A stretch of 64,000 bases of DNA, taken from positions 1 through 64,000 of the forward strand of contig CDROCS010005581.1 in NCBI GenBank assembly GCA_977020255.1, given 5' to 3'. Positions 1 to 64,000 of the stretch are shown piece after piece. Position 1 is the first letter of the stretch, and each line of letters starts with the position of its first letter. Below the pieces are notes generated by a model that saw nothing but the letters and a program-made list of their open reading frames with translations, was not told the DNA's origin and did not search any database. Source of the DNA: Obrimoposthia wandeli (lineage: Eukaryota). Made by a program: the position numbers and the translations under genes.

Positions 1-1351
1 GGATAGGTGCTGTAATCCCCAAAGCCATGGTAAGTCAAGTGGTTTACCTGGCGGCGGTGTTTCTTACGGTCACCACTACAGTTCAATTGGTGTTCCATCA
101 ACGGGTTTTGCTGCACCAGGCGGTTTCCCTCGTAATGTTGATGAAGGCCAGAAGCCTAAATGGGATAACAACGATTTTAACGGCTACAGCCGTACTATTC
201 CTGTTGCTCGTTGGGTTGACTGTTTGCTTGAACCAGGTAAAGAAATCAAATACAACGGTTCTAAAGTTATCTTACCTGATTACAAAATGATGATAATCAG
301 TGGTAATAACCCGTGGCATCACCACCAAGATCGTAACCGTATGAAGCAAGCATTCCAGAAGCTTCAAACAGTTGTGACTATTGATTTCGCTTGGACGGCA
401 ACTTGTCGTTTCTCCGATATCGTACTGCCAGCTTGTACACAGTTTGAACGTAACGATATTGATGTTTACGGTTCATATAGTGGTCGTGGTTTGGTTGCGA
501 TGCACAAATTAGTTGACCCGTTATACCAATCTAAAACTGACTTCGACATCTTTACTGAGCTGTCTCGTCGTTTTGGTCGTCACAAAGAATATACGCGCGG
601 TATGGATGAGATGGAGTGGGTTCGCTCATTGTACTCTGACTGTCGCGACGCGAACAAAGCCAAGTTCGATATGCCTGAGTTTGATGAATTCTGGGAAAAA
701 GGCGTACTTGATTTTGGTGAAGGTACACCATGGGTTCGCCATGCTGATTTCCGTGAAGATCCTGAAATCAATGCACTAGGCACACCATCAGGTTTCATTG
801 AAATTTCAAGTCGTAAGATCGATCGTTTCGGTTACGAGCACTGTCAAGGTCACCCAATGTGGTTCGAGAAGAGTGAACGTTCTCACGGTGGCCCTGGTTC
901 GAAGAAACACCCATTCTGGATGCAATCTTGTCACCCTGATAAGCGCCTGCACTCTCAAATGTGTGAGTCTGAAGAAATGCGTGCTACTTACGCCGTGAAA
1001 GGTCGTGAGCCTGTCTATATCAACCCGAATGATGCTGCAGAAAAAGGCATCAAAGACGGCGATATCGTACGCGTATTCAATGACCGTGGTCAGCTGCTTG
1101 CTGGCGCAGTGCTTAGCGACAGCTACGCTTCTGGTGTTATCCGTATTGAAGAAGGTGCATGGTACGGCCCGCTAAACGAAAAAGTAGGTGCAATTGATAC
1201 TTATGGCGATCCAAATACCCTGACTCAGGATATTCCGTCATCAGAGCTTGCTCAGGCAACCAGTGCAAACACCTGCTTAGTTGACTTTGAGAAGTTTAAA
1301 GGTGAAGTGCCACCTGTTACATCATTCGGCGGTCCGATCGAAGTAAGTTAA
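1..1351 (+). CDS. torA: Trimethylamine-N-oxide reductase catalytic subunit, 3' part (gene begins before the window)
   Basis: From position 41 the frame of ORF 224..1351 reads [13 protein letters not shown]...[18 protein letters not shown]... and continues through molybdopterin-oxidoreductase motifs ([35 protein letters not shown]). The first 40 nt are out of frame (see findings). Confidence 0.9.
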
Positions 1352-1413
1352 TTGGTATTACTGCGTTGAGCTATATCACTGCATATAGCTAACCAGTCGA
1401 TTAACCCGTAAAC

Positions 1414-1470
1414 AAGGGTATTCATGACATTACTTATTCAAGTAAAGCATGAGTGCCCTTTTCTTTTTTC
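1414..1470 (+). terminator. Intrinsic terminator after torA
   Basis: Stem AAGGGTATTCATG/CATGAGTGCCCTT with an inner TTACT/AGTAA stem, followed by TTCTTTTTT. Confidence 0.7.
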
Positions 1471-1832
1471 ATTGTCTGGTCATTTTATCTATTACAGATA
1501 CCAACCACGATAGACGCTTACTGCATCTACAATAATTAGCCGATTTCTGCCACTCCTACTTATTCTTACAGCCAGCCAATAACTCCCCCACTATTCATCA
1601 ATCCCGAATTTCATCTTGATGCATATCGTCATTTAGCGCAGTTTATTAAAAATGCTTTTAGCCCACAAATCAAAATTGAAGCGATATCACACTTCTTAAC
1701 GCTAAATACAAATCACATATTCTTTTTTTACATATTCCCTACATTCGCCTGCAGAAAATGGGCACATTGCCGATATAAAGAACATAAAAATAGAAATACA
1801 CTGTATTTGACATTTGTTAAAGGAATAACCCG

Positions 1833-3701
1833 ATGAAATTCAATCACAAAATTGTGGCGACCTCTTCTGCCATTCTCTTAGTTGCGCTGTCTGCGCTTTC
1901 TGCTAATCAATATTTCAATATAAAAACGCAGATCCACTCACTGGTCACTAAAAGTGTGGAAGAAATTGTGTCGGGTATAGGAAGTACAGTTAACGCCGAA
2001 TTAAACAGTCGTAAAGCGCTTGCCACCTATGCCACCAGCATGGCAGAAAAAAATCTAACGCTTTCTGAAATCGAAACGGTGATTAGTCAACCTATCGTAA
2101 AGAGTACTTTCTTACTTGCAGGGTTTGGGTTTGAGTCAGATGGAAGTTTTGTGGGTAACGATCCGAATTGGAATCCAGGGGCATCATGGGACCCCCGCTC
2201 TCGCCCTTGGTACAAAGACACCAAGCAGGCTAATGACATTATAATAACCGCACCGTATGCAGATTCAGTCAGTAATGAAATATTGGTATCAATCGCGACA
2301 CCAGTGATGCAAAACAATCAGTTTAAGGGAGCAATCTTCTTTGATGTCAGCTTATCTGGTTTAGCGGAAATGGCGAATCAGGTTTCTTTACTTGATGCGG
2401 GATTCATCTTCCTCGTTTCGGCTGATGGCACCATCATTTCACACCCAAATGCCAAATTAAATGGCAAGCCAATGTCAAGTTTCTTGGGTAACACGTCAAT
2501 TTCTGAGCATCCACAGAGCTTTTTAGCTGATGGCAAAGATCTAGAAGTATCATTCGACAAAATTGATGGTCAAGATTGGTACGTAGGTGCTGTGCTCGAT
2601 GAAAGCATCGCATTTGCTGCCGTTGATGAGCTGAAAAACGATTCTATCATCTATTCTTTGGTGGCACTATTCGCTGGCATCATCGCTTTGTTGTTAGTAT
2701 TTAAAGTTTTAATGCGCCCACTGCGCGAATTAAACGATGCAATTCAAGATGTCGCATCAGGTCAGGGAGACTTAACCCGTCGCCTCGATACCAACACCGA
2801 TGAAGAGTTTGCAGAATTAGCAAAAGGCTTTAATGCCTTCACTGAAAAGCTGCAGCACTTAATTATCGAAAGTAAGTCGCTAGGTGAAGATATTATGGCA
2901 GGCACCGAGCAAACGGCAGAAGGTGCAAAGCAATCAGCTAGCGCGATGTCGACCCAGCTGCAAGAATTAGAACAACTCGCGACAGCAATGAACGAGATGG
3001 CTTCAACCTCTTCAGATGTAGCGGGTAACGCCCAAAGTGCTGCTGCTTCAGCCCAAGAAGCCGATAACGCTGTCATTGAAGGAGCAAATATTGTCTCGCA
3101 CACCTCATCGGCCATTAACGAGCTTTCAGAGCAAATTGATCAGGCCGTAAACGTGGTTCGCGAACTGGAACATGCTACAAGCAATATTGAAACCATCTTA
3201 AAGGTCATTAATGAAATCGCTGATCAAACCAACCTGCTTGCATTAAATGCAGCCATTGAAGCCGCTCGTGCTGGTGATTCTGGCCGAGGTTTTGCTGTAG
3301 TCGCCGATGAAGTAAGAACACTGGCACAACGTACTCAACAATCAACCACAGAAATCCGCCAGATGATCGAGCAGTTACAATCTGGATCAAGCTCTGCCGT
3401 GGCTGTTATGAGTCAAAGCAAAGAAACGGCAACCAATACGGTTATCAAAGCCCAAGAAGCAGATGGTGCGCTAGAGCGTATACGTGTTGCCATTCAGCAA
3501 ATCAGCGATATGAACATGCAAATAGCCTCTGCTGCAGAAGAACAAAGCTTAGTGGCAGAAGAGATCAACAGTAACACCATAAAGATAAAAGATTTATCGG
3601 AACAGGTCGCAAGCGCAGCAGATGGAGCCAACGACGCGATGGCGATTCAAATCAATACCGTACGTGCCCAAGATGAAATTATGAACAAGTTTGTGGTGTA
3701 A
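1833..3701 (+). CDS. Methyl-accepting chemotaxis protein, dCache-HAMP-MA, probable amino-acid sensor
   Basis: Two TM segments, a HAMP domain and the signalling hairpin [34 protein letters not shown]. The periplasmic domain has W-x4-R-x-W-Y-x14-Y-x-D-x26-D, the PctA-type spacing. Confidence 0.93.
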
Positions 3702-3741
3702 GTTCTAGCGTTAGAAACCAACGTAATATCTAGCTTAAAGT

Positions 3742-3780
3742 AAAAGACCGAACTGCATACACAGTTCGGTCTTTTTTCTT
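3742..3780. terminator. Bidirectional terminator between the MCP gene and oleD
   Basis: AAAAGACCGAACTG-cataca-CAGTTCGGTCTTTT plus T-tract, between convergent genes. Confidence 0.85.
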
Positions 3781-3828
3781 TTTCGATGGACAACGTTATA
3801 TACCGTATTGAATCCCTACTCGCACCAC

Positions 3829-4872
3829 CTAGGCGTTCAAAGTACGCTTCAACCGTTTCATACCATCATCAATACTTACCAGTGGTATATAACCTAAATC
3901 ACGCTTAGCGGCACTAATATCAAAGTAATGACAGGTAGATAATTGACGTGCAACAAAGCGAGTCATTATCGGCTCTTCTTTCTTATTCAATACACCATAT
4001 AGCCATTCTAATAACACACCTACCCGATACGCTAATCCCGCCGGAACACGCTTTGTCACTTTGGGTAAATCAGCACACGCTAGGATTTTATTGAGCATGG
4101 CTGCCATTGTTATCGGTTCATCATTGCTCAGAAAATATGCCTTTCCAGCACAGGTACTGCTTGGTTCTGTTAACCGTAACGCAGCTAAAATATGGGCATA
4201 GGCTGCATTATCGACATAAATGGTATCAACCAATTTATCTTCATGCCCTACAAGCTTTAAACGCCCCGCTTTTGCACGTTCAATCACTCTCGGCACAAGG
4301 TGTGGATCGTTCGGTCCCCAAATAAGATGAGGACGCAATGCGACCGTTTTTACTGACTTTCCGTTGGCTGCCAGTACCATTTGTTCGGCTATGGCTTTAG
4401 ATTCTGCATAGAAATTAAGATAACTATCGGCATACGGCGCCGATTCATCAATACCAGCTTCATCACTGCCTGCAAAGGTGACACTTGGTGTGCTGGTATA
4501 AACCAACTTATCTATACCAAGTTCTTGACATGCCTCTATAATATTACGCGCACCGTCTACATTTGGGCTGTAGTAATCGCTTTTAGATCCCCACACCCCT
4601 GCTTTTGATGCGACATGAAACACAAGATCACAACCTTGCATCGCTTGTAATAAATCAGACTTAGTACTGATATCACCTTTCACCATGGTGACACCCATTC
4701 GTTCTAAATCAGGGTAACTGCCACGGGCAAAACCCGTTACTTGAATACCAGCAATACGTAGGTATCGACAAATTGCTTTACCTAGAAAACCACCCGCCCC
4801 CGTAACAAATGCATGTTTTACATTTGAAGATAGCGAGAGTAGTGCCGTTTCTTCAGCAGGTGTAATACTCAT
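3829..4872 (-). CDS. oleD: 2-alkyl-3-oxoalkanoate reductase OleD (extended SDR)
   Basis: TGAGGFLG Rossmann motif and YAESK catalytic motif. Last gene of an oleABCD-ordered operon. Start placed at ATG 4872, which overlaps the oleC stop (ATGA). Confidence 0.9.
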
Positions 4873-6626
4873 GATACCTTCCCCTCTTTTTGCGCCCATA
4901 CAGCCAGCTTTTCTCTAAAAATCTTGGCGTTATGACGTATATCAACGGGGAAATCAGGATGAATTAGAAAATCGATAATACCCACAGTTTGCTGATGTTT
5001 AGCGCCAATCGTTTTAAGCTCGGCAAAAAATGCATTACGGGCAGTATCATCCGTCAGGGTTGTGCCTTTATTAAGCTCAACACACAGCAGTGGCACGGTT
5101 TCACCATTACGTTCAATGCCTACCAATGCGGTACGCTTGACTGAAGAGTGAGTATTAAATATACGTTCACAAGGAATAGAGAAATACGGCAGTTTGTCTG
5201 ACATAACACCCACACGATTGGCTTCAACACGGTGAGCTTTACGTCCGCACATCCATAGTTTTCCGCTTTCGTCTAAGTAACCCAAATCGCCCATGCGGTG
5301 ACGTACAGTATTCGCCCCATCGGTAATTTTAGCCTCAACGGTTGCATGATCACGGTGATAATACGCACGGCTTACCATGGGACCTTTTACAACGATTTCA
5401 CCAATTTGGTTTACAGGTAAACGTAACGTTTCGTCCCACGCAGTAATTGGATCGTCGGTGATCGCAATGATCGCAATATCCACGCCATCAACAGCTTGAC
5501 CGACACAAATACCACCACCGTTATCAGTGATATCCGTGGTTTTCATTAACTGATCACTACCAATCATAGTAAGAGGTAATGATTCTGTCGCACCATAAGA
5601 ATTCAGTACTTCCACACCGCCATTAAGCATTTGACTAAAACGTGAAATAGACGAAATAGTGGCAGGTGCGCCAGCAGAAATAACACGCTTGATGCTAGGT
5701 AATGTATGAGGTTTATGACGCTGTGTACCCGCTTGCCCTAAACGCTCTATTAACGCAGGGTTCACAAACATATTGGTACATTGGTATTGTTCAATCGCCG
5801 CAAACAAACTGTCGGGATTAGCCGTTATGGGTTTACTGGCATCCATATCAGGCACAATCGATGCCATGCCTAAAGCAGGACCAAAAAGAGAGAATAACGG
5901 GAAGGTAGCAAGATCACGCTCGCCGTGGGCGATACCATAATCATTTTTCAATACACTGATTTGTGCTTCAAACATTGCATGGGTATACACAACACCTTTC
6001 GGCGTACCCGTACTGCCACTGGTAAATAGAATGGCAGCCATTTCATCATTTTTAAGCTTGGCAATATCATAATCAATCGCTTGATGCATTTTACTGCGCG
6101 GCTTAATAACGGTATTACGTTTAAGTAATGCTTTTAGTGTTGTGCCACCAAAAATATTGGCAAATACATCATTCCCACCAACGGTGAGTAAACGTCGAAC
6201 ACTCGGTTTACCCCAACCAAATAAACAACGGGCAATATGTGCTTTAGGAATACCAATAAACGCATCGGGCTTGGCTTCATCAAAGCACTGTTTAAGGTTT
6301 TTAACCCCCATACCGGGATCAACCAAAATAGGGACAATACCCGCTTTGAATAACGCAAATGTAAGGGCAAAAAAATTAAGACTAGGCGTTACCATCAGTA
6401 CCGCTTTCATGCCTCGTTTAATACCGTGATCATTCAGCGCCTGCGCAATCGCATTACTGTCAGTGTTTAACTGTCCGAACGTTAACTCTTCATACCGTAG
6501 TTTGCCGAATAACGATCGTTTTTGAACAGCAACAGCAAGCGAAACAGGTGTTTCTTTTGCCGCTCGCGTTAAGTGGCGACAAATATTCGCTTTAGAGGCA
6601 TCAATCTCATGCCCTTTATCCATCAC
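4869..6626 (-). CDS. oleC: Olefin beta-lactone synthetase OleC (AMP-dependent ligase)
   Basis: [13 protein letters not shown] adenylation motif, SYGATE, HRMGDLG, C-terminal [13 protein letters not shown]. Start is GTG 6626 or ATG 6623. Confidence 0.92.
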
Positions 6627-7555
6627 AAATTTGCCTCGTTTAACTTACTATCCGTTTCTTTTAACTTACTATCCGTTGCTATTGCCGTCTTCATAAAATC
6701 AGAGATAAGCGGTACGACTTCATCGCTGGCATCTTCTAATATGTAGTGTCCGCAATCTTCGAACTCATGCACTGTTGCATGTGGCATTTTTTCACGCCAC
6801 ACCGCTAAGAAGTGCTTATCAAATACAAAATCTTTTAAACCAAAACAAATAAGTGTTGGAACGTGCGAGAACTTCGGCAAACTCGCAGCGATCTCAGAGA
6901 CTAACTCGTAGTTTCTATCGCCTTTCCTTAGTGGAATATCTTGTACAAAACGTAAGGTAGAAATACGGTTTGCCCAAGAATTAAAAGGAGAAACATACGC
7001 TTTTCGTACTTCAGGGCTCATTGGTTTTCGTTTAACACCAATATAAGAAGCTATCGATGAGAATGCATTAAAACCACGCACTAAACCTGTGCCTAATAGC
7101 GTATTGCGGCAAATCCACAATGCCCATGGAAAAGGTTTAGTATCAGGTAAATGGAAAGCACCTGTATTAAGTATCACTAAACGTTTAATGCGATCAGGAT
7201 AACGAGCCGCATAACCCATGCCGATCATTCCACCCCAGTCATGTACGACAAGGGTAATATTTTCACGTACTTCAAGCTGTTCAAGTAACGCTTCGAGATC
7301 ATCGATACGGTTCTTTAACGTATAGTCATAACCCGCGTCATCGGGTTTATCCGATAAACCACAACCGATATGGTCAGGCACGATACATTGGTGGTTCTGG
7401 CTTAATTCCGTTACCAAATTACGGTAATAGAAAGACCAGCTCGGGTTACCATGAACCATAACAACAGGCTCACCCTGCCCTTCATTTACGTAATGGAGCT
7501 TGTGCCCATTGCGGCTAAGAAAATTACGTTTAAAGGGAAACAACGTGTCTAACAT
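6623..7555 (-). CDS. oleB: Beta-lactone decarboxylase OleB (haloalkane-dehalogenase-like alpha/beta hydrolase)
   Basis: HGNPSW, HDWGG nucleophile elbow, GHYILED; lies between oleA and oleC. ATG 7555 follows an AAGGA. Confidence 0.9.
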
Positions 7556-7653
7556 GACCAATCCTTGACTATTATCAGGATGGAATTACCCATCCTGTTT
7601 TTGTAACTATTTCGGTATTTACACTAAGCATTTACCAGTAACCGTCTAATTAT

Positions 7654-7701
7654 GCTGTTTCATTTTCATGTACTTTCAGTACAAACTAAGAATGAAACAG
7701 C
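7654..7701. other. Intercistronic stem-loop between oleA and oleB
   Basis: GCTGTTTCATT/AATGAAACAGC 11-bp stem with an inner TGTACT/AGTACA stem. No U-tract follows on the transcribed (-) strand. Confidence 0.6.
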
Positions 7702-7713
7702 AATAAGATTTAG

Positions 7714-8763
7714 TTACCACTTAAGCCCTAACATCATACAATTAAGCCCACTACCTATACCTAGAAAGCTCACATTATCGCCTGATTTCAAGAAGCCATG
7801 ATCGTGAGCCATTGCAGCGGTAGCAGGTAAAGAAACACTGCCCATATTGCCCATTAGCTTATAGGTAGGGAATTCTTTATTCACAGGAATATTGAGTGCA
7901 TTAAGGACCTGTCGACGATTAGATGCGCCAACTTGATGACAAATCACTTTATCTACATTTTCCACGACCCAGTCACGCTGGGCTAAGAAATGTGACCATG
8001 TATCACGCGCCAGTTGCACACCTTCTTTCAATAACGTTACACCATCTGTTCGCATGAATTCGCGGTACAGTTGCGGCCCTACTTCTTGTAAGCCCCACTG
8101 GCACAGATCATGATGTTCTGGTGCTGATAAGTGACTAGCACCTAATAGCTGATGCTGGCGCTCATTGTGAAGAGGAAGGCTACCATCTGTTAATATCACA
8201 GCAACAGCACCTGAACCGCCAGTTAAGGTCGCTAAAGATTGTGCAAAATTCTGCATCGTCGGTTCGGCAAGCATATGGTCGATAGTAATATCAACAATAT
8301 GACGAGCAGATTCACATGAAACCACTAATCCGGCTTTGATTTGCCCTAGTTCGATACGATTTGCGATGTCTAGAATGCCTGAAAGTACGCCTAAACACGC
8401 ATTGCTGATGTCATAGATAGCCGTATTCTTTGATACGCCTAATTCAGCTGCAATACGGCAAGCTGTTGCGGGTTCATGTTGATCTCGGCATACACCGGTG
8501 TACACAACTGCACCTAAATCTCCGACATTAATACCCGTTTCATCAATTGCTTTACGGGCTGCTGATAATGCGCCATCAGATAGAACATGACCTTTCGGCC
8601 ACCATCGGCGCTCTTCTATTCCAGTAAGTGCTGCCAGTTGGCCCATAGGAATGCGGAATTTTTGATATAAAGGGGCTAAACGGGATTCTAACTCAGAACT
8701 CGAAACCACTTGTGGTGCTAGCTCGTAAGCTAGACTATTGATAAACACGCTAGAATATTTCAT
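7714..8763 (-). CDS. oleA: Acyl-CoA:acyl-CoA alkyltransferase OleA (thiolase/FabH fold)
   Basis: DISNACLG catalytic Cys, ICHQVG, GNMGSVS, GIGSGLNC. Start placed at ATG 8763 (MKYS...); the ORF track uses GTG 8784. Confidence 0.92.
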   Translation of the reverse strand: MKYSSVFINSLAYELAPQVVSSSELESRLAPLYQKFRIPMGQLAALTGIEERRWWPKGHVLSDGALSAARKAIDETGINVGDLGAVVYTGVCRDQHEPATACRIAAELGVSKNTAIYDISNACLGVLSGILDIANRIELGQIKAGLVVSCESARHIVDITIDHMLAEPTMQNFAQSLATLTGGSGAVAVILTDGSLPLHNERQHQLLGASHLSAPEHHDLCQWGLQEVGPQLYREFMRTDGVTLLKEGVQLARDTWSHFLAQRDWVVENVDKVICHQVGASNRRQVLNALNIPVNKEFPTYKLMGNMGSVSLPATAAMAHDHGFLKSGDNVSFLGIGSGLNCMMLGLKW

Positions 8764-8823
8764 TAAGCTATATAACTTGCTCACTATCTCGGCGAAAAGT
8801 GCCGATCATCGTTATTATGGGTT

Positions 8824-8948
8824 TATACCAAAACAACCTCAATACATCGTAAGAACTTGGCTGGAGATCCAATAAAAGGCAAATAAATGGCATTAAACCA
8901 CCGATTTTAATCTCACAGATCCCTGCGACTTGAGGGAACTTGGGTATA
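8824..8948. mobile_element. Degenerate ERIC-like miniature inverted-repeat element (125 bp) in the oleA leader
   Basis: Left end TATACCAAAACAACCTCAA and right end CTTGAGGGAACTTGGGTATA resemble the termini of the other copies in the window. Confidence 0.55.
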
Positions 8949-9016
8949 GTTACGCGCCATTTGAGCAAGAAAACCCACATGATTCAATAAAAACTGTCAT
9001 ATAACGAGATGTGACT

Positions 9017-9033
9017 AGCTTGTACGACCAGTT
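9017..9033. promoter_or_regulatory. FadR-like operator between oleA and orf6/pfaT
   Basis: AGCTTGTACGACCAGTT matches 13 of 16 specified positions of the AACTGGTCnGACCAGTT consensus. Confidence 0.65.
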
Positions 9034-9189
9034 TTAAATCATTTGAATTTACAGACTGTAAGCATCAAGGTAGGCAAGTTCATATTCAGTTATACCACTT
9101 GGGCTATCTCTGCTTAATAATGAACACCAATTAGCATAACGCTATTATTATGCTTTATATTCCGACCTTCATGAGAGTTGTTGTCAACA

Positions 9190-9591
9190 ATGAGCAAAAT
9201 TTATCACCACCCAGTGCAAATCTATTACGAAGATACCGATCATTCTGGTGTGGTTTATCATCCAAACTTTTTAAAGTATTTCGAACGTGCACGCGAACAC
9301 GTTATTGATAGCGATAAACTCGCCACATTGTGGAACGACCACGGATTAGGTTTTGCTGTATATAAAGCGAATATGACTTTTCAAGATGGTGTGGAATTTG
9401 CTGAAATCTGCGATATTCGCACATCGTTTACATTGGATGGCAAGTACAAAACGCTGTGGCATCAAGAAGTATGGCGCCCAGGGGCAAGCCGTGCAGCCGT
9501 TGTTGGCGATATTGAAATGGTATGTTTAGACAAAGAAAAACGCTTACAACCCGTACCTGCCGATATTCTTGCATCAATGATGGCTGATTAA
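9190..9591 (+). CDS. pfaT: Hot-dog-fold acyl-thioesterase (YbgC/4HBT family), the pfa-associated Orf6/PfaT
   Basis: YYEDTDHSGVVYHPNFLKYFERARE motif; position between oleA and pfaA. Start placed at ATG 9190. Confidence 0.85.
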   Translation: MSKIYHHPVQIYYEDTDHSGVVYHPNFLKYFERAREHVIDSDKLATLWNDHGLGFAVYKANMTFQDGVEFAEICDIRTSFTLDGKYKTLWHQEVWRPGASRAAVVGDIEMVCLDKEKRLQPVPADILASMMAD

Positions 9592-10291
9592 ATTCGTATT
9601 ATATCCAGTACTGTCTGTCATTCCCATGGACCCACAAGCGAGTGACAGTACAATCTTACGTTTGATTTTTCAGGTATCTTCCCTCTCTAATCCCAATCTA
9701 ATACTAACCATCAAGCTACATGTTAGTCACCACGTCACCTAGGGTTAATTTTCATCCAATTGATAGCCTCCACTTTATCAGCACAAAAAACGTACAGGTA
9801 ATGCACAATTTCCCGCATCACTTTTTCGTTAACAAGTCACTTTAATTAACTCGTTATTACTCAGCCTTAGTTTGCTTTTTTCTAACAATTCACCTGATTA
9901 AGAGGCTTCAAAAACACCAATTTTGATCATATAACCGATACGTTGATACAGAAGAAAAATCCATCGCTGAATAGCAGTTGAAGATGACAAAAAAATATCC
10001 TTTCGACTAATCAGATGTATCTGTCATACACGCTAACATACTACCAATAAGTGACCTGTCGTTGGGCATAAAAACAGCGTAATCATCTGCAATGTTGCAT
10101 AAGAACTTTTTTGCTAGCAAAGTCACAAACCCGTTAATATCAGCTGTTACATCATACTTATTTACAAAAATGCGGCATAAGTCATATTTCCAAATTAACT
10201 TGAGTATTTACACTAACTTAGCCAAATTATAGGTATATAATCAATTACTTAATAACGTAAATATTACAAACGCTCAGGAATTAATTTTTTA

Positions 10292-10308
10292 AACTGGTCT
10301 GAAGTGAT
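10292..10308. promoter_or_regulatory. FadR-like operator upstream of pfaA
   Basis: AACTGGTCTGAAGTGAT: perfect left half-site, 12 of 16 positions overall, about 390 nt before the pfaA start. Confidence 0.5.
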
Positions 10309-10694
10309 CCAACCTCTTGTTCCAGAGATTGTAACGAAAAGCGTCCTCGGGTAGTCTGCTCAACCATTAACTGATTAAGCATGCTTTCATTACGGATGGT
10401 AAGTACCTCCTTATTTGATAATCGCAGCAGTAGTACAGCAGGATTATGATGGACATTACCGTTACGGATGAAAGCGCAACTATGCATCGTCGAATGTCAA
10501 AAAAATGCAGTCATAAATATGCATAATCTTTCTATCAATACATTCCGAAGCCATGAAGCTGCCAATCAATTTTTAGCGCATGTACTCACACATACGTTAT
10601 GTCATATTTTCATTTTTATTTTTCACCAGTTGCCTAATCGCAACACCCATACCGAATATATAACACCCAGCTCTTGGGTGTTGAGCGGAGACTC

Positions 10695-13600
10695 ATGATG
10701 AGCCAAACCCCGAAAACCACGTCTGAATCGCAGGAAGATACGCGACTCAATAAACGTCTTAAAGACATGCCAATTGCGATTGTTGGCATGGCGAGTATGT
10801 TTGCGAATTCCCGTTACTTGAATAAGTTCTGGGATCTTATCAGCGAGAAAATTGATGCTATTACAGAAGTGCCTGAAACTCACTGGCGCCCAGAAGATTA
10901 TTACGATGCAAACAAAAGCACACCGGATAAGTCTTACTGTAAGCGTGGTGGCTTTATTCCAGAAGTTGATTTCAACCCAATGGAATTCGGGCTTCCGCCT
11001 AACATTCTTGAACTCACTGACACGTCACAGCTACTGTCACTGATCGTAGCAAAAGAGGTATTGGCTGATGCCAAGCTTCCTGAAACGTACGACCGCGACA
11101 AAATCGGTATTACCCTTGGTGTCGGTGGTGGTCAGAAGATCAGTCAAAGCCTTAACGCTCGTCTTCAATACCCTGTTCTAAAAAAAGTATTTAAAAACAG
11201 CGGCATCACTGATGAAGACAGTGAAATGTTGATTAAGAAATTCCAAGATCAATACATTCACTGGGAAGAAAACTCATTCCCAGGTTCACTGGGTAACGTT
11301 ATTTCCGGCCGTATTGCTAATCGCTTTGACCTAGGTGGCATGAACTGTGTCGTTGATGCTGCATGTGCGGGCTCTCTTGCTGCATTACGTATGGCATTAA
11401 GCGAACTGGTTGAAGGCCGCAGTGAAATGATGATCACAGGTGGTGTGTGTACCGATAACTCACCCACTATGTACATGAGTTTCTCTAAAACACCGGCATT
11501 CACGACCAACGAAACTATTCAGCCATTCGATATTGACTCGAAAGGTATGATGATTGGTGAAGGTATCGGCATGGTTGCGCTTAAACGTCTTGAAGACGCA
11601 GAGCGTGATGGCGACCGTATCTATTCAGTGATTAAAGGGGTTGGCGCCTCTTCAGACGGTAAGTTTAAGAGTATTTATGCGCCTCGCCCTGAAGGTCAGG
11701 CTAAAGCACTTAAACGCGCTTACGACGATGCTGGTTTTGCACCGCACACACTTGGTTTACTTGAAGCCCACGGCACAGGTACAGCAGCGGGTGATGTGGC
11801 AGAATTCAGTGGCTTGAATTCGGTATTCAGTGAAGGTAATGACGAAAAGCAACACATCGCATTAGGTTCAGTGAAATCTCAGATTGGTCACACTAAATCA
11901 ACAGCAGGTACTGCGGGTCTAATCAAAGCGTCTTTAGCACTGCACCATAAAGTACTGCCGCCAACAATCAATGTAACCAGCCCTAACCCTAAACTGAATA
12001 TTGAGGACTCACCGTTCTACCTCAATACACAGACGCGTCCATGGATGCAGCGTGTTGATGGTACGCCTCGTCGTGCTGGTATCAGTTCATTTGGTTTCGG
12101 TGGTACAAACTTCCACATTGTATTGGAAGAATACACACCAGATCATGCACGCGGTGACAAATACCGTCAGCGCCAAGTCGCACAAACATTATTGTTTAGC
12201 GCAGCGTCTCGCGAAGCACTGCTTGCTAGCTTAAAAGAGACGTCAGCAAACCTTACTAACGATAGCGTGAATCTTGAAGCACTGGCTAAAAGCCATGGCT
12301 TACGCAGCATCGAAGTATCACATGCACGTTTAGGTCTCGTTGTTAAAACAAACGAAGAGCTAAGCACTCAGCTTGCTCAAGCAATTTCAAACCTAGAAAG
12401 CCAAACTAAAACGCATTGGCAGCTTCCTAGTGGTACAAGCTACCGCGAATCAGCGCTTGTAAGCGGTAATGATTCAGCAAAAGTTGCAGCATTATTTGCA
12501 GGCCAAGGTTCACAGTACCTCAACATGGGCCGTGAGCTTGCGTGTCATTATCCTGAAATGCGTCAGCAGTTAGCGAAAGCCGATCAAGTATTCGGTCAGA
12601 ATAAGAAAACAGCACTATCACAAGTTCTGTTCCCTATTCCAACGTTCAATAAAGAAAGTACACAAGCACAAGAGGCTTTACTGACTAATACCGCCAATGC
12701 ACAAAGTGCAATCGGTGTTATGTCGATGGGTCAATTTGAACTGCTAACGCAAGCAGGCTTTAAAGCCGACATGGTTGCAGGTCACAGCTTTGGTGAGCTA
12801 AGTGCCCTATGCGCTTCTGGTGTAATCTCTCAAGACGATTACTACCAGCTTGCTTTTGCACGCGGTAACGCAATGGCAGCAACACCAGCAGAAGGTGATA
12901 GCGGCACAATGTACGCTGTTATTCTTGACGCTGATAAGCTGGCAGACGTTGAAAAATGCATTAGTGCATTTGAAGGCGTAAGCATTGCTAATTACAACGC
13001 ACCAACACAACTAGTTATTGCGGGCCCTACCGACAGTGCTCAGCTTGCTGCGAAAGCACTAACCGAGCAAGGCTTCAAAACGATTCCTCTTCCTGTTTCT
13101 GGCGCTTTCCACACGCCATTAGTTGCCCACGCACAAAAGCCTTTTGCAACGGCTATTGATAAAGCAACGTTCAGCACACCAGTATTACCGCTTTATTCTA
13201 ATGCAACTGGTGAACTGCATAAGAACAATGGCAAGGTCATTAAGAAAGCGTTCAAGCAACATATGTTGCAATCTGTTCGTTTCAGCACACAGCTTGAAGC
13301 GATGTATGACGCTGGCGCACGTGTCTTTGTCGAGTTCGGACCAAAGAACATTCTACAGAAGCTCGTTGAAAAGACGTTAAGTGATAAAGCCGATGAGCTT
13401 TGCATGATCAGTATTAACCCGAACCCTAAGGGTGATAGTGATCAGCAATTACGCTTAGCCGCAGTTCAGCTCGCTGTTGTGGGTATCTCGCTAGATAATA
13501 TCGACCCGTATCAAGCAGAGATTGCGCCACCAGCAGCAACATCACCAATGAACATCAAACTAAACGCAGCGAATTACATCAGTCCAGCGACTCGTGCAAA

Positions 13601-16600
13601 AATGGCTAAGTCATTAACAACTGGCGAAGTAAGCACTAAAACTGAAATCGTTGAAAAAATCATTGAAAAAATTGTGGAAAAAGAAGTGATTAAAACGGAA
13701 ATTCGTGAAGTACCCGTTGCAGCAGCGCCAACGCAGGCTGTAACTGTACAAACAACGGCACAGCCAGTGGTTACTACAACAGCGGTAACAGCAGCGCCAG
13801 CTCAAGTTGTTACACAAGCAACGTCACAACTGCCAGTCGGTGATGCATCTTTGCATGCTTTCTTCAGTGCACAACAGCAAGCCGCTGAACTTCATCAGCA
13901 GTTCTTAGCGATTCCTCAGCAATACGGTGATACGTTCACTGCATTGATGACCGAACAAGCTAAAATGGCAACGGCTGGTATTGCGATTCCAGAAAGCCTA
14001 CAACGTTCAATGGAGCTATTCCACCAGCACCAAGCTGAAACGTTAAAAGCGCATGCCCACTACCTTGAATTACAGGCAAACAGCAATAACTCTGCGTTAG
14101 GTATGTTGACTTCACAAGCGCCTGCTCTTCAGGTTCCTGTTTATCAGACGCCAGTTCAGCAAGCACCAGCGGCTCCTGCTGCACCAGTAATTACGCCGGT
14201 AGTTACCGCACCAGTAGTTGCTGCACCAATCGCAGCACCAGTTAAGCCTGTTGTTCACACTCAACAATCAACACCAGTCGCTTCAGCGCCAATCGCGGCA
14301 CCTGTTGTACAGACAGTTAAAGCTACACCTGTTGTTCAAGCAGCTGCAGCTCCACAAGTTGCTGTCCAAACGGCAAATCCAGAACAAGTGATGCTGGAAG
14401 TGGTTGCCGATAAGACGGGTTACCCTACCGAGATGTTAGATCTTGATATGGATATGGAAGCAGACCTAGGTATCGACTCAATTAAGCGTGTTGAAATTCT
14501 AGGTACGGTTCAAGATAAAATGCCAAACCTACCAGAACTAAGCCCTGATGATTTAGCTGAGTGTCGTACACTGGGCGAAATCGTGACTTACATGAACAGT
14601 AAAATGCCAGCAGCAGCTTCTGTTGCAGCAACGGTTGCTTCAGCTCCAGTAGCGTCAGTATCAAACGGCTTAGACGCAACGCAAGTTCAAAACACAATGC
14701 TTGAAGTGGTTGCCGATAAAACCGGTTACCCAACTGAAATGCTTGACCTTGCGATGGACATGGAAGCAGATTTGGGTATCGACTCTATTAAGCGAGTTGA
14801 AATTCTAGGTACGGTTCAAGACCAGCTACCAACGCTACCTGAGTTAAACCCTGAAGATTTAGCTGAGTGTCGTACGCTAGGCGAAATCGTGAGCTACATG
14901 AACAGCAAGCTTCCTGCAGCTTCTGCTGTCGTTGCTTCTGCTCCAGTCGCATCAGTATCAAATGGCTTAGACGCAACGCAAGTTCAAAGCACAATGCTAG
15001 ACGTTGTAGCTGATAAGACTGGCTACCCAACTGAAATGCTAGACCTTGCGATGGACATGGAAGCAGATTTAGGTATCGACTCTATCAAACGTGTTGAAAT
15101 TCTAGGTACTGTGCAAGACCAACTACCGGGTTTACCAGAGCTTAACCCTGAAGATTTAGCTGAGTGTCGTACGTTAGGCGAAATCGTTGATTACATGAAC
15201 AGCAAACTACCTGCTGTCTCTGTACAAGATGTAGCGGTACAAGCACCAATAACTACGGCGTCAGCATCAAACGGTTTAGACGCATCACAAGTTCAAAGCA
15301 CAATGCTAGACGTTGTTGCAGATAAGACTGGCTACCCAACTGAAATGCTAGACCTTGCGATGGACATGGAAGCAGATTTGGGTATCGACTCTATCAAACG
15401 AGTTGAAATTCTAGGTACTGTGCAAGACCAACTACCTGGCTTACCAGAGCTTAACCCTGAAGATTTAGCTGAGTGTCGTACGCTAGGCGAAATCGTAAGC
15501 TACATGAACAGCAAGCTTCCTGCAGCTTCTGCTGTCGTTGCTTCTGCTCCAGTCGCATCAGTATCAAATGGTTTAGACGCAGCACATGTTCAAAACACGA
15601 TGATGAATGTGGTTGCCGATAAAACAGGTTACCCCGCAGAAATGCTAGACCTTGCAATGGACATGGAAGCTGACCTTGGTATCGACTCTATCAAGCGTGT
15701 TGAAATTCTAGGTACTGTGCAAGACCAACTACCGGGTTTGCCTGAGCTTAACCCTGAAGATTTAGCTGAGTGTCGTACACTGGGCGAAATCGTTGTTTAC
15801 ATGCAAAGCAAACTTTCTAATACTTCAGCAGTAGCAGCACCTTCTGCTCCTGTTTTAGAAACGATTGCAGAGACAAGTAATGTAGAGCTTCCTCCTCACA
15901 GCGAGGTGGCGCTAAAAAAGTTACCAGCGGTAGATAAATTAGTAGACTGTTTTTCCAAAGAAGCTTGTATCGTGATTACCGATGATGGTCACAATGCCGG
16001 TGTTCTAGCAGAAAAGTTAAGTGCAAACGGCCTTCAAGTTGCTGTTGTGCGTAGTCCTCTATCTGCCGCGTCACCTTTAAACAGCGAAATCGCGAGCTAC
16101 ACATTAGCAAGCATTGATGACGCTAGTATCAAAACTGTTATTTCAGACATTGAAAGCAAGCAAAAAGCAATTGGTGGATTCATTCACTTACAGCCTCTTG
16201 CAACCGATGCTAAAACAGATAAAGCAACAGCTGTAAAACTGCATGCAACGGCAAAAGAAAGCATTTCTATGGCTTTCCTATTCGCGAAATTGCTTAATAC
16301 TCAGCTAAACGCAGCAACAAATCGCAGCGTCTTCTTTACGGTAAGTCGTATCGACGGTGGTTTCGGTTATTTGGATACAGAACAGCTTATCAATGCTGAA
16401 CTAAACCAAGCGGCATTATCTGGTTTAACGAAAACATTGAGCCACGAATGGTCAACAGTCTTCTGTCGCGCACTGGATGTTGCACCAACGCTTGATGCTC
16501 GTCATCTTGCAGAAGCAGTAACAGCCGAACTGTTCGATATCGATACTCACACTGTTGAAGTAGGTCTTGCTGATGCGAATAACGGTGAATCTAGTCGAGC

Positions 16601-18395
16601 AACACTGATTGCGACTGATGCTGGTACTGCTCTAACAAAAAATGCTTCAGCCAAACTAGACAAGAACGATAACGTGCTTGTGACTGGCGGTGCTAAAGGC
16701 GTGACGTTTGAATGTGCATTAACACTGGCTAAACAGTGTAAATCACACTTCATTCTTGCAGGTCGTAGTCAACATATTACGGCAAACGAACTGCCAGAAT
16801 GGGCACAAGGTAAACAAGCGAACGAGCTAAAACCTGCTGCTATTCGCCATATTCAAACATCTGGTGATAAACCAACCCCGAAGAAAGTCGATGCGTTAAT
16901 CAAGCCTGTATTAAGCAGCCTTGAAATTAACACTGCGCTTTCTGCCTTTGCTAACGTGGGTGCGAGTGCTGAATACCTAAGCCTTGATGTATCAAACAGT
17001 GAGTCTGTTGCTAACACATTGTCTCTGTTCAATAATATTACAGGCCTTATTCACGGTGCAGGCGTACTCGCTGATAAACATATTCAAGATAAAACAATTG
17101 ATGAGTTAAACCTTGTTTATGGCACTAAAGTAGGCGGCCTTGAAGCTGTGCTTAACGCATTAAACAGCGACAAGCTAAAACTGGTTGCGATGTTCTCATC
17201 AGCAGCAGGCTTCTACGGCAACACTGGTCAAAGCGATTACGCGATGTCCAATGAAATCTTGAATAAAGCTGCATTACAGCTATCTGCACGTAACCCTGAA
17301 GCAAAAGTAATGAGCTTCAACTGGGGACCGTGGGACGGTGGCATGGTAAACGCAGCATTGAAGAAAATGTTTACTGACCGTGGTGTATACGTGATTCCTC
17401 TTCAAGCGGGTGCTGAACTGTTTAGCTCTCAGCTGCTAAGTGAAACAGGTATTCAACTGCTTGTGGGTACAAGCATGCAAGGTTCAGACAACAAGGAAGC
17501 CACTGTAAAAAAGCTTGATGCGGAGTCTATGCTAGTAGCAAAGAGTCCGCTGAATTCAAGCATTACTGTAACACGCGATCTTGACCCGAAGGCGATGCCT
17601 TTCATCAATGATCACTGCATTGCCGGTAACCCAGTGTTACCGACAGTGTGTGCCATTCAATGGATGCGTGAAGCAGCAGAGCAGCTGTTAGGGGCGAACG
17701 TTACTGTTCGCGACTACAAACTGCTTAAAGGCGTGATCTTTGATACGAATGAAGTACAAACGCTCACATTGACACTGACGCCAGACGTAACGGATCAAAT
17801 CAAAGCATTGATCAGCTGCCAAGGTCGTCCTCAGTATCAAGCGATGTTGGTGGTAGAACCCGTATCAGCTGCACAGGCTAAAACCTTTACAGCGGATTCA
17901 AATGAACCCGTAACAACAGCTGAAACCTTATACAGTAATGGCACCCTATTCCATGGCCCACGACTGCAAGGCATCACAACGGTTGAACGTTTTGATGATG
18001 CTGGTTTGCTAGCGCAGTGTCAGCTACCAACAGTGGCTGATACAGACTGCGGCGCATTTGTGCCAACCCAACACCTTGGTGGTTGTCAGCCTTTTGCTGA
18101 AGACTACTTATTACAAGCAATGTTGGTGTGGGCACGCTTGAAGCACGGTGCTGCAAGTCTACCGTCTGCCATTGGTGAATTTGTTTCTTATGAACCAATG
18201 CAAGCGGGTGATAAAGGTTGGTTAGAGCTCAACGTAATTAAAAATACGACGCGTTCACTACAAGCTAACATCTCACTTTACCATCAAGATGGTCGTTTAA
18301 GTGCTGTTATGAAAGGCGCTAAAGTCACGATCAGTAAAAGCCTTAATGAGGCATTTTTGGTGAAGTCTGAGCCAGAGAAGGAGCTTCTGTCATAG
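10695..18395 (+). CDS. pfaA: PUFA synthase subunit A: KS-MAT-ACPx5-KR-DH
   Basis: KS (DAACAGS, EAHGTGT, GHTKSTAG), AT (GHSFG, AFHT), five LGIDS ACPs, KR (TGGAKGVT), DH (DHCIAGNPVLP). Start is ATG 10695 or 10698 after GGAG. Confidence 0.97.
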   Translation: MMSQTPKTTSESQEDTRLNKRLKDMPIAIVGMASMFANSRYLNKFWDLISEKIDAITEVPETHWRPEDYYDANKSTPDKSYCKRGGFIPEVDFNPMEFGLPPNILELTDTSQLLSLIVAKEVLADAKLPETYDRDKIGITLGVGGGQKISQSLNARLQYPVLKKVFKNSGITDEDSEMLIKKFQDQYIHWEENSFPGSLGNVISGRIANRFDLGGMNCVVDAACAGSLAALRMALSELVEGRSEMMITGGVCTDNSPTMYMSFSKTPAFTTNETIQPFDIDSKGMMIGEGIGMVALKRLEDAERDGDRIYSVIKGVGASSDGKFKSIYAPRPEGQAKALKRAYDDAGFAPHTLGLLEAHGTGTAAGDVAEFSGLNSVFSEGNDEKQHIALGSVKSQIGHTKSTAGTAGLIKASLALHHKVLPPTINVTSPNPKLNIEDSPFYLNTQTRPWMQRVDGTPRRAGISSFGFGGTNFHIVLEEYTPDHARGDKYRQRQVAQTLLFSAASREALLASLKETSANLTNDSVNLEALAKSHGLRSIEVSHARLGLVVKTNEELSTQLAQAISNLESQTKTHWQLPSGTSYRESALVSGNDSAKVAALFAGQGSQYLNMGRELACHYPEMRQQLAKADQVFGQNKKTALSQVLFPIPTFNKESTQAQEALLTNTANAQSAIGVMSMGQFELLTQAGFKADMVAGHSFGELSALCASGVISQDDYYQLAFARGNAMAATPAEGDSGTMYAVILDADKLADVEKCISAFEGVSIANYNAPTQLVIAGPTDSAQLAAKALTEQGFKTIPLPVSGAFHTPLVAHAQKPFATAIDKATFSTPVLPLYSNATGELHKNNGKVIKKAFKQHMLQSVRFSTQLEAMYDAGARVFVEFGPKNILQKLVEKTLSDKADELCMISINPNPKGDSDQQLRLAAVQLAVVGISLDNIDPYQAEIAPPAATSPMNIKLNAANYISPATRAKMAKSLTTGEVSTKTEIVEKIIEKIVEKEVIKTEIREVPVAAAPTQAVTVQTTAQPVVTTTAVTAAPAQVVTQATSQLPVGDASLHAFFSAQQQAAELHQQFLAIPQQYGDTFTALMTEQAKMATAGIAIPESLQRSMELFHQHQAETLKAHAHYLELQANSNNSALGMLTSQAPALQVPVYQTPVQQAPAAPAAPVITPVVTAPVVAAPIAAPVKPVVHTQQSTPVASAPIAAPVVQTVKATPVVQAAAAPQVAVQTANPEQVMLEVVADKTGYPTEMLDLDMDMEADLGIDSIKRVEILGTVQDKMPNLPELSPDDLAECRTLGEIVTYMNSKMPAAASVAATVASAPVASVSNGLDATQVQNTMLEVVADKTGYPTEMLDLAMDMEADLGIDSIKRVEILGTVQDQLPTLPELNPEDLAECRTLGEIVSYMNSKLPAASAVVASAPVASVSNGLDATQVQSTMLDVVADKTGYPTEMLDLAMDMEADLGIDSIKRVEILGTVQDQLPGLPELNPEDLAECRTLGEIVDYMNSKLPAVSVQDVAVQAPITTASASNGLDASQVQSTMLDVVADKTGYPTEMLDLAMDMEADLGIDSIKRVEILGTVQDQLPGLPELNPEDLAECRTLGEIVSYMNSKLPAASAVVASAPVASVSNGLDAAHVQNTMMNVVADKTGYPAEMLDLAMDMEADLGIDSIKRVEILGTVQDQLPGLPELNPEDLAECRTLGEIVVYMQSKLSNTSAVAAPSAPVLETIAETSNVELPPHSEVALKKLPAVDKLVDCFSKEACIVITDDGHNAGVLAEKLSANGLQVAVVRSPLSAASPLNSEIASYTLASIDDASIKTVISDIESKQKAIGGFIHLQPLATDAKTDKATAVKLHATAKESISMAFLFAKLLNTQLNAATNRSVFFTVSRIDGGFGYLDTEQLINAELNQAALSGLTKTLSHEWSTVFCRALDVAPTLDARHLAEAVTAELFDIDTHTVEVGLADANNGESSRATLIATDAGTALTKNASAKLDKNDNVLVTGGAKGVTFECALTLAKQCKSHFILAGRSQHITANELPEWAQGKQANELKPAAIRHIQTSGDKPTPKKVDALIKPVLSSLEINTALSAFANVGASAEYLSLDVSNSESVANTLSLFNNITGLIHGAGVLADKHIQDKTIDELNLVYGTKVGGLEAVLNALNSDKLKLVAMFSSAAGFYGNTGQSDYAMSNEILNKAALQLSARNPEAKVMSFNWGPWDGGMVNAALKKMFTDRGVYVIPLQAGAELFSSQLLSETGIQLLVGTSMQGSDNKEATVKKLDAESMLVAKSPLNSSITVTRDLDPKAMPFINDHCIAGNPVLPTVCAIQWMREAAEQLLGANVTVRDYKLLKGVIFDTNEVQTLTLTLTPDVTDQIKALISCQGRPQYQAMLVVEPVSAAQAKTFTADSNEPVTTAETLYSNGTLFHGPRLQGITTVERFDDAGLLAQCQLPTVADTDCGAFVPTQHLGGCQPFAEDYLLQAMLVWARLKHGAASLPSAIGEFVSYEPMQAGDKGWLELNVIKNTTRSLQANISLYHQDGRLSAVMKGAKVTISKSLNEAFLVKSEPEKELLS
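14382..15812 (+). repeat. Five tandem ACP-coding repeats in pfaA
   Basis: Unit spacings 306, 297, 309 and 297 nt, measured at the GAAATCGT of each unit; near-identical DNA. Confidence 0.95.
15903..15937 (+). other. Candidate -1 ribosomal frameshift signal 1 in pfaA (ACP|KR boundary)
   Basis: SD-like GAGGTG (15903-08), in-frame A_AAA_AAG (15914-20), -1 frame stop TAA at 15935-37. Confidence 0.5.
17493..17550 (+). other. Candidate -1 ribosomal frameshift signal 2 in pfaA (KR|DH boundary)
   Basis: SD-like AAGGAAG (17493-99), in-frame A_AAA_AAG (17507-13), -1 stop TGA at 17516-18, hairpin 17520-17550 starting 6 nt after the heptamer. Confidence 0.65.
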
Positions 18396-20536
18396 TGGCT
18401 GATTCTTCTAATAAAGCGATGCCATTGCGCATCGCTCTTTTAGCCCAAGCAGCAGATGCTGCTGGGCTTTCTGCCGATATTTTAGCGTCATTACCTGCAG
18501 TCCAACATATTGCTGTTAATGATGATTTCAATGCCGCGCTTCACACTGCTATTCAAGCGGTAAACCAAGGTCAGTTGGTTCAACTTACCCTCCAATGTAA
18601 GCCGAACGAACCACAACAGCGTTTACTGATGCTTAGCGGTTTAGCTGCTGCTAAAAACAAAATTCACCCCCACGCGTACCTTGCAGGCTTTGCTGAAGGC
18701 GCAGTTAATAGCATAGAAATAGCCCTCACCCAGTCTCGTCGCCAAAAGGTCGATCTCAGTCATCAACAAACATCTGAAACATTAGCTGCAGACCAGCAGT
18801 TTATCGCTTTCTTTAACATGGTTGATGATATTGCTAGTCGTACACTGCACACTGCAGCTCATGCTGTAAACAAGACGGCAGACAATAAAAACCATTACTG
18901 GTTTACTGAACCCCATAAAGCACGCGTGGCAAGTTTAACGTTTAATGCTAATTCTGATAATGCCAACACTGATTCAGAAAGTAGTTTGGTATTAACACAA
19001 GCAACAGGGTTACAAAAAGCGCAATCATTACTGAACACCTCTCGCTTATTCTTCGTCCTCTCAGGGCTGAATGAAACGGCATTATCAGTGCAATTAGAAC
19101 AGCTCAAGCAACGTTTAGCTGATTTCCCTAATGATTTAGCGCCAAATGATTTAACACCAAATGACAAGGCAACCCTAATTGCTTTAATGGCTAAGAACTT
19201 AACGCAGTTTCAAACTGACGTTTCGTCTTCTGCCACTTCATCGATGTCACTACCGACTATCGTATTGCAAGGTGCTTCTATTACTGCTGTTTTGCAGGAA
19301 ATATCTGCAATCAGTAATGCTTTACCAAAAGTAATGGCAGAGAAAAATCATTACAAAACACCAGCTGGTAGTTGTTTCTCACCGGCACCCAATAGCAAAG
19401 GTGGCGTCACTTTTGTGTATCCAGGCGTTGGTACGGTATACCCTGGCATGTTCCGCGAATTTCATCAGTATTTCCCCGCACTTTTCGCACAACTAGAGCG
19501 CGAAGGAAACCTGAAAGAAATGCTGCAAGCCGACAAAACATACGGTGAAAACTCAGCAGAAATGACACTCGGTGAGCTAGCCATTGCCGGTGTTGGTAGC
19601 AGCTACTTGTTAACGCAATTACTCTGCGAAGAGTTTGCCGTTAAGCCTGATTTCGCTTTAGGTTACTCTAAAGGTGAAGCATCGATGTGGGCGAGTTTAG
19701 GTGTATGGAAAAACCCACACGCGCTGATCGAACTGACTAAGACGAGCCCAATATTCACCACAGCTATTTCTGGTAAGCTAACAGCGGTACGTGAAGCATG
19801 GCATTTAACTGATGCAGAAGAAATTACGTGGAATAGCTTTGTTGTTCGCTGTGATTCGGCTTCCATTGAAGCATTACTGCCTGAGTTCCCGCGTGCTTAC
19901 CTTGCCATTATTCAAGGTGACACCTGTGTATTAGCAGGTTGTGAAGCTACGTGTCGCGCTTTACTCAAAAAGCTTGGTAAACGTGGCATTGCAGCGAATC
20001 GTGTAACCGCCATGCACACCACACCAGCATTAAGTCAGCACTCACAAGTCACCGCGTTTTATACTCAGCCATTATGTGATGAGCTACCGACTGATATTAA
20101 ATTCATCAGCGCGGCAGGGTTATTACCTCAAAATCAAAACGTGCCAGTGAGTATCGACAGCCGAAGCATTGCCAATTCTATTGCCGATACCTTTTGCACT
20201 ACGCTCGATTTTACCGCTTTGATTCGCACCGCTCGCGAACAAGGCGCACGTTTATTTGTTGAAATCGGTGCCGACAGACAAACCAGTACGCTTATCGATA
20301 AAATAAACCGCACAGATAACGTAACAACTGAGAGTTGTACTGTCGCTGCAAATGCAAAAGGCGGCGAAGACATTGTTACTTTGCTTAAATGCATTGCTCA
20401 GTTAATTACGCACCAAATACCGCTGTCACTTTCTCCCCTGCTTCAAGGGTTAGAAGAACAAGTGAATACACTGAAATTACAGAGTGTATCGTCAGCGAAT
20501 ACCATACCGAACACCACACAAGGAGAGCCAGTGTGA
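18395..20536 (+). CDS. pfaB: PUFA synthase subunit B (acyltransferase)
   Basis: YPGVG and GYSKG AT motifs, FVEIG. The GTG start overlaps the pfaA TAG. Confidence 0.93.
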   Translation: MADSSNKAMPLRIALLAQAADAAGLSADILASLPAVQHIAVNDDFNAALHTAIQAVNQGQLVQLTLQCKPNEPQQRLLMLSGLAAAKNKIHPHAYLAGFAEGAVNSIEIALTQSRRQKVDLSHQQTSETLAADQQFIAFFNMVDDIASRTLHTAAHAVNKTADNKNHYWFTEPHKARVASLTFNANSDNANTDSESSLVLTQATGLQKAQSLLNTSRLFFVLSGLNETALSVQLEQLKQRLADFPNDLAPNDLTPNDKATLIALMAKNLTQFQTDVSSSATSSMSLPTIVLQGASITAVLQEISAISNALPKVMAEKNHYKTPAGSCFSPAPNSKGGVTFVYPGVGTVYPGMFREFHQYFPALFAQLEREGNLKEMLQADKTYGENSAEMTLGELAIAGVGSSYLLTQLLCEEFAVKPDFALGYSKGEASMWASLGVWKNPHALIELTKTSPIFTTAISGKLTAVREAWHLTDAEEITWNSFVVRCDSASIEALLPEFPRAYLAIIQGDTCVLAGCEATCRALLKKLGKRGIAANRVTAMHTTPALSQHSQVTAFYTQPLCDELPTDIKFISAAGLLPQNQNVPVSIDSRSIANSIADTFCTTLDFTALIRTAREQGARLFVEIGADRQTSTLIDKINRTDNVTTESCTVAANAKGGEDIVTLLKCIAQLITHQIPLSLSPLLQGLEEQVNTLKLQSVSSANTIPNTTQGEPV

Positions 20537-23500
20537 GTTCTCAACACAGTACTGCTTCCCAAAGCAATAAAATTGCCATTGTCGGTTTAGCGAATCAATA
20601 TCCTGATGCGGATACGCCAAAGGATTTCTGGCAAAACCTGCTCGCTAAAAAAGATTCTCGCACCACATTAAGTCCTGAAAAATTAGGCGCTAACCCTGAT
20701 GCTTATCAGGGTATACAAGGTGAGTCAGATCGCTTTTATTGTGATAAAGGCGGCTACATTCAAAATTTCTCTTTTGATAGCAACGGATACCGTTTGCCGG
20801 CAGAGACATTTGAAGGTTTAGATGAAAGCTTTCTTTGGGCACTCGATACCAGCCGCAAAGCATTGGCTGATGCTGGCATTCCATTAGATGACGCCGTGCT
20901 TGAACGTACGGGTGTTATTATGGGTGCCCTATCGTTCCCGACTAAGCGTTCAAATGACTTATTCCTACCGATTTACCATTCAGTAGTAGAGAAAGCATTA
21001 CAAACCAAACTGGGAAATGAACACTTTTCATTAACCCCATCAAACGCAAATATTACTAGCCTTAACCCTGCGAACGGTTCTGCGGCGCACAATGCATCTA
21101 AGCTCGTTGCCGATGCGCTTGGTTTAGGTCGCGCACAGCTTAGCCTAGATGCGGCATGTGCAAGTTCAGTCTATTCACTGAAGTTAGCCTGTGATTACCT
21201 AAGTACAGGTAAAGCAGACATGATGTTAGCGGGCGCAGTCTCTGGCGCAGATCCATTCTTCATTAACATGGGTTTCTCTATCTTCCATGCTTACCCTGAC
21301 CATGGTGTATCGGTTCCATTCGACACCAACAGTAAAGGGCTTTTTGCTGGTGAAGGCGCGGGTGTTTTAGTACTAAAACGTCTAGAAGATGCAGAGCGTG
21401 ATGGCGATAATATTTATGCCGTTGTTAGCGGTATTGGTTTATCCAATGATGGTCGTGGTCAGTTCGTACTGAGCCCGAACAGCAAAGGGCAAGTCCAAGC
21501 ATTCGAACGTGCTTATGAAGCGACAAATTTATCACCAGAAAGTATTGAAGTCATTGAGTGTCATGCAACAGGTACACCATTGGGTGACAAAGTTGAGATG
21601 ACCTCAATGGAGCGCTTCTTTGCAGACAAACTAAACGGCTCTCTAGCGCCGCTTATTGGTTCAGCTAAATCGAATTTAGGTCACTTGTTAACGGCTGCGG
21701 GCATGCCCGGGATCATGAAAATGATCTTTGCAATGAAAGAAGGTGTGTTACCCCCAAGTATTAACCTTTCAACGCCGTTGTCATCACCTGAAGGTTTGTT
21801 CGGTTCGCATACTTTACCGACTCAAGTTCAAGCTTGGCCAGACAAAGCTGGTAATACTGAACGATGTGCTGGTGTGTCTGTTTTTGGTTTTGGTGGCTGT
21901 AATGCCCACCTATTGCTTGAAGCTCATTCAACTAACTCGGCAGCAGCGACTAGCCCTGCAAAGTCAGTTACTTCAGCACCATTGAAAGTAACAGGTCTAG
22001 CGTCGCATTTCGGTTCATTAAAGACCATCAATGCGCTACATAACGCGATTACAACGGGTACTGATGCCTTTGTTGCCTTGCCAAAGAAACGTTGGAAAGG
22101 CTTAGATCAACATCCAGAACTATTAAGCCAATTCGGATTAGATGCAGTTCCACATGGCGCATACATTGATCAGTTTGAATTAGATTTCTTACGCTTTAAA
22201 GTGCCACCGAATGAAGATGATCGCCTGATTTCACAACAGCTTTTGTTGATGAAAGTTGCTGATGAAGCCATTCGTGATGCAAAGCTTGAAGTCGGTCAAA
22301 AAGTCGCGGTACTGGTAGCAATGGAAACGGAACTCGAAATGCACCAGTTCCGTGGTCGTGTAAATTTACATACCCAACTTGCTGATAGCCTACAAAACAT
22401 GGGTGTTCAGCTAACAGATAGCGAATACCAAGCGCTTGAAGCCATTGCGATGGATAGTGTTCTGGATGCTGCAAAGCTAAACCAGTACACCAGTTTCATT
22501 GGTAACATAATGGCGTCGCGTATTGCCTCATTGTGGGACTTTAACGGTCCTGCCTTTACTATTTCAGCAGCGGAACAATCTGTTGCGCGTTGTATTGATG
22601 TTGCACAAAACCTCATGTCGCAAGAATCATTAGATGCCGTCGTTATTGCTGCGGTTGATTTAAGTGGCAGTGCTGAACATATCATCCTTAAAAACAGCGT
22701 TACACCTGTTGCATTACATCCGCAAGGCAGCGGCTGGAATGTGGGTGAAGGTGCGGGTGCTATCGTTCTTGTCGACTCTGATAATACGCAAGCTCAGAAC
22801 AGCTACGGTGAAATCACCGCGTTGGATTTTGGCTCTGTCGCTCAAAGCAACATCATTAGCGATCGCCTGCTAACCACTGCGGGGATTACAGCAAACAACG
22901 TCAACCTATTGGAGCTAAACCAAGCACCAGAAAGTGTTGATGTCGTGCAGTTCCCACTGCCCCATGCAACACAAATTCAGGCTAATCAACGCTTAGGGCA
23001 TTGTTACGCGGCATCAGGTATGGCAAGTATTCTTCATGGTTTGCTAAGCCTGAATACGATACCTAAACCAACAACAACACCTAAACCAACTACAATACCA
23101 AGCCTCAACACTGCGGTAACTAAAGCGGCTATCGTGGCTAACGTTAGTGAAAACCAATGTTCTCAACTGTTGTTAACCCAAACCAATGCCGAAACTCAAT
23201 CGTTAACAACTCGACTTAGTCACGAGCTGGCTAACGATTCAAAACGTCAATTAATTAAGCAAGTTACCCTTGGTGGACGCGATATTTATCAACATATCGT
23301 GACAGCCGAACTTTCTGACATTCAACAGATTCAGCAGAAAGTCGCGAATGCGGTGCCTAGTGTTCAAAAACCGAAGATTAAACAGTCTCGCATTCAAGCT
23401 ATTGCTAAACCCGTTGCTCAACCACAAAGCATTGCGCAACCAACAGCAACTCCATCAGTATCCCCGATTCTGACAACACCCCGTCAGACGCCGATTACAG

Positions 23501-26343
23501 GTATTCAAAGCAATATGACCAATGTCCTATCCGCTAAAAACAAGCATGATTTAACTGCATTCCAAAGTGCTGCGTTTGTTGAAAACCAACAGCTAGCGCA
23601 ACAAGTTCACCAAGCATTTCTTCAAAACCGCGAACAAGGTTTGAAGATGGCTGATGCCTTATTAAAGGTACAATTGAACGAAGTAACGGCTCAGATGAAT
23701 GCCGCTACAGGTCAAGTATTTGACCACCAGCCTGCACCATCTCCAGCACAAACAGAAGCTTCAGCACCAGTGAATGTGGCAGCAACACCTGCAGTTGTTA
23801 ACCCTATTCGCAAACCTTGCATCTGGGATTACGAAGATTTAGTCGAATACGCTGAAGGCGACATCGCGAATGTGTTTGGCCCTGACTATGCAGTGATCGA
23901 CAACTATTCACGCCGCGTAAGACTACCAACCACCGATTACTTGTTGGTTTCTCGCGTGACGAAGCTTGATGCAACCATGCTTGAATACAAGCCAAGCACA
24001 ATGACGACAGAATACGATATTCCTGTTGATGCACCGTACTTGGTTGATGGTCAAATCCCTTGGGCTGTTGCAGTAGAATCAGGTCAGTGTGACTTGATGC
24101 TAATAAGCTACTTAGGTATCGATTTTGAAAACAAAGGCGAGCGTGTATACCGTCTATTAGATTGTACGCTTACCTTCCTTGGCGACTTGCCTCGTGGTGG
24201 TGATACGCTACGTTACGATATCTCTATTAATAACTTTGCCCGTAATGGCGATACCTTGCTGTTCTTCTTCTCTTACGAATGTTTCGTCGGCGATAAGATG
24301 ATCCTGAAAATGGATAACGGTTGTGCGGGTTTCTTCTCCGATGAAGAGCTGGCAGACGGTAAAGGTGTTATTCGCACTGAAGATGAAATCAAATCAAGAA
24401 ACCTAGCGGTTAAGCAGCGTTTCAACCCGCTTCTACATTGCCAGAAAACACAATTTGATTACCAAACACTGCATAACTTGCTAAACGCAAATATCGCTGG
24501 CTGTTTCGGTGAGAATCATATTTCAGACCGCCATCAACCATCACTGTGTTTCAGCTCTGATAAGTTCATGATGATTGAACAAGTTAGCCATGTTGATCCA
24601 CAAGGTGGTACATGGGGATTAGGTCTAATCGAAGGTCATAAACAGCTTGAAGCTGATCACTGGTACTTCCCTTGTCATTTCAAAGATGATTCCGTTATGG
24701 CGGGTTCATTAATGGCAGAAGGTTGTGGTCAGTTACTGCAGTTCTTCATGATGTACTTAGGCATGCACACGCAAGTGGAAAATGGTCGTTTCCAACCGCT
24801 TGAAAATGCACCTCAACAAGTACGTTGTCGTGGTCAGGTACTTCCTCAATCAGCAGTGTTAACTTACCGCATGGAAGTGACCGAGATTGGTTTAAGCCCT
24901 CGCCCGTATGCAAAAGCAAACATCGATATATTGCTTGATGGCAAAGTTGTAGTTGATTTCCAAAACTTGGGCGTGATGATCAAAGAAGAATCAGAATGTA
25001 CTCGCTACCTTGGTTCATCAGATCAAGCAGACGTTATTGCGCCAGTTGAAGCTCCTATCAGCCAACAAGCATCAGCGAATGCGCCGTTAATGGCACAAGT
25101 ACCTGACTTAAATACAGCGCCAAACAAAGGTGTTATCCCTCTTCAACACGTTGAAGCACCTATCGTTCCTGATTACCAAAACCGTACACCAGACACAGTA
25201 CCGTTCACGCCGTACCATATGTTTGAGTTTGCAACGGGTAATATTGAAAAATGTTTTGGTCCTGATTTTTCTATCTATCGCGGTATGATCCCACCCCGTA
25301 CTCCGTGTGGCGATCTACAGCTAACGACACGTGTTATCGAAGTTAACGGTACACGTGGCAATTTTAAAACACCGTCATCATGTATTGCTGAATATGAAGT
25401 GCCAGAAAACGCATGGTACTTTGATGAAAACAGCCACAGCAGCTTGATGCCATACTCAGTACTAATGGAAATTTCATTACAACCAAACGGTTTCATCTCT
25501 GGTTACATGGGTACAACACTAGGCTTCCCTGGCTTAGAGCTGTTCTTCCGTAACCTTGATGGTAGCGGTAAGATGCTACGTAATGTCGACCTACGCGGTA
25601 AAACTATCGTCAACGATTCGCGTCTACTATCTACTGTCATGATGGGTACTAACATCGTTCAAAGCTTCAGCTTCGAACTGAGTACTGATGGTGTTCCTTT
25701 CTATGAAGGCACTGCAGTATTTGGTTACTTCAAAGGTGCAGCACTAAAAGATCAGCTTGGTTTAGATAACGGTAACGTTACTTACCCATGGCATGTTGAT
25801 AATAATCGTACGCCTGATGTAAGCATTAACTTACTGGATAAAGAAAGCCGTTACTTCAACGCGCCACTTTCAGCAACAGGTGAAGCACAACCGCACTACC
25901 AGTTAGCTGGCGGCCGTTTAAACTTCATCGATAAAGTAGATATTACCAGTGATGGCGGTAAAGCAGGCTTGGGTTACTTATATGCCGAGCGAACTATCGA
26001 CCCAAGTGACTGGTTCTTCCAATTCCACTTCCACCAAGATCCTGTAATGCCAGGCTCACTAGGTGTAGAAGCGATTATCGAATTGATGCAAACCTATGCC
26101 CTAAACAAAGATTTAGGTGCTGGTTTCCGTTCGCCGAAGTTTGGTCAAATTCAATCTGAAGTGAAATGGAAATACCGTGGTCAAATTAACCCACTGAATA
26201 AGCAAATGTCACTCGATGTGCACATCACCGCGATTAAAGATGAAGACGGTAAACGTATCATCGTGGGTGATGCCAACTTGAGTAAAGACGGTCTGCGTAT
26301 TTACGAAGTGAAAGACATTGCAATCTGTATTGAAGAAGCCTGA
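20533..26343 (+). CDS. pfaC: PUFA synthase subunit C: KS-CLF-FabA-like DH x2
   Basis: DAACASS and ECHATGT KS motifs, a CLF domain lacking the catalytic Cys, two FabA-type WYFPCHF / WFFQFHF motifs. GTG 20533 follows AGGAGA and overlaps the pfaB TGA. Confidence 0.95.
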   Translation: MSSQHSTASQSNKIAIVGLANQYPDADTPKDFWQNLLAKKDSRTTLSPEKLGANPDAYQGIQGESDRFYCDKGGYIQNFSFDSNGYRLPAETFEGLDESFLWALDTSRKALADAGIPLDDAVLERTGVIMGALSFPTKRSNDLFLPIYHSVVEKALQTKLGNEHFSLTPSNANITSLNPANGSAAHNASKLVADALGLGRAQLSLDAACASSVYSLKLACDYLSTGKADMMLAGAVSGADPFFINMGFSIFHAYPDHGVSVPFDTNSKGLFAGEGAGVLVLKRLEDAERDGDNIYAVVSGIGLSNDGRGQFVLSPNSKGQVQAFERAYEATNLSPESIEVIECHATGTPLGDKVEMTSMERFFADKLNGSLAPLIGSAKSNLGHLLTAAGMPGIMKMIFAMKEGVLPPSINLSTPLSSPEGLFGSHTLPTQVQAWPDKAGNTERCAGVSVFGFGGCNAHLLLEAHSTNSAAATSPAKSVTSAPLKVTGLASHFGSLKTINALHNAITTGTDAFVALPKKRWKGLDQHPELLSQFGLDAVPHGAYIDQFELDFLRFKVPPNEDDRLISQQLLLMKVADEAIRDAKLEVGQKVAVLVAMETELEMHQFRGRVNLHTQLADSLQNMGVQLTDSEYQALEAIAMDSVLDAAKLNQYTSFIGNIMASRIASLWDFNGPAFTISAAEQSVARCIDVAQNLMSQESLDAVVIAAVDLSGSAEHIILKNSVTPVALHPQGSGWNVGEGAGAIVLVDSDNTQAQNSYGEITALDFGSVAQSNIISDRLLTTAGITANNVNLLELNQAPESVDVVQFPLPHATQIQANQRLGHCYAASGMASILHGLLSLNTIPKPTTTPKPTTIPSLNTAVTKAAIVANVSENQCSQLLLTQTNAETQSLTTRLSHELANDSKRQLIKQVTLGGRDIYQHIVTAELSDIQQIQQKVANAVPSVQKPKIKQSRIQAIAKPVAQPQSIAQPTATPSVSPILTTPRQTPITGIQSNMTNVLSAKNKHDLTAFQSAAFVENQQLAQQVHQAFLQNREQGLKMADALLKVQLNEVTAQMNAATGQVFDHQPAPSPAQTEASAPVNVAATPAVVNPIRKPCIWDYEDLVEYAEGDIANVFGPDYAVIDNYSRRVRLPTTDYLLVSRVTKLDATMLEYKPSTMTTEYDIPVDAPYLVDGQIPWAVAVESGQCDLMLISYLGIDFENKGERVYRLLDCTLTFLGDLPRGGDTLRYDISINNFARNGDTLLFFFSYECFVGDKMILKMDNGCAGFFSDEELADGKGVIRTEDEIKSRNLAVKQRFNPLLHCQKTQFDYQTLHNLLNANIAGCFGENHISDRHQPSLCFSSDKFMMIEQVSHVDPQGGTWGLGLIEGHKQLEADHWYFPCHFKDDSVMAGSLMAEGCGQLLQFFMMYLGMHTQVENGRFQPLENAPQQVRCRGQVLPQSAVLTYRMEVTEIGLSPRPYAKANIDILLDGKVVVDFQNLGVMIKEESECTRYLGSSDQADVIAPVEAPISQQASANAPLMAQVPDLNTAPNKGVIPLQHVEAPIVPDYQNRTPDTVPFTPYHMFEFATGNIEKCFGPDFSIYRGMIPPRTPCGDLQLTTRVIEVNGTRGNFKTPSSCIAEYEVPENAWYFDENSHSSLMPYSVLMEISLQPNGFISGYMGTTLGFPGLELFFRNLDGSGKMLRNVDLRGKTIVNDSRLLSTVMMGTNIVQSFSFELSTDGVPFYEGTAVFGYFKGAALKDQLGLDNGNVTYPWHVDNNRTPDVSINLLDKESRYFNAPLSATGEAQPHYQLAGGRLNFIDKVDITSDGGKAGLGYLYAERTIDPSDWFFQFHFHQDPVMPGSLGVEAIIELMQTYALNKDLGAGFRSPKFGQIQSEVKWKYRGQINPLNKQMSLDVHITAIKDEDGKRIIVGDANLSKDGLRIYEVKDIAICIEEA

Positions 26344-26361
26344 AGTAAGGGTAAATAGAAT

Positions 26362-27996
26362 ATGACAACGCAAACTATGAATAATGAAAAGCTGTCGCCA
26401 TGGCCGTGGCAGGTTGAAGAAAATGCGACCCACTTTGATAGCGCTGCAATGGCTAAAATTTTAAAAGATTTAAGCCTAGGTTGTTACATCGTGAATCACC
26501 CTGAAAAAGGGGTTGGCATTAGCCAGCAGGCTGAAATCACATCTGGTGATAGCGCAAGTGAAAGCCATGTACACCCAGTAAGTGCTTTCGCACCAGCATT
26601 AGGCACCCAAAGCTTAGGCGACAATGATTTCCGTCGTGTACACGGTGTTAAATATGCTTACTACGCTGGTGCCATGGCTAACGGTATCTCTTCTGAAGAG
26701 TTAGTGATTGCATTAGGTCAGGCGGGCATTTTATGTTCGTTTGGTGCCGCAGGTCTGATTCCTTCTCGTGTAGAGCAGGCAATCAACCGTATTCAAGCAG
26801 CACTGCCTAATGGCCCTTACGCATTTAACTTGATCCACAGCCCAAGTGAACCTGCACTAGAGCGTGGTAGCGTTGAGCTATTTTTAAAACACAAAGTACG
26901 TACCGTTGAAGCGTCTGCATTCTTAGGCCTAACGCCACAAATTGTTCAGTACCGTGCAGCAGGTTTAAGCCGTGATGCACAAGGCGAGATCGTTATTGCG
27001 AACAAAGTGATTGCGAAAATAAGCCGTACTGAAGTAGCGATTAAGTTCATGGAACCTGCACCCGCTAAGATACTTCAAGGTTTAGTTAATGAAGGACGTA
27101 TCACAGCTGAGCAAATGGAATTAGCACTGCTTGTACCAATGGCTGATGATATTACTGCCGAAGCTGACTCTGGTGGTCATACCGATAACCGCCCTCTTGT
27201 TACGCTATTGCCAACTATTTTAGCGTTAAAAGACACGGTTCAAGCTAAGCACCAATTCAAAACACCCCTGCGTGTTGGTTCTGGTGGCGGTATCGGAACC
27301 CCTGATGCAGCACTCGCTGCCTTCAATATGGGCGCGGCTTATATTGTGACAGGATCAATCAACCAAGCTTGTATTGAAGCGGGAGCAAGTGAGCATACAC
27401 GTAAACTACTTGCGACTACCGAGATGGCTGATGTTGCAATGGCACCTGCGGCTGATATGTTCGAAATGGGTGTAAAACTACAAGTTGTTAAGCGCGGTAC
27501 ATTGTTCCCAATGCGCGCTAACAAGTTGTACGAAATCTACACACGTTACGATTCAATTGAAGCGATTCCAGCAGACGAACGCCACAAGCTTGAAACTCAG
27601 GTTTTCCGTTCAACGCTAGATGCTATTTGGGAAGGAACTGTTGCTCACTTTAACGAACGTGACCCTAAGCAAATTGAACGTGCACAAGGCAACCCTAAGC
27701 GCAAGATGGCACTGATTTTCCGCTGGTATCTTGGTCTTTCAAGTCGTTGGTCAAACACTGGCGAAGCAGGCCGTGAGATGGATTACCAAATTTGGGCTGG
27801 TCCTGCTCTGGGTGCATTCAATGCATGGGCAAAAGGCAGTTACTTAGATAACTACCAAGACCGTCGTGCTGTTGATTTAACTAAGCACCTAATGCACGGC
27901 GCAGCTTACCTTGCGCGTATTAACCTACTTGCAGCTCAAGGTATTCGATTACCCGCAGAGCTCGCACGTTGGAAGCCTGTAGAGAAAATGATTTAA
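26362..27996 (+). CDS. pfaD: PUFA synthase enoyl reductase
   Basis: AGAMANGISS, EADSGGHTDNRP, DYQIWAGPALG: PfaD family motifs. Confidence 0.95.
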   Translation: MTTQTMNNEKLSPWPWQVEENATHFDSAAMAKILKDLSLGCYIVNHPEKGVGISQQAEITSGDSASESHVHPVSAFAPALGTQSLGDNDFRRVHGVKYAYYAGAMANGISSEELVIALGQAGILCSFGAAGLIPSRVEQAINRIQAALPNGPYAFNLIHSPSEPALERGSVELFLKHKVRTVEASAFLGLTPQIVQYRAAGLSRDAQGEIVIANKVIAKISRTEVAIKFMEPAPAKILQGLVNEGRITAEQMELALLVPMADDITAEADSGGHTDNRPLVTLLPTILALKDTVQAKHQFKTPLRVGSGGGIGTPDAALAAFNMGAAYIVTGSINQACIEAGASEHTRKLLATTEMADVAMAPAADMFEMGVKLQVVKRGTLFPMRANKLYEIYTRYDSIEAIPADERHKLETQVFRSTLDAIWEGTVAHFNERDPKQIERAQGNPKRKMALIFRWYLGLSSRWSNTGEAGREMDYQIWAGPALGAFNAWAKGSYLDNYQDRRAVDLTKHLMHGAAYLARINLLAAQGIRLPAELARWKPVEKMI

Positions 27997-28026
27997 AGCT
28001 AAATACTAGAAATTAGAAACGCTTAT

Positions 28027-28060
28027 GAGCCCCTGTTGTTATGACAGGGGCTTTTTTATT
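28027..28060 (+). terminator. Intrinsic terminator of the pfa operon
   Basis: GAGCCCCTGT...ACAGGGGCTT followed by TTTTATT. Confidence 0.85.
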
Positions 28061-28436
28061 AGTTCTGTTTGCTACAGTCAGCAGACAATAGTTTGTTCAC
28101 AAATGTCAGACAGGGTTTGTGACACGTTAATGGACATTTCCTTGTTACGAAGTTTGGGGGATACTGATATTTAAGATAACTTCTAATATGCCAAAATATG
28201 ATAATTAACTATAAATGTGTGGCTAGATTCGCTAGTCACCTATCAATTTATGAAGTGATGATATCACCTCTAACTAGGTGGCCAAATTCACCGTACCACT
28301 GCAGGCTGAGGTTTTCACTGTTTGTGAAAAAATGACAGAGTAAAAAACGTTCTTTCGATTGATAAATGGTTTTTATCTCAATATAACAAAGCCTTATGGA
28401 TGGCGTTCATTACATTGGAATCATTAATTTAAATTA

Positions 28437-28664
28437 TTACAATTTTGTTATTTTACGCTTAATTTTATCAACATGCTTTGATACGATTAATGAACAATAT
28501 CCTACGCCTCCGAATATGATCCCATACGCTAGGGTCAAATAATTAAAATGGCCTTTAGTCACCATAAAAAGAAGTAAAGATAAAAACATTCCGCTTAATA
28601 TTGTAAGAATCCAATAATTTGCTTTCACGTGTATTAATTGGTCTTGTAAGATTTCATTTTCCAT
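28437..28664 (-). CDS. Small AT-rich two-TM hypothetical protein (75 aa)
   Basis: Two hydrophobic segments, basic C-tail, AAGAG 7 nt before the ATG. Confidence 0.55.
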   Translation of the reverse strand: MENEILQDQLIHVKANYWILTILSGMFLSLLLFMVTKGHFNYLTLAYGIIFGGVGYCSLIVSKHVDKIKRKITKL

Positions 28665-28966
28665 AAATAACTCTTTTGATTATTTAGTTTGGCTTTGTTG
28701 AGCACATTAAGGATAGTTCTACATTCACATGCTGTAGATTTTATACATTTATCTATCTTTCTGGCGTAAGTGCTATTAAAAATACAGCTTATAAGTTGGC
28801 GCGATAGGTGTTAGGCCATAGAAAAACTGACACCAAAGAATAATTTCCTCACAAAGCAATAGATATACAATAAACAGAACTATGGATGAAAGATAATAGA
28901 TTAAACTTATAATTCTGATAGGAAAAACCTATCGTTGAAATTGTGTCGTAAATCGCAATCTGTTCG

Positions 28967-29114
28967 CTAACAAGGAGAGGGGCAGAAACGCTTTAGCATC
29001 AGCCTTCATAAATTAGGGCGATAGCTGATTGAATTCAAGCAAAGGCAGCACAAAAAAGGGCTGGCGCTATGGCCAACCCTCATCATTGTTCTTTTTGTTA
29101 TTAATTACTCAGAC
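28967..29114. repeat. 148-bp direct repeat, copy 1 (contains a minus-strand terminator)
   Basis: Near-identical to 31051..31198; includes AAAAAAGGGCTGGC...GCCAACCCT. Confidence 0.92.
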
Positions 29115-29245
29115 GCATACGTCTCTTCATAAGTATGCGAGAAAAGCTCAAATAGGTTACCGAATGGGTCTGCTAGGTACACCATCTTAGCTTGCTTGCT
29201 ATTATCTTCTGGGTGGTAACGCATAATATCCATGCGTACTTTACC
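29105..29245 (-). pseudogene. 3' remnant of a VOC/glyoxalase-family gene
   Basis: Reads GKVRMDIMRYHPEDNSKQAKMVYLADPFGNLFELFSHSYEETYASE*. DPFGNxxE is a VOC C-terminal motif. In-frame stops lie upstream and there is no N-terminal half. Confidence 0.75.
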
Positions 29246-29473
29246 GACAAAATCGGTTGGTAGTTAAGATACGACAGAATCGCTATTAGTACATTAGTCC
29301 GAATCTGGCATTGATTTATACTGTAACTTCAATTTGTTCAAATGAACTAATTCAGGTTCTATCTACCACAACTTTGTTGCAGAGCCGACGGCCTATCTGT
29401 GCGACTACCGTAATGATGCCAATACGGTAAAAAGCTTCGCCATAGCGAAACTTTTTTGTTTTCGGTTGATGAT

Positions 29474-30430
29474 TTACTCGGGGATTAAGACTGTGTCAAT
29501 AACATGGATAACCCCGTTGCTGGCATTAAGATCACCGGCAATGAGTTTAGCGCCGTTGATTGTCACGCCATTCTCGCCGTTTTCGACTTTTACTGTTCCT
29601 CCCTGAACGGTTTCAGGCAGTTTCAGCTTGCTAATTTCTTCAGAGGTGAAAGCCCCGTTCAGGAGATGGTATTTGAGCACGGCCTGCAGTTGTTCTTTGT
29701 TTTCAGGCTTGAGCAGGTCAGCTAGAGTGCCTGCAGGGAGCTTTGCGAAAGCGTCATCAGTTGGTGCCAGAAGAGTAAAGGGTCCCTTACCTTCGAGAGT
29801 GCCTGTCAGGTCGGATGCACGGATCGCCATAACAAAGGTCTGGAAGTCTTCGTTGGTGGCCGCGACCTCAACTAGGTTTATCTTCTCGCCTTTCTTATAA
29901 CCTTCTACCGTCAAACTGGACAAGGTAGCGGGGATTAAGACTGTGTCAATAGCATGGATAACCCCGTTGCTGGCATTGAAATCACCTGCAATGACTTTAG
30001 CGCCGTTGATTGTCACGCCATCCTCGCCGTTTTCGATTTGTACTGTTTCTCCCTGAACGGTTTCAGGCAGTTTCAGCTTGGTAACTTCTTCTGAGGTGAT
30101 AGCCCCGATCAAGAGATGGTATTTGAGCACGGCCTGCAGTTGTTCTTTGTTTTCTGGCTTGAGCAGGTCAGCCAGAGTGCCGGCTGGGAGCTTTGCGAAA
30201 GCGTCATCGGTTGGTGCCAAAAGAGTAAAGGGTCCCTTACCTTCGAGAGTGCCGGTCAGGCCGGATGCACGGATTGCCATGACCAGAGTCTGGAAGTCTT
30301 CGTTGGTGGCCGCGACCTCTACAAGGTTTATCTTCTCGCCTTTCTTATAAGCCGCTGCCGCTAAACTGGACAAGGTAAAAAGGAATAAGGCACTTAGCGA
30401 ATAAGCAAAAAAGCGTTGGCGTATTTTCAT
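29474..30430 (-). CDS. Secreted protein with two fasciclin (FAS1) domains
   Basis: Signal peptide; two copies of GPFTLLAPTDDAFAKL ... ASNGVIH(V/A)IDTVL. The 450-nt internal tandem duplication spans about 29478-29927 and 29928-30377. Confidence 0.92.
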   Translation of the reverse strand: MKIRQRFFAYSLSALFLFTLSSLAAAAYKKGEKINLVEVAATNEDFQTLVMAIRASGLTGTLEGKGPFTLLAPTDDAFAKLPAGTLADLLKPENKEQLQAVLKYHLLIGAITSEEVTKLKLPETVQGETVQIENGEDGVTINGAKVIAGDFNASNGVIHAIDTVLIPATLSSLTVEGYKKGEKINLVEVAATNEDFQTFVMAIRASDLTGTLEGKGPFTLLAPTDDAFAKLPAGTLADLLKPENKEQLQAVLKYHLLNGAFTSEEISKLKLPETVQGGTVKVENGENGVTINGAKLIAGDLNASNGVIHVIDTVLIPE

Positions 30431-31050
30431 TAGTGGATCCTCTGGGTCTGTTTTGGTGTTATACAGAAGTTCTAATTACGTATGAGAAAACAGTGTAGTT
30501 AGCAGAGGGACAAACGTTGTCTTATAAAAGAAACTTTGGTCGATGATAAAGCCGCAATATCGTTGCAGATACTTAACAATTGCAATTATCAATCTTCATA
30601 GGGTGCAATAAAATTTACTTCTAAAGAGTAGCCTGAACTCCCGGTTATCAATCCAGAACTAATGGTCCTGATAAAAACGACTGTAAGCCCCTGCTCAACA
30701 TGTTCTTTTGGAATGTTTATTTGTGTGGCTAGCTCTATCATGATTTGATGTGGGAAGCTCTTCGAAAACGAGTTAGGATTTCTGATTGCCGTATCTTCAA
30801 AACTGAGCCCTTGATGTAAGGCGCTTGGAACAATTTCGAGGTAGCTTCTTTAGCACGCCTTTCTCTGAAAGCGAGCGAAAAAAATCATACGCACCAGAAC
30901 AGCCAAATTTTGCGCAACACTCGCAAATGGGTGAAAGCGAGCATTACTCCCGTCCTAACTCTTCCCCTACCGAACTTTTGCCGCTCAAAATTCGAACATG
31001 AATAAATCTAATTCAAATCTACATTAACAGCCTATGAATGAGCATTAGCA

Positions 31051-31198
31051 CTAACAAGGAATGAGGCAGAAACGCTTTAGCATCAGCCTTCATAAATTAG
31101 GGCGATAGCTGATTGAACTCAAGTAAATACAGCACAAAAAAGGGCTGGCACTATGGCCAACCCTCATCATTGTTCTTTTTGTTATTAATTACTCAGAC
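31051..31198. repeat. 148-bp direct repeat, copy 2
   Basis: Near-identical to 28967..29114, offset 2084 nt. Confidence 0.92.
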
Positions 31199-31398
31199 AT
31201 ACGTTATTCCTGCACCAACGACTCGATACAATCAGTATCCATACCGAAATAACAGATCAAATCCCCCTTCGTCATTAAAAAACCAAATGATAACGAAAAA
31301 TTATTATTTCAATCATTTTTAATAATTTCAAATCATCCATACAGGTTCATATAATAGGCACATATCTTCGACAATCCAACATTCATGGGGCACGCACA

Positions 31399-32505
31399 AT
31401 GTCAAAAAATCTCTTTGATACGATTCAACTTGGTCAGCACACATTACAAAACCGTATTGTTATGCCACCAATGACCCGTTCTCGTGCTACACAGCCCGGT
31501 GACATTGCCAATGAATTAATGGCGGAATATTACGCACAGCGTGCAAGCGCAGGTTTAATCGTGAGTGAAGGCACACAAATATCAGCATCAGGTAAAGGCT
31601 ATGCTTGGACACCAGGTATCTATTCACCAGAACAGATTCAGGGCTGGAAAAAAGTAACCGATGCTGTTCACCAAGCAGGTGGCGTAATGTTTGCTCAGTT
31701 ATGGCATGTCGGTCGTGTTACTCACCCTGACAACATTAACGGAGAGCAACCTATCTCTGCATCAGCTATTAAAGCTGAGAATGTAAAAGTTTTTATCGAC
31801 AACGGTACTGATGAACCAGGCTTTGTTGATGTGGTTAAACCTCGTGAGATGACGTTATCTGATATTAACGAAGTTGTAGGACAATACCGCCAAGCCGCTA
31901 TCAGTGCGCTAGAAGCAGGCTTTGATGGTATCGAATTGCACGCAGCTAATGGCTATTTGATCAACCAATTTATTGATTCTGAATCAAACGCACGTACCGA
32001 TCAATATGGCGGCTGCTTAGAAAATCGCCTGCGTTTTTTAGACGAAGTAATTGCCACAATGGTCGATGCTATTGGGGCAGATAAAGTGGGTGTACGCTTA
32101 GCGCCATTAACCACACTGAATGGCACAGTAGACAACAACCCTGCTGAAACTTACACCGAAGCAGCGCGTGTATTAAACTCACATAAGATTGCATATTTAC
32201 ACATTGCTGAAGCCGATTGGGATGACGCACCATTAATGCCTATCTCATTCAAGCAAGGTTTACGTGAAGCGTTTGATGGCATATTGATTTATGCGGGTAA
32301 ATACACCCCTGAAAAAGCACAAATAGCATTAGCACAAGGTTGGGCAGACATGGTTGGCTTTGGTCGTCCGTTTGTGTCTAACCCTGATTTACCAGCACGC
32401 ATTCAAAATGGTTTGGATTGGACAGCACACGAACCAAATTCATTATTTGGTGGTAATAAAGCAGGTTATACTGATTACGCCGTTGTCGAACTTGCTACAG
32501 CCTAA
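31399..32505 (+). CDS. nemA: Old-yellow-enzyme family alkene reductase (N-ethylmaleimide reductase-like)
   Basis: MPPMTRSRA, QLWHVGR, ELHAANGYL, FGRPF. Confidence 0.9.
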   Translation: MSKNLFDTIQLGQHTLQNRIVMPPMTRSRATQPGDIANELMAEYYAQRASAGLIVSEGTQISASGKGYAWTPGIYSPEQIQGWKKVTDAVHQAGGVMFAQLWHVGRVTHPDNINGEQPISASAIKAENVKVFIDNGTDEPGFVDVVKPREMTLSDINEVVGQYRQAAISALEAGFDGIELHAANGYLINQFIDSESNARTDQYGGCLENRLRFLDEVIATMVDAIGADKVGVRLAPLTTLNGTVDNNPAETYTEAARVLNSHKIAYLHIAEADWDDAPLMPISFKQGLREAFDGILIYAGKYTPEKAQIALAQGWADMVGFGRPFVSNPDLPARIQNGLDWTAHEPNSLFGGNKAGYTDYAVVELATA

Positions 32506-32606
32506 GCAACCTGCATAGACTCACGCAAAATGAAGGAGGTACGCCCTCCTTTTCAGGTAATAGCCAGTCAATGACAACTCACCCGATTCAGATAAGGATT
32601 TAAACC

Positions 32607-33047
32607 ATGAAATACCTTCATACTATGGTTCGCGTTAACGACCTTGATGCATCATTGGATTTCTACTGCCACAAACTTGGTCTTGTTGAAACCAATAGAG
32701 TTGACAGTGAACAAGGTCGCTTTACCTTGGTTTTCCTTGCTGCATCTGATGATGAACAGTACGCACGAGAAAATAGTGCTCCACTGATCGAGTTAACCTA
32801 TAACTGGGATACTGAAACCTATGACGGCGGTCGTAACTTTGGACATCTAGCGTTCGGTGTTGATAATATTTATACCTTTTGTGCACATCTAGCTGAGAAC
32901 GGTGTGGTTATTAACCGCCCACCTCGTGATGGTAATATGGCTTTCGTTCGATCGCCTGATGGCATATCGATTGAGCTACTGCAAAAAGGCGAACCACTTG
33001 CTTTAGCTGAACCATGGGCGTCGATGCAAAATACTGGTGAATGGTAA
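32607..33047 (+). CDS. gloA: Lactoylglutathione lyase (glyoxalase I)
   Basis: [28 protein letters not shown]; follows nemA. Confidence 0.88.
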
Positions 33048-33090
33048 TTCACGTCACTTGATATGAATTAGATTACAACGTGAAACGATA

Positions 33091-33121
33091 AAAAGGGCTA
33101 TCACAATGACTAGCCCTTTTT
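33091..33121. terminator. Bidirectional terminator between gloA and the symporter gene
   Basis: AAAAGGGCTA...TAGCCCTTTT between convergent genes. Confidence 0.8.
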
Positions 33122-33158
33122 CACATTATTGTCCCGTCCTGAGATAAGTTAACCGCTA

Positions 33159-34706
33159 TTAAGCAATAGGCTTAATTGGTTCACCATCAACAACGTCTTC
33201 AACTACCTTTGGTTTACCCTGAGATTTAAGTTTCTTCTCCCAGAAGTCCGCATTTTTAATGCCTAGCTTCACAGGGTCAAAGGTAAATGTAGTAACACCC
33301 GCTTTCTGTTGCGCTTCATAATCTTTAAGCGCCTTAAGCGCAGGTCGACCTAAGAAGAAGACAATCAGAATACCGACAATGTTTAACCATGCCATCAAAC
33401 CAACACCCACATCACCCAGAGCCCATGCTAAGTTCGCTGTTTTTACGGTGCCGTAGAAAGTTGCCACAATAAGCACACCTTTCAATATGAACATTAAACC
33501 AGGCACTTTGAACGTACGACGAATGTATGCAACGTTGGTTTCAGCAATGTAGTAGTAAGCAAGAATCGTAGTAAATGCAAAGAAGAACAACGCAAAGGCA
33601 ATAAATGGTTTACCAATACCTGGCATTGCACTTTCAATCGCCATCTGTGTAAAGACAGGGCCATTCGCACCAATATTTGCTGCTAGATTCTGGACAAGGA
33701 ATACACCTTCAGCACCACCATGTACGTTATACGCACCTGTGATGATGATCATGAACGCGGTTGCTGAACAAACGAGTAATGTATCAATGTAGATTGAGAA
33801 TGCTTGAACAAGACCTTGCTGCGCTGGGTGCTCAACATCTGCAGCTGCTGCAGCATGAGGACCAGTACCTTGACCTGCTTCGTTCGAGTAAACACCACGT
33901 TTAACACCCCAACCAATCGCCGCACCAAAGCCAGCCATCGGTGTAAAGGCATCACCCACAATCATTGCAAACACAGTCGGTACTTGACCGATGTTTAGAA
34001 GAATGATGATGAAAGCAACAACGATGTATGCCAATGCCATAAATGGCACAACAATCTGTGTGAAGTTAGCAATACGCTTAACGCCACCAAAGATGATGAA
34101 AGAAAGAATAATAGAAATGACTGTACCTGTCACAATCTTAGCAAAGCTGATTGTTCCGATAGCCGTTTCAACCATTTCGCCGGGACCAAATGCCGCTTCT
34201 ACCGCATTACCGATACTGTTTGATTGAACGCCAGGAAGTAAAATACCACATGCAAAGATAGTTGAGATGGCAAAAACCCATGCGTACCATTTTTGTCCCA
34301 TTGCTTTTTCAATATAGTAAGCAGGGCCGCCACGGAACTGACCGTCTTCATCTTCTTCTTTATAAATCTGTGCTAACGCTGATTCAGTGTACGCTGTTGC
34401 TGCACCAAGAAATGCCACAACCCACATCCAGAATACTGCACCAGGGCCACCAAAACCGATAGCCGCCGCAACACCTGCAATGTTACCTGTACCTACACGT
34501 CCCGATAACGAAACTGCTAAAGCTTGAAAAGAGGAAATACCTTGATCGGAACTTTTGCCAGAAAGAAGCAGCCTCCACATTTCGCGAAAGTGCCTTAACT
34601 GTACAAAGCGTGTTGCGATGGAATAAAACAAACCAGCACCCAAGCACAAATAAATGAGTATTGGACTCCAAATAATACCGTTTAGAAAATCTACAAACTC
34701 CTGCAT
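33159..34706 (-). CDS. Alanine/glycine:cation symporter (AGCS family)
   Basis: GRVGTGNIAGVA, GGPGAVFWMW, RGVYSNEAGQG. Confidence 0.92.
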   Translation of the reverse strand: MQEFVDFLNGIIWSPILIYLCLGAGLFYSIATRFVQLRHFREMWRLLLSGKSSDQGISSFQALAVSLSGRVGTGNIAGVAAAIGFGGPGAVFWMWVVAFLGAATAYTESALAQIYKEEDEDGQFRGGPAYYIEKAMGQKWYAWVFAISTIFACGILLPGVQSNSIGNAVEAAFGPGEMVETAIGTISFAKIVTGTVISIILSFIIFGGVKRIANFTQIVVPFMALAYIVVAFIIILLNIGQVPTVFAMIVGDAFTPMAGFGAAIGWGVKRGVYSNEAGQGTGPHAAAAADVEHPAQQGLVQAFSIYIDTLLVCSATAFMIIITGAYNVHGGAEGVFLVQNLAANIGANGPVFTQMAIESAMPGIGKPFIAFALFFFAFTTILAYYYIAETNVAYIRRTFKVPGLMFILKGVLIVATFYGTVKTANLAWALGDVGVGLMAWLNIVGILIVFFLGRPALKALKDYEAQQKAGVTTFTFDPVKLGIKNADFWEKKLKSQGKPKVVEDVVDGEPIKPIA

Positions 34707-34804
34707 AAAACTCCCTGTTATATAGTTTGGTAAATAATGTTCAGCAGCATAATAAACAGATTGTAAGCAAATTGTTAAGTTTTTTATTTTGTAACAGCAA
34801 CCCG

Positions 34805-34820
34805 TGTGACATCAAGCACA
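34805..34820. promoter_or_regulatory. CRP-like site upstream of the symporter gene
   Basis: TGTGA-catcaa-GCACA, 9 of 10 positions of TGTGA-N6-TCACA. Confidence 0.5.
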
Positions 34821-35180
34821 AAAGGGTAATATTTACACGAGGGTATGTGATCGACTCAATGGTTAGATATAACTATTTATTCACAGTAATCAACTGATAT
34901 GCAACAGATATTCATGTCAGTGCTTGCAGGAATTAAATATAAAAAAGCCAACAATACAGATAAATGCCCGAACTCGAACGCACCAACTTAATGCGGGTAC
35001 GCACCATGCTAGTGCGGTATATTCACTTTTTATTCAAATATAGAAAGATATACAGGCGATAGACAAAATAGCAGGCGGAACAAATGACATGTTAAAAACA
35101 TTTAACATAGTGGCAAGTTTCATTTCAAATGTTCGGACAAAAACACGAAAATAACGTATTCACCCCCCATTTTTACCCTA

Positions 35181-35348
35181 TATACCCAAGTGACTTCAAG
35201 ATGCTCGTTTCAGCGAGAATTTTCAAGCACTAAGGCTAGGCGCTGATTTGTAGATATAGTCGTTCTACATCAAGGATCAGCAACGCTGCATTAGTGCTTG
35301 GAAAACTCGCCCGTAGGGAGCTATGCATCTTGAAGTTACTTGGGTATA
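35181..35348. mobile_element. ERIC-like MITE, short (168-bp) variant
   Basis: TATACCCAAGTGACTTCAAGATGC...GCATCTTGAAGTTACTTGGGTATA terminal inverted repeats, TA ends. Confidence 0.88.
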
Positions 35349-35498
35349 AAAGCGCTACCACCCCATTACTAACGATCGCTTTTTATAACAAATATAAGAA
35401 TAAACGATGAATATTTTTTATTAATTAATCGATCATTAGTGATCGTTTCATTATTTGCTTGCGTAGAAACTTTTACACAATAACGGAGAGTAACCATC

Positions 35499-36218
35499 AT
35501 GAAACGCTATTTAAATATTCTGTTCGTACTAATGCTTACCCCATTCATTTTCGCTTGTAATGACGACGATGATGATATTAGTTTCACTGAAATTCGCGTA
35601 GTACATGGCTCAGCAGATGCTCCTGCAGTGGATGTGCTCGTTGATGATGGTGTTGCATTTGGAAATGCCAGTTTTAAAGATGCGACAGATTATGCCGTAC
35701 TTGTTGCAGACACTTATAATATAAAAATTGTTCCAACGGGCCTAACTGAACCTGTCGTTTTCGAAGCCGACCTTCCATTAGAAGCAGGTAAAAAATATAC
35801 AGCTTTGGCGCTAGGGTCACTATTAGCAACCCCTTCAACATTCGATGTTATTCCATTAGTTGATAACGCCGAAAATATGCCAGACAAAGCTCAACTTCGT
35901 GTCATTCACGGTTCTACTTTTGCTGACACAGCATCACCTAATGGTGTAGACCTTTACGTTAACGCACCGGGTATGGATATCAATTCAGAATCACCGGCTG
36001 TTCAGGCTTTAGTTTTCAAAGACAACACTGGTTATGTTGCGCTTGATGAAGGTACTTACGAGGTAACAGCGACAGCAACAGGCGATAAAGGTGCCGTTTC
36101 CCCAACGCCAGTGACTATCACACTGGAAAAAGGTAAAATTTATAATGTTATAGCGACAGACGCAGACAACACTTTCACATCATTAGACCTAATTTTACTC
36201 GATGGCTTTAATGAATAA
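35499..36218 (+). CDS. DUF4397-type lipoprotein
   Basis: Lipobox IFAC followed by an Asp run; two repeats of RV(V/I)HGS...(V)D(V/L). Confidence 0.8.
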   Translation: MKRYLNILFVLMLTPFIFACNDDDDDISFTEIRVVHGSADAPAVDVLVDDGVAFGNASFKDATDYAVLVADTYNIKIVPTGLTEPVVFEADLPLEAGKKYTALALGSLLATPSTFDVIPLVDNAENMPDKAQLRVIHGSTFADTASPNGVDLYVNAPGMDINSESPAVQALVFKDNTGYVALDEGTYEVTATATGDKGAVSPTPVTITLEKGKIYNVIATDADNTFTSLDLILLDGFNE

Positions 36219-36234
36219 TATTGTTCGTAGCTCT

Positions 36235-36265
36235 AAAAAAACCACCGTATAGACGGTGGTTTTTT
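36235..36265. terminator. Bidirectional terminator
   Basis: AAAAAAACCACCGT-ata-GACGGTGGTTTTTT, between convergent genes. Confidence 0.85.
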
Positions 36266-36282
36266 ATTATTTATAAGTAGAC

Positions 36283-37734
36283 TTATACGTCGTAGGTGGT
36301 CGATGCTGTATCACCGCCGGTACCAGTCCAGTTCGTATGGAAGAACTTACCACGAGGTTGATCTAAACGCTCATACGTGTGCGCACCGAAGTAGTCTCGT
36401 TGTGCTTGAATCATGTTAGCTGGTAGACGGCCTGTTGTGTAACCATCAAGGAAAGTTAATGCTGATGTCATTGTTGGCATAGGCAAACCCACTTCCATTG
36501 CTTTCGCAGCCACTTTACGCCATGCCGGTAAGCTATCGACCAAGATATCTTTAAAGTATGGGTCAGTACCCAAGAACTTAATATCAGGTGTCGCTTCGTA
36601 TGCATCACGAATGTTGCCCAAGAAAGCACTTCGAATAATACAACCGCCACGCCACATGAGTGCTACGTTACCGTAGTTCAGTGACCAATTATTGTCTTCT
36701 GACGCTTCACGAATCAGCATAAAGCCTTGTGCGTAAGAAATAATTTTTGAAGCAAGCAGCGCCTGACGCAGTGCATCAACCCACTCTTTCTTATCGCCAT
36801 CAATCGGTTGAATGGTTTTTCCAAATAACGCTTCAGCTTCAACACGTTGATCTTTAATTGCAGACAGACAACGAGCGAACACAGATTCAGTGATCAGCGT
36901 TAACGGAATACCAAGGTCGAGTGCGTTGATCCCCGTCCATTTACCTGTGCCCTTTTGACCTGCCGTATCAAGAATTTTCTCTAGCAGCGGCTCGCCATCT
37001 TCATCGCGGTAGCCTAATATATCCGCTGTAATTTCAACTAAGTAACTATTGAGTTCAGTGTCATTCCATTCTTTAAAGATTGCTTGCATCTCATCATAAG
37101 ATAGCCCCAAGCCTTCTTTCATGAAGTGGTATGCTTCACTGATTAACTGCATATCACCGTATTCGATGCCATTGTGCACCATTTTAACAAAGTGACCCGA
37201 ACCATCTTTACCAACCCAATCACAACACGCTTCACCTTGATCGGTTTTTGCAGAGATTGCCTGAAAAATAGGCTTCACATGAGGCCAAGCTTCAGGAGAA
37301 CCGCCCGGCATAATAGAAGGCCCAAATCGTGCACCTTCTTCCCCACCCGATACACCCGTACCGACGAAGTAAATACCTTTTGCTTCTAGATCAGCAACGC
37401 GACGGTTAGTGTCTGGGTAATTCGAATTACCGCCGTCAATAATGATGTCACCCTTATCTAATAACGGTACTAGGCTATCAATGAAATGATCAACCACATC
37501 ACCAGCACGTACCATCAACATTACTTTGCGGGGGGCTTCTAACTTTGCTACAAGGTCTTCTAACGACGTTGCGCCAATAATGCTAGTGTCTTTCGCAGGA
37601 CCCGCTAAAAATTCATCCACTTTAGCGACGGTTCGATTAAACGCCACTACTTTAAAACCGTGGTCGTTCATATTTAAAATCAAATTCTGACCCATTACAG
37701 CCAAACCGATTACACCAATATCACCTTTCATCAT
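36283..37734 (-). CDS. gnd: 6-phosphogluconate dehydrogenase, decarboxylating
   Basis: IGLAVMGQNL, VKMVHNGIEYGDMQ, QRDYFGAHTY. Start moved to ATG 37734 after AAGGAG. Confidence 0.96.
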   Translation of the reverse strand: MMKGDIGVIGLAVMGQNLILNMNDHGFKVVAFNRTVAKVDEFLAGPAKDTSIIGATSLEDLVAKLEAPRKVMLMVRAGDVVDHFIDSLVPLLDKGDIIIDGGNSNYPDTNRRVADLEAKGIYFVGTGVSGGEEGARFGPSIMPGGSPEAWPHVKPIFQAISAKTDQGEACCDWVGKDGSGHFVKMVHNGIEYGDMQLISEAYHFMKEGLGLSYDEMQAIFKEWNDTELNSYLVEITADILGYRDEDGEPLLEKILDTAGQKGTGKWTGINALDLGIPLTLITESVFARCLSAIKDQRVEAEALFGKTIQPIDGDKKEWVDALRQALLASKIISYAQGFMLIREASEDNNWSLNYGNVALMWRGGCIIRSAFLGNIRDAYEATPDIKFLGTDPYFKDILVDSLPAWRKVAAKAMEVGLPMPTMTSALTFLDGYTTGRLPANMIQAQRDYFGAHTYERLDQPRGKFFHTNWTGTGGDTASTTYDV

Positions 37735-37742
37735 ACTCTCCT

Positions 37743-38459
37743 TTACACTAGCGCTTTGGCTGCGTCTGAATCTAAAAACCATTCTGTTTGACCGTGTACG
37801 GCCTTAATTTTTGCTGCTGGGTATGGCAATGCTTCTGCTGGTTGATCATTAATTTCTTTGATGACATCAGCTTTACTGGCACCCAATACTAAATAAGTAA
37901 TGCGATCGGCATTTTCAAGTAAACGTGCCGTTTTTGAAATCCGTAACTGGCCACTTTCAGGGTGTGCGGCAATCACTGTCAGTGCTGGGTTATTGAAGTC
38001 TGTTTGATTTGGAAATAATGACGCGGTATGCCCATCGATTCCCATGCCAAGTAAAATCCAATCAAATACAGGTAACCCGTTTTTATGTGGAATAACTACA
38101 TCCATTTCAGCGGCTAAACGCCCAGATTCTTGCTCAGGTTCATCTTCACCACGAATACGATGAATATTAGCGTTTGGCAATGCTATATGTTTAAACAGCA
38201 GTTCATTTGCTTCACCAAAGTTGCTTTCGGCATCCGTCGGTTCAACACAACGTTCATCACCCCACCAAAAGTGCAGGTTATTCCATACAATCTGTTCAGC
38301 GAATGGGGATTGCGCTAGTGTCTTGAATAATAACTTCGGCGTACTACCACCAGATAGAGAAATATGGACTGGTCGTCCTTCTTGGCTAAATGCCAACATT
38401 GTTTCTGCTAGTGATTGTACAACGTGATCGGGAGTTGCAAATACGTGATAATTCATCAT
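37743..38459 (-). CDS. pgl: 6-phosphogluconolactonase
   Basis: LSGGSTP, WGDERCV, LGMGIDGHTASLFP. Confidence 0.94.
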   Translation of the reverse strand: MMNYHVFATPDHVVQSLAETMLAFSQEGRPVHISLSGGSTPKLLFKTLAQSPFAEQIVWNNLHFWWGDERCVEPTDAESNFGEANELLFKHIALPNANIHRIRGEDEPEQESGRLAAEMDVVIPHKNGLPVFDWILLGMGIDGHTASLFPNQTDFNNPALTVIAAHPESGQLRISKTARLLENADRITYLVLGASKADVIKEINDQPAEALPYPAAKIKAVHGQTEWFLDSDAAKALV

Positions 38460-38461
38460 GG

Positions 38462-39961
38462 CTATAACTCACAATAGTCAGTATTAGTCAGGTTTTTACA
38501 CGGAAAGCGCCAATTACGTTCGTCGCCTTGTAATAACTCATCCGCTTCTTTTGGTCCCCAGGTACCCGCCGCGTAACCAAATAAATGTTCAGGGTCTTCT
38601 TTATATTCAAGGATGGGTTGAACGAACTTCCAGCACGCTTTTACCGCATCAGTTCGGGCAAATAACGTAGCGTCCCCCTTCATACAATCAAGCAATAAAC
38701 GCTCGTATGCAGTAAGCATATTTGTTTCTTCTAAATCACCGTAATGGAAATCCATCGAAACTTCTTCAGCTTCAAAACCAGCCCCTGGCTTTTTCAAACC
38801 GAAGCTCATTAGAATACCTTCATCGGGTTGAATTCGAATGATCAGCTTATTTTCTGGCGCATTGGTGCCGAACACTGGATGTGGTGTTTTCTTAAAGTGA
38901 ATAACCACTTCCGTTACACGAGTGGGTAAACGTTTACCAGTACGAACGTAAAATGGTACGCCATTCCAACGCCAGTTCTGGATAAACATCTTCATACCGA
39001 CATACGTTTCCGTTCGAGAATCATCTGCTACACCATGTTCTTCTCGGTATCCTGGTAGATGATCGCCTCTTATCGTGGAATCGGTGTATTGCCCTAGCAC
39101 GAGGTTTTCTTTCAAATCTTTGTCTGACAAAGGCTGAAAGCTTTGCATCACCTTCACAACTTCATCACGAATAGAATCTGCATTGATGGCCGCAGGTGAT
39201 TCCATTCCAACCATCGCAAGAACTTGAAGTAAGTGATTTTGGAACATATCACGTACAGCACCTGCGCCATCGTAATAACCACCGCGCTCTTCTACACCTA
39301 AAGATTCAGCTGCCGTGATCTCAACGTATTCAATGAAATTACGGTTCCATAGTGGTTCAAACATCCCGTTGGCAAAACGAAATACAAGGAGGTTTTGTAC
39401 TGTTTCTTTGCCTAAGTAGTGGTCAATACGATAAATTTGCTGCTCTTTGAAATGCGCATGAATACGTTCATCAAGCTCGTTGGCTGATGCTAAATCGTAA
39501 CCAAATGGCTTTTCAACAATAAGGTTTTTCCAACCATGCGTTTCATCGTTTAAGCCATGCGCACCCAAACATTCAGGAATAACACCATACAAGCTTGGTG
39601 GGGTTGCCAAGTAATAAACCGTATTGCCTTGGGTATGATGCTTATTATTCAAATCACCTAAACGCTGTTTTAACAGCGCATATTCTGCCACTTCTGACGT
39701 ATTCAATGCTTGGTAATATAAATGTTCACAAAATGTAGTCAGCGTTTCTTCGCTTACCTTTTCTGTTTCCGTTAATGATTTTTTGAGTTTTTCACGGAAT
39801 TCTTGGTCACTATATTCAGTACGACTTACGCCTAAAATTGCAAAATCTTCTGGTAATAACCCATTAGCATAGAGATGATAAAATGCTGGAATCAATTTTC
39901 GGTGAGTCAAATCGCCTGACGCACCAAAAATAACAATCGCGTTATTTTCTGGCTGAACCAT
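38462..39961 (-). CDS. zwf: Glucose-6-phosphate 1-dehydrogenase
   Basis: [30 protein letters not shown]. Confidence 0.96.
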
Positions 39962-40200
39962 ATAATTTTCCCATTTAACACAGATCGACGATCTGAGGTA
40001 GCAATCAGTTTTGCTGGCTGTTCAAGATGTTAGCATTTATAGATTTCAGTGATATTCGGTATTACCTATCGTATCAATAGGCAAAACCTAAAACTGTATG
40101 AAGCTTAGTCAAAAACGGTTGCAACCACATGTTTTCCAAACCCACCCATTAATGTCATTAATTGCTCACAACCTTAAATGACCCACTTATGATCAATAAA

Positions 40201-40465
40201 TATACCCAAGCTACCTCAAGATGCAGGATTCAGAGTGACTCAGCGTGTTTAATTCAAGGAAAATGTGTGCAGGAATGGCACTTCCTTTCAAACACATTTG
40301 ACACAGAAGTAGATACGCTGAATCACTCCCGAAAGGCGAGTTTTGTTGTGCTCTATGCGGTGTTACTTATTTTCAACGTAGAACGACTAGGTCTATAAAT
40401 AAGTGCCTTGCCTAGAGCACAACAAATTCTCGCTGAAACGAGCATCTTGAGGTAACTTGGGTATA
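40201..40465. mobile_element. ERIC-like MITE, long variant (265 bp)
   Basis: TATACCCAAG...CTTGGGTATA termini; near-identical to 48166 and 51364. Confidence 0.9.
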
Positions 40466-40605
40466 GTAAGAATATATAGGCGCAAAACGTCTGAAAACTT
40501 GCTTGAAAGCTGTGATCCCGTTAACATTATCGCCAACTGATGGCGACGAGGCATAAAACTGCTGAATTTTCAGTTTTACTCGTAATATAAACGCCCAATA
40601 TTTTG

Positions 40606-40633
40606 AAAAGCCTGCTTGTTGAGCAGGCTTTTT
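40606..40633. terminator. Terminator-like hairpin inside a divergent intergenic region
   Basis: AAAAGCCTGCTT-gtt-GAGCAGGCTTTTT; no annotated gene ends here. Confidence 0.7.
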
Positions 40634-40707
40634 CTATTAACACCTTACTCAAATTTTCCATCTGCTTTTAAGCGCAAATGGCAAAAGCGTGTATACAGGA
40701 AATCGTA

Positions 40708-41040
40708 ATGTCTAAATTTTTCTTTAAAGGCCGCATTGAAAAAAAACCTAAGCACACAAGCTGTGGTTACAACACTAAGCGTGCAGCTAAGCCTGGTACA
40801 GAAGAGAATCCAATTTCTGTTATCGTACAAACGGAAGAACGCAAACTAGAAGTAGAAGCAATTCTAGAAGAAAACACGCTATTCGCAACGATCGAAGTAA
40901 ACGCTGACGTTGAAGAAAATATTGTTGATTTAAACGGCTTACTGAATAAGCCTAAAACGACAACCTTCGATAAAACACCTAACCGTAACGATCCTTGTTC
41001 ATGCGGTAGTGGTAAAAAATTCAAGAAGTGCTGCGGTTAA
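40708..41040 (+). CDS. SEC-C motif metal-binding protein
   Basis: C-terminal RNDPCSCGSGKKFKKCC; ATG 40708 follows CAGGA. Confidence 0.88.
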   Translation: MSKFFFKGRIEKKPKHTSCGYNTKRAAKPGTEENPISVIVQTEERKLEVEAILEENTLFATIEVNADVEENIVDLNGLLNKPKTTTFDKTPNRNDPCSCGSGKKFKKCCG

Positions 41041-41201
41041 TATTAGCCCTGCAACTTCACTGTTTAAAGCGTAATAAACACAAATCTATTATGTCTTTTT
41101 ATCAGTATCCATATTATACGTGCATGGGATTTACACACTTTTTTCAGTTGTAATCCCCTGATTTTAAACGCGTATAATCCCGCTTCAATTTTTCAGTTAA
41201 G

Positions 41202-41684
41202 ATGTACATTATGAGCAAAAAAAGTAAAGGTTACAGTTGTATAGGTCTGTTTAATCCAAAGACACCAGAAAATGTTGGCTCCGTTTTACGCGCGTCTGGC
41301 TGTTATGGTGTTAACTCTGTTTTTTATACTGGCACACGCTATGACCTTGCTAAGCAATTTTGTACCGATACGAAAAATGTCATCAATAATATTCCACTGA
41401 TTGGTGTTAAAGAGTTAAAAGACATCATTCCTGTGGGTTGTACGCCTGTTGCTGTTGATCTGATAGAAGGCGCAAAGCCACTACCAGAATATAAGCACCC
41501 TGAGCGTGCATTCTATATTTTTGGACCAGAAGACGGTACGTTAAAAAAAGAGATTACAGATTTTTGTCGCGATACGATTTATGTACCAACCAAAGGTTGC
41601 ATGAATTTAGCTGCTGCAGTAAATGTTATCCTTTACGATCGCATGGCTAAAATTGAAAGAGGAGAAGAGTTTTCTAACCATTAG
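41202..41684 (+). CDS. SpoU/TrmH-family RNA methyltransferase
   Basis: PENVGSVLRA, FGPEDG, CMNLAAAVNV (SPOUT knot). Start is 41202 or 41211. Confidence 0.88.
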   Translation: MYIMSKKSKGYSCIGLFNPKTPENVGSVLRASGCYGVNSVFYTGTRYDLAKQFCTDTKNVINNIPLIGVKELKDIIPVGCTPVAVDLIEGAKPLPEYKHPERAFYIFGPEDGTLKKEITDFCRDTIYVPTKGCMNLAAAVNVILYDRMAKIERGEEFSNH

Positions 41685-41746
41685 AAAGCTGTTAAAAACC
41701 ACCTTGTATCTGAATTTTTATACAGGGTGGTTTTATTATATTAAGA

Positions 41747-43849
41747 CTAGTCACTGTCATTGCTACGGTAGGCTTGTTTATCTTCATACATTGCTTTATC
41801 AGCTGCTTGGAACATCTTTTCAGGGGAAATACTTTCACTGCTCAGCCAGCCTAAAGCAAAATGAATGGGTAATAACTCACCCGTTTCTATCTGCGTAAAA
41901 GAATGACCTCGAACACCTTCTAGGCGCGCAGCCAGGTGACGACAAGCTTGCTCGCGACCTTCTTCTAACAGAATAGCGAATTCATCACCACCTAAACGAT
42001 AGACTCTATCTGTTTGACGACAAGCGCCTATCAATAATTCTGATACTGCTTTTAGTAATTCATCACCCACATAATGACCAAATTCATCATTAACTTGTTT
42101 TAGCTTATTTACATCAATAATAAATAAACCAAATTGTCGCTCGGGGTAACGCTTTAATCGCTCTGTATGGTTATTAAAATCGTTATCAAATGCTTTTCTA
42201 TTGGGTAACTCTGTTAATGCATCGGTTACGGCAATACGTTCAAGTTCAGCGTTCAATATTCGCCCTTCAATTACCGAGGACAGTTGACGTGCAAACAATG
42301 AAACAATTTCGAAGTCAGTTCTTGCTAACGTCTCACTTTTCATTACAAGGCAGCCTAACCATTGGCCTGAAGAATCAATCAAATTAAAACAGTGCAATAA
42401 CTTAATTTCTGGAACAAAAAAGTATTCTGTTTTATTTTTAAGCGCGTCCACTTTAGATAACACAGGTTCAATAATACCGGCTGATTGCCATTGGCCATTG
42501 TCGATCTTATTCAGTTTTAGTGCCCAATTAGCTTCAGGATATAGACTTGAAACTTGGGCTAACACAACCGATTTAATATCATCTTGTTGCAGCTTTGAGC
42601 TAAACGCCAATAAGGATTTCAATATGTCACGGCGCCTTTCTTCTCGCTCAAGCGATAGCGTTAATTCCCCTGTTTTTTCCTCTACCTTTTTCTCTAATTT
42701 GTCATTAAAGTTGAGCAGCTGCCGGTTAGATTTTTCTTTTTGGTTATTAGCCAGTTTTAGCTCTGTATTTTTTGAGGCTAAATCTTCAAGCTGCTCTTCA
42801 ATCGTTGTTGCCATTTCATGAAATAACTCACCGACTTGATAGAATTCAGAAAAACGTAACTTACGCTCACGCTGATTATAATCACCACGAGAGTACGATT
42901 TTACCATTACCATCAAAGCAGCCAGTGGACGCGTTACCCAACGATAGGTTATCGCCGCACCGAATATACCAACAATAACCATACAGATACCCACAATAGA
43001 GATAATCTGAAGTGAATGGGTAAATTTGTCCTCTTCCGGTTTTTTATCCATCAATATTTTAATGTTGTATTCAAGCGGGTTTGAAATTAAATCACTATCT
43101 ATTTTTATTTTCTGGTTTAACGTTAATACCTCGTTACGCCCCAAAGACCCATCTGATTTAATACTCAGGATTTCTTTGTCATTACTGAATAACTTAACCG
43201 TTTCATCGCCCGTCAAATACATTTTCAACATTTTACTGATATTTTCAGTTGGAATAACGACGATTAAATATCCAACCGGTTTTCTTTGCAGCCCATCAGA
43301 TAATACTGAAGAGTAAATGGGGTCAACAACGATAAGCCCATCATCAGAGGGGTTATCTTCATTTAAAACGAGGTCTTTATCTACATAAGTAAATAGCCAT
43401 TGATAGCCATTTTCTAAAAGTTTTTTTTCATATTGTTCATCAATATGGCGCATTATGTCATTAAAATTATATTGACTCGTAATTCCATTGTAATTTTCAA
43501 CTTCTTCCCAATCACTATCAATCAAATAAGCCGATTCAACTAAAGGCACCTTACTGACTAACGAATCTAATGTTTCACGGACATGGCTTACAAGAAAAAA
43601 GTCATCCATTGCTCGAACTAACAATCGGTCTCTGGAAAGAACATCTAAACTGGTTGATAGTACATAAAACCGATAATTTAATTCCTGCTTTAATGTGCTG
43701 CTTAATCGCTCAATTTTCTCTTTCTGATAATTAGCTTCAATTTCAGTCTGTTGTTTAAGTAATAGTCCACCAACAATCACCGCAGGTATCACTGCGATAA
43801 GTATCATTAATGATGCGAGAGAATACTTTAAACGTAATTTCATTTTCAT
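41747..43849 (-). CDS. Membrane diguanylate cyclase: periplasmic sensor-HAMP-GAF-like-GGDEF
   Basis: Two TM segments, HAMP, DALTELPNR, DVNKLKQVNDEFGH, RxxD I-site (RQTD) and GGDEF. Confidence 0.92.
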   Translation of the reverse strand: MKMKLRLKYSLASLMILIAVIPAVIVGGLLLKQQTEIEANYQKEKIERLSSTLKQELNYRFYVLSTSLDVLSRDRLLVRAMDDFFLVSHVRETLDSLVSKVPLVESAYLIDSDWEEVENYNGITSQYNFNDIMRHIDEQYEKKLLENGYQWLFTYVDKDLVLNEDNPSDDGLIVVDPIYSSVLSDGLQRKPVGYLIVVIPTENISKMLKMYLTGDETVKLFSNDKEILSIKSDGSLGRNEVLTLNQKIKIDSDLISNPLEYNIKILMDKKPEEDKFTHSLQIISIVGICMVIVGIFGAAITYRWVTRPLAALMVMVKSYSRGDYNQRERKLRFSEFYQVGELFHEMATTIEEQLEDLASKNTELKLANNQKEKSNRQLLNFNDKLEKKVEEKTGELTLSLEREERRRDILKSLLAFSSKLQQDDIKSVVLAQVSSLYPEANWALKLNKIDNGQWQSAGIIEPVLSKVDALKNKTEYFFVPEIKLLHCFNLIDSSGQWLGCLVMKSETLARTDFEIVSLFARQLSSVIEGRILNAELERIAVTDALTELPNRKAFDNDFNNHTERLKRYPERQFGLFIIDVNKLKQVNDEFGHYVGDELLKAVSELLIGACRQTDRVYRLGGDEFAILLEEGREQACRHLAARLEGVRGHSFTQIETGELLPIHFALGWLSSESISPEKMFQAADKAMYEDKQAYRSNDSD

Positions 43850-45036
43850 CGTAACCGCTTGCTCTGTTTATCTGCGACCTTCTGCATGTACCGTGCTGAT
43901 TCTTTCGCTGATAAACCACTCTTAAACCGCTGATAACCTTTTTCCATTGCCGCCCAAACAATCGCCATGTTTGTTTCTGATGACATCGGCTTAGCACGTT
44001 GTAACTGCTGTAATAACACTAATTCATCACCTTTTGCTTGAGATACGACCTGTTGAAACAAAGCTTGATGCACAGGCAATAAATGGTGATTCTGATAGCC
44101 CCACTGCTGGTTATCTTCACGTTGAATAAACGTCAAAAAAGCATCAATTGTATTTTCCTCCTCACTGGTTTTTGCCAATTTATCAGGAAGGATAAATACA
44201 AATGTACTTTTCATTGAATACATAGGTTTGCTGTTAAGTGTTGGCAATAGTGCCACACCGAAGTCGTCACCCATTTCATCCTTTAGATCTTGATATGCCC
44301 AATCACCATTAATTGCATAGGCTTCTTCACCTTTAATTAAGCGTTGCTGGGAACAATTATAATTACATTTATTATCAACAACTTTCTGATCAGACAACTG
44401 TTGATAGTAATTTAGCGCTTCAACCATTTCTGGTGTGTCTAAAGTGATCACATCCCCATCAAATGGATGCCCATTAAAAGCGAATAAAAAGGGCATGAAG
44501 AAATACATATCAGTGTAATTCCAGCCAATGGGTATTAGATTATCATCTCGATACTGCTTAGATATTTTTGTAAGATCTTGCCAACTCGTGACGGGCTTAT
44601 CAACAAATTTTTTATTATAAAATAACATTAAGTGGTTGCCCTGTATAACAGGTATCCCCCAATAAACATCATCTACTTTAGCGGTTTTTAACGCATCTTT
44701 ATTAAGGTTCGTACTCAACAATTGTTCTGAAATCGGCTTTAATTGCATTTGTTGATGAAGACCCAAGAAATCAGATGGTACTAAGGCGAGATCCGGTAAA
44801 CCACCATATTGCGCACCCAGTAGAAGCTCTGCTTTAATATTACTGGGTTTAAACTGAGCCAATGATACTTGCTTGCCTGTTTCTTGTTCAAAACGCAGCA
44901 CTAAACCTTCAACAAATCGCGATGACTGATGTGAATACCAAATACTAATATCTGCCGCAAAAGCGGTGTGTGAGGTAAGCATGCCTTGCATTAAAGCTAC
45001 CAACATCAACATAAAACGGCGAAAAACGATCAACAC
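43846..45036 (-). CDS. Periplasmic sugar-binding protein (MalE/CUT1-like)
   Basis: Signal peptide; YWGIPV...LFYNK, AINGDWAY, FGVALLP. The stop overlaps the cyclase start (ATGA). Confidence 0.85.
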   Translation of the reverse strand: MLIVFRRFMLMLVALMQGMLTSHTAFAADISIWYSHQSSRFVEGLVLRFEQETGKQVSLAQFKPSNIKAELLLGAQYGGLPDLALVPSDFLGLHQQMQLKPISEQLLSTNLNKDALKTAKVDDVYWGIPVIQGNHLMLFYNKKFVDKPVTSWQDLTKISKQYRDDNLIPIGWNYTDMYFFMPFLFAFNGHPFDGDVITLDTPEMVEALNYYQQLSDQKVVDNKCNYNCSQQRLIKGEEAYAINGDWAYQDLKDEMGDDFGVALLPTLNSKPMYSMKSTFVFILPDKLAKTSEEENTIDAFLTFIQREDNQQWGYQNHHLLPVHQALFQQVVSQAKGDELVLLQQLQRAKPMSSETNMAIVWAAMEKGYQRFKSGLSAKESARYMQKVADKQSKRLR

Positions 45037-45429
45037 ACACGCCTCTAAAAATGAACCATCGGCCTAATGACCATAAAAACGGCATAAACGCCCATTGATT
45101 TAAGCACTTAGATTACCATTTTTTATGCAGTATCACTCTTAGTTATAGACGAAAAGTATAGAAACATCCGTACAACATACTCAACATTACCATTATCAAG
45201 ATTATTCTCTGATAAATTTATAAATCACCATACAAAAGTTGACGCTAATCACATAAAAAGTTGTCTCTAAGCCACTGTAATAAATTAAGTGCGACTCTTT
45301 CGTTAAATAGTCTATCTTCAATGCTGTATTGTAACTAATACTGTTTTTTTATAATTTAAAATGGGTTTAAGAGACAAATTCTTATTCATACTTAAATCAT
45401 TACTTCGATAAAATAAAGATGATAATAAA

Positions 45430-45936
45430 ATGACCACCTCAAATTATTTTAAGTTTTCATCTCCTATAATAACACTTCTTTTTATAACCGCTTGCCAAAG
45501 CCCTAATACGCCTTCAATCTCAGCGGCTAATAGCCCTACAATGAATGAACAAGAAATGATCAACTATGCACGTACTTTTATCGGGACAAAATATGTATGG
45601 GGCGGATCTACACCCAAAGGCTTTGATTGTTCGGGCTTCATTAAATACATATATAAGAATTACAGCATTGATATTCCAAGAACGACGTCAGAGTATCCTC
45701 AACTTTTCGCACAATCAGTGCTGTTAAAGGATGCAAAAATCGGTGATTTAATTGTTTTTACAGGAACAAACCCTACTATACGAAAACCTGGTCACGCGGG
45801 TATTATTTCAGAAATAAAAAATAATTCCGTAAAGTTCGTGCATAGTTCATCGTCGAAGAAGCACTTCGGCGTAACGGAAACGAGTTATTATAATAGTGGC
45901 TACCCTAAACGTTTTTTAACTATCGTTAGAATGTAA
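45430..45936 (+). CDS. NlpC/P60 (C40) peptidase lipoprotein
   Basis: Lipobox ITAC; YVWGG...FDCSGF, GDLIVF, GHAGI. Confidence 0.9.
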   Translation: MTTSNYFKFSSPIITLLFITACQSPNTPSISAANSPTMNEQEMINYARTFIGTKYVWGGSTPKGFDCSGFIKYIYKNYSIDIPRTTSEYPQLFAQSVLLKDAKIGDLIVFTGTNPTIRKPGHAGIISEIKNNSVKFVHSSSSKKHFGVTETSYYNSGYPKRFLTIVRM

Positions 45937-46078
45937 CGATAGTTAAAAATAACAATATACTGACAAAAATGCTTATCTTATACGTAGAAATACGCTTAGT
46001 TTTTGTTAGTATACATAAACGCCCCAGGTATTATTCTCGCTGGGATTTAGTTCAGATAAATAACATAATGACAGAGCA

Positions 46079-47245
46079 ATGCAATTAGCTGAAGACACGC
46101 AAACAATCAATGATGAAAGCCAAGTTCTGGTTCTCGATTTAACACCGTTTGGTTTTAAATTCAGCCTAAAATTATGGCCGTGGGATCAGCAATTACTTTT
46201 AAAGCGCCAATACACGAATGGTGATGTTGAATCTTTAGAAGGAAACATTGGTTTCTCTATCGATCAAATCGCCTTTACACCTGGTGGCGATGAATGGATT
46301 GCTTCTATTCCCCCATTACTTGTAGACCATGTAAAACCATTCCCTGAAACTTCAATTTATATGTTGAGCTTGGCAGCTTCCAATAGAAATGCTCGTCAGC
46401 TTCTTGAGTTGCGTCCTGCTCTATTGTATTTAATCTGCAATGAATACCCCCTAGATCGCGAAAAATCGTTAGAACTTTGCAAATACGGGCAACGTGAAAT
46501 TTTACGTAGACTCGGCTTTTCGCACAGCAAAGCAGCATTGCGCTTTTTAGATCGTCTCGATATTACATTTGATACGCGTTCAAGCCATACCTTAGTAACA
46601 CGTCTATTGCATCCAATTGCTGAACGTTACCGTCTGTTTAACCATTACCCTGTTATTACTCATCAGTCATTACAGCTTGATATGGTATTGCCGGGATTAA
46701 CCGGCTCAAATCTTGCGATTAATTTATCTGAAAGCAAGCTCAAAAGCAGAATTAAACTGCCAACATTACTCAATGACACATTAATGATGGGGGTTAATTT
46801 AGGTTTATCCGAACCTATGCGTTATTTACGTAAGTTACGCACCGTCGACGATGTTTCAACATTACACGATAGCTGGATTCGAGCTCAAAACCGTAAGCAC
46901 TATGTACCGTGTCCGACCCATAAGAAGCCGTATCAGATAGTCTTTACTGGTACTGAATATATTCAGCCGTTAACAAACTATTTTGAATTACGTGATGAAG
47001 GTGAAGAACAGCGCCACTGTGTTGGAGCTTACCATGCGCGAGTAATAAACGATGAATACCAAGTATTCAAAGTAACTGCGCCAGAGCGTGTCACGATGGG
47101 AGTTAGGATGATCAAGCGCCCTGACGGTCGTAAGTATTACGAAATTGACCAAGTGCAAGCAAAATGCAATCGACGCCCTCTTGAAGAAACACTGCAAACT
47201 CTTTACGCATGGTTAGAAGGTGAAAAGCAACGCATGAATTTATAG
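46079..47245 (+). CDS. PcfJ-domain protein
   Basis: C-terminal ELRDEGEEQRHCVGAY...TMGV...QVQAKCN pattern. Confidence 0.7.
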   Translation: MQLAEDTQTINDESQVLVLDLTPFGFKFSLKLWPWDQQLLLKRQYTNGDVESLEGNIGFSIDQIAFTPGGDEWIASIPPLLVDHVKPFPETSIYMLSLAASNRNARQLLELRPALLYLICNEYPLDREKSLELCKYGQREILRRLGFSHSKAALRFLDRLDITFDTRSSHTLVTRLLHPIAERYRLFNHYPVITHQSLQLDMVLPGLTGSNLAINLSESKLKSRIKLPTLLNDTLMMGVNLGLSEPMRYLRKLRTVDDVSTLHDSWIRAQNRKHYVPCPTHKKPYQIVFTGTEYIQPLTNYFELRDEGEEQRHCVGAYHARVINDEYQVFKVTAPERVTMGVRMIKRPDGRKYYEIDQVQAKCNRRPLEETLQTLYAWLEGEKQRMNL

Positions 47246-47262
47246 CCTTCGAGAGTAGTTCT

Positions 47263-47295
47263 AAAGACCACAGCGTTATTGAAGTGGTCTTTTTT
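47263..47295. terminator. Bidirectional terminator
   Basis: AAAGACCAC...GTGGTCTTTTTT between convergent genes. Confidence 0.8.
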
Positions 47296-47332
47296 GTTGC
47301 ACTTACTTCTCTCTAGCGGTGTTAACTAGAAG

Positions 47333-48136
47333 CTACCCCTGACTGCAGTCTTTCAAAAACTGCATAATGCCGTATTCCTTTAGCCAAGCCAGTTGTTCTG
47401 GCTCTTTCACTAAAAAACGGCCACTGTAGTTAATGCCATTCGCAAACACACCATTTACCTGATTCGTAGAACGTGGAATCATTAACATCCAATGCTTAGT
47501 CAGTAGTAAATTGTATGGCATACACTCTTGTTCGCTTGCTAAGATATTGTGATTGGTTAAGCTATTTTTATCCAGTATACCTAGCTCTCTTAGCCCCGCT
47601 AAATAGCATAAATACAATCGCTCGCCACTGAGTGAATCAAACTGATACAAGTGATGTTTAAACGGTAATTCATGATTAATAATAACGTGCTCTAAAGGAA
47701 TAGAGGATTGTACCAGCTGCATGTGACGGTGGGCTTGGCTCGCGCCTGCCATCGTTCCGCCATTATAAAAACCTAATACATTGTCACTATCGAAACCCAT
47801 CACCCACGCGCAAAAATCCTGTAGCTCTAAAGGCGATGTTTGAGGAACAAACTCACGGGAACAAATTAATAAGTGGGGAGATATCACTGGGAATTTATTA
47901 AGTAAACATACATGGCTTTCACCAGCATCAGCGACAAACATTTCTTCTTCATAAGGTAAAAAAGGATTGTCTTGTTTCATACCTGACTGAAATTTACGTT
48001 CCGCGTTCTGTGAGACGACATGCCCAAAATAATCAATCCCTGCTTCGTTGATTACACACGCTTCGGTTGTTATGGGTAGCAGACTATTATTGACCAGTGC
48101 TTGCTCAATAACCTTTTCAGCTTTTGTCCAAAACAT
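47333..48136 (-). CDS. ATP adenylyltransferase / Ap4A phosphorylase II family
   Basis: NPFLPYE, LLNKFPV, FYNGG..AGASQAHRHMQ (HxHxQ), NGINYSG. Confidence 0.85.
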   Translation of the reverse strand: MFWTKAEKVIEQALVNNSLLPITTEACVINEAGIDYFGHVVSQNAERKFQSGMKQDNPFLPYEEEMFVADAGESHVCLLNKFPVISPHLLICSREFVPQTSPLELQDFCAWVMGFDSDNVLGFYNGGTMAGASQAHRHMQLVQSSIPLEHVIINHELPFKHHLYQFDSLSGERLYLCYLAGLRELGILDKNSLTNHNILASEQECMPYNLLLTKHWMLMIPRSTNQVNGVFANGINYSGRFLVKEPEQLAWLKEYGIMQFLKDCSQG

Positions 48137-48165
48137 ACCCTTATCCTTCTAATTTTCCGATGATA

Positions 48166-48432
48166 TATACCCAAGTTAACTCAAGGTGCAGGATTCAGAG
48201 TGATTTCAGCGTATTTAATTCAAGGAAAGTGTGTGTAGGAATGGCTTTCCCTTTCAAACACATTTGACACAGAAGTAGATACGCTGAATCACTCCCGAAG
48301 GGCGAGTTTTGTTGGGCTCTATGCGGTGTTACTTATTTTCAACGTAGAACCACTAGGTCTTATAAATAAGCGCCTTGCCTAGAGCACAACAAATTCTCGC
48401 TGAAACGAGCATCTTGAGATAACTTGGGTATA
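48166..48432. mobile_element. ERIC-like MITE, long variant (267 bp)
   Basis: Same termini and body as the 40201 copy; 30 nt upstream of the ATP adenylyltransferase start. Confidence 0.9.
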
Positions 48433-48876
48433 ACATAAAGCATGTTTGCTCTGCTGTCATGGGTTCAAAGCAGCAACCTAAGATTCCGTACTTAATAGGT
48501 GTATTCAGCCCTTCCTGTATTGTTTAGTTTACACTTCCATCAAAAATAGCAATGACAAAACTCAGGCCTTTTGTAGCAGATTAGGGTGAAAATTTGTATC
48601 ATTCCCGCATCAAGTTAAGTAGTGCTGTTTTCCAACGAACCCGTTTTCGTACTCCATGGAAAAGAGCAATATTTAGCGGTAAACCTTTATTTTTCGGTCA
48701 CTTAAAGGTTTACCATTAGATAGGGGTATTTTCAGTTCGGTCAAACTGATTACCCCTATTTTCCCTCTTTATTCCTTCAAAACCCATGTTAATACATCCA
48801 CTCTTATTTCTACTTGTTGTTTAATGATCTCTGTCTTCTTCGCGTTCTATTTTCCCAATTTACACTTTCAGAATAC

Positions 48877-48909
48877 AAAAAAAGACACTTACCTTTCGAT
48901 AAACGCCTT
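48877..48909 (-). terminator. Terminator of the HAAAP permease gene
   Basis: On the minus strand AAGGCGTTTA/TAAGTGTCTT stem with G-U pairs, followed by a T-tract. Confidence 0.65.
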
Positions 48910-48952
48910 CTTTATATAGTTATACCAACCTAAATAAGTAATTAGCAGCCCT

Positions 48953-50131
48953 TTATACCAACTGAGCACCAATTAAGAAGCAACCAAATACGAAACTAAG
49001 CCCCATAGCAATCGAACCGCCACCGACTTGGTAAGCTTCAGCCAAGACTTCATGCCCTGCTGATTTTTGCTTTTCAAAACTACGCAGTTTCATTGTCATT
49101 GCCATTGGTACAAAGATAGCCAAAAACACAAGAATAAAGCCAGCATAACCCAATACAGATAAGAATTGATCAGCAGCCCAAAGTGCGCCAACTAACGGAA
49201 AAATAAAGGTAAGTACATAGGTAACGGCTTTATTTTGCTTAAATGTATCTGCATTTTGATCAAACAGCGCCATCGCCACGCCCAAGAACGACGTCAGTAA
49301 CGCTAGGCCTGTGAAGGTAGACAGAATCACTTGAATACCGCTGAAACGCGTGCCCAGTGCAGCTATCAATTCAGATACATTCGAGAACTTCACCAACTGT
49401 TCTGAAGATAAGTTGCCCACTACGGCATATAGCCACAATAAGTAACAAGCTAATGGAATAACAGAACCCACAATAACCATGTTACGCAAATCACGATGTG
49501 ACGCGCCTCTGTTGTAGGTTACAAGTGATGGAATCACAACCATGAAGCCAAAACTAGTGAATAGCACTGAACTGGTTTTTATGAGCTCGATTTTATCGTT
49601 ACTTGCTGCTTCTAAAAGATGATCAAAAGACATCGTCGGCACGAGCGAAAATAACGTGATGCCCAATACCACAACCATCACAGCAAACAACAGGCGGTTA
49701 ATCTTATCGATGGCAGCAGTGCCAGAGGCAACAACGACGCCCGCAACCAATGTGAATAAGATTTGTGTCTGCATCATCGACATTTCAATGCCAACACCGT
49801 GCAGCATCTTCTTCACCAAGTCACCGGCTCCGATGATGTAAGCCATCAATAAGCATACTAACAACGCGTAAAGCAAACCGTTGGTGACCAGTTGGCCGCC
49901 TTTACCCAAGGTTTTACGCGCAATGGTGTTCATACCTAAGCCACCACCAGCTTTAATACTGGCTTCAAGTAATAACAATGCGGCGTAGGTTGTACCCAAC
50001 CAAATCACCAGCATCAACAAGGTGCCCCATAATAGGCCAAACTGCGCCAATACCATTGGAATGGCTAACATACCTGCGCCCAGCGCGGTACCAGCAATGA
50101 TTAACGAACTACCCACTAATTTTAAATTCAC
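48953..50131 (-). CDS. HAAAP-family amino-acid permease (TyrP/Mtr-like)
   Basis: GTALGAGMLAIP, FTSFGFMVVIPS, LLTSFLGV; about 11 TM segments. Confidence 0.9.
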   Translation of the reverse strand: MNLKLVGSSLIIAGTALGAGMLAIPMVLAQFGLLWGTLLMLVIWLGTTYAALLLLEASIKAGGGLGMNTIARKTLGKGGQLVTNGLLYALLVCLLMAYIIGAGDLVKKMLHGVGIEMSMMQTQILFTLVAGVVVASGTAAIDKINRLLFAVMVVVLGITLFSLVPTMSFDHLLEAASNDKIELIKTSSVLFTSFGFMVVIPSLVTYNRGASHRDLRNMVIVGSVIPLACYLLWLYAVVGNLSSEQLVKFSNVSELIAALGTRFSGIQVILSTFTGLALLTSFLGVAMALFDQNADTFKQNKAVTYVLTFIFPLVGALWAADQFLSVLGYAGFILVFLAIFVPMAMTMKLRSFEKQKSAGHEVLAEAYQVGGGSIAMGLSFVFGCFLIGAQLV

Positions 50132-50321
50132 AATATTTACCTATACCTAATTGTTACTTGTTTACACCCCATTGCTTGCAGAAAAGGTACGCAATACTCG
50201 GTCAGTTGTGCGAATTCCGGACATGATAGACTTTGATATAAAAGAGTATTCATCATGTACTGCAATCAAATTGAAAAAGGTGTAACGAATGAAGATGTCT
50301 TAATAAATTGAAATTTCAGGA

Positions 50322-50465
50322 TTAAAAACGAAAAGCACTAAAACCTGAAAAAGCAAAAAAGCCCATAAATCGGCTTGAGGTATAGGAAAGATAGACGTGG
50401 GTGCGTGAAGCAATACGGGTCGATCCCGAACGTATAGCGGTAGATATTGCAGAAATATGTTTCAT
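50322..50465 (-). CDS. Candidate 47-aa small ORF / leader peptide (below the ORF-track cutoff)
   Basis: GGAG 8 nt before the ATG; MKHISAISTAIRSGSTRIASRTHVYLSYTSSRFMGFFAFSGFSAFRF*. Confidence 0.35.
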   Translation of the reverse strand: MKHISAISTAIRSGSTRIASRTHVYLSYTSSRFMGFFAFSGFSAFRF

Positions 50466-50635
50466 TTATCGTACTCCAAAAACGATGTAATCCCTATTTC
50501 CCGATGACAGGTTTTCTGCCATCTACACTGCTCCGGTCAGAACAGTAAATCGGTCACTGAGCAAAATAATAAACTTCGCACTAAAGCACAATGATTATTT
50601 TACAATTGTTTGTTATAAGTATGTGAAATTTACTG

Positions 50636-51316
50636 CTAATCATAGTGATCAATAAAGGCTTTTAATGCTGAAAGACTGACTATTGAAATTTCCGCCCCCT
50701 CTTTTTCTATTAATCCTTTCTCTATCAGCTCTTTTACTGCGCGACGATAAACGCGGCTAGAAGTGCCAAACCGTTCAGCTTCCAATGTCACTTTATCGAA
50801 ATTACCAAGCATCACATTCACTTGGCTGCGATGCCACAAATCGTAAGCGATATTATAAGTAATCGGATGCAATAACCGATGGGTATAGATATCTAACGAG
50901 TCTTGGTAATCCGCAGCCAGTGCGCTAGAAAAAAACACTTGAAACTCAGGGCGCTCAATCAGCAATGTCGTCAATGCTTGTAAACAGATAATATCAACAT
51001 CGAGATCTTCTTCTGCCACTACACTCCACTGGCAAGGCGTATCACTGAAGAATTCCATTTCACCAAAGATATGATGATCACAATCGATCTCCCCCAATTG
51101 AAAACGACGCCCATTCATTGCGGCAATATTCATTGAGACACGCCCGACCGATACCACATACAAGTACTCTAAGGTTTGTCCCTGACGCAAAATTTCATCG
51201 CCAGCACATAAGAACTGCCGATGCGTTTGGCATTGATAAAACGCAGCTTTAAAGGCGGGATAAAGTGTTTCAAGGTGACGCGTGAAACGTCCTTGCTGAT
51301 AGGGCTTAATCTGCAT
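50636..51316 (-). CDS. Crp/Fnr-family regulator (cNMP-binding domain plus HTH)
   Basis: IFGEMEFFSDTPCQWSVVA; C-terminal FGTSSRVYRRAVKELIEKGLI helix-turn-helix. Confidence 0.8.
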   Translation of the reverse strand: MQIKPYQQGRFTRHLETLYPAFKAAFYQCQTHRQFLCAGDEILRQGQTLEYLYVVSVGRVSMNIAAMNGRRFQLGEIDCDHHIFGEMEFFSDTPCQWSVVAEEDLDVDIICLQALTTLLIERPEFQVFFSSALAADYQDSLDIYTHRLLHPITYNIAYDLWHRSQVNVMLGNFDKVTLEAERFGTSSRVYRRAVKELIEKGLIEKEGAEISIVSLSALKAFIDHYD

Positions 51317-51363
51317 ATCGCTGGGCTTCCAACATATTCACGAGTCATTATTGGCTCACATGA

Positions 51364-51627
51364 TATACCCAAGTTACCTCAAGATGTAGGATTCAGAGTG
51401 ATCTCAGCGTATTTAATTCAAGGAAAATGTGTGTAGGAATGGCTTTCTTTTTCAAACACATTTGACACAGAAGTAGATACGCTGAATCACTCCCGAAGGG
51501 CGAGTTTTGTTGGGCTCTATGCGGTGTTACTTATTTTCAACATAGAACGTAGGTCTATAAATAAGCGCCTTGCCTAGAGCCCAACAAATTCTCGCTGAAA
51601 CGAGCATCCTGAGGTAACTTGGGTATA
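51364..51627. mobile_element. ERIC-like MITE, long variant (264 bp)
   Basis: Same termini and body as the 40201 and 48166 copies. Confidence 0.9.
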
Positions 51628-51759
51628 TACCTAAATATTATGATTCGCCCTAGATTCAAGCAATAGGTAGTTCTAAAAAAGAAAGCCCAGAACATGTTGA
51701 TAAAACATATACGGGGCTTTCAAACGGCAGAAACCATAATAATGTTAGTAGTGGTTCTC

Positions 51760-52515
51760 TCAATCACTACACAAAGCGTGTAACGCCGTCAAGGCAGCAC
51801 GTTGTTCACCATTCATCATCACGGTATCAGCATTCACATACTGACCAACACCTTCTTGTACATCTTGCTCGAACAGCACGACATTATTCAATATTGATGC
51901 AACCTGCATGCCCCTCAACTTACCGACAGTCAGCAATGCTGAAGTTTCCATATCTGCGCCCAATACGCCTTTCTCATGCCAATACTGGCAAAGCTGCGCT
52001 TCATTATCGGTATAAAAACTATCATGTGAGCGTACTACACCGTAATGCACCTGACTGACATGTGGCTCTGTATTTGGCATTGTTAGAGAGCGATTCAAAT
52101 AAGCTTCCATCTTGGCTATCAGATGGCGATCTGCATACGCTGGAAAAGCAGTCGACACATACGCTTTCGATCCGCCATCGTCTCGTACAGCAGCTTCAGC
52201 AACAATCAAATCACCCAGTGCAATATTAACTTGCAGTGCGCCCGATGATCCCACGCGGATCACTTGCTTCACACCACACAAGTTAAGCTCTTCCAGTGCA
52301 ATAATCGCTGATGGTGCACCAATGCCTGTACTGCAAATCGTGACGAGCTGATCATTGAATCGTCCATTCATCAAACGGTATTCACGATTTTCAGCAATAA
52401 TTTCGACACCATCCAGTAAGGCTGCAATACGATTAACGCGATCAGGCTCACCACATACGATTACACGCTTGGCAATTTGCTCTGCCGAAACACAAAGGTG
52501 AGGTTGCTTACTCAT
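51760..52515 (-). CDS. Nucleoside phosphorylase (uridine-phosphorylase family)
   Basis: CGEPDRV, STGIGAPS, IRVGSSG, RSHDSFY, DMETS. Confidence 0.88.
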   Translation of the reverse strand: MSKQPHLCVSAEQIAKRVIVCGEPDRVNRIAALLDGVEIIAENREYRLMNGRFNDQLVTICSTGIGAPSAIIALEELNLCGVKQVIRVGSSGALQVNIALGDLIVAEAAVRDDGGSKAYVSTAFPAYADRHLIAKMEAYLNRSLTMPNTEPHVSQVHYGVVRSHDSFYTDNEAQLCQYWHEKGVLGADMETSALLTVGKLRGMQVASILNNVVLFEQDVQEGVGQYVNADTVMMNGEQRAALTALHALCSD

Positions 52516-53261
52516 TAGGCTTTTACCTCAACCGTCTGATCATGTTGCTTACTTTGCTGATTGTGCTTCGCCGTCTTCATCCACTGACGTGAACCGTTCG
52601 CTGCAATGAACAGTAAAATCACATATTCAATAGACAGGGCGTACACACCTTGCGCTGCATAGATACACACGCTGATCATGTTAATCACTACCCACAACAT
52701 CCAGTTTTCAACGTATTTACGCGTCATTAGGATTTGCGCCACAATTGACAATACCGTCATTACTGAATCCCAGAATGGAAAGGCATCTGGCGATAGTTCT
52801 GGGCGCGCTAAATCGGCACCAAAGGTATTCAATACATCCACGCTGATATTGGCTAAAGCAAAGAAAATAGGATCGATGAACACCGTCATGATTGCGATAG
52901 CAGCAACACTGACCGCTGCGGTAAACGCCATTTTTTGTTTATTGAGCCAGCGGACTTCCAACATATCGCCGTCTACCGAAGAAGGACGAGTCCACGCATA
53001 CCAGCCATAAATATTGGCGCAGAAGAAAAACAGTTGCAGCATCAAAATGCCGTAGAGTTGGATCTGAAAGAAAATGATTGCGAAAAGAGAAACGTTAATC
53101 AGACCAAACACGTAATTAATGGTTTTTTCTTGGCTGGCGTACCAAATACACAGTAAGCCAAAAACGGTACCAACGGCTTCAATCCATGACATAGCATACC
53201 CGTCACCAATTGGGATATTCACCAAAGTATTATTAATATCAAACCACGCAAATATATCCAT
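52515..53261 (-). CDS. pnuC: Nicotinamide riboside transporter PnuC
   Basis: MSWIEAVGT, FPFWDS, ENWMLWVVIN (WxxWxxxN). TAATG overlap with the phosphorylase gene. Confidence 0.88.
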   Translation of the reverse strand: MDIFAWFDINNTLVNIPIGDGYAMSWIEAVGTVFGLLCIWYASQEKTINYVFGLINVSLFAIIFFQIQLYGILMLQLFFFCANIYGWYAWTRPSSVDGDMLEVRWLNKQKMAFTAAVSVAAIAIMTVFIDPIFFALANISVDVLNTFGADLARPELSPDAFPFWDSVMTVLSIVAQILMTRKYVENWMLWVVINMISVCIYAAQGVYALSIEYVILLFIAANGSRQWMKTAKHNQQSKQHDQTVEVKA

Positions 53262-53523
53262 GTTTCATCCCTCTAATTGTTATTACATTTATTATTATTT
53301 AGCAGTATTGCTGTTGTGGTTATCAGTGTAATGAATATACAAAAACAGCAAGAGGACATTTGTCCCCTCACACTCGACACATATCAAAGATTGAAACAAG
53401 AAAGCCCCGACAACAGTGTTTTCACACCATCATCAGGGCTTCAGAATAAGAAATATCATCTTTATCACTAAGCATATCTGCCACTACAAGATGCTACTTA
53501 GCGAACCGGCTTACACCAAAAGG

Positions 53524-53766
53524 CTACCCCAGCATGCTTTCATGCTCAACCGATACCAAGGTTAATCGATTAAAAGCACCGGGCTTCACAGCAATCAAAC
53601 TGCCGTCGCCAAATTGGATACCGTCGAAAATACGACCTCCCCAATTAACTTTTTTGAATCTGGCGTAACGAGCTTTTACATACACAGCTTCTAACGCGTT
53701 CAGTGCCCCTTCCTTTTTTGCTTGAGCTTCAATGGCAGGGCTAAGTAATTTATTGGCAATCGTCAT
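53524..53766 (-). CDS. Small hypothetical protein (80 aa)
   Basis: ATG 53766 after CAGGT; protein-like composition; the ORF track extends it to 53826. Confidence 0.6.
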   Translation of the reverse strand: MTIANKLLSPAIEAQAKKEGALNALEAVYVKARYARFKKVNWGGRIFDGIQFGDGSLIAVKPGAFNRLTLVSVEHESMLG

Positions 53767-53917
53767 ATTGGACACCTGCTTTCTTGAGGTCATACTTTGT
53801 TTTACCAAATCGAGGCGCAGATGCAAGCCCTTATTTCACAAAGAAAGATCATAAACGATAAATGGGTAACAATCGGTCATTTCATCTACTGACCCATCAC
53901 ACCATGATTACGGCTTA

Positions 53918-53964
53918 TATACCCAAGATGCAGGATTCAGAGTGTTTAATTTAAGGAAAATGTG
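53918..53964. mobile_element. Internally deleted left-end remnant of the long MITE
   Basis: TATACCCAAG-ATGCAGGATTCAGAGTG-TTTAATTTAAGGAAAATGTG is the MITE left arm with two deletions. Confidence 0.75.
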
Positions 53965-54098
53965 ATTAATAATATCATCCCCACCCAGTAATTTATCACT
54001 CACAATCCATCATAAATCATTCATAATTAATGTAATATATTTACAAAACATACTCTGAAAATTAAATGCCCACACTTAAAGCATTGATAAATAAAGAC

Positions 54099-54114
54099 TA
54101 CCTCTTTAGGGTTA
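54099..54114. promoter_or_regulatory. NarP/NarL 7-2-7 site for nirB
   Basis: TACCTCT-tt-AGGGTTA versus TACYYMT-nn-AKRRGTA; centre 29 bp upstream of the FNR site. Confidence 0.7.
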
Positions 54115-54128
54115 TTTTAATAGTGTGG

Positions 54129-54142
54129 TTGATTTACATCAT
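54129..54142. promoter_or_regulatory. FNR site for nirB
   Basis: TTGAT-ttac-ATCAT, 9 of 10 positions of TTGAT-N4-ATCAA. Confidence 0.8.
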
Positions 54143-54205
54143 ATTCATTCACAAGCTGACTTATTATTATGCGAACAGATTTAACGCCTTTGTTAAGAGG
54201 ATATT

Positions 54206-56755
54206 ATGAGCAAAGTCAGATTGGCAATTATCGGTAACGGTATGGTCGGCCATCGCTATATCGAAGAACTTGTCGATAAAGCAGACATGGAAAATTTTGA
54301 AGTAACCGTTTTCTGTGAAGAACCACGTATTGCATATGACAGGGTTCACCTGTCTTCTTACTTCTCGCACCACACTGCAGATGAACTTTCTTTAGTGAAA
54401 GAAGGCTTCTATGAGAAACACGGCATCAATGTCCTTATTGGTGAACGTGCTATCACAATCAACCGCGCTCAAAAAATCATCCACTCAAATACAGGTCGTG
54501 AAATTAAATACGACAAATTGATCATGGCGACAGGTTCTTATCCTTGGGTGCCACCGATCAAAGGTAACGAAGGAAAAGACTGTTTCGTTTACCGTACTAT
54601 CGAAGATTTAAAGACCATTGAAGCAACAGCCAAACGCAGTAAAAGTGGCGTTGTTGTTGGTGGTGGTTTACTCGGGCTTGAAGCCGCTGGTGCATTAAAA
54701 GCACTGGGTGTTGAAACACACGTTATCGAATTTGCACCAGTATTGATGGCTGAACAGCTCGATCGCCAAGGTGGTGAGCAACTTCGTAACAAAATCGAAA
54801 AGCTGGGTGTAAAAGTACACACGGGCAAAAACACCAAAGAAATCGTGGCAGAAGGCACTAACGCTCGTAACACCATGAACTTTGCTGATGGTACATCGTT
54901 AGAAATCGATTTCATCGTGTTCTCTACCGGCATTCGTCCTCAAGATAAGCTGGCAATGCAATGCGGCTTGGCAACTGGTCGTCGTGGCGGTGTTGCAATC
55001 AATAATAATTGCCTGACATCAGATGAAGATGTTTACGCAATTGGTGAATGTGCATCGTGGAATGAAATGTTCTACGGCTTAGTTGCACCAGGCTACAAAA
55101 TGGCACAAGTTGCGGTTAGCCACCTTATTGGTGAAGACAAAACATTCGAAGGCGCAGACATGAGCGCGAAGCTGAAATTGCTTGGCGTAAAAGTAGGCAG
55201 TATTGGCGATGCGAATGGTCGTACACCTAACTGTAAGAGCTACGTTTACCTTGATGAAAACGAAGAAGTGTATAAGCGCATCATCGTTTCGGAAGACGGT
55301 AAAAAGTTATTAGGCGCGGTATTAGTCGGCGATACATCCGATTACGGTAACCTGCTGCAACTTAAGCTTAATGATATGGATCTGCCGAAACACCCAGATA
55401 CATTAATTTTGCCCGCTCACGCTGGTGCAGAAAAGCCATCAATGGGTGCTGACTCATTACCTGAAACAGCGGTTATCTGTTCATGTTTCGATGTGACTAA
55501 AGGCAAAATTGCAACCGCAGTTGCAGATGGCCATACAACATTAGGTGAAATCAAAGCTGTAACGGGTGCAGGTACGGGCTGTGGTGGTTGTATTCCACTG
55601 ATTACACAAGTACTGAATGCTGAGCTAGCCAAAGCCGGTATCGAAGTTAAAAATCACTTATGTGAGCACTTTGAATATTCTCGCCAAGAGCTATTTCACC
55701 TAATTCGTGTTGAAGAAATCAAATCATTCGACGAATTATTAAAGAAATACGGTAAAGGTTACGGCTGTGAAGTTTGTAAACCAACGGTCGGTTCTATTCT
55801 TGCGTCTAGCTGGAACGATTACGTTCTAACCAAAGATAATACGCAACTGCAAGATACCCACGACATCTTCCTTGGCAACATGCAAAAAGACGGTACGTAC
55901 TCTGTTATTCCGCGTATGGCGGGTGGCGAAGTCACACCAGCAGCATTACTTGCCGTTGCTCAAGTGGCTAACGACTACAACTTGTACACCAAAATTACGG
56001 GTGCACAGCGTATTGGCTTATTTGGTGCGCAAAAAGATGACCTTCCTGCTATTTGGGAAAAACTAATTTCTGCTGGTTTTGAAACAGGTCAAGCGTATGC
56101 AAAAGCCCTTCGCATGGCAAAAACATGTGTGGGTAGCACTTGGTGCCGCTTTGGTGTGCAAGACAGTACTACTCTAGGTGTTGAGCTAGAAAATCGCTAC
56201 AAAGGTATTCGTACACCACACAAAATGAAGTTCGGTGTATCAGGTTGTACCCGTGAGTGTGCTGAAGCACAGGGTAAAGACCTTGGTATCATTGCAACGG
56301 ATGCTGGTTGGAATATGTATGTGGGTGGTAACGGAGGCATGAAACCTCGCCATGCTGATTTATTAGCAACCGACCTTGATAAAGATACCCTGCTTAAATA
56401 CATCGACCGCTACATGATGTTCTATATCCGTACTGCCGATAAAGTACAACGCACATCGGTATGGCTAGAAAACTTAGAAGGCGGTATCGAATACCTGCGC
56501 GGTGTGATCATCAACGACAAGTTAGGCATCAACGCACAACTTGAAACCGATATTGAAAAACTGATTGCGAGCTTCCAGTGTGAATGGGCAACAACGCTTG
56601 AAGATGACAATCAATTGAAACGTTTCAATCATTTCATTAACTCTTCAGAGCGTGATAGCAATGTCGTTTTCGTTCCAGAACGTGAACAACACCGCCCTGC
56701 GAGTGAAAATGAAAAAGCGCCAATCTACACGATTTCATTGGAGGAAAAAGCATGA
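54206..56755 (+). CDS. nirB: NADH-dependent nitrite reductase large subunit
   Basis: IGNGMVGH, GGGLLGLE, two BFD-like [2Fe-2S] motifs, KTCVGSTWC, SGCTREC. Confidence 0.96.
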   Translation: MSKVRLAIIGNGMVGHRYIEELVDKADMENFEVTVFCEEPRIAYDRVHLSSYFSHHTADELSLVKEGFYEKHGINVLIGERAITINRAQKIIHSNTGREIKYDKLIMATGSYPWVPPIKGNEGKDCFVYRTIEDLKTIEATAKRSKSGVVVGGGLLGLEAAGALKALGVETHVIEFAPVLMAEQLDRQGGEQLRNKIEKLGVKVHTGKNTKEIVAEGTNARNTMNFADGTSLEIDFIVFSTGIRPQDKLAMQCGLATGRRGGVAINNNCLTSDEDVYAIGECASWNEMFYGLVAPGYKMAQVAVSHLIGEDKTFEGADMSAKLKLLGVKVGSIGDANGRTPNCKSYVYLDENEEVYKRIIVSEDGKKLLGAVLVGDTSDYGNLLQLKLNDMDLPKHPDTLILPAHAGAEKPSMGADSLPETAVICSCFDVTKGKIATAVADGHTTLGEIKAVTGAGTGCGGCIPLITQVLNAELAKAGIEVKNHLCEHFEYSRQELFHLIRVEEIKSFDELLKKYGKGYGCEVCKPTVGSILASSWNDYVLTKDNTQLQDTHDIFLGNMQKDGTYSVIPRMAGGEVTPAALLAVAQVANDYNLYTKITGAQRIGLFGAQKDDLPAIWEKLISAGFETGQAYAKALRMAKTCVGSTWCRFGVQDSTTLGVELENRYKGIRTPHKMKFGVSGCTRECAEAQGKDLGIIATDAGWNMYVGGNGGMKPRHADLLATDLDKDTLLKYIDRYMMFYIRTADKVQRTSVWLENLEGGIEYLRGVIINDKLGINAQLETDIEKLIASFQCEWATTLEDDNQLKRFNHFINSSERDSNVVFVPEREQHRPASENEKAPIYTISLEEKA

Positions 56756-57078
56756 GCCAGTGGATTTCAGTCTGTGCAATTGACGATCTGATACCGGGAA
56801 CTGGGGTATGTGCCCTTGTTGAAGGCGAGCAAGTTGCTATCTTTCGCCCGTACGCATCAGAAGAACTTTTCGCCATCGACAACATGGACCCATTTGCACG
56901 TTCAAACGTGTTATCTCGCGGTTTGATTTGTGAGCATGACGGTGAGCTTTGGGTCGCAAGCCCATTGAAAAAACAGCGATTCGCTTTAAAAGACGGACGT
57001 TGTTTAGAAAACACTGACGTCACAGTAAAGAGCTACCAGATACAAGTAGAAAACGGCGACGTTCAAATCGCAGCATAG
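56752..57078 (+). CDS. nirD: Nitrite reductase small subunit
   Basis: Rieske-like fold, SRGLI...VASPLKKQRF; ATGA overlap with nirB. Confidence 0.94.
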   Translation: MSQWISVCAIDDLIPGTGVCALVEGEQVAIFRPYASEELFAIDNMDPFARSNVLSRGLICEHDGELWVASPLKKQRFALKDGRCLENTDVTVKSYQIQVENGDVQIAA

Positions 57079-57225
57079 ATCAAGTCGCTGCATAGAATAG
57101 TTAGAAACATCATTCAGGGAATTCAGCATCTCCAGTTGTTTTGGATTCCCTGCTTTTTGGAATGAGTATGGATATCCCTTTTATCTATTCCAAAAAGATT
57201 TCGATTTAACTTAAGGAAGAACTTC

Positions 57226-58047
57226 ATGTACGCAGATACCATCAAGAAATGTTCAGCTAACGCTGCACGTATCGTCGATTTTGCAGATAAGGAAAAGTTT
57301 GGGTTTTGGCTAAGCTCTGCCATGGCAGGTGCTTATGTTGGTTTAGGTATTATTCTGATTTTCACACTGGGCAATATGGTTGATCCGTCAATCCGTCCAC
57401 TGGTTATGGGTAGTACATTTGGCATTGCTTTAACACTCGTTATTATCGCAGGTTCTGAGCTATATACCGGACACACTATGTTTCTTACTTTTGGTGTAAA
57501 AACAGGCCAAATCACGGTTGCAGATACCTTGCGCGTGCTACCTCAAACATGGATGGGTAATTTGCTTGGCTCTGTCGGTGTTGCCCTACTGTTCTTCTAT
57601 GCTGGCGGCGGTAAATTATTACCCGATAGCAACAGCTTATTAAACAACGTCGCAATGGCAAAAACAGCTGCACCAGCATCAGTACTTTTATTTAAAGGTA
57701 TTTTATGTAACTGGTTAGTTTGTCTTGCTATTTGGATGTGTCAGCGTGTTGAAGGTTCAGCAAAATTCCTCGCTATCTGGTGGTGTTTACTTGCCTTCAT
57801 CGCATCGGGTTTCGAGCACTCAATCGCGAACATGACTATCTTTGCTTTATCTTACCTTGGCGAACATAAAGAAGCCTTTACGCTAGCGGGAATTGGCCAC
57901 AATCTACTTTGGGTAACTGTGGGTAATACGATTTCTGGTGTTGTATTCATGGGCTTGGGCTACTGGTTTTCGACACCCAAAGCGCAACGTCCTTTACTTG
58001 CTTCTGCAAAAAAAGAACAGACTAACAGCGTGACACAAACAGCTTAA
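57226..58047 (+). CDS. nirC: Nitrite transporter (FNT family)
   Basis: GSELYTG, GILCNWLVCLA, GFEHSIANM, GNTISG. Confidence 0.93.
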   Translation: MYADTIKKCSANAARIVDFADKEKFGFWLSSAMAGAYVGLGIILIFTLGNMVDPSIRPLVMGSTFGIALTLVIIAGSELYTGHTMFLTFGVKTGQITVADTLRVLPQTWMGNLLGSVGVALLFFYAGGGKLLPDSNSLLNNVAMAKTAAPASVLLFKGILCNWLVCLAIWMCQRVEGSAKFLAIWWCLLAFIASGFEHSIANMTIFALSYLGEHKEAFTLAGIGHNLLWVTVGNTISGVVFMGLGYWFSTPKAQRPLLASAKKEQTNSVTQTA

Positions 58048-58070
58048 GACCAGACTGAACATACCGAATA

Positions 58071-58955
58071 ATGACGCGGAGTAAGCATACAATGGCAATT
58101 ATCAATACAGTAAGTCAGCTAAACCAAGCGGTGAATCAGAAACGTGATAACACTCAACTCGGTAAAGTGATTCTTGTTGGTGCAGGGCCGGGCGATCCTG
58201 ATTTACTAACCGTAAAAGCGCTGCGTCTTATTCAACAAGCCGATGTCATCGTGTATGACCGACTTGTCTCTAACGATATTGTGGCACTCGCGCCAGAAAG
58301 CACTGAATTAGTCTTTGTGGGTAAACGTGCAGGACACCATTGTGTACCGCAAGAGGGTATTAACCAGATTTTGGTTGAGCAAGCACTAAAAGGTAAATTA
58401 GTGGTTCGTCTAAAAGGCGGCGACCCATTTATATTTGGTCGTGGTGGTGAAGAATTAGAAGCGTTACTGCCATACCAAATTCCATTTGAAGTCGTACCCG
58501 GTATTACGGCAGCGGCTGGTTGTGCTGCTTATGCTGGTATTCCTCTGACTCACCGTGATCACGCGCAAAGTGTGCAATTTATAACGGGTCATTTGAAATC
58601 CGAAAAAGAGCAAATTGATTGGGCCTCATTAGCCCGTTCAAACCATACCTTAGTGTTCTATATGGGGTTAACCCAAAGCGGTGAAATTCGTCGTCGATTA
58701 GAAGCTAACGGCATGTCACCTTCTACACCTGTTGCTATTGTTGAACGTGGTACAAGCAAGCAACAACGTGTGCTGCCTTGCTCACTTCAAACATTAAACA
58801 TCATTGCTGAACATGCAGAAAGCCCAGCCTTAATTATCATTGGTAGTGTTACGCAGCTTACTCATAAATTGTCATGGTTTGCACCAGAAAAAAGTATCCA
58901 TGACGAATACTCTGAAATGCGAGTAACACCAATAGCCAAAGTAGCAGGTTTATAG
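58071..58955 (+). CDS. cysG: Uroporphyrinogen-III C-methyltransferase (CysG methyltransferase domain only)
   Basis: [35 protein letters not shown]. No N-terminal dehydrogenase/chelatase domain. The start may be 58092. Confidence 0.88.
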
Positions 58956-58976
58956 ACTCTTTTTTAAACAAAGCAT

Positions 58977-59043
58977 AAAAGCCGAGAACATGACCTTAGA
59001 TAGTTGTTTAGACTAGTATTTAAGACCATGCCCTCGGCTTTTT
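58977..59043 (+). terminator. Long-loop terminator after cysG
   Basis: AAAAGCCGAG..CATG / CATG..CTCGGCTTTTT. Confidence 0.6.
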
Positions 59044-59119
59044 CGTCATTTATTACCTAATATCTGCAAACGTGCACTAAAATGAGTACAGTTGGTTAAG
59101 AACTGTCGTTGAGGTTCGT

Positions 59120-59485
59120 ATGTTTGAAATAACGCAATGTGGTGATAATCGTATTGATATGTCATTCGGTGGCAAAATCGATAGCGAAGAAATGAAAACA
59201 CTATTAGACGAATTCGTGGATAAAACCAAAGATGTAGAAGATGGCATTATGCTATATACCATCCATGACTTTGATTTCCCGACACTCAGTGCCATCGGTG
59301 AAGAGATCACACGCTTACCTGAGCTTTTTCGTCACACTCGTAAATTTAAAAAAGTGGCAGTGCTGGCTGAACAACAATGGTTACGAAAAGTCAGTGAAAT
59401 AGAAGGTATGTTAATTCCAGGGTTAGACATTAAAGGCTTTCCACTCAGTGGCACTGAAAATGCAGAAGCGTGGCTTGCTCAATAA
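59120..59485 (+). CDS. SpoIIAA-like (STAS/SEC14) protein
   Basis: GKIDSEEM...KKVAVLAEQQWL...IKGF...AEAWL pattern. Confidence 0.75.
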   Translation: MFEITQCGDNRIDMSFGGKIDSEEMKTLLDEFVDKTKDVEDGIMLYTIHDFDFPTLSAIGEEITRLPELFRHTRKFKKVAVLAEQQWLRKVSEIEGMLIPGLDIKGFPLSGTENAEAWLAQ

Positions 59486-59565
59486 CATCATCAAGCGCGG
59501 CTAATTAGCAGCGCGCTCTCTTCATACGGAGTTAATCTGTCAAACTTAAATCTAAGTAAGAGACA

Positions 59566-60003
59566 TTAAGCCAGCGCAGAACGTTTTTCATCAATTTTAA
59601 TGCCCAACCACATACCCGCCAGCATAAAAGCAATAAATAACAACATCGAACTATTCAACGCAGAGACCGACGTTACAGCAGGTCCAGGACAAATACCTGC
59701 GATACCCCACCCTAAACCAAATAATGCCGCACCACCGATTAAACGTTTATCAACCGTGTTATTTGAACTGATTTGAAACTCACGGCTACACACAGGCTTT
59801 TCACGTTTTTTAATCACTAACAAGTAAATTGGCGTAAACACTAACAATGCACCACCCATCACGAAGGCTAAGCTAGGATCCCAATCACCCGCAATATCAA
59901 GAAAGCCAATCACTTTAGTGGGATCAACCATGCCAGACATCATCATGCCTAATCCAAACAGCAGCCCAGCTGCCAGTGCAATCACCTTAGATAATAGATT
60001 CAT
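59566..60003 (-). CDS. YeeE/YedE-family sulfur-compound membrane protein
   Basis: KVIGFLD..G.WDPSL, GAALFGLGWGIAGICPGP. Start uncertain (60003-60039). Confidence 0.85.
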   Translation of the reverse strand: MNLLSKVIALAAGLLFGLGMMMSGMVDPTKVIGFLDIAGDWDPSLAFVMGGALLVFTPIYLLVIKKREKPVCSREFQISSNNTVDKRLIGGAALFGLGWGIAGICPGPAVTSVSALNSSMLLFIAFMLAGMWLGIKIDEKRSALA

Positions 60004-60016
60004 ATTCATCATGCTC

Positions 60017-60436
60017 TTATAAAAGATGTAAACGGACAAATACCGTCACAACCGCAACGGCCATAAAGACACAAGTCGCGACAATCGAACGTTTAGATAA
60101 ACGCCCCATCCCACAAATACCATGCCCACTTGTACAACCGTTACCCAGCTTCGTGCCAATGCCGACAAGTAGCCCTGCCAATGCAACCCAAAATACAGAT
60201 GTGACAGGTAGCGATTCAGGTACGTTAAAGCCAAGTAAAGGTGCAAGCGCGCCACTCATCACCATGCCAATAACAAAAAGGAACCGCCACGATACCTCGC
60301 CTTTCACGGGTTTAAGTAACCCCGAAACAATGCCACTGATGCCTGCAATTCTTCCATTCATTATTAATAACAGCGCCGCGGCTAGCCCAAGTAGCATGCC
60401 ACCACGTAATGCATCCCATGGAATTTCAAATGCCAT
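60017..60436 (-). CDS. YeeE/YedE-family sulfur-compound membrane protein
   Basis: NGRIAGISG, GNGCTSGHGICG. Start placed at ATG 60436. Confidence 0.88.
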   Translation of the reverse strand: MAFEIPWDALRGGMLLGLAAALLLIMNGRIAGISGIVSGLLKPVKGEVSWRFLFVIGMVMSGALAPLLGFNVPESLPVTSVFWVALAGLLVGIGTKLGNGCTSGHGICGMGRLSKRSIVATCVFMAVAVVTVFVRLHLL

Positions 60437-60467
60437 ATGTTTTTTCCTAATCAAATATGGATTTCGT

Positions 60468-60569
60468 TAATTAGAGATTACTAAATTATAAAAATTAGTC
60501 AATAGTAATTTAGCCTTACCTAATAAAGATCAATCTAATAAAGCGCGTGTTTAATTAGCTTTTACTAAT
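60468..60569. promoter_or_regulatory. Repeated palindromic operator (A/T)TTAG-N6-CTAA(T/A)
   Basis: Copies at about 60470, 60509 and 60554, plus a one-mismatch copy at 60494, in the divergent promoter region. Confidence 0.6.
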
Positions 60570-60608
60570 TTATTGTTTGTAGTATCTTATAATGCAAATG
60601 GGATAGCT

Positions 60609-60627
60609 TATACCCAAGCTACCTCAA
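60609..60627. mobile_element. Isolated MITE left terminal repeat
   Basis: TATACCCAAGCTACCTCAA is identical to the first 19 nt of the 40201 copy. Confidence 0.7.
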
Positions 60628-60650
60628 TACGTATTGAAAGGAAGTAATAG

Positions 60651-62354
60651 ATGACTAAGATTCTTATCGTCGGAGGTGTTGCAGGTGGTGCTTCAGCAGC
60701 GGCTAGAGCACGTCGCTTGAGTGAAAGTGCTGAAATTATCATGTTTGAACGGGGACGTTTCGTATCGTTCGCCAATTGTGGTTTACCCTATCACATCGGT
60801 GGTGACATCACAGATCGCAGCAAACTATTACTTCAAACCCCTGAAAGTTTTTTGGCGCGTTTTAACGTCGATGTCCGAGTGATGAACGAAGTCGTCAGCA
60901 TTAATCGCGATGAAAAAATCGTTACGGTTAAGAACCTATTAGATTGCAGCGAATACACTGAACACTATGATTTTCTACTGTTAAGCCCAGGTGCTGGCCC
61001 TATCGTTCCACCTATTCCTGGCGTTCAAAACCCGCTAACGCATTCGCTGCGTAATATTCCTGATATGGACCGCATCCTTCAGACGATTGAAACCAACAAT
61101 GTCGAACACGCAACGGTTGTCGGTGGTGGATTCATCGGTTTAGAAATGATGGAAGCGTTCCACCAGCGTGGTATTAAAACCACGTTGCTAGAGCTTGCCG
61201 ATCAAGTAATGACGCCAGTTGATAAAGAAATGGCTGGTTTTGCACATGCCGAAATTCGCGATCACGGCATTGACCTACGCCTTGGTGTTGCACTTGCTGG
61301 CGTTGAATATGTACCAGAAACGCACATTGCCAGTTTCGAGTCTGGTGAAAGCACCGAGCATCAACACATTAATGGTCATTTGAACTTATCACTCAGCAAT
61401 GGTGATTCTCTACAAACCGACCTTCTGATCATGGCAATTGGTGTACGACCTGAAACGACACTTGCGTCTGAAGCGGGCCTCAAAATCGGCGAATTAGGCG
61501 GCATCTGGACCACACCTAGCATGCAGACCAGCGATCCCGCAATCTATGCTGTGGGCGATGCAATTGAAGAAGCCGACTTCGTTACAGGCAATCAAGCCTT
61601 AGTGCCACTTGCTGGCCCTGCGAACCGCCAAGGGCGCATGGCTGCTGATAATATGCTTGGTCGTAACGAAACATACCAAGGCACACAAGGTACGGCTATT
61701 TGTAAGATTTTCGATTTAGCTATCGCTTCGACAGGCAAGAACGAAAAGCAGCTTAAACGTGATGGCGTTGATTATGAAAAAGTCTACGTACACACCGCGA
61801 GCCACGCCAGCTACTATCCTGGTGCAGAAATTATTTCGTTCAAAATGTTGTTTGACCCAAAAACAGGCAAGATTTTCGGTGCACAAGCAGCAGGTAAAGA
61901 TGGTGTCGATAAACGTATTGATATCATGGCCGTTGCGCAGCGCGCGGGTATGACCGTTGAACAATTACAACACCTCGAACTGACTTACGCCCCACCGTAC
62001 GGCAGTGCAAAAGATGTTATCAACCAAGCTGCCTTTGTTGCCAATAACATCATCAAGGGTGACGCAACACCGATCCACTTTGATGAGATAGACAACCTAA
62101 CGGATGGCCAAGTGCTGCTTGATGTACGTAATCCAGGGGAATTAGAGAGCGGTGGTTACATTGAAGGCGCGCTCAATATTCCTGTCGATGAACTTCGTCA
62201 GCGTATGCACGAACTACCCAAAGATAAAGAAATTGTTATTTACTGTCAGGTTGGGTTACGCGGTAACGTTGCTTATCGTCAACTGGTCAACAATGGCTTT
62301 AAAGCACGAAACCTAATTGGTGGATACCGCACTTATAAATTTGCAAAAATGTAA
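60651..62354 (+). CDS. CoA-disulfide/persulfide reductase with C-terminal rhodanese domain
   Basis: GGVAGGAS, SFANCGLPY redox Cys, ELTYAPPY, rhodanese DVR...YCQVGLRG. Confidence 0.9.
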   Translation: MTKILIVGGVAGGASAAARARRLSESAEIIMFERGRFVSFANCGLPYHIGGDITDRSKLLLQTPESFLARFNVDVRVMNEVVSINRDEKIVTVKNLLDCSEYTEHYDFLLLSPGAGPIVPPIPGVQNPLTHSLRNIPDMDRILQTIETNNVEHATVVGGGFIGLEMMEAFHQRGIKTTLLELADQVMTPVDKEMAGFAHAEIRDHGIDLRLGVALAGVEYVPETHIASFESGESTEHQHINGHLNLSLSNGDSLQTDLLIMAIGVRPETTLASEAGLKIGELGGIWTTPSMQTSDPAIYAVGDAIEEADFVTGNQALVPLAGPANRQGRMAADNMLGRNETYQGTQGTAICKIFDLAIASTGKNEKQLKRDGVDYEKVYVHTASHASYYPGAEIISFKMLFDPKTGKIFGAQAAGKDGVDKRIDIMAVAQRAGMTVEQLQHLELTYAPPYGSAKDVINQAAFVANNIIKGDATPIHFDEIDNLTDGQVLLDVRNPGELESGGYIEGALNIPVDELRQRMHELPKDKEIVIYCQVGLRGNVAYRQLVNNGFKARNLIGGYRTYKFAKM

Positions 62355-62478
62355 GCAACCTCAAAATCCTAGCCAGAACGATTAGCTTCTGGCTTATTGC
62401 GTTCAGTTGAAAAGCATATACACCCATTATTCTAATGGCTAGGAACCGTTATCATACGTAGATTATGCCTTTGGCATA

Positions 62479-62919
62479 CTATCTCTTTAATTTATGAGCA
62501 AGAACGATCTTGGATACTTTATTTTCAACCATATCAAACCAGTATACAATTCCATTCGATTTATCAGTCATTACTTGTTTTGATGATTTAAACCTTATGG
62601 CTTTCTGAACGCGCGATCTAGAGTGACCAACCTTAATATTATTTTTATCCCTAAAGCTTCTGTCAAAAATAATAATTGTATTTATTTTACCGGTCTCATC
62701 GCCTATCGTTACATCAAAATCTCGATAATAGTATTTAACATTATTTGAATTTGGTTTCTCATGCTTCGGTCTTCCAAACCTATTTTTTATATCAGAAAGC
62801 GTTGACACTCCAACCTTAAGCCCTTTATATTTTGAATCATAATACATAACGTCATAAGCATTACAAAACCCCGAAAATAAAAAAAGTAAAACAAATATAA
62901 GCTTCATTATTATCAACAT
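62479..62919 (-). CDS. AT-rich secreted hypothetical protein
   Basis: Signal-peptide-like N-terminus; two loosely similar halves (KVG-S). Confidence 0.65.
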   Translation of the reverse strand: MLIIMKLIFVLLFLFSGFCNAYDVMYYDSKYKGLKVGVSTLSDIKNRFGRPKHEKPNSNNVKYYYRDFDVTIGDETGKINTIIIFDRSFRDKNNIKVGHSRSRVQKAIRFKSSKQVMTDKSNGIVYWFDMVENKVSKIVLAHKLKR

Positions 62920-63053
62920 TCCTTATTAATAACTCGACATATATTCATGAATAATATTTGTCGTTTAGTACGCAGCCACATACATGTACTAATGAATTCA
63001 CCATTAACACAAGAGATTGAAAGCAAAATACGTGATATTCAAATACTACACGT

Positions 63054-63641
63054 GTGGCTGAAAAATTAATGACCTACATTCATAAAAGTGGACTCAAATC
63101 ACTCATGGGTTCTGTTAGCAATGAAGGGATGCAGGTCAATACCTTGTATTACGCGTCAATGTCGATGAACGATAAAGGCAGTGAAACCATTTCACAGTTA
63201 GCCTTTGGTGAATACTTAATTGCCAATTACGCGAATGTTGAAGAAGTTGTCAAAAACATCACAAACATCAAAACAGAATTATCCACTCACATTTTAATAC
63301 CTAGTGCTCCCACTTTTCACTGGTCGCTGACCGATAAAAGCGGTGATCGCTTGGTGATTGAACATGATAAAGATGGAGTCTCAATCTATCGTGGTGATGA
63401 TGCGATGGTGATGACCAACCAGCCAAGCCAACAAACCCACCTTGATGCATGGCACACTGCCTCCGGCAAGATCGCCAAAACATGGAGTCAGGCAGATTTC
63501 GGTTCTGCAGGTAATACCAACCCAAGAGACCGTTTCCTTCATGCCTCCTATTTTAGTGAACAACTGAAACAACCTAGCTCATCAATAAATGGCATGATGA
63601 CCGCTATTTGGGATGATTATGAAGTAGGTCGCTCGATTTAA
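63054..63641 (+). pseudogene. Internal fragment of a choloylglycine hydrolase / penicillin V acylase (Ntn, C59) gene
   Basis: NEGMQVNTLY, FHWSLTDKSGDRLVIE, VMTNQP and DRF motifs are present. The N-terminal Cys nucleophile and the C-terminus are absent. Confidence 0.75.
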
Positions 63642-63717
63642 TTTCAGCGTTGACCATGCTGTTTTTGCTGCTCTTATTAAAGAGCAGCCTTTTTTTAGTG
63701 ATTCGAATCTTCCGTCT

Positions 63718-63769
63718 CTATTCTTCTATTCTTCTATTCTTCTATTCTTCTATTCTTCTATTCTTCTAT
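63718..63769. repeat. Octanucleotide VNTR (TTCTTCTA)x6
   Basis: Six perfect units at 63721-63768. Confidence 0.97.
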
Positions 63770-63862
63770 CTAGCGTTTTCATATAATCTTAGTTGGCAAA
63801 TCCTATCGATATTAATAACGTAACTTTTGATTTTTCACTGAATAAAATGCGATGTTGAGCAG

Positions 63863-64000
63863 ATGATAGATAAAACCATTACAACACCACTACCCTCGTT
63901 AATTCACCGAATGGGTTCAGACAATACAAAGAAGGCAAAGCTCGTTGCCCTCGAGTGTGGTTGTGAAATCAAAAGAATTCGACGTTCTAGAAATTGGCAA
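63863..64000 (+). CDS. 5' part of a small Vibrionaceae-type protein running off the window
   Basis: MIDKTITTPLPSLIHRMGSDNTKKAKLVALECGCEIKRIRRSRNWQ... is open to the window end. The LPSLIHR / KRxRRSRNW pattern is recalled from conserved Vibrio hypotheticals. Confidence 0.65.
   Translation, partial: MIDKTITTPLPSLIHRMGSDNTKKAKLVALECGCEIKRIRRSRNWQ

Follow-up and report, generated by a model that had tools for sequence, protein, structure and literature searches.

Our analyses suggest, with a probability that we put at about 0.8, that the gene pfaA carries within its reading frame a dnaX-type programmed -1 ribosomal frameshift cassette, in which a slippery heptamer A_AAA_AAG is flanked by a Shine-Dalgarno-like (SD-like) element upstream and by a conserved RNA stem downstream. 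The gene lies in the window, by which we mean the whole 64,000-nucleotide stretch of DNA analyzed here, and the features described below are on its forward strand. The DNA is that of a Photobacterium near P. frigidiphilum, P. profundum, and P. indicum, the amino-acid identity in this part of PfaA being 94-96%. The pfaA open reading frame (10674..18395) comprises 2573 codons, of which the TTG at 10674 marks a mechanical start only, the Met at codon 8 or 9 being the likely initiator. It scores 4752.7 bits against TIGR02813 (omega_3_PfaA), for which the cut-off is 1010.1, and so belongs to PfaA over its full length. Pfam resolves it into KS, AT, five ACPs, KR, and DH, and the genes pfaB, pfaC, and pfaD follow downstream, where TIGR02816 (pfaB) and TIGR02814 (pfaD) find their matches. 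No tRNA gene was found within the window.

Conservation of the slippery heptamer

The heptamer occupies positions 15914-15920, where the codons GAG GTG GCG CTA AAA AAG, read from 15903 in the frame of the open reading frame, bring A_AAA_AAG into the zero frame as part of Leu-Lys-Lys (codons 1747-1749) and thereby conform to the X_XXY_YYZ pattern of slippery sequences. The in-frame heptamer, the GAGGTG preceding it, and the -1 stop codon at 15935-37, all of which the original prediction had described, can be read directly in the DNA. The mere presence of such a heptamer is weak evidence and not beyond chance: AAAAAAG occurs 35 times in the window for 24.8 expected copies, this pfaA alone contains 11 in-frame X_XXY_YYZ heptamers, and codon usage by itself would yield xxA AAA AAG at about 9% of Leu-Lys-Lys sites in any one sequence. 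It is the comparison of orthologs that carries the case.

Two sets of orthologs were assembled, the first consisting of 50 loci from species genomes and the second of 70 further loci from a 401-genome sample of the order containing Shewanella, with alignments beginning at the fifth ACP (ACP5). In the first set, in-frame AAAAAAG is exact in 47/47 orthologs bearing the V-x-L-K-K motif, with variation in the adjacent codons, and in the second set it is kept in all 31 orthologs of the same clade, including one with Val instead of Leu, which is spelled GTA. All 78 orthologs of this EPA-type clade thus read xxA AAA AAG. In a distant clade, the six orthologs with Lys-Lys at this place use ATA (Ile) or ACA (Thr) and then AAA AAG, so that the heptamer is identical in 84/84 PfaA orthologs having Lys-Lys at this position, across Photobacterium, Vibrio, Aliivibrio, Shewanella, Parashewanella, and the distant clade, with the preceding codon being CTA or TTA (Leu), GTA (Val), ATA (Ile), or ACA (Thr). 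The free use of AAG-AAA or CTG, which the original prediction had named as the result speaking against it, was not found, as 84/84 keep xxA AAA AAG. On the other hand, most distant PfaA lineages do not have Lys-Lys at this position, and the site is therefore not essential to all PUFA synthases.

The strength of this conservation was gauged on a codon alignment of 78 sequences, with a tree length of 12.8 substitutions per site, by counting the Fitch minimum number of changes for each conserved column. Among 23 conserved Lys columns, just four show no change at all, and these (15915, 15918, 17508, and 17511) are the Lys codons of this heptamer and of a second A_AAA_AAG further downstream, the next lowest Lys column having 3 changes and the median column 10. 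The Leu column at 15912 changed once, from CTA to TTA with the final A retained, the next lowest of 62 Leu columns having 12 changes and the median being 22. The three codons of the heptamer therefore show 0, 0, and 1 changes on a tree on which the flanking codons show 7-19. A scan of the synonymous rate over the last 924 codons, made between tree-neighbor sequences, revealed only two troughs, at 15915-15924 and 17508-17545, and in the first of these 32 synonymous differences were observed for 120 expected (z -10.9). Three other conserved x-Lys-Lys sites of pfaA served as controls: at ALKKMF (17358), PKK (16878), and VLKKVF (11180) the codons occur in many combinations, but AAAAAAG is never among them. 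Across the final 2.8 kb of pfaA in 70 genomes, in-frame A_AAA_AAG is almost confined to sites 15914 and 17507. As judged from these alignments, conservation of the heptamer is far beyond chance.

Elements flanking the heptamer

A spacer of 6 nt (15921..15926) separates the heptamer from the 5' arm of a stem, GCGGTAGATA (15927-15936), which pairs with the 3' arm TATCTGCCGC (16060-16069) over 10 bp, one of them G-U, and closes a branched loop of 123 nt. In the window the fold has a minimum free energy of -42.2 kcal/mol (z -2.15), and when the 78 sequences are folded one by one, positions 15927-15933 are paired with a probability of 0.97-0.99. Codon constraint points to the same arms. The GCG codon at 15927 changed once on the tree, the median being 19.5, and in the 3' arm of Vibrionaceae TCT is used for 40/41 Ser and GCC for 35/40 Ala, whereas the third base at 16070, directly beyond the stem, varies freely. 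The arms themselves differ by lineage, with complementarity kept: Photobacterium pairs GCGGUAGAUA with UAUCUGCCGC, Vibrio GCGGCAGA with UCUGCCGC, Aliivibrio AUCGGCGGAUA with UAUCUGUCGAU, and Parashewanella GCGGCGAUUAA with UUAAUCGUCGC. Most Shewanella pair GCGGCGG with CCGUCGC, the 3' arm being elsewhere in the protein, and the remaining Shewanella form compact hairpins with loops of 3-17 nt. Whatever its sequence, the 5' arm begins at +6, or sometimes at +5, in almost every lineage, with the 3' arm at loop distances from 3 to 125 nt. Since the position of the 3' arm has changed and that of the 5' arm, at +6, has not, the comparison argues for selection acting on the pairing itself.

RNAalifold recovers the closing stem on 32 Vibrionaceae sequences but returns no consensus structure over all 78, because the position of the 3' arm differs among lineages. 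Among 20 lineage representatives, 14 have a 5' arm whose best duplex with the next 190 nt ranks within the top 0.04-5% of gene positions. In the distant clade, where Ile or Thr precedes Lys-Lys, an unrelated local hairpin of 9 bp likewise starts at +6 and shows a compensatory change between members. A structure supported by covariation, within the 5-8 nt downstream expected of a stimulatory element, is thus found in nearly all lineages, although four have no clear stem (L030, L022, L076, and L078). The stem of Photobacterium and Vibrio, which encloses a loop of about 120 nt, may be a weaker stimulator than a compact hairpin would be. The original prediction had proposed a different pairing, of CGGTAG (15928-33) with TTACCG (15976-81), which we rejected: the codon at 15978 varies (ACC/ACA/ACT) and the pairing is absent from consensus folds, so that it is not conserved and gives way to a different and stronger stem.

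Upstream, the SD-like GAGGTG (15903..15908) is complementary to the 3' end of 16S rRNA. Over the 20 nt preceding the heptamer, pairing with the anti-SD sequence has a median of -7.2 kcal/mol, within the top 1.7% of gene windows, and ranks under 10% of gene windows in 76 of the 78 orthologs. Its spelling varies among GAGGT, GGGGT, GGGAGT, and AGGAAGT, and the element is retained even across amino-acid changes; the Glu codon here is GAG in 44 of 45 cases, although GAA is favored nearby. In Vibrionaceae the 3' end of GAGGTG lies 5-6 nt before the heptamer, and in the AGGAAGT form of Shewanella the distance is about 9 nt. The SD of Escherichia coli dnaX is reportedly located 10 nt from its heptamer, and shifting it to 3 nt is said to inhibit -1 shifting. 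The spacing, which had been put at about 2 nt shorter than in dnaX, is on these figures shorter by 4-5 nt, which makes GAGGTG no more than a candidate stimulator here.

The -1 frame reads VTSGR after the shift and ends at a TAA (15935..15937) within the 5' arm of the stem. A conserved early stop was part of the original prediction, and its position is indeed shared, with five sense codons before it in 70 of the 78 orthologs and one codon in 7. The -1 frame closes soon, but at chance level, as these genes have a median background distance of 7 codons to a -1 stop (P about 0.4); the early stop is not significant alone and was rejected as evidence, being no closer than background, and its fixed position follows from its place inside the 5' arm. 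The predicted short product would consist of KS, AT, and the ACPs through ACP5 with the linker, one strand, and VTSGR, and would lack KR and DH. Depending on the start codon, its predicted length is about 1,746-1,754 aa, and that of the full-length protein about 2,566-2,573 aa.

A second site, the proposed mechanism, and alternative readings

The second A_AAA_AAG (17507-17513) lies between KR and DH and, together with a local hairpin at 17520-17550 (-19.3 kcal/mol, z -2.9), forms a site extending over 17507..17550. It is conserved in 77/77 sequences and is shared by most of the distant lineages. Six distant genomes with the site at 15914 lack the one at 17507, and one further genome has the site at 15914 only. 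In three other genomes, an in-frame A_AAA_AAG is found 60-87 nt upstream, in the ACP-KR linker, and in one of these GAGGAGG directly precedes it. Downstream of the ACP array, nearly every PfaA examined thus carries one such site or more, and two sites appear to be nested within the one megasynthase gene.

In the mechanism that we propose, tRNA-Lys would occupy AAA in the P site and AAG in the A site, and a share of ribosomes would slip back by one base, aided by the stem formed by 15927-15936 and 16060-16069, whose 5' arm begins 6 nt downstream, and possibly also by base-pairing between 16S rRNA and the GAGGTG upstream. Ribosomes that shift would add VTSGR, terminate at 15935-37, and release a KS-AT-ACP5 protein devoid of KR and DH, and unshifted ribosomes would produce full-length PfaA. 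Slippage would presumably occur at a useful rate and yield a stable short protein, which may serve to balance loading and carrier domains against reductase and dehydratase domains. A slip at 17507 would add a KS-AT-ACP5-KR form. The heptamer conservation, the control sites, the covarying stem, and the SD-like element lend support to the -1 frameshift originally predicted for this site. A tentative and rather doubtful extension is that the two nested sites (ACP5/KR and KR/DH) give three PfaA isoforms, the ratio of which would respond to temperature or pressure through the RNA stems and possibly explain a rise in EPA. According to a preprint on pfa regulation (10.1101/2020.01.28.924217), such a rise in the cold and at high pressure goes unmatched by pfa expression, for reasons unclear to its authors.

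Other readings of the conserved block can be envisaged. It may be an RNA element that serves a different function, such as a programmed pause allowing the ACP array to fold before KR is made, or the processing or stability of the mRNA, with frameshifting as an unselected by-product. SD-like sequences and downstream stems can each slow ribosomes, the site is at a domain boundary, and the SD spacing is unlike that of dnaX, all of which would suit such a role; however, an exact in-frame xxA AAA AAG would not be needed for it, yet the pattern persists in 84/84 orthologs through changes among Leu, Val, Ile, and Thr and is avoided at the three other conserved x-Lys-Lys sites, and the 6-nt distance between heptamer and stem is the geometry of frameshifting. 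We therefore consider a pause or processing element an improbable account of the block.

It is also conceivable that there is no RNA-level function and that a protein constraint on VALKKLP, combined with codon-pair preference or shared ancestry, has fixed the codons. Part of the conservation is indeed at the protein level, as the peptide is conserved and modeled as a beta strand. In an AlphaFold model spanning ACP5 to KR (28-sequence alignment, mean pLDDT 80.6), the disordered linker after ACP5 covers fragment residues 67-92, and the KR region has its first beta strand predicted at residues 93-101 (HSEVALKKL; pLDDT near 89); a close PfaA KR structure was not found in the PDB, which contained only the catalytic subdomains of PKS KRs. 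In this model the Leu-Lys-Lys codons correspond to the end of the first strand, past the linker, and not to the linker itself, where the heptamer had originally been placed. The 9% chance of xxA AAA AAG at a Leu-Lys-Lys in each sequence likewise leaves some room for this explanation. It is nevertheless already contradicted by the tree counts, with 7-19 changes in the flanking codons against 0, 0, and 1 in those of the heptamer, and by the controls, in which the same tripeptide varies freely elsewhere in pfaA; the downstream arms are moreover constrained and covary, and we regard a pure protein constraint as very unlikely.

In three RNA libraries from marine sediment, contigs of a strain with roughly 95% identity cover the site and show neither an indel nor a substitution over 15879-15997, although contigs hide rare variants and frameshifting alike. 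Slippage of RNA polymerase on the A run, which would make the shift by transcriptional realignment in place of the ribosome and lead to similar products, is very unlikely: the run is present, but six A's are few for efficient transcriptional slippage, the indel-free contigs (which would conceal rare variants) give no sign of it, and the conserved G that follows the run points to the ribosome, as do the SD-like element and the +6 stem. All three alternatives account less well than programmed frameshifting for the in-frame specificity and the controls.

Significance and comparison with known systems

The searchable literature yielded no earlier report of frameshifting in pfaA or PUFA synthases, or of truncated products from them, and the enzymology and engineering of PUFA synthases regard PfaA as a single polypeptide. 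A conserved KS-AT-ACP5 form would alter how subunit stoichiometry, ACP dosage, and heterologous expression are read. E. coli shifts efficiently on A_AAA_AAG, so that results of heterologous expression in this host would need rereading, and codon-optimized pfaA genes would drop the site unnoticed. From a physiological point of view, the cassette is a candidate post-transcriptional route to the rise of EPA in the cold or under pressure with no change in pfa transcripts.

The closest resemblance is to the gamma/tau frameshift of E. coli dnaX, with which pfaA shares the heptamer A_AAA_AAG, an SD-like element ahead of it, a stem beginning about 6 nt beyond it, and a -1 stop within a few codons, the outcome in both cases (predicted for pfaA) being an isoform in which a multidomain protein lacks its C-terminal part. 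The dnaX genes of P. profundum, a Vibrio, and a Shewanella each contain one in-frame A_AAA_AAG near a -1 stop. On the other hand, the SD-like element of pfaA is 5-6 nt away from the heptamer and that of dnaX 10 nt, and the stem of Photobacterium and Vibrio pfaA closes a branched loop of about 120 nt, whereas the dnaX hairpin is compact. A search of 15700-17800 with Rfam cmscan, at E values up to 1, gave no match to the dnaX element and only a chance match to a snoRNA; because of this lack of a match, we do not take the pfaA element as a homolog of the dnaX element, and the resemblance, as far as sequence comparison can tell, is one of mechanism and not of descent. The orfA-orfB junctions of IS3-family elements (IS911 and IS150) similarly place A_AAA_AAG between an SD-like element and a complex downstream structure, the latter being branched in the IS911 frameshift signal. 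Unlike in pfaA, where the shift would end translation early, the shift in these elements fuses two open reading frames into a longer transposase. Bacterial -1 frameshifts have reportedly also been described in copA, giving CopA(Z), and in csoS2, giving csoS2A and csoS2B. As in these two genes, the shift predicted in pfaA would take place at a domain boundary and free the N-terminal part as a separate product; pfaA differs from both in its slippery sequence, in its host being a polyketide-type megasynthase, and in its apparently two nested sites. If the cassette is confirmed, a polyketide-type fatty-acid megasynthase would join dnaX, copA, and csoS2 among the bacterial genes that yield truncated isoforms by -1 frameshifting.

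The second heptamer of pfaA and a control in the KS domain

Besides the A_AAA_AAG of the proposed -1 frameshift at the ACP5/KR boundary (site 1, 15914-15920), pfaA carries a second in-frame A_AAA_AAG between KR and DH (site 2, read as GTA AAA AAG; window 17507-17560), beside which a local hairpin is predicted at 17520-17550 (-19.3 kcal/mol, z -2.9). The site 2 heptamer is kept in 77 of 77 sequences, and the majority of the distant PfaA lineages without site 1 carry it as well; in every variant seen, a -1 stop follows 1-3 codons downstream. In the pfaA alignment, which runs from the fifth ACP onward, the deepest trough of synonymous change falls at site 2 (z -13.5). As a negative control for heptamer conservation, we used an x-Lys-Lys site in the KS domain, where an in-frame A_AAA_AAA lies at 11180-11186 within the peptide VLKKVF. 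This heptamer is not conserved among 15 orthologues, in which Leu is encoded by CTC, TTG, CTT, CTA, or CTG and both Lys codons are in use.

The ACP-KR linker

Three distant PfaA genes (L111, L093, and L096) carry an in-frame A_AAA_AAG that sits in the ACP-KR linker, shifted upstream by 60-87 nt relative to site 1 in the alignment, and has a -1 stop one codon on; in L111, a strong GAGGAGG lies directly 5' of it. In these genes the device seen at site 1 may have arisen independently. Downstream of site 1 itself, the 123-nt loop closed by its stem (15937-16059) contains further helices predicted by RNAalifold, some with two-sided changes, for example at alignment columns 58/84 (AU 14, GC 12, GU 5) and at column pairs 111/138 and 114/135. 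These helices suggest that the loop is a branched structure, although the changes may be confounded at the codon level.

Source assembly, pfaA start, and dnaX

The assembly, of 1.35 Gb in 6912 contigs, contains at least nine dnaX genes and is composed of several organisms, one eukaryote together with several bacteria; the contig that forms the window comes from a Photobacterium. The TTG listed as the start of pfaA at 10674 (window 10674-10700) is merely the first codon at which the ORF could begin. Translation more likely starts at one of two Met codons, ORF codons 8-9; the match to TIGR02813 sets in at residue 26. Each of the dnaX genes L124, L125, and L126, from a Shewanella, a Vibrio, and P. 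profundum respectively, has a single in-frame A_AAA_AAG that is followed within 1-9 codons by a -1 stop, an arrangement consistent with the known gamma/tau frameshift.

Follow-up and report, generated by a model that had tools for sequence, protein, structure and literature searches.

The pfaA locus and the element between its KR and DH domains

The window (the whole stretch of DNA that was analysed, 64,000 nucleotides) carries the gene pfaA, the product of which is the largest subunit of the bacterial omega-3 fatty-acid (PUFA) synthase. The likely start is ATG 10698 (MSQTPK...), giving a protein of 2565 amino acids and 273.8 kDa. The Pfam domains follow the order KS-AT-(ACP)n-KR-DH (PKS type) with five PP-binding repeats, and three large ORFs (pfaB, pfaC and pfaD) lie downstream on the same strand. 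Together these meet the criterion for the PfaA subunit of a bacterial PUFA synthase. The gene is that of a Photobacterium, and its protein shows 95-96% identity to Photobacterium proteins named PfaA or type I PKS. The features of the locus are listed in Table 1.

Table 1. Features of pfaA and of its two putative frameshift cassettes in the window
Feature	Position	Strand	Basis or detail
pfaA ORF, KS-AT-ACPx5-KR-DH	10674..18395	+	ORF list, translation, Pfam
Second cassette, ACP-KR boundary	15903..15937	+	GAGGTGG 15903-09, A_AAA_AAG 15914-20, TAA 15935-37
KR domain, PF08659	16674..17336	+	Pfam; ORF residues 2001-2221
SD-like AAGGAAG, putative upstream stimulator	17493..17499	+	Sequence
Slippery heptamer A_AAA_AAG, in frame (GT-A AAA AAG; Val-Lys-Lys)	17507..17513	+	Sequence
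-1 frame stop TGA, one codon past the shift	17516..17518	+	-1 reading AAA AAA GCT TGA
Putative stimulatory hairpin, 12 bp	17520..17550	+	Fold, covariation
PKS-type dehydratase domain, PKS_DH_N PF21089	17553..18392	+	Pfam; residue 2294 to the C-terminus

The KR-DH linker around the 17507 site is variable and rich in insertions and deletions. An AF2 model of the KR-DH region predicts coil at the site, after the end of the last KR strand and ahead of the first DH strand, which begins 17 residues past the Lys-Lys. The model is of low confidence (mean pLDDT 54.7, only 14 close sequences) and was used solely for the pattern of coil and strand. In the translation, the first residue of the DH motif HxxxGxxxxP (DHCIAGNPVLP) lies 33 codons past the Lys-Lys of the heptamer. 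As inferred from the sequence, the DH domain is the portion missing from the predicted frameshift product.

The codons GTA, AAA and AAG at 17505, 17508 and 17511 set the heptamer in the X_XXY_YYZ phase of pfaA, and the predicted C-terminus of the -1 product is ...Val-Lys-Lys-Ala. After a spacer of 6 nt, within the 5-9 nt expected of a dnaX-type cassette, the hairpin is built from the stems GCGGA/UCCGC, UCU/AGA and UGCU/AGCA with two 1x1 mismatches and a 3-nt loop, and its base is GC-rich (GCGG/CCGC). The segment 17514-17560 folds at -18.9 kcal/mol (z -4.79), a stability reached by none of 200 shuffles. The bare heptamer is not rare, with 35 copies of AAAAAAG on both strands of the window vs. 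24.8 expected. Thus, the single sequence alone cannot exclude chance, and it is the comparison of orthologues that does so.

A first-pass annotation, made without database searches, had claimed an SD-like element, an in-frame heptamer, a -1 stop and a hairpin here, and all four were found where it placed them. Its census of the eight Lys-Lys pairs of PfaA is exact (five AAG-AAA, one AAA-AAA at 11181 and two A_AAA_AAG at 15914 and 17507), and the DH motif, which it put about 30 codons downstream, is indeed close by. Its claim that the SD-like element lies at an equal distance from both heptamers holds only if the GAGG core is taken at 15903-06.

Purifying selection acts on the cassette elements

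The ortholog set comprised 81 pfaA genes of Photobacterium, Vibrio, Aliivibrio and Shewanella (80 species representatives, 69 distinct sequences), the relatives compared being the best 80 of roughly 490. A_AAA_AAG is present in frame at the 17507 site in 81/81 orthologues. The codon before it ends in A in all 81 (GTA 72, CTA 4, ATA 3, TTA 1, GCA 1), a wobble base kept across five codons and four amino acids. The -1 stop is found at the identical offset, one codon later, in every sequence (60 TAA and 21 TGA). The zero-frame residues overlying this stop vary (L/P/R, then D/N/E/K), and the stop is retained through nine zero-frame codon pairs. Lys-Lys at this site is also conserved at the protein level. 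The control, a conserved Lys-Lys inside KR (17361), is encoded as AAG-AAG in 29, AAG-AAA in 24, AAA-AAG in 12 and AAA-AAA in 5 sequences and tolerates any third base in the preceding codon; the nucleotides that encode the Lys-Lys of the KS domain (11181) show no conservation.

Synonymous variation was scanned in 889 windows of nine codons over the last (3') 2.7 kb of pfaA. The lowest observed/expected diversity of all the windows, 0.021, falls at 17505; the median is 0.85. Fourfold-site identity between orthologues has a median of 0.37, so there has been ample time for synonymous change. Among the 255 columns with an invariant degenerate amino acid in all 81 sequences, only five are codon-invariant, and these are the four Lys codons of the two heptamers and GCG at 17520.

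The hairpin structure was named by hand and then tested with slid and shuffled controls. An equivalent hairpin with the same 6-nt spacing is present in every ortholog (-15.6 to -26.2 kcal/mol); its sequence differs among them, and compensatory changes are seen. Hairpin cells are paired in 86.4% of cases vs. 34-53% in the slid controls, and 9 of the 13 pairs have changes on both sides. The covariation is 0.33 vs. 0.145 and was matched by none of 500 shuffles. RNAalifold on the full 76-column alignment retained only five basal pairs, since the clades have different inner stems.

One reading without recoding is that the heptamer reflects chance, codon-pair bias or a need for Lys-Lys in the protein. 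In its favor, AAAAAAG is common in the window and the Lys-Lys is conserved. However, the control Lys-Lys of the same gene uses all four codon pairs across the orthologues, the codon-invariant residues all fall in the two cassettes, and the stem covaries. This reading is virtually ruled out. Strong purifying selection acts on exactly the cassette elements, across four genera and beyond.

Upstream, at least 90% of the 69 distinct sequences retain an AGG core ~10 nt ahead of the heptamer (G, alignment column 14). Pairing of this region with the anti-SD sequence averages -5.0 kcal/mol vs. -2.2 kcal/mol for the null and reaches -5 kcal/mol or lower in 65% of sequences vs. 11% of the null, with the enrichment at a fixed distance. 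The element is weaker than -5 kcal/mol in about a third of the sequences and absent in some Shewanella. A separate candidate, an internal start behind the SD-like element, was rejected. Conservation is lacking for the ATG/GTG at 17532 (Shewanella has TCG and others there), which is also 30 nt away from the SD, and the out-of-frame ATG at 17518 opens an ORF of only five codons.

At the ACP-KR boundary, the 15914 heptamer is likewise invariant in 81/81 orthologues, with an SD-like element in all, and only the 17507 site has a deeper trough of synonymous variation within the 3' 2.7 kb of pfaA. Its -1 stop lies five codons past the heptamer, so that the predicted C-terminus is ...Lys-Lys-Val-Thr-Ser-Gly-Arg. 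No convincing hairpin was found at this site in the window's clade, and a hairpin is present in a Shewanella subgroup only. Both conserved heptamers fall precisely in inter-domain linkers.

The conserved letters could also mark an mRNA element that acts without productive frameshifting, either a pause that lets KR fold before DH emerges or a signal for stability or processing. Conservation and covariation mark both the hairpin and the SD-like element, and either could slow ribosomes at a domain boundary. However, the strictest letters are the heptamer, the wobble A and the T[GA]A stop in the -1 frame, none of which such an element needs, and a slippery run there would do harm. Searches for a terminator or a promoter at the site found no such signal. 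We regard this alternative as very improbable.

A further alternative is slippage of RNA polymerase on the run of A, by which some mRNAs would gain or lose one base and yield the truncated protein through ordinary translation. Thermus dnaX uses A9 in this way (review PMC5009743), and the remote homologue L089 has an A9 run in the equivalent linker. However, the run at the 17507 site is exactly six A in 81/81 orthologues, short of the runs of nine described for bacteria (PMC5009743), and the criterion of ~9 or more A/T is not met. The X_XXY_YYZ phase, the 6-nt spacer with its hairpin and the SD-like element are stimulators of ribosomal frameshifting. Metatranscriptome contigs of related strains across the site showed that it is transcribed and has no insertion or deletion, with the reservation that contigs hide rare variants. 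Transcriptional slippage thus remains a remote possibility.

Distant homologues, RNA-family models and known frameshift systems

Beyond these orthologues, six more distant pfaA genes have an in-frame heptamer in the corresponding linker, preceded by TCA or GGA, with -1 stops 1-9 codons past it. Their KR-DH regions are 41-52% identical by phmmer and 39-50% by BLASTP. In two remote PfaA homologues (L085 and L086) the linker has no heptamer, and the heptamer is not universal to the PfaA enzyme family. A covariance model of the cassette matched cassettes outside its training set in four loci (L081, L082, L083 and L088). Its match in L085 (2952-3022) lacks the heptamer and was rejected as a chance match.

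A scan with 4227 Rfam families gave a sole match at the cassette, to the DnaX frameshift element RF00382 over its full length. The score of 18.8 bits (E 0.033) is below the gathering threshold of 35 bits. The pfaA cassette is not a member of RF00382 and, by analogy, would work like DnaX. In the reciprocal search, the pfaA covariance model matched the E. coli dnaX cassette. When Rfam was run on seven whole ortholog loci, with their larger search space, the DnaX model was not found at E <=10. The only match at the site, to Corona_FSE in L073, was dismissed: it is on the wrong strand and arose by chance from a perfect hairpin.

The E. coli dnaX cassette reads AGGGAG-N10-A_AAA_AAG, with a stop one codon later and a stem 6 nt later (-19.7 kcal/mol). 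The pfaA cassette has in common with it the heptamer, the -1 stop one codon on, the 6-nt spacer, a GC-based stem-loop and an SD-like stimulator ~10 nt before the heptamer. The stabilities of the two hairpins over 47 nt are similar (-18.9 vs. -19.7 kcal/mol). In both genes the short product is the long one without its C-terminal domain(s) and with one extra residue, although for pfaA this product is only predicted. The pfaA SD is the weaker of the two (AAGGAAG vs. AGGGAG). Unlike dnaX, pfaA is an unrelated gene encoding a 274-kDa megasynthase of the PKS/FAS type, and it has two cassettes. The dnaX cassette frameshifts at about 50%, whereas there is no measured product or efficiency for pfaA.

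A -1 shift within an intact ORF that yields only the N-terminal domain(s), as predicted for pfaA, occurs in csoS2A/B (PMC5009743). The copA gene is a further example, in which the CopA(Z) shift gives a shorter protein of N-terminal domain(s). The slippery sites and stimulators of copA and csoS2 differ from those of pfaA, csoS2 having no 5' SD stimulator (PMC5009743). Neither encodes a multi-domain synthase, and neither is known to have tandem sites.

No tRNA genes were found in the window. A single tRNA-Lys(UUU) for both AAA and AAG is expected in Vibrionaceae and Shewanella, and a tRNA of this kind that reads both codons makes A_AAA_AAG highly shifty.

The first-pass annotation had proposed conservation of the heptamer, the -1 stop and a covarying stem in orthologues as a check, and all three are kept in 81/81. 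An absence of conservation at synonymous positions, which it held would refute the cassette, is the opposite of what was found, the constraint being the strongest in the 3' 2.7 kb. The heptamer, -1 stop and stem elements also recur in the more distant pfaA genes. The dnaX-like architecture is supported by the comparison above, and the nested isoforms are inferred. Its proposal of slippage, and with it PUFA output, that responds to temperature or pressure is an inference only.

Predicted products and their significance

The best explanation of these observations, and in our judgment a likely one, is that the KR-DH linker of PfaA contains a dnaX-type cassette that is functional in programmed -1 ribosomal frameshifting. 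Slippage, its efficiency and the function of the short form are inferred, and no product has been shown. In the proposed mechanism, two elements would hold a ribosome that has tRNA-Lys on AAA-AAG: the hairpin, 6 nt downstream, and the AGG-containing element ~10 nt upstream, which would pair with the 16S rRNA tail. Some ribosomes would then slip one base back on A_AAA_AAG, read one Ala codon and stop. The pfaA mRNA would thus encode both the full-length KS-AT-ACP5-KR-DH (2565 aa, 274 kDa) and a DH-less KS-AT-ACP5-KR ending in Lys-Lys-Ala (2273 aa, 242 kDa). These marine bacteria very probably make the shorter, DH-less synthase as well, although no frameshifted protein has been shown. The 15914 heptamer would add a KS-AT-ACP5 form (1746 aa, 187 kDa). 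Since this heptamer is equally conserved, a ladder of three products is plausible; the products themselves are inferred.

Alternatively, the frameshift may be real but selected for quantitative control, the short protein being a by-product. Less full-length PfaA would be made because of premature termination at 17518, and uncoupling of translation from transcription could reduce expression of the DH part and of pfaBCD (polarity). In support of this reading, the genes pfaB, pfaC and pfaD follow downstream of the cassette on its strand. There are also distant homologues in which the -1 stop is 3-9 codons away, not 1, and the precise point at which the short product ends is therefore of little importance. 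In addition, in Photobacterium profundum SS9 EPA increases in the cold and under pressure and pfa transcription does not (bioRxiv 10.1101/2020.01.28.924217). However, the precise placement of both heptamers in inter-domain linkers is expected if the short proteins fold as intact sets of domains, whereas a pure attenuator could lie anywhere in 7.7 kb. Quantitative control alone is considered unlikely.

A programmed frameshift that yields a DH-less synthase remains the preferred reading, and a bolder version of it can be entertained as a possibility. The domain composition of PfaA may be set at the ribosome, the two cassettes giving a ladder of KS-AT-ACP5, +KR and +DH, with the ratio of forms set by how stable the hairpin and the SD pairing are at a given temperature or pressure. 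This would supply the missing post-transcriptional control of EPA and polyolefin output in cold, deep-sea bacteria, in which pfa transcription stays unchanged, and PfaA would be the first megasynthase with a ribosome-set domain composition. A frameshift in pfaA, if true, bears on the SS9 question of how EPA changes without a change in pfa transcription.

PUFA synthases are intensively studied for omega-3 production. They are studied too for the choice that iterative megasynthases make, in dehydration, between the PKS-type DH of PfaA and the FabA-type DHs of PfaC. If true, a DH-less PfaA from one mRNA alters models of subunit stoichiometry and product control. Codon optimisation of pfaA for heterologous production would also silently delete the signal, because recoding removes the cassette.

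The literature searched gave no relevant report on pfaA or PUFA synthase together with frameshifting, and a pfaA frameshift is absent from a 2016 recoding review, a 2025 preprint and a 2014 survey of Enterobacteriaceae. Counting against a frameshift product, no PfaA doublet is reported in the literature searched, despite decades of pfa work and expression in E. coli. This negative is limited in that full-length PfaA on gels appears in none of those pfa studies.

If true, pfaA would join the very small number of non-mobile genes on bacterial chromosomes that carry a cassette of dnaX grade, and would be the first PKS/FAS-type enzyme with one, conserved across several genera. In the 2014 survey (Sharma et al. 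2014, NAR 42:7210; PMC4066793), which took in 36 Enterobacteriaceae genomes, only 2/56 non-mobile clusters had reduced synonymous variability. The survey looked for an X_XXZ_ZZN motif conserved in >90% of orthologues, for low synonymous variability, for an SD at a distance of 6-17 nt upstream together with a hairpin that is itself conserved, and for a product that falls short of the zero-frame protein in length (PMC4066793). The pfaA cassette meets all of them, its product length being predicted. The Enterobacteriaceae of that survey are without pfaA. Within the aligned part of pfaA, no other place has a synonymous signal as strong as that at the cassette.

The pfaA locus and its KR|DH cassette

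The domain order of the encoded protein, the 95-96% identity of its KR-DH part to proteins of Photobacterium indicum, P. frigidiphilum and P. profundum (named type I polyketide synthase or PfaA at source) and the three more large ORFs downstream on the plus strand identify the locus as the pfaA-D operon of a Photobacterium. Vibrio PfaA proteins are 78-81% identical to the window in the KR-DH part. The window is plainly a segment of a Photobacterium chromosome, and the assembly seems to mix a eukaryote and a bacterium. The first possible start of the next ORF, pfaB (18395-20536), is a GTG that overlaps the pfaA stop codon by one base (18393-18397). This overlap suggests that translation of the two genes is coupled; ribosomes terminating early at 17518 would bypass the coupling.

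Around the KR|DH linker, the pfaA frame reads AAC AAG GAA GCC ACT GTA AAA AAG CTT GAT GCG. The first-pass annotation had proposed a dnaX-like -1 frameshift here, with an SD-like element, an in-frame heptamer, a -1 stop and a downstream hairpin. All four held on reading the sequence in the pfaA frame and folding it, and the accompanying census of eight Lys-Lys pairs in PfaA was exact. The segment 17514-17560 folds at -18.9 kcal/mol versus -8.5 ± 2.2 kcal/mol for shuffled sequences (z = -4.79; 0/200 as good). The motif alone is common, with 35 occurrences of AAAAAAG in the window versus 24.8 expected; thus, the window sequence by itself cannot decide the question of the cassette. An in-frame A_AAA_AAA (CTA AAA AAA) is also present in the KS domain at 11180-11186. 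It is probably of no consequence, because the Lys-Lys at 11181 shows no DNA-level conservation in six full-length homologues (CTT CGT AAA, CTT AAG AAA, CTG AAA AAA).

Features of pfaA in the window and KR|DH linkers of remote pfaA homologues (loci L081-L089; phmmer identities)
Feature	Position	Strand	Description
pfaA ORF	10674-18395	+	translates to 2573-codon protein
PfaA Pfam domains			KS, AT, five PP-binding repeats, KR (residues 2001-2221), PKS-type DH (from residue 2294)
SD-like AAGGAAG	17493-99	+	direct sequence reading
Heptamer A_AAA_AAG	17507-13	+	in pfaA frame, shift-prone phase
-1 frame stop	17516-18	+	-1 reading AAA AAA GCT TGA
Hairpin	17520-50	+	begins six bases 3' of heptamer
Second cassette	15903-15937		GAGGTGG upstream, in-frame A_AAA_AAG at 15914
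L081			52% identity; in-frame A_AAA_AAG
L082			44% identity; in-frame A_AAA_AAG
L083			41% identity; in-frame A_AAA_AAG
L084			44% identity; in-frame A_AAA_AAG
L085			43% identity, metagenomic; no heptamer at KR|DH linker, one near ACP|KR boundary
L086			40% identity; no heptamer
L087			46% identity; in-frame A_AAA_AAG
L088			45% identity; in-frame A_AAA_AAG
L089	2055-2066		37% identity (KR-DH); run of nine A (CAA AAA AAA AGT), not A_AAA_AAG

Conservation of the cassette among orthologues

The window was compared with the best 80 loci of 493 relatives found in a scan in which each GTDB species was represented by one genome. These loci belong to Photobacterium, Vibrio, Aliivibrio and Shewanella; their KR-DH regions show 57-95% identity, and codons were threaded on the protein alignment over the last 2.7 kb of pfaA (n = 81 with the window). 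The in-frame A_AAA_AAG occupies the KR|DH position in all 81 sequences. The preceding codon ends in A in every one while its amino acid varies (Val GTA 72, Leu CTA 4, Ile ATA 3, Leu TTA 1, Ala GCA 1); GTA accounts for just 24% of the valine codons in these genes, and ATA for 8% of those for isoleucine. Past the heptamer, the next two codons of the zero frame vary (CTT, CCT or CGT, then GAT, AAT, GAA or AAA), and despite this the -1 stop lies exactly one codon past the shift in 81/81 (TAA 60, TGA 21).

At fourfold-degenerate sites of shared residues, the median identity over all pairs is only 37%, and synonymous sites are therefore near saturation. Over 889 windows of nine codons, the median ratio of synonymous diversity to the codon-usage expectation is 0.85. 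The global minimum of 0.021 starts at 17505, in a trough spanning ~17484-17547, and the second-deepest trough (0.27) is at 15909, the position of the other A_AAA_AAG. Of the 255 columns in which all 81 sequences share a degenerate amino acid, just five are codon-invariant: the AAA and AAG codons of the two heptamers (15915/15918 and 17508/17511) and the GCG that opens the stem at 17520. A conserved Lys-Lys within the KR domain of the same gene (ALKKMF, 17361) varies freely (AAG-AAG 29, AAG-AAA 24, AAA-AAG 12, AAA-AAA 5), and all four bases occur at the third position of the codon before it. These internal controls, together with the unconserved pair at 11181, virtually rule out chance, codon bias and a requirement for Lys-Lys in the protein itself. 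A conserved pause or stability element is an improbable explanation as well, since it would not account for constraint being highest on the slippery letters, the wobble A and the -1 stop.

Each distinct orthologue sequence has, in its minimum-energy fold, a hairpin 5-7 nt (nearly always 6) 3' of the heptamer, with energies from -15.6 to -26.2 kcal/mol. The stem sequences differ by clade (for example, GCGGAGUCU/AGAGUCCGC, GCGGGUG/CGCCCGC, GCGGAUG/CAUCCGC, GCGGACUCU/GAGGGUUCGC and GCGGAUCUAAC/GUUAGAUCCGC), as do the amino acids encoded by the hairpin region. Covariation was assessed on an almost gap-free alignment of 69 distinct sequences (76 columns) for a 13-pair structure specified by hand, with slid-partner and shuffle controls. 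Pairing is satisfied in 86.4% of cells, versus 34-53% with the partner slid by 1-3 columns, and nine of the 13 stem pairs have changes on both sides. Double-change cells number 107 versus 44.8 ± 4.9 in shuffles, and the covariation score is 0.33 versus 0.145 (0/500 shuffles reach the observed value in either case). RNAalifold by itself retained only five basal pairs. The heptamer, the -1 stop and a covarying stem, whose conservation the first-pass annotation had set as a check, are kept in 81/81 orthologues.

Upstream, an AGG core lies ~10 nt 5' of the heptamer in at least 90% of the sequences, where the encoded residues vary widely. The anti-SD sequence used for pairing energies, that of the 16S 3' tail, is general background knowledge. 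The pairing energy dips at a fixed distance upstream (mean best -5.0 kcal/mol versus -2.2 kcal/mol at random places in the same genes), reaching -5 kcal/mol or lower in 65% of the sequences versus 11% in the null. The SD-like element is absent in some Shewanella.

The ACP|KR site, remote homologues and the likeness to dnaX

The heptamer at 15914 is invariant in 81/81 orthologues, with little or no variation in its wobble A or in the GAGG or CAGGAAG element. For 31 Shewanella sequences, the -1 stop comes one codon on, and a GCGGCG/CGCCGC hairpin lies 6 nt downstream; the remaining 50, among them the window, have the -1 stop at a distance of five codons and no significant predicted hairpin (z about 0). 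Conservation of this site is thus supported, with stimulators incomplete in the clade of the window. In a Shewanella subgroup, both cassettes have nearly the same letters (CTA or GTA, then AAA AAG CTT AAT GCGG...), as in the homologous pfaA locus L035 (L035:2004-2074 and L035:3588-3660). A covariance model trained on the 69 distinct KR|DH cassettes also matches the Shewanella ACP|KR cassettes at 20-27 bits.

Among representatives at 50% clustering, Lys-Lys occurs in the KR|DH linker of many proteins, down to ~35-46% identity. DNA was obtained for nine of these remote representatives. The six heptamer-bearing loci have preceding codons TCA, GTA, GTA, GCA, GGA and GGA, with -1 stops 1-9 codons on and SD-like runs and hairpins in most. 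The covariance model recovers the cassettes of L081 (31.7 bits), L082, L083 and L088, none of which was in the training set. The site of L085 near the ACP|KR boundary (4830-4890) reads GT-A AAA AAG; AAGGAG precedes it by 10 nt, the -1 stop comes two codons on and a hairpin follows immediately. The nine-A run of L089 is reminiscent of dnaX in Thermus, where the slippage is transcriptional. At the KR|DH site, transcriptional slippage on the A run is unlikely, because the run is exactly six A in all 81 sequences, versus the runs of 9 known for such slippage in bacteria (PMC5009743); RNA contigs across the site show no indel, which is weak evidence.

A search of 17440-17620 against all 4227 Rfam families gave a sole match, the DnaX ribosomal frameshifting element (RF00382), over the whole model at 17490-17555 (18.8 bits, E = 0.033; below the gathering score of 35). 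In reverse, the pfaA covariance model matches the E. coli dnaX cassette (14.7 bits, E = 0.031). The geometry is the same as that of E. coli dnaX, since the latter has AGGGAG, 10 nt, A_AAA_AAG, a stop one codon on and a stem 6 nt past the heptamer (-19.7 kcal/mol in the same 47-nt frame). However, the pfaA RNA falls outside the DnaX family, and the two genes are unrelated. The KR|DH cassette is real, under strong selection and dnaX-like in build. A_AAA_AAG is especially shift-prone in E. coli, and at E. coli dnaX ~50% of ribosomes shift and terminate one codon later (review PMC5009743).

Interpretation and predicted products

The KR|DH cassette is most probably a functional programmed -1 frameshift in pfaA; slippage, its efficiency and a physiological role are inferred, without measurements. 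Such a frameshift is apparently unreported, and the gene family is new for such cassettes and biotechnologically important. The full-text literature searched holds nothing relevant on frameshifting with pfaA, PUFA synthase, polyketide synthase, Shewanella or EPA; many subscription papers lie outside it, and an earlier report cannot be excluded. Polyketide and fatty-acid synthases are not mentioned in a 2016 recoding review or a 2025 frameshifting preprint, a 2014 motif survey covered Enterobacteriaceae only, and the PUFA-synthase papers that were text-searched do not mention a truncated PfaA. EPA levels in P. profundum SS9 increase with cold and with high pressure while pfa transcription stays unchanged, for a reason unclear to the authors (bioRxiv 10.1101/2020.01.28.924217).

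Counted from the likely start at 10698, full-length PfaA has 2565 aa (273.8 kDa). A shift at 17507 would yield 2273 aa (242.1 kDa) ending in VKKA, without the whole DH domain, and a shift at 15914 would yield 1746 aa (186.5 kDa) ending in KKVTSGR. It remains possible that the frameshift is real but serves to adjust operon polarity or how much full-length PfaA is made, without yielding a useful short enzyme. However, both sites fall exactly in inter-domain linkers, which favors functional isoforms over quantity control without proving them. The protein alignment places the 17507 site within a variable, indel-rich linker, and a low-confidence AlphaFold2 model (mean pLDDT 54.7) places it in a 32-residue coil running from the last KR strand to the first DH strand.
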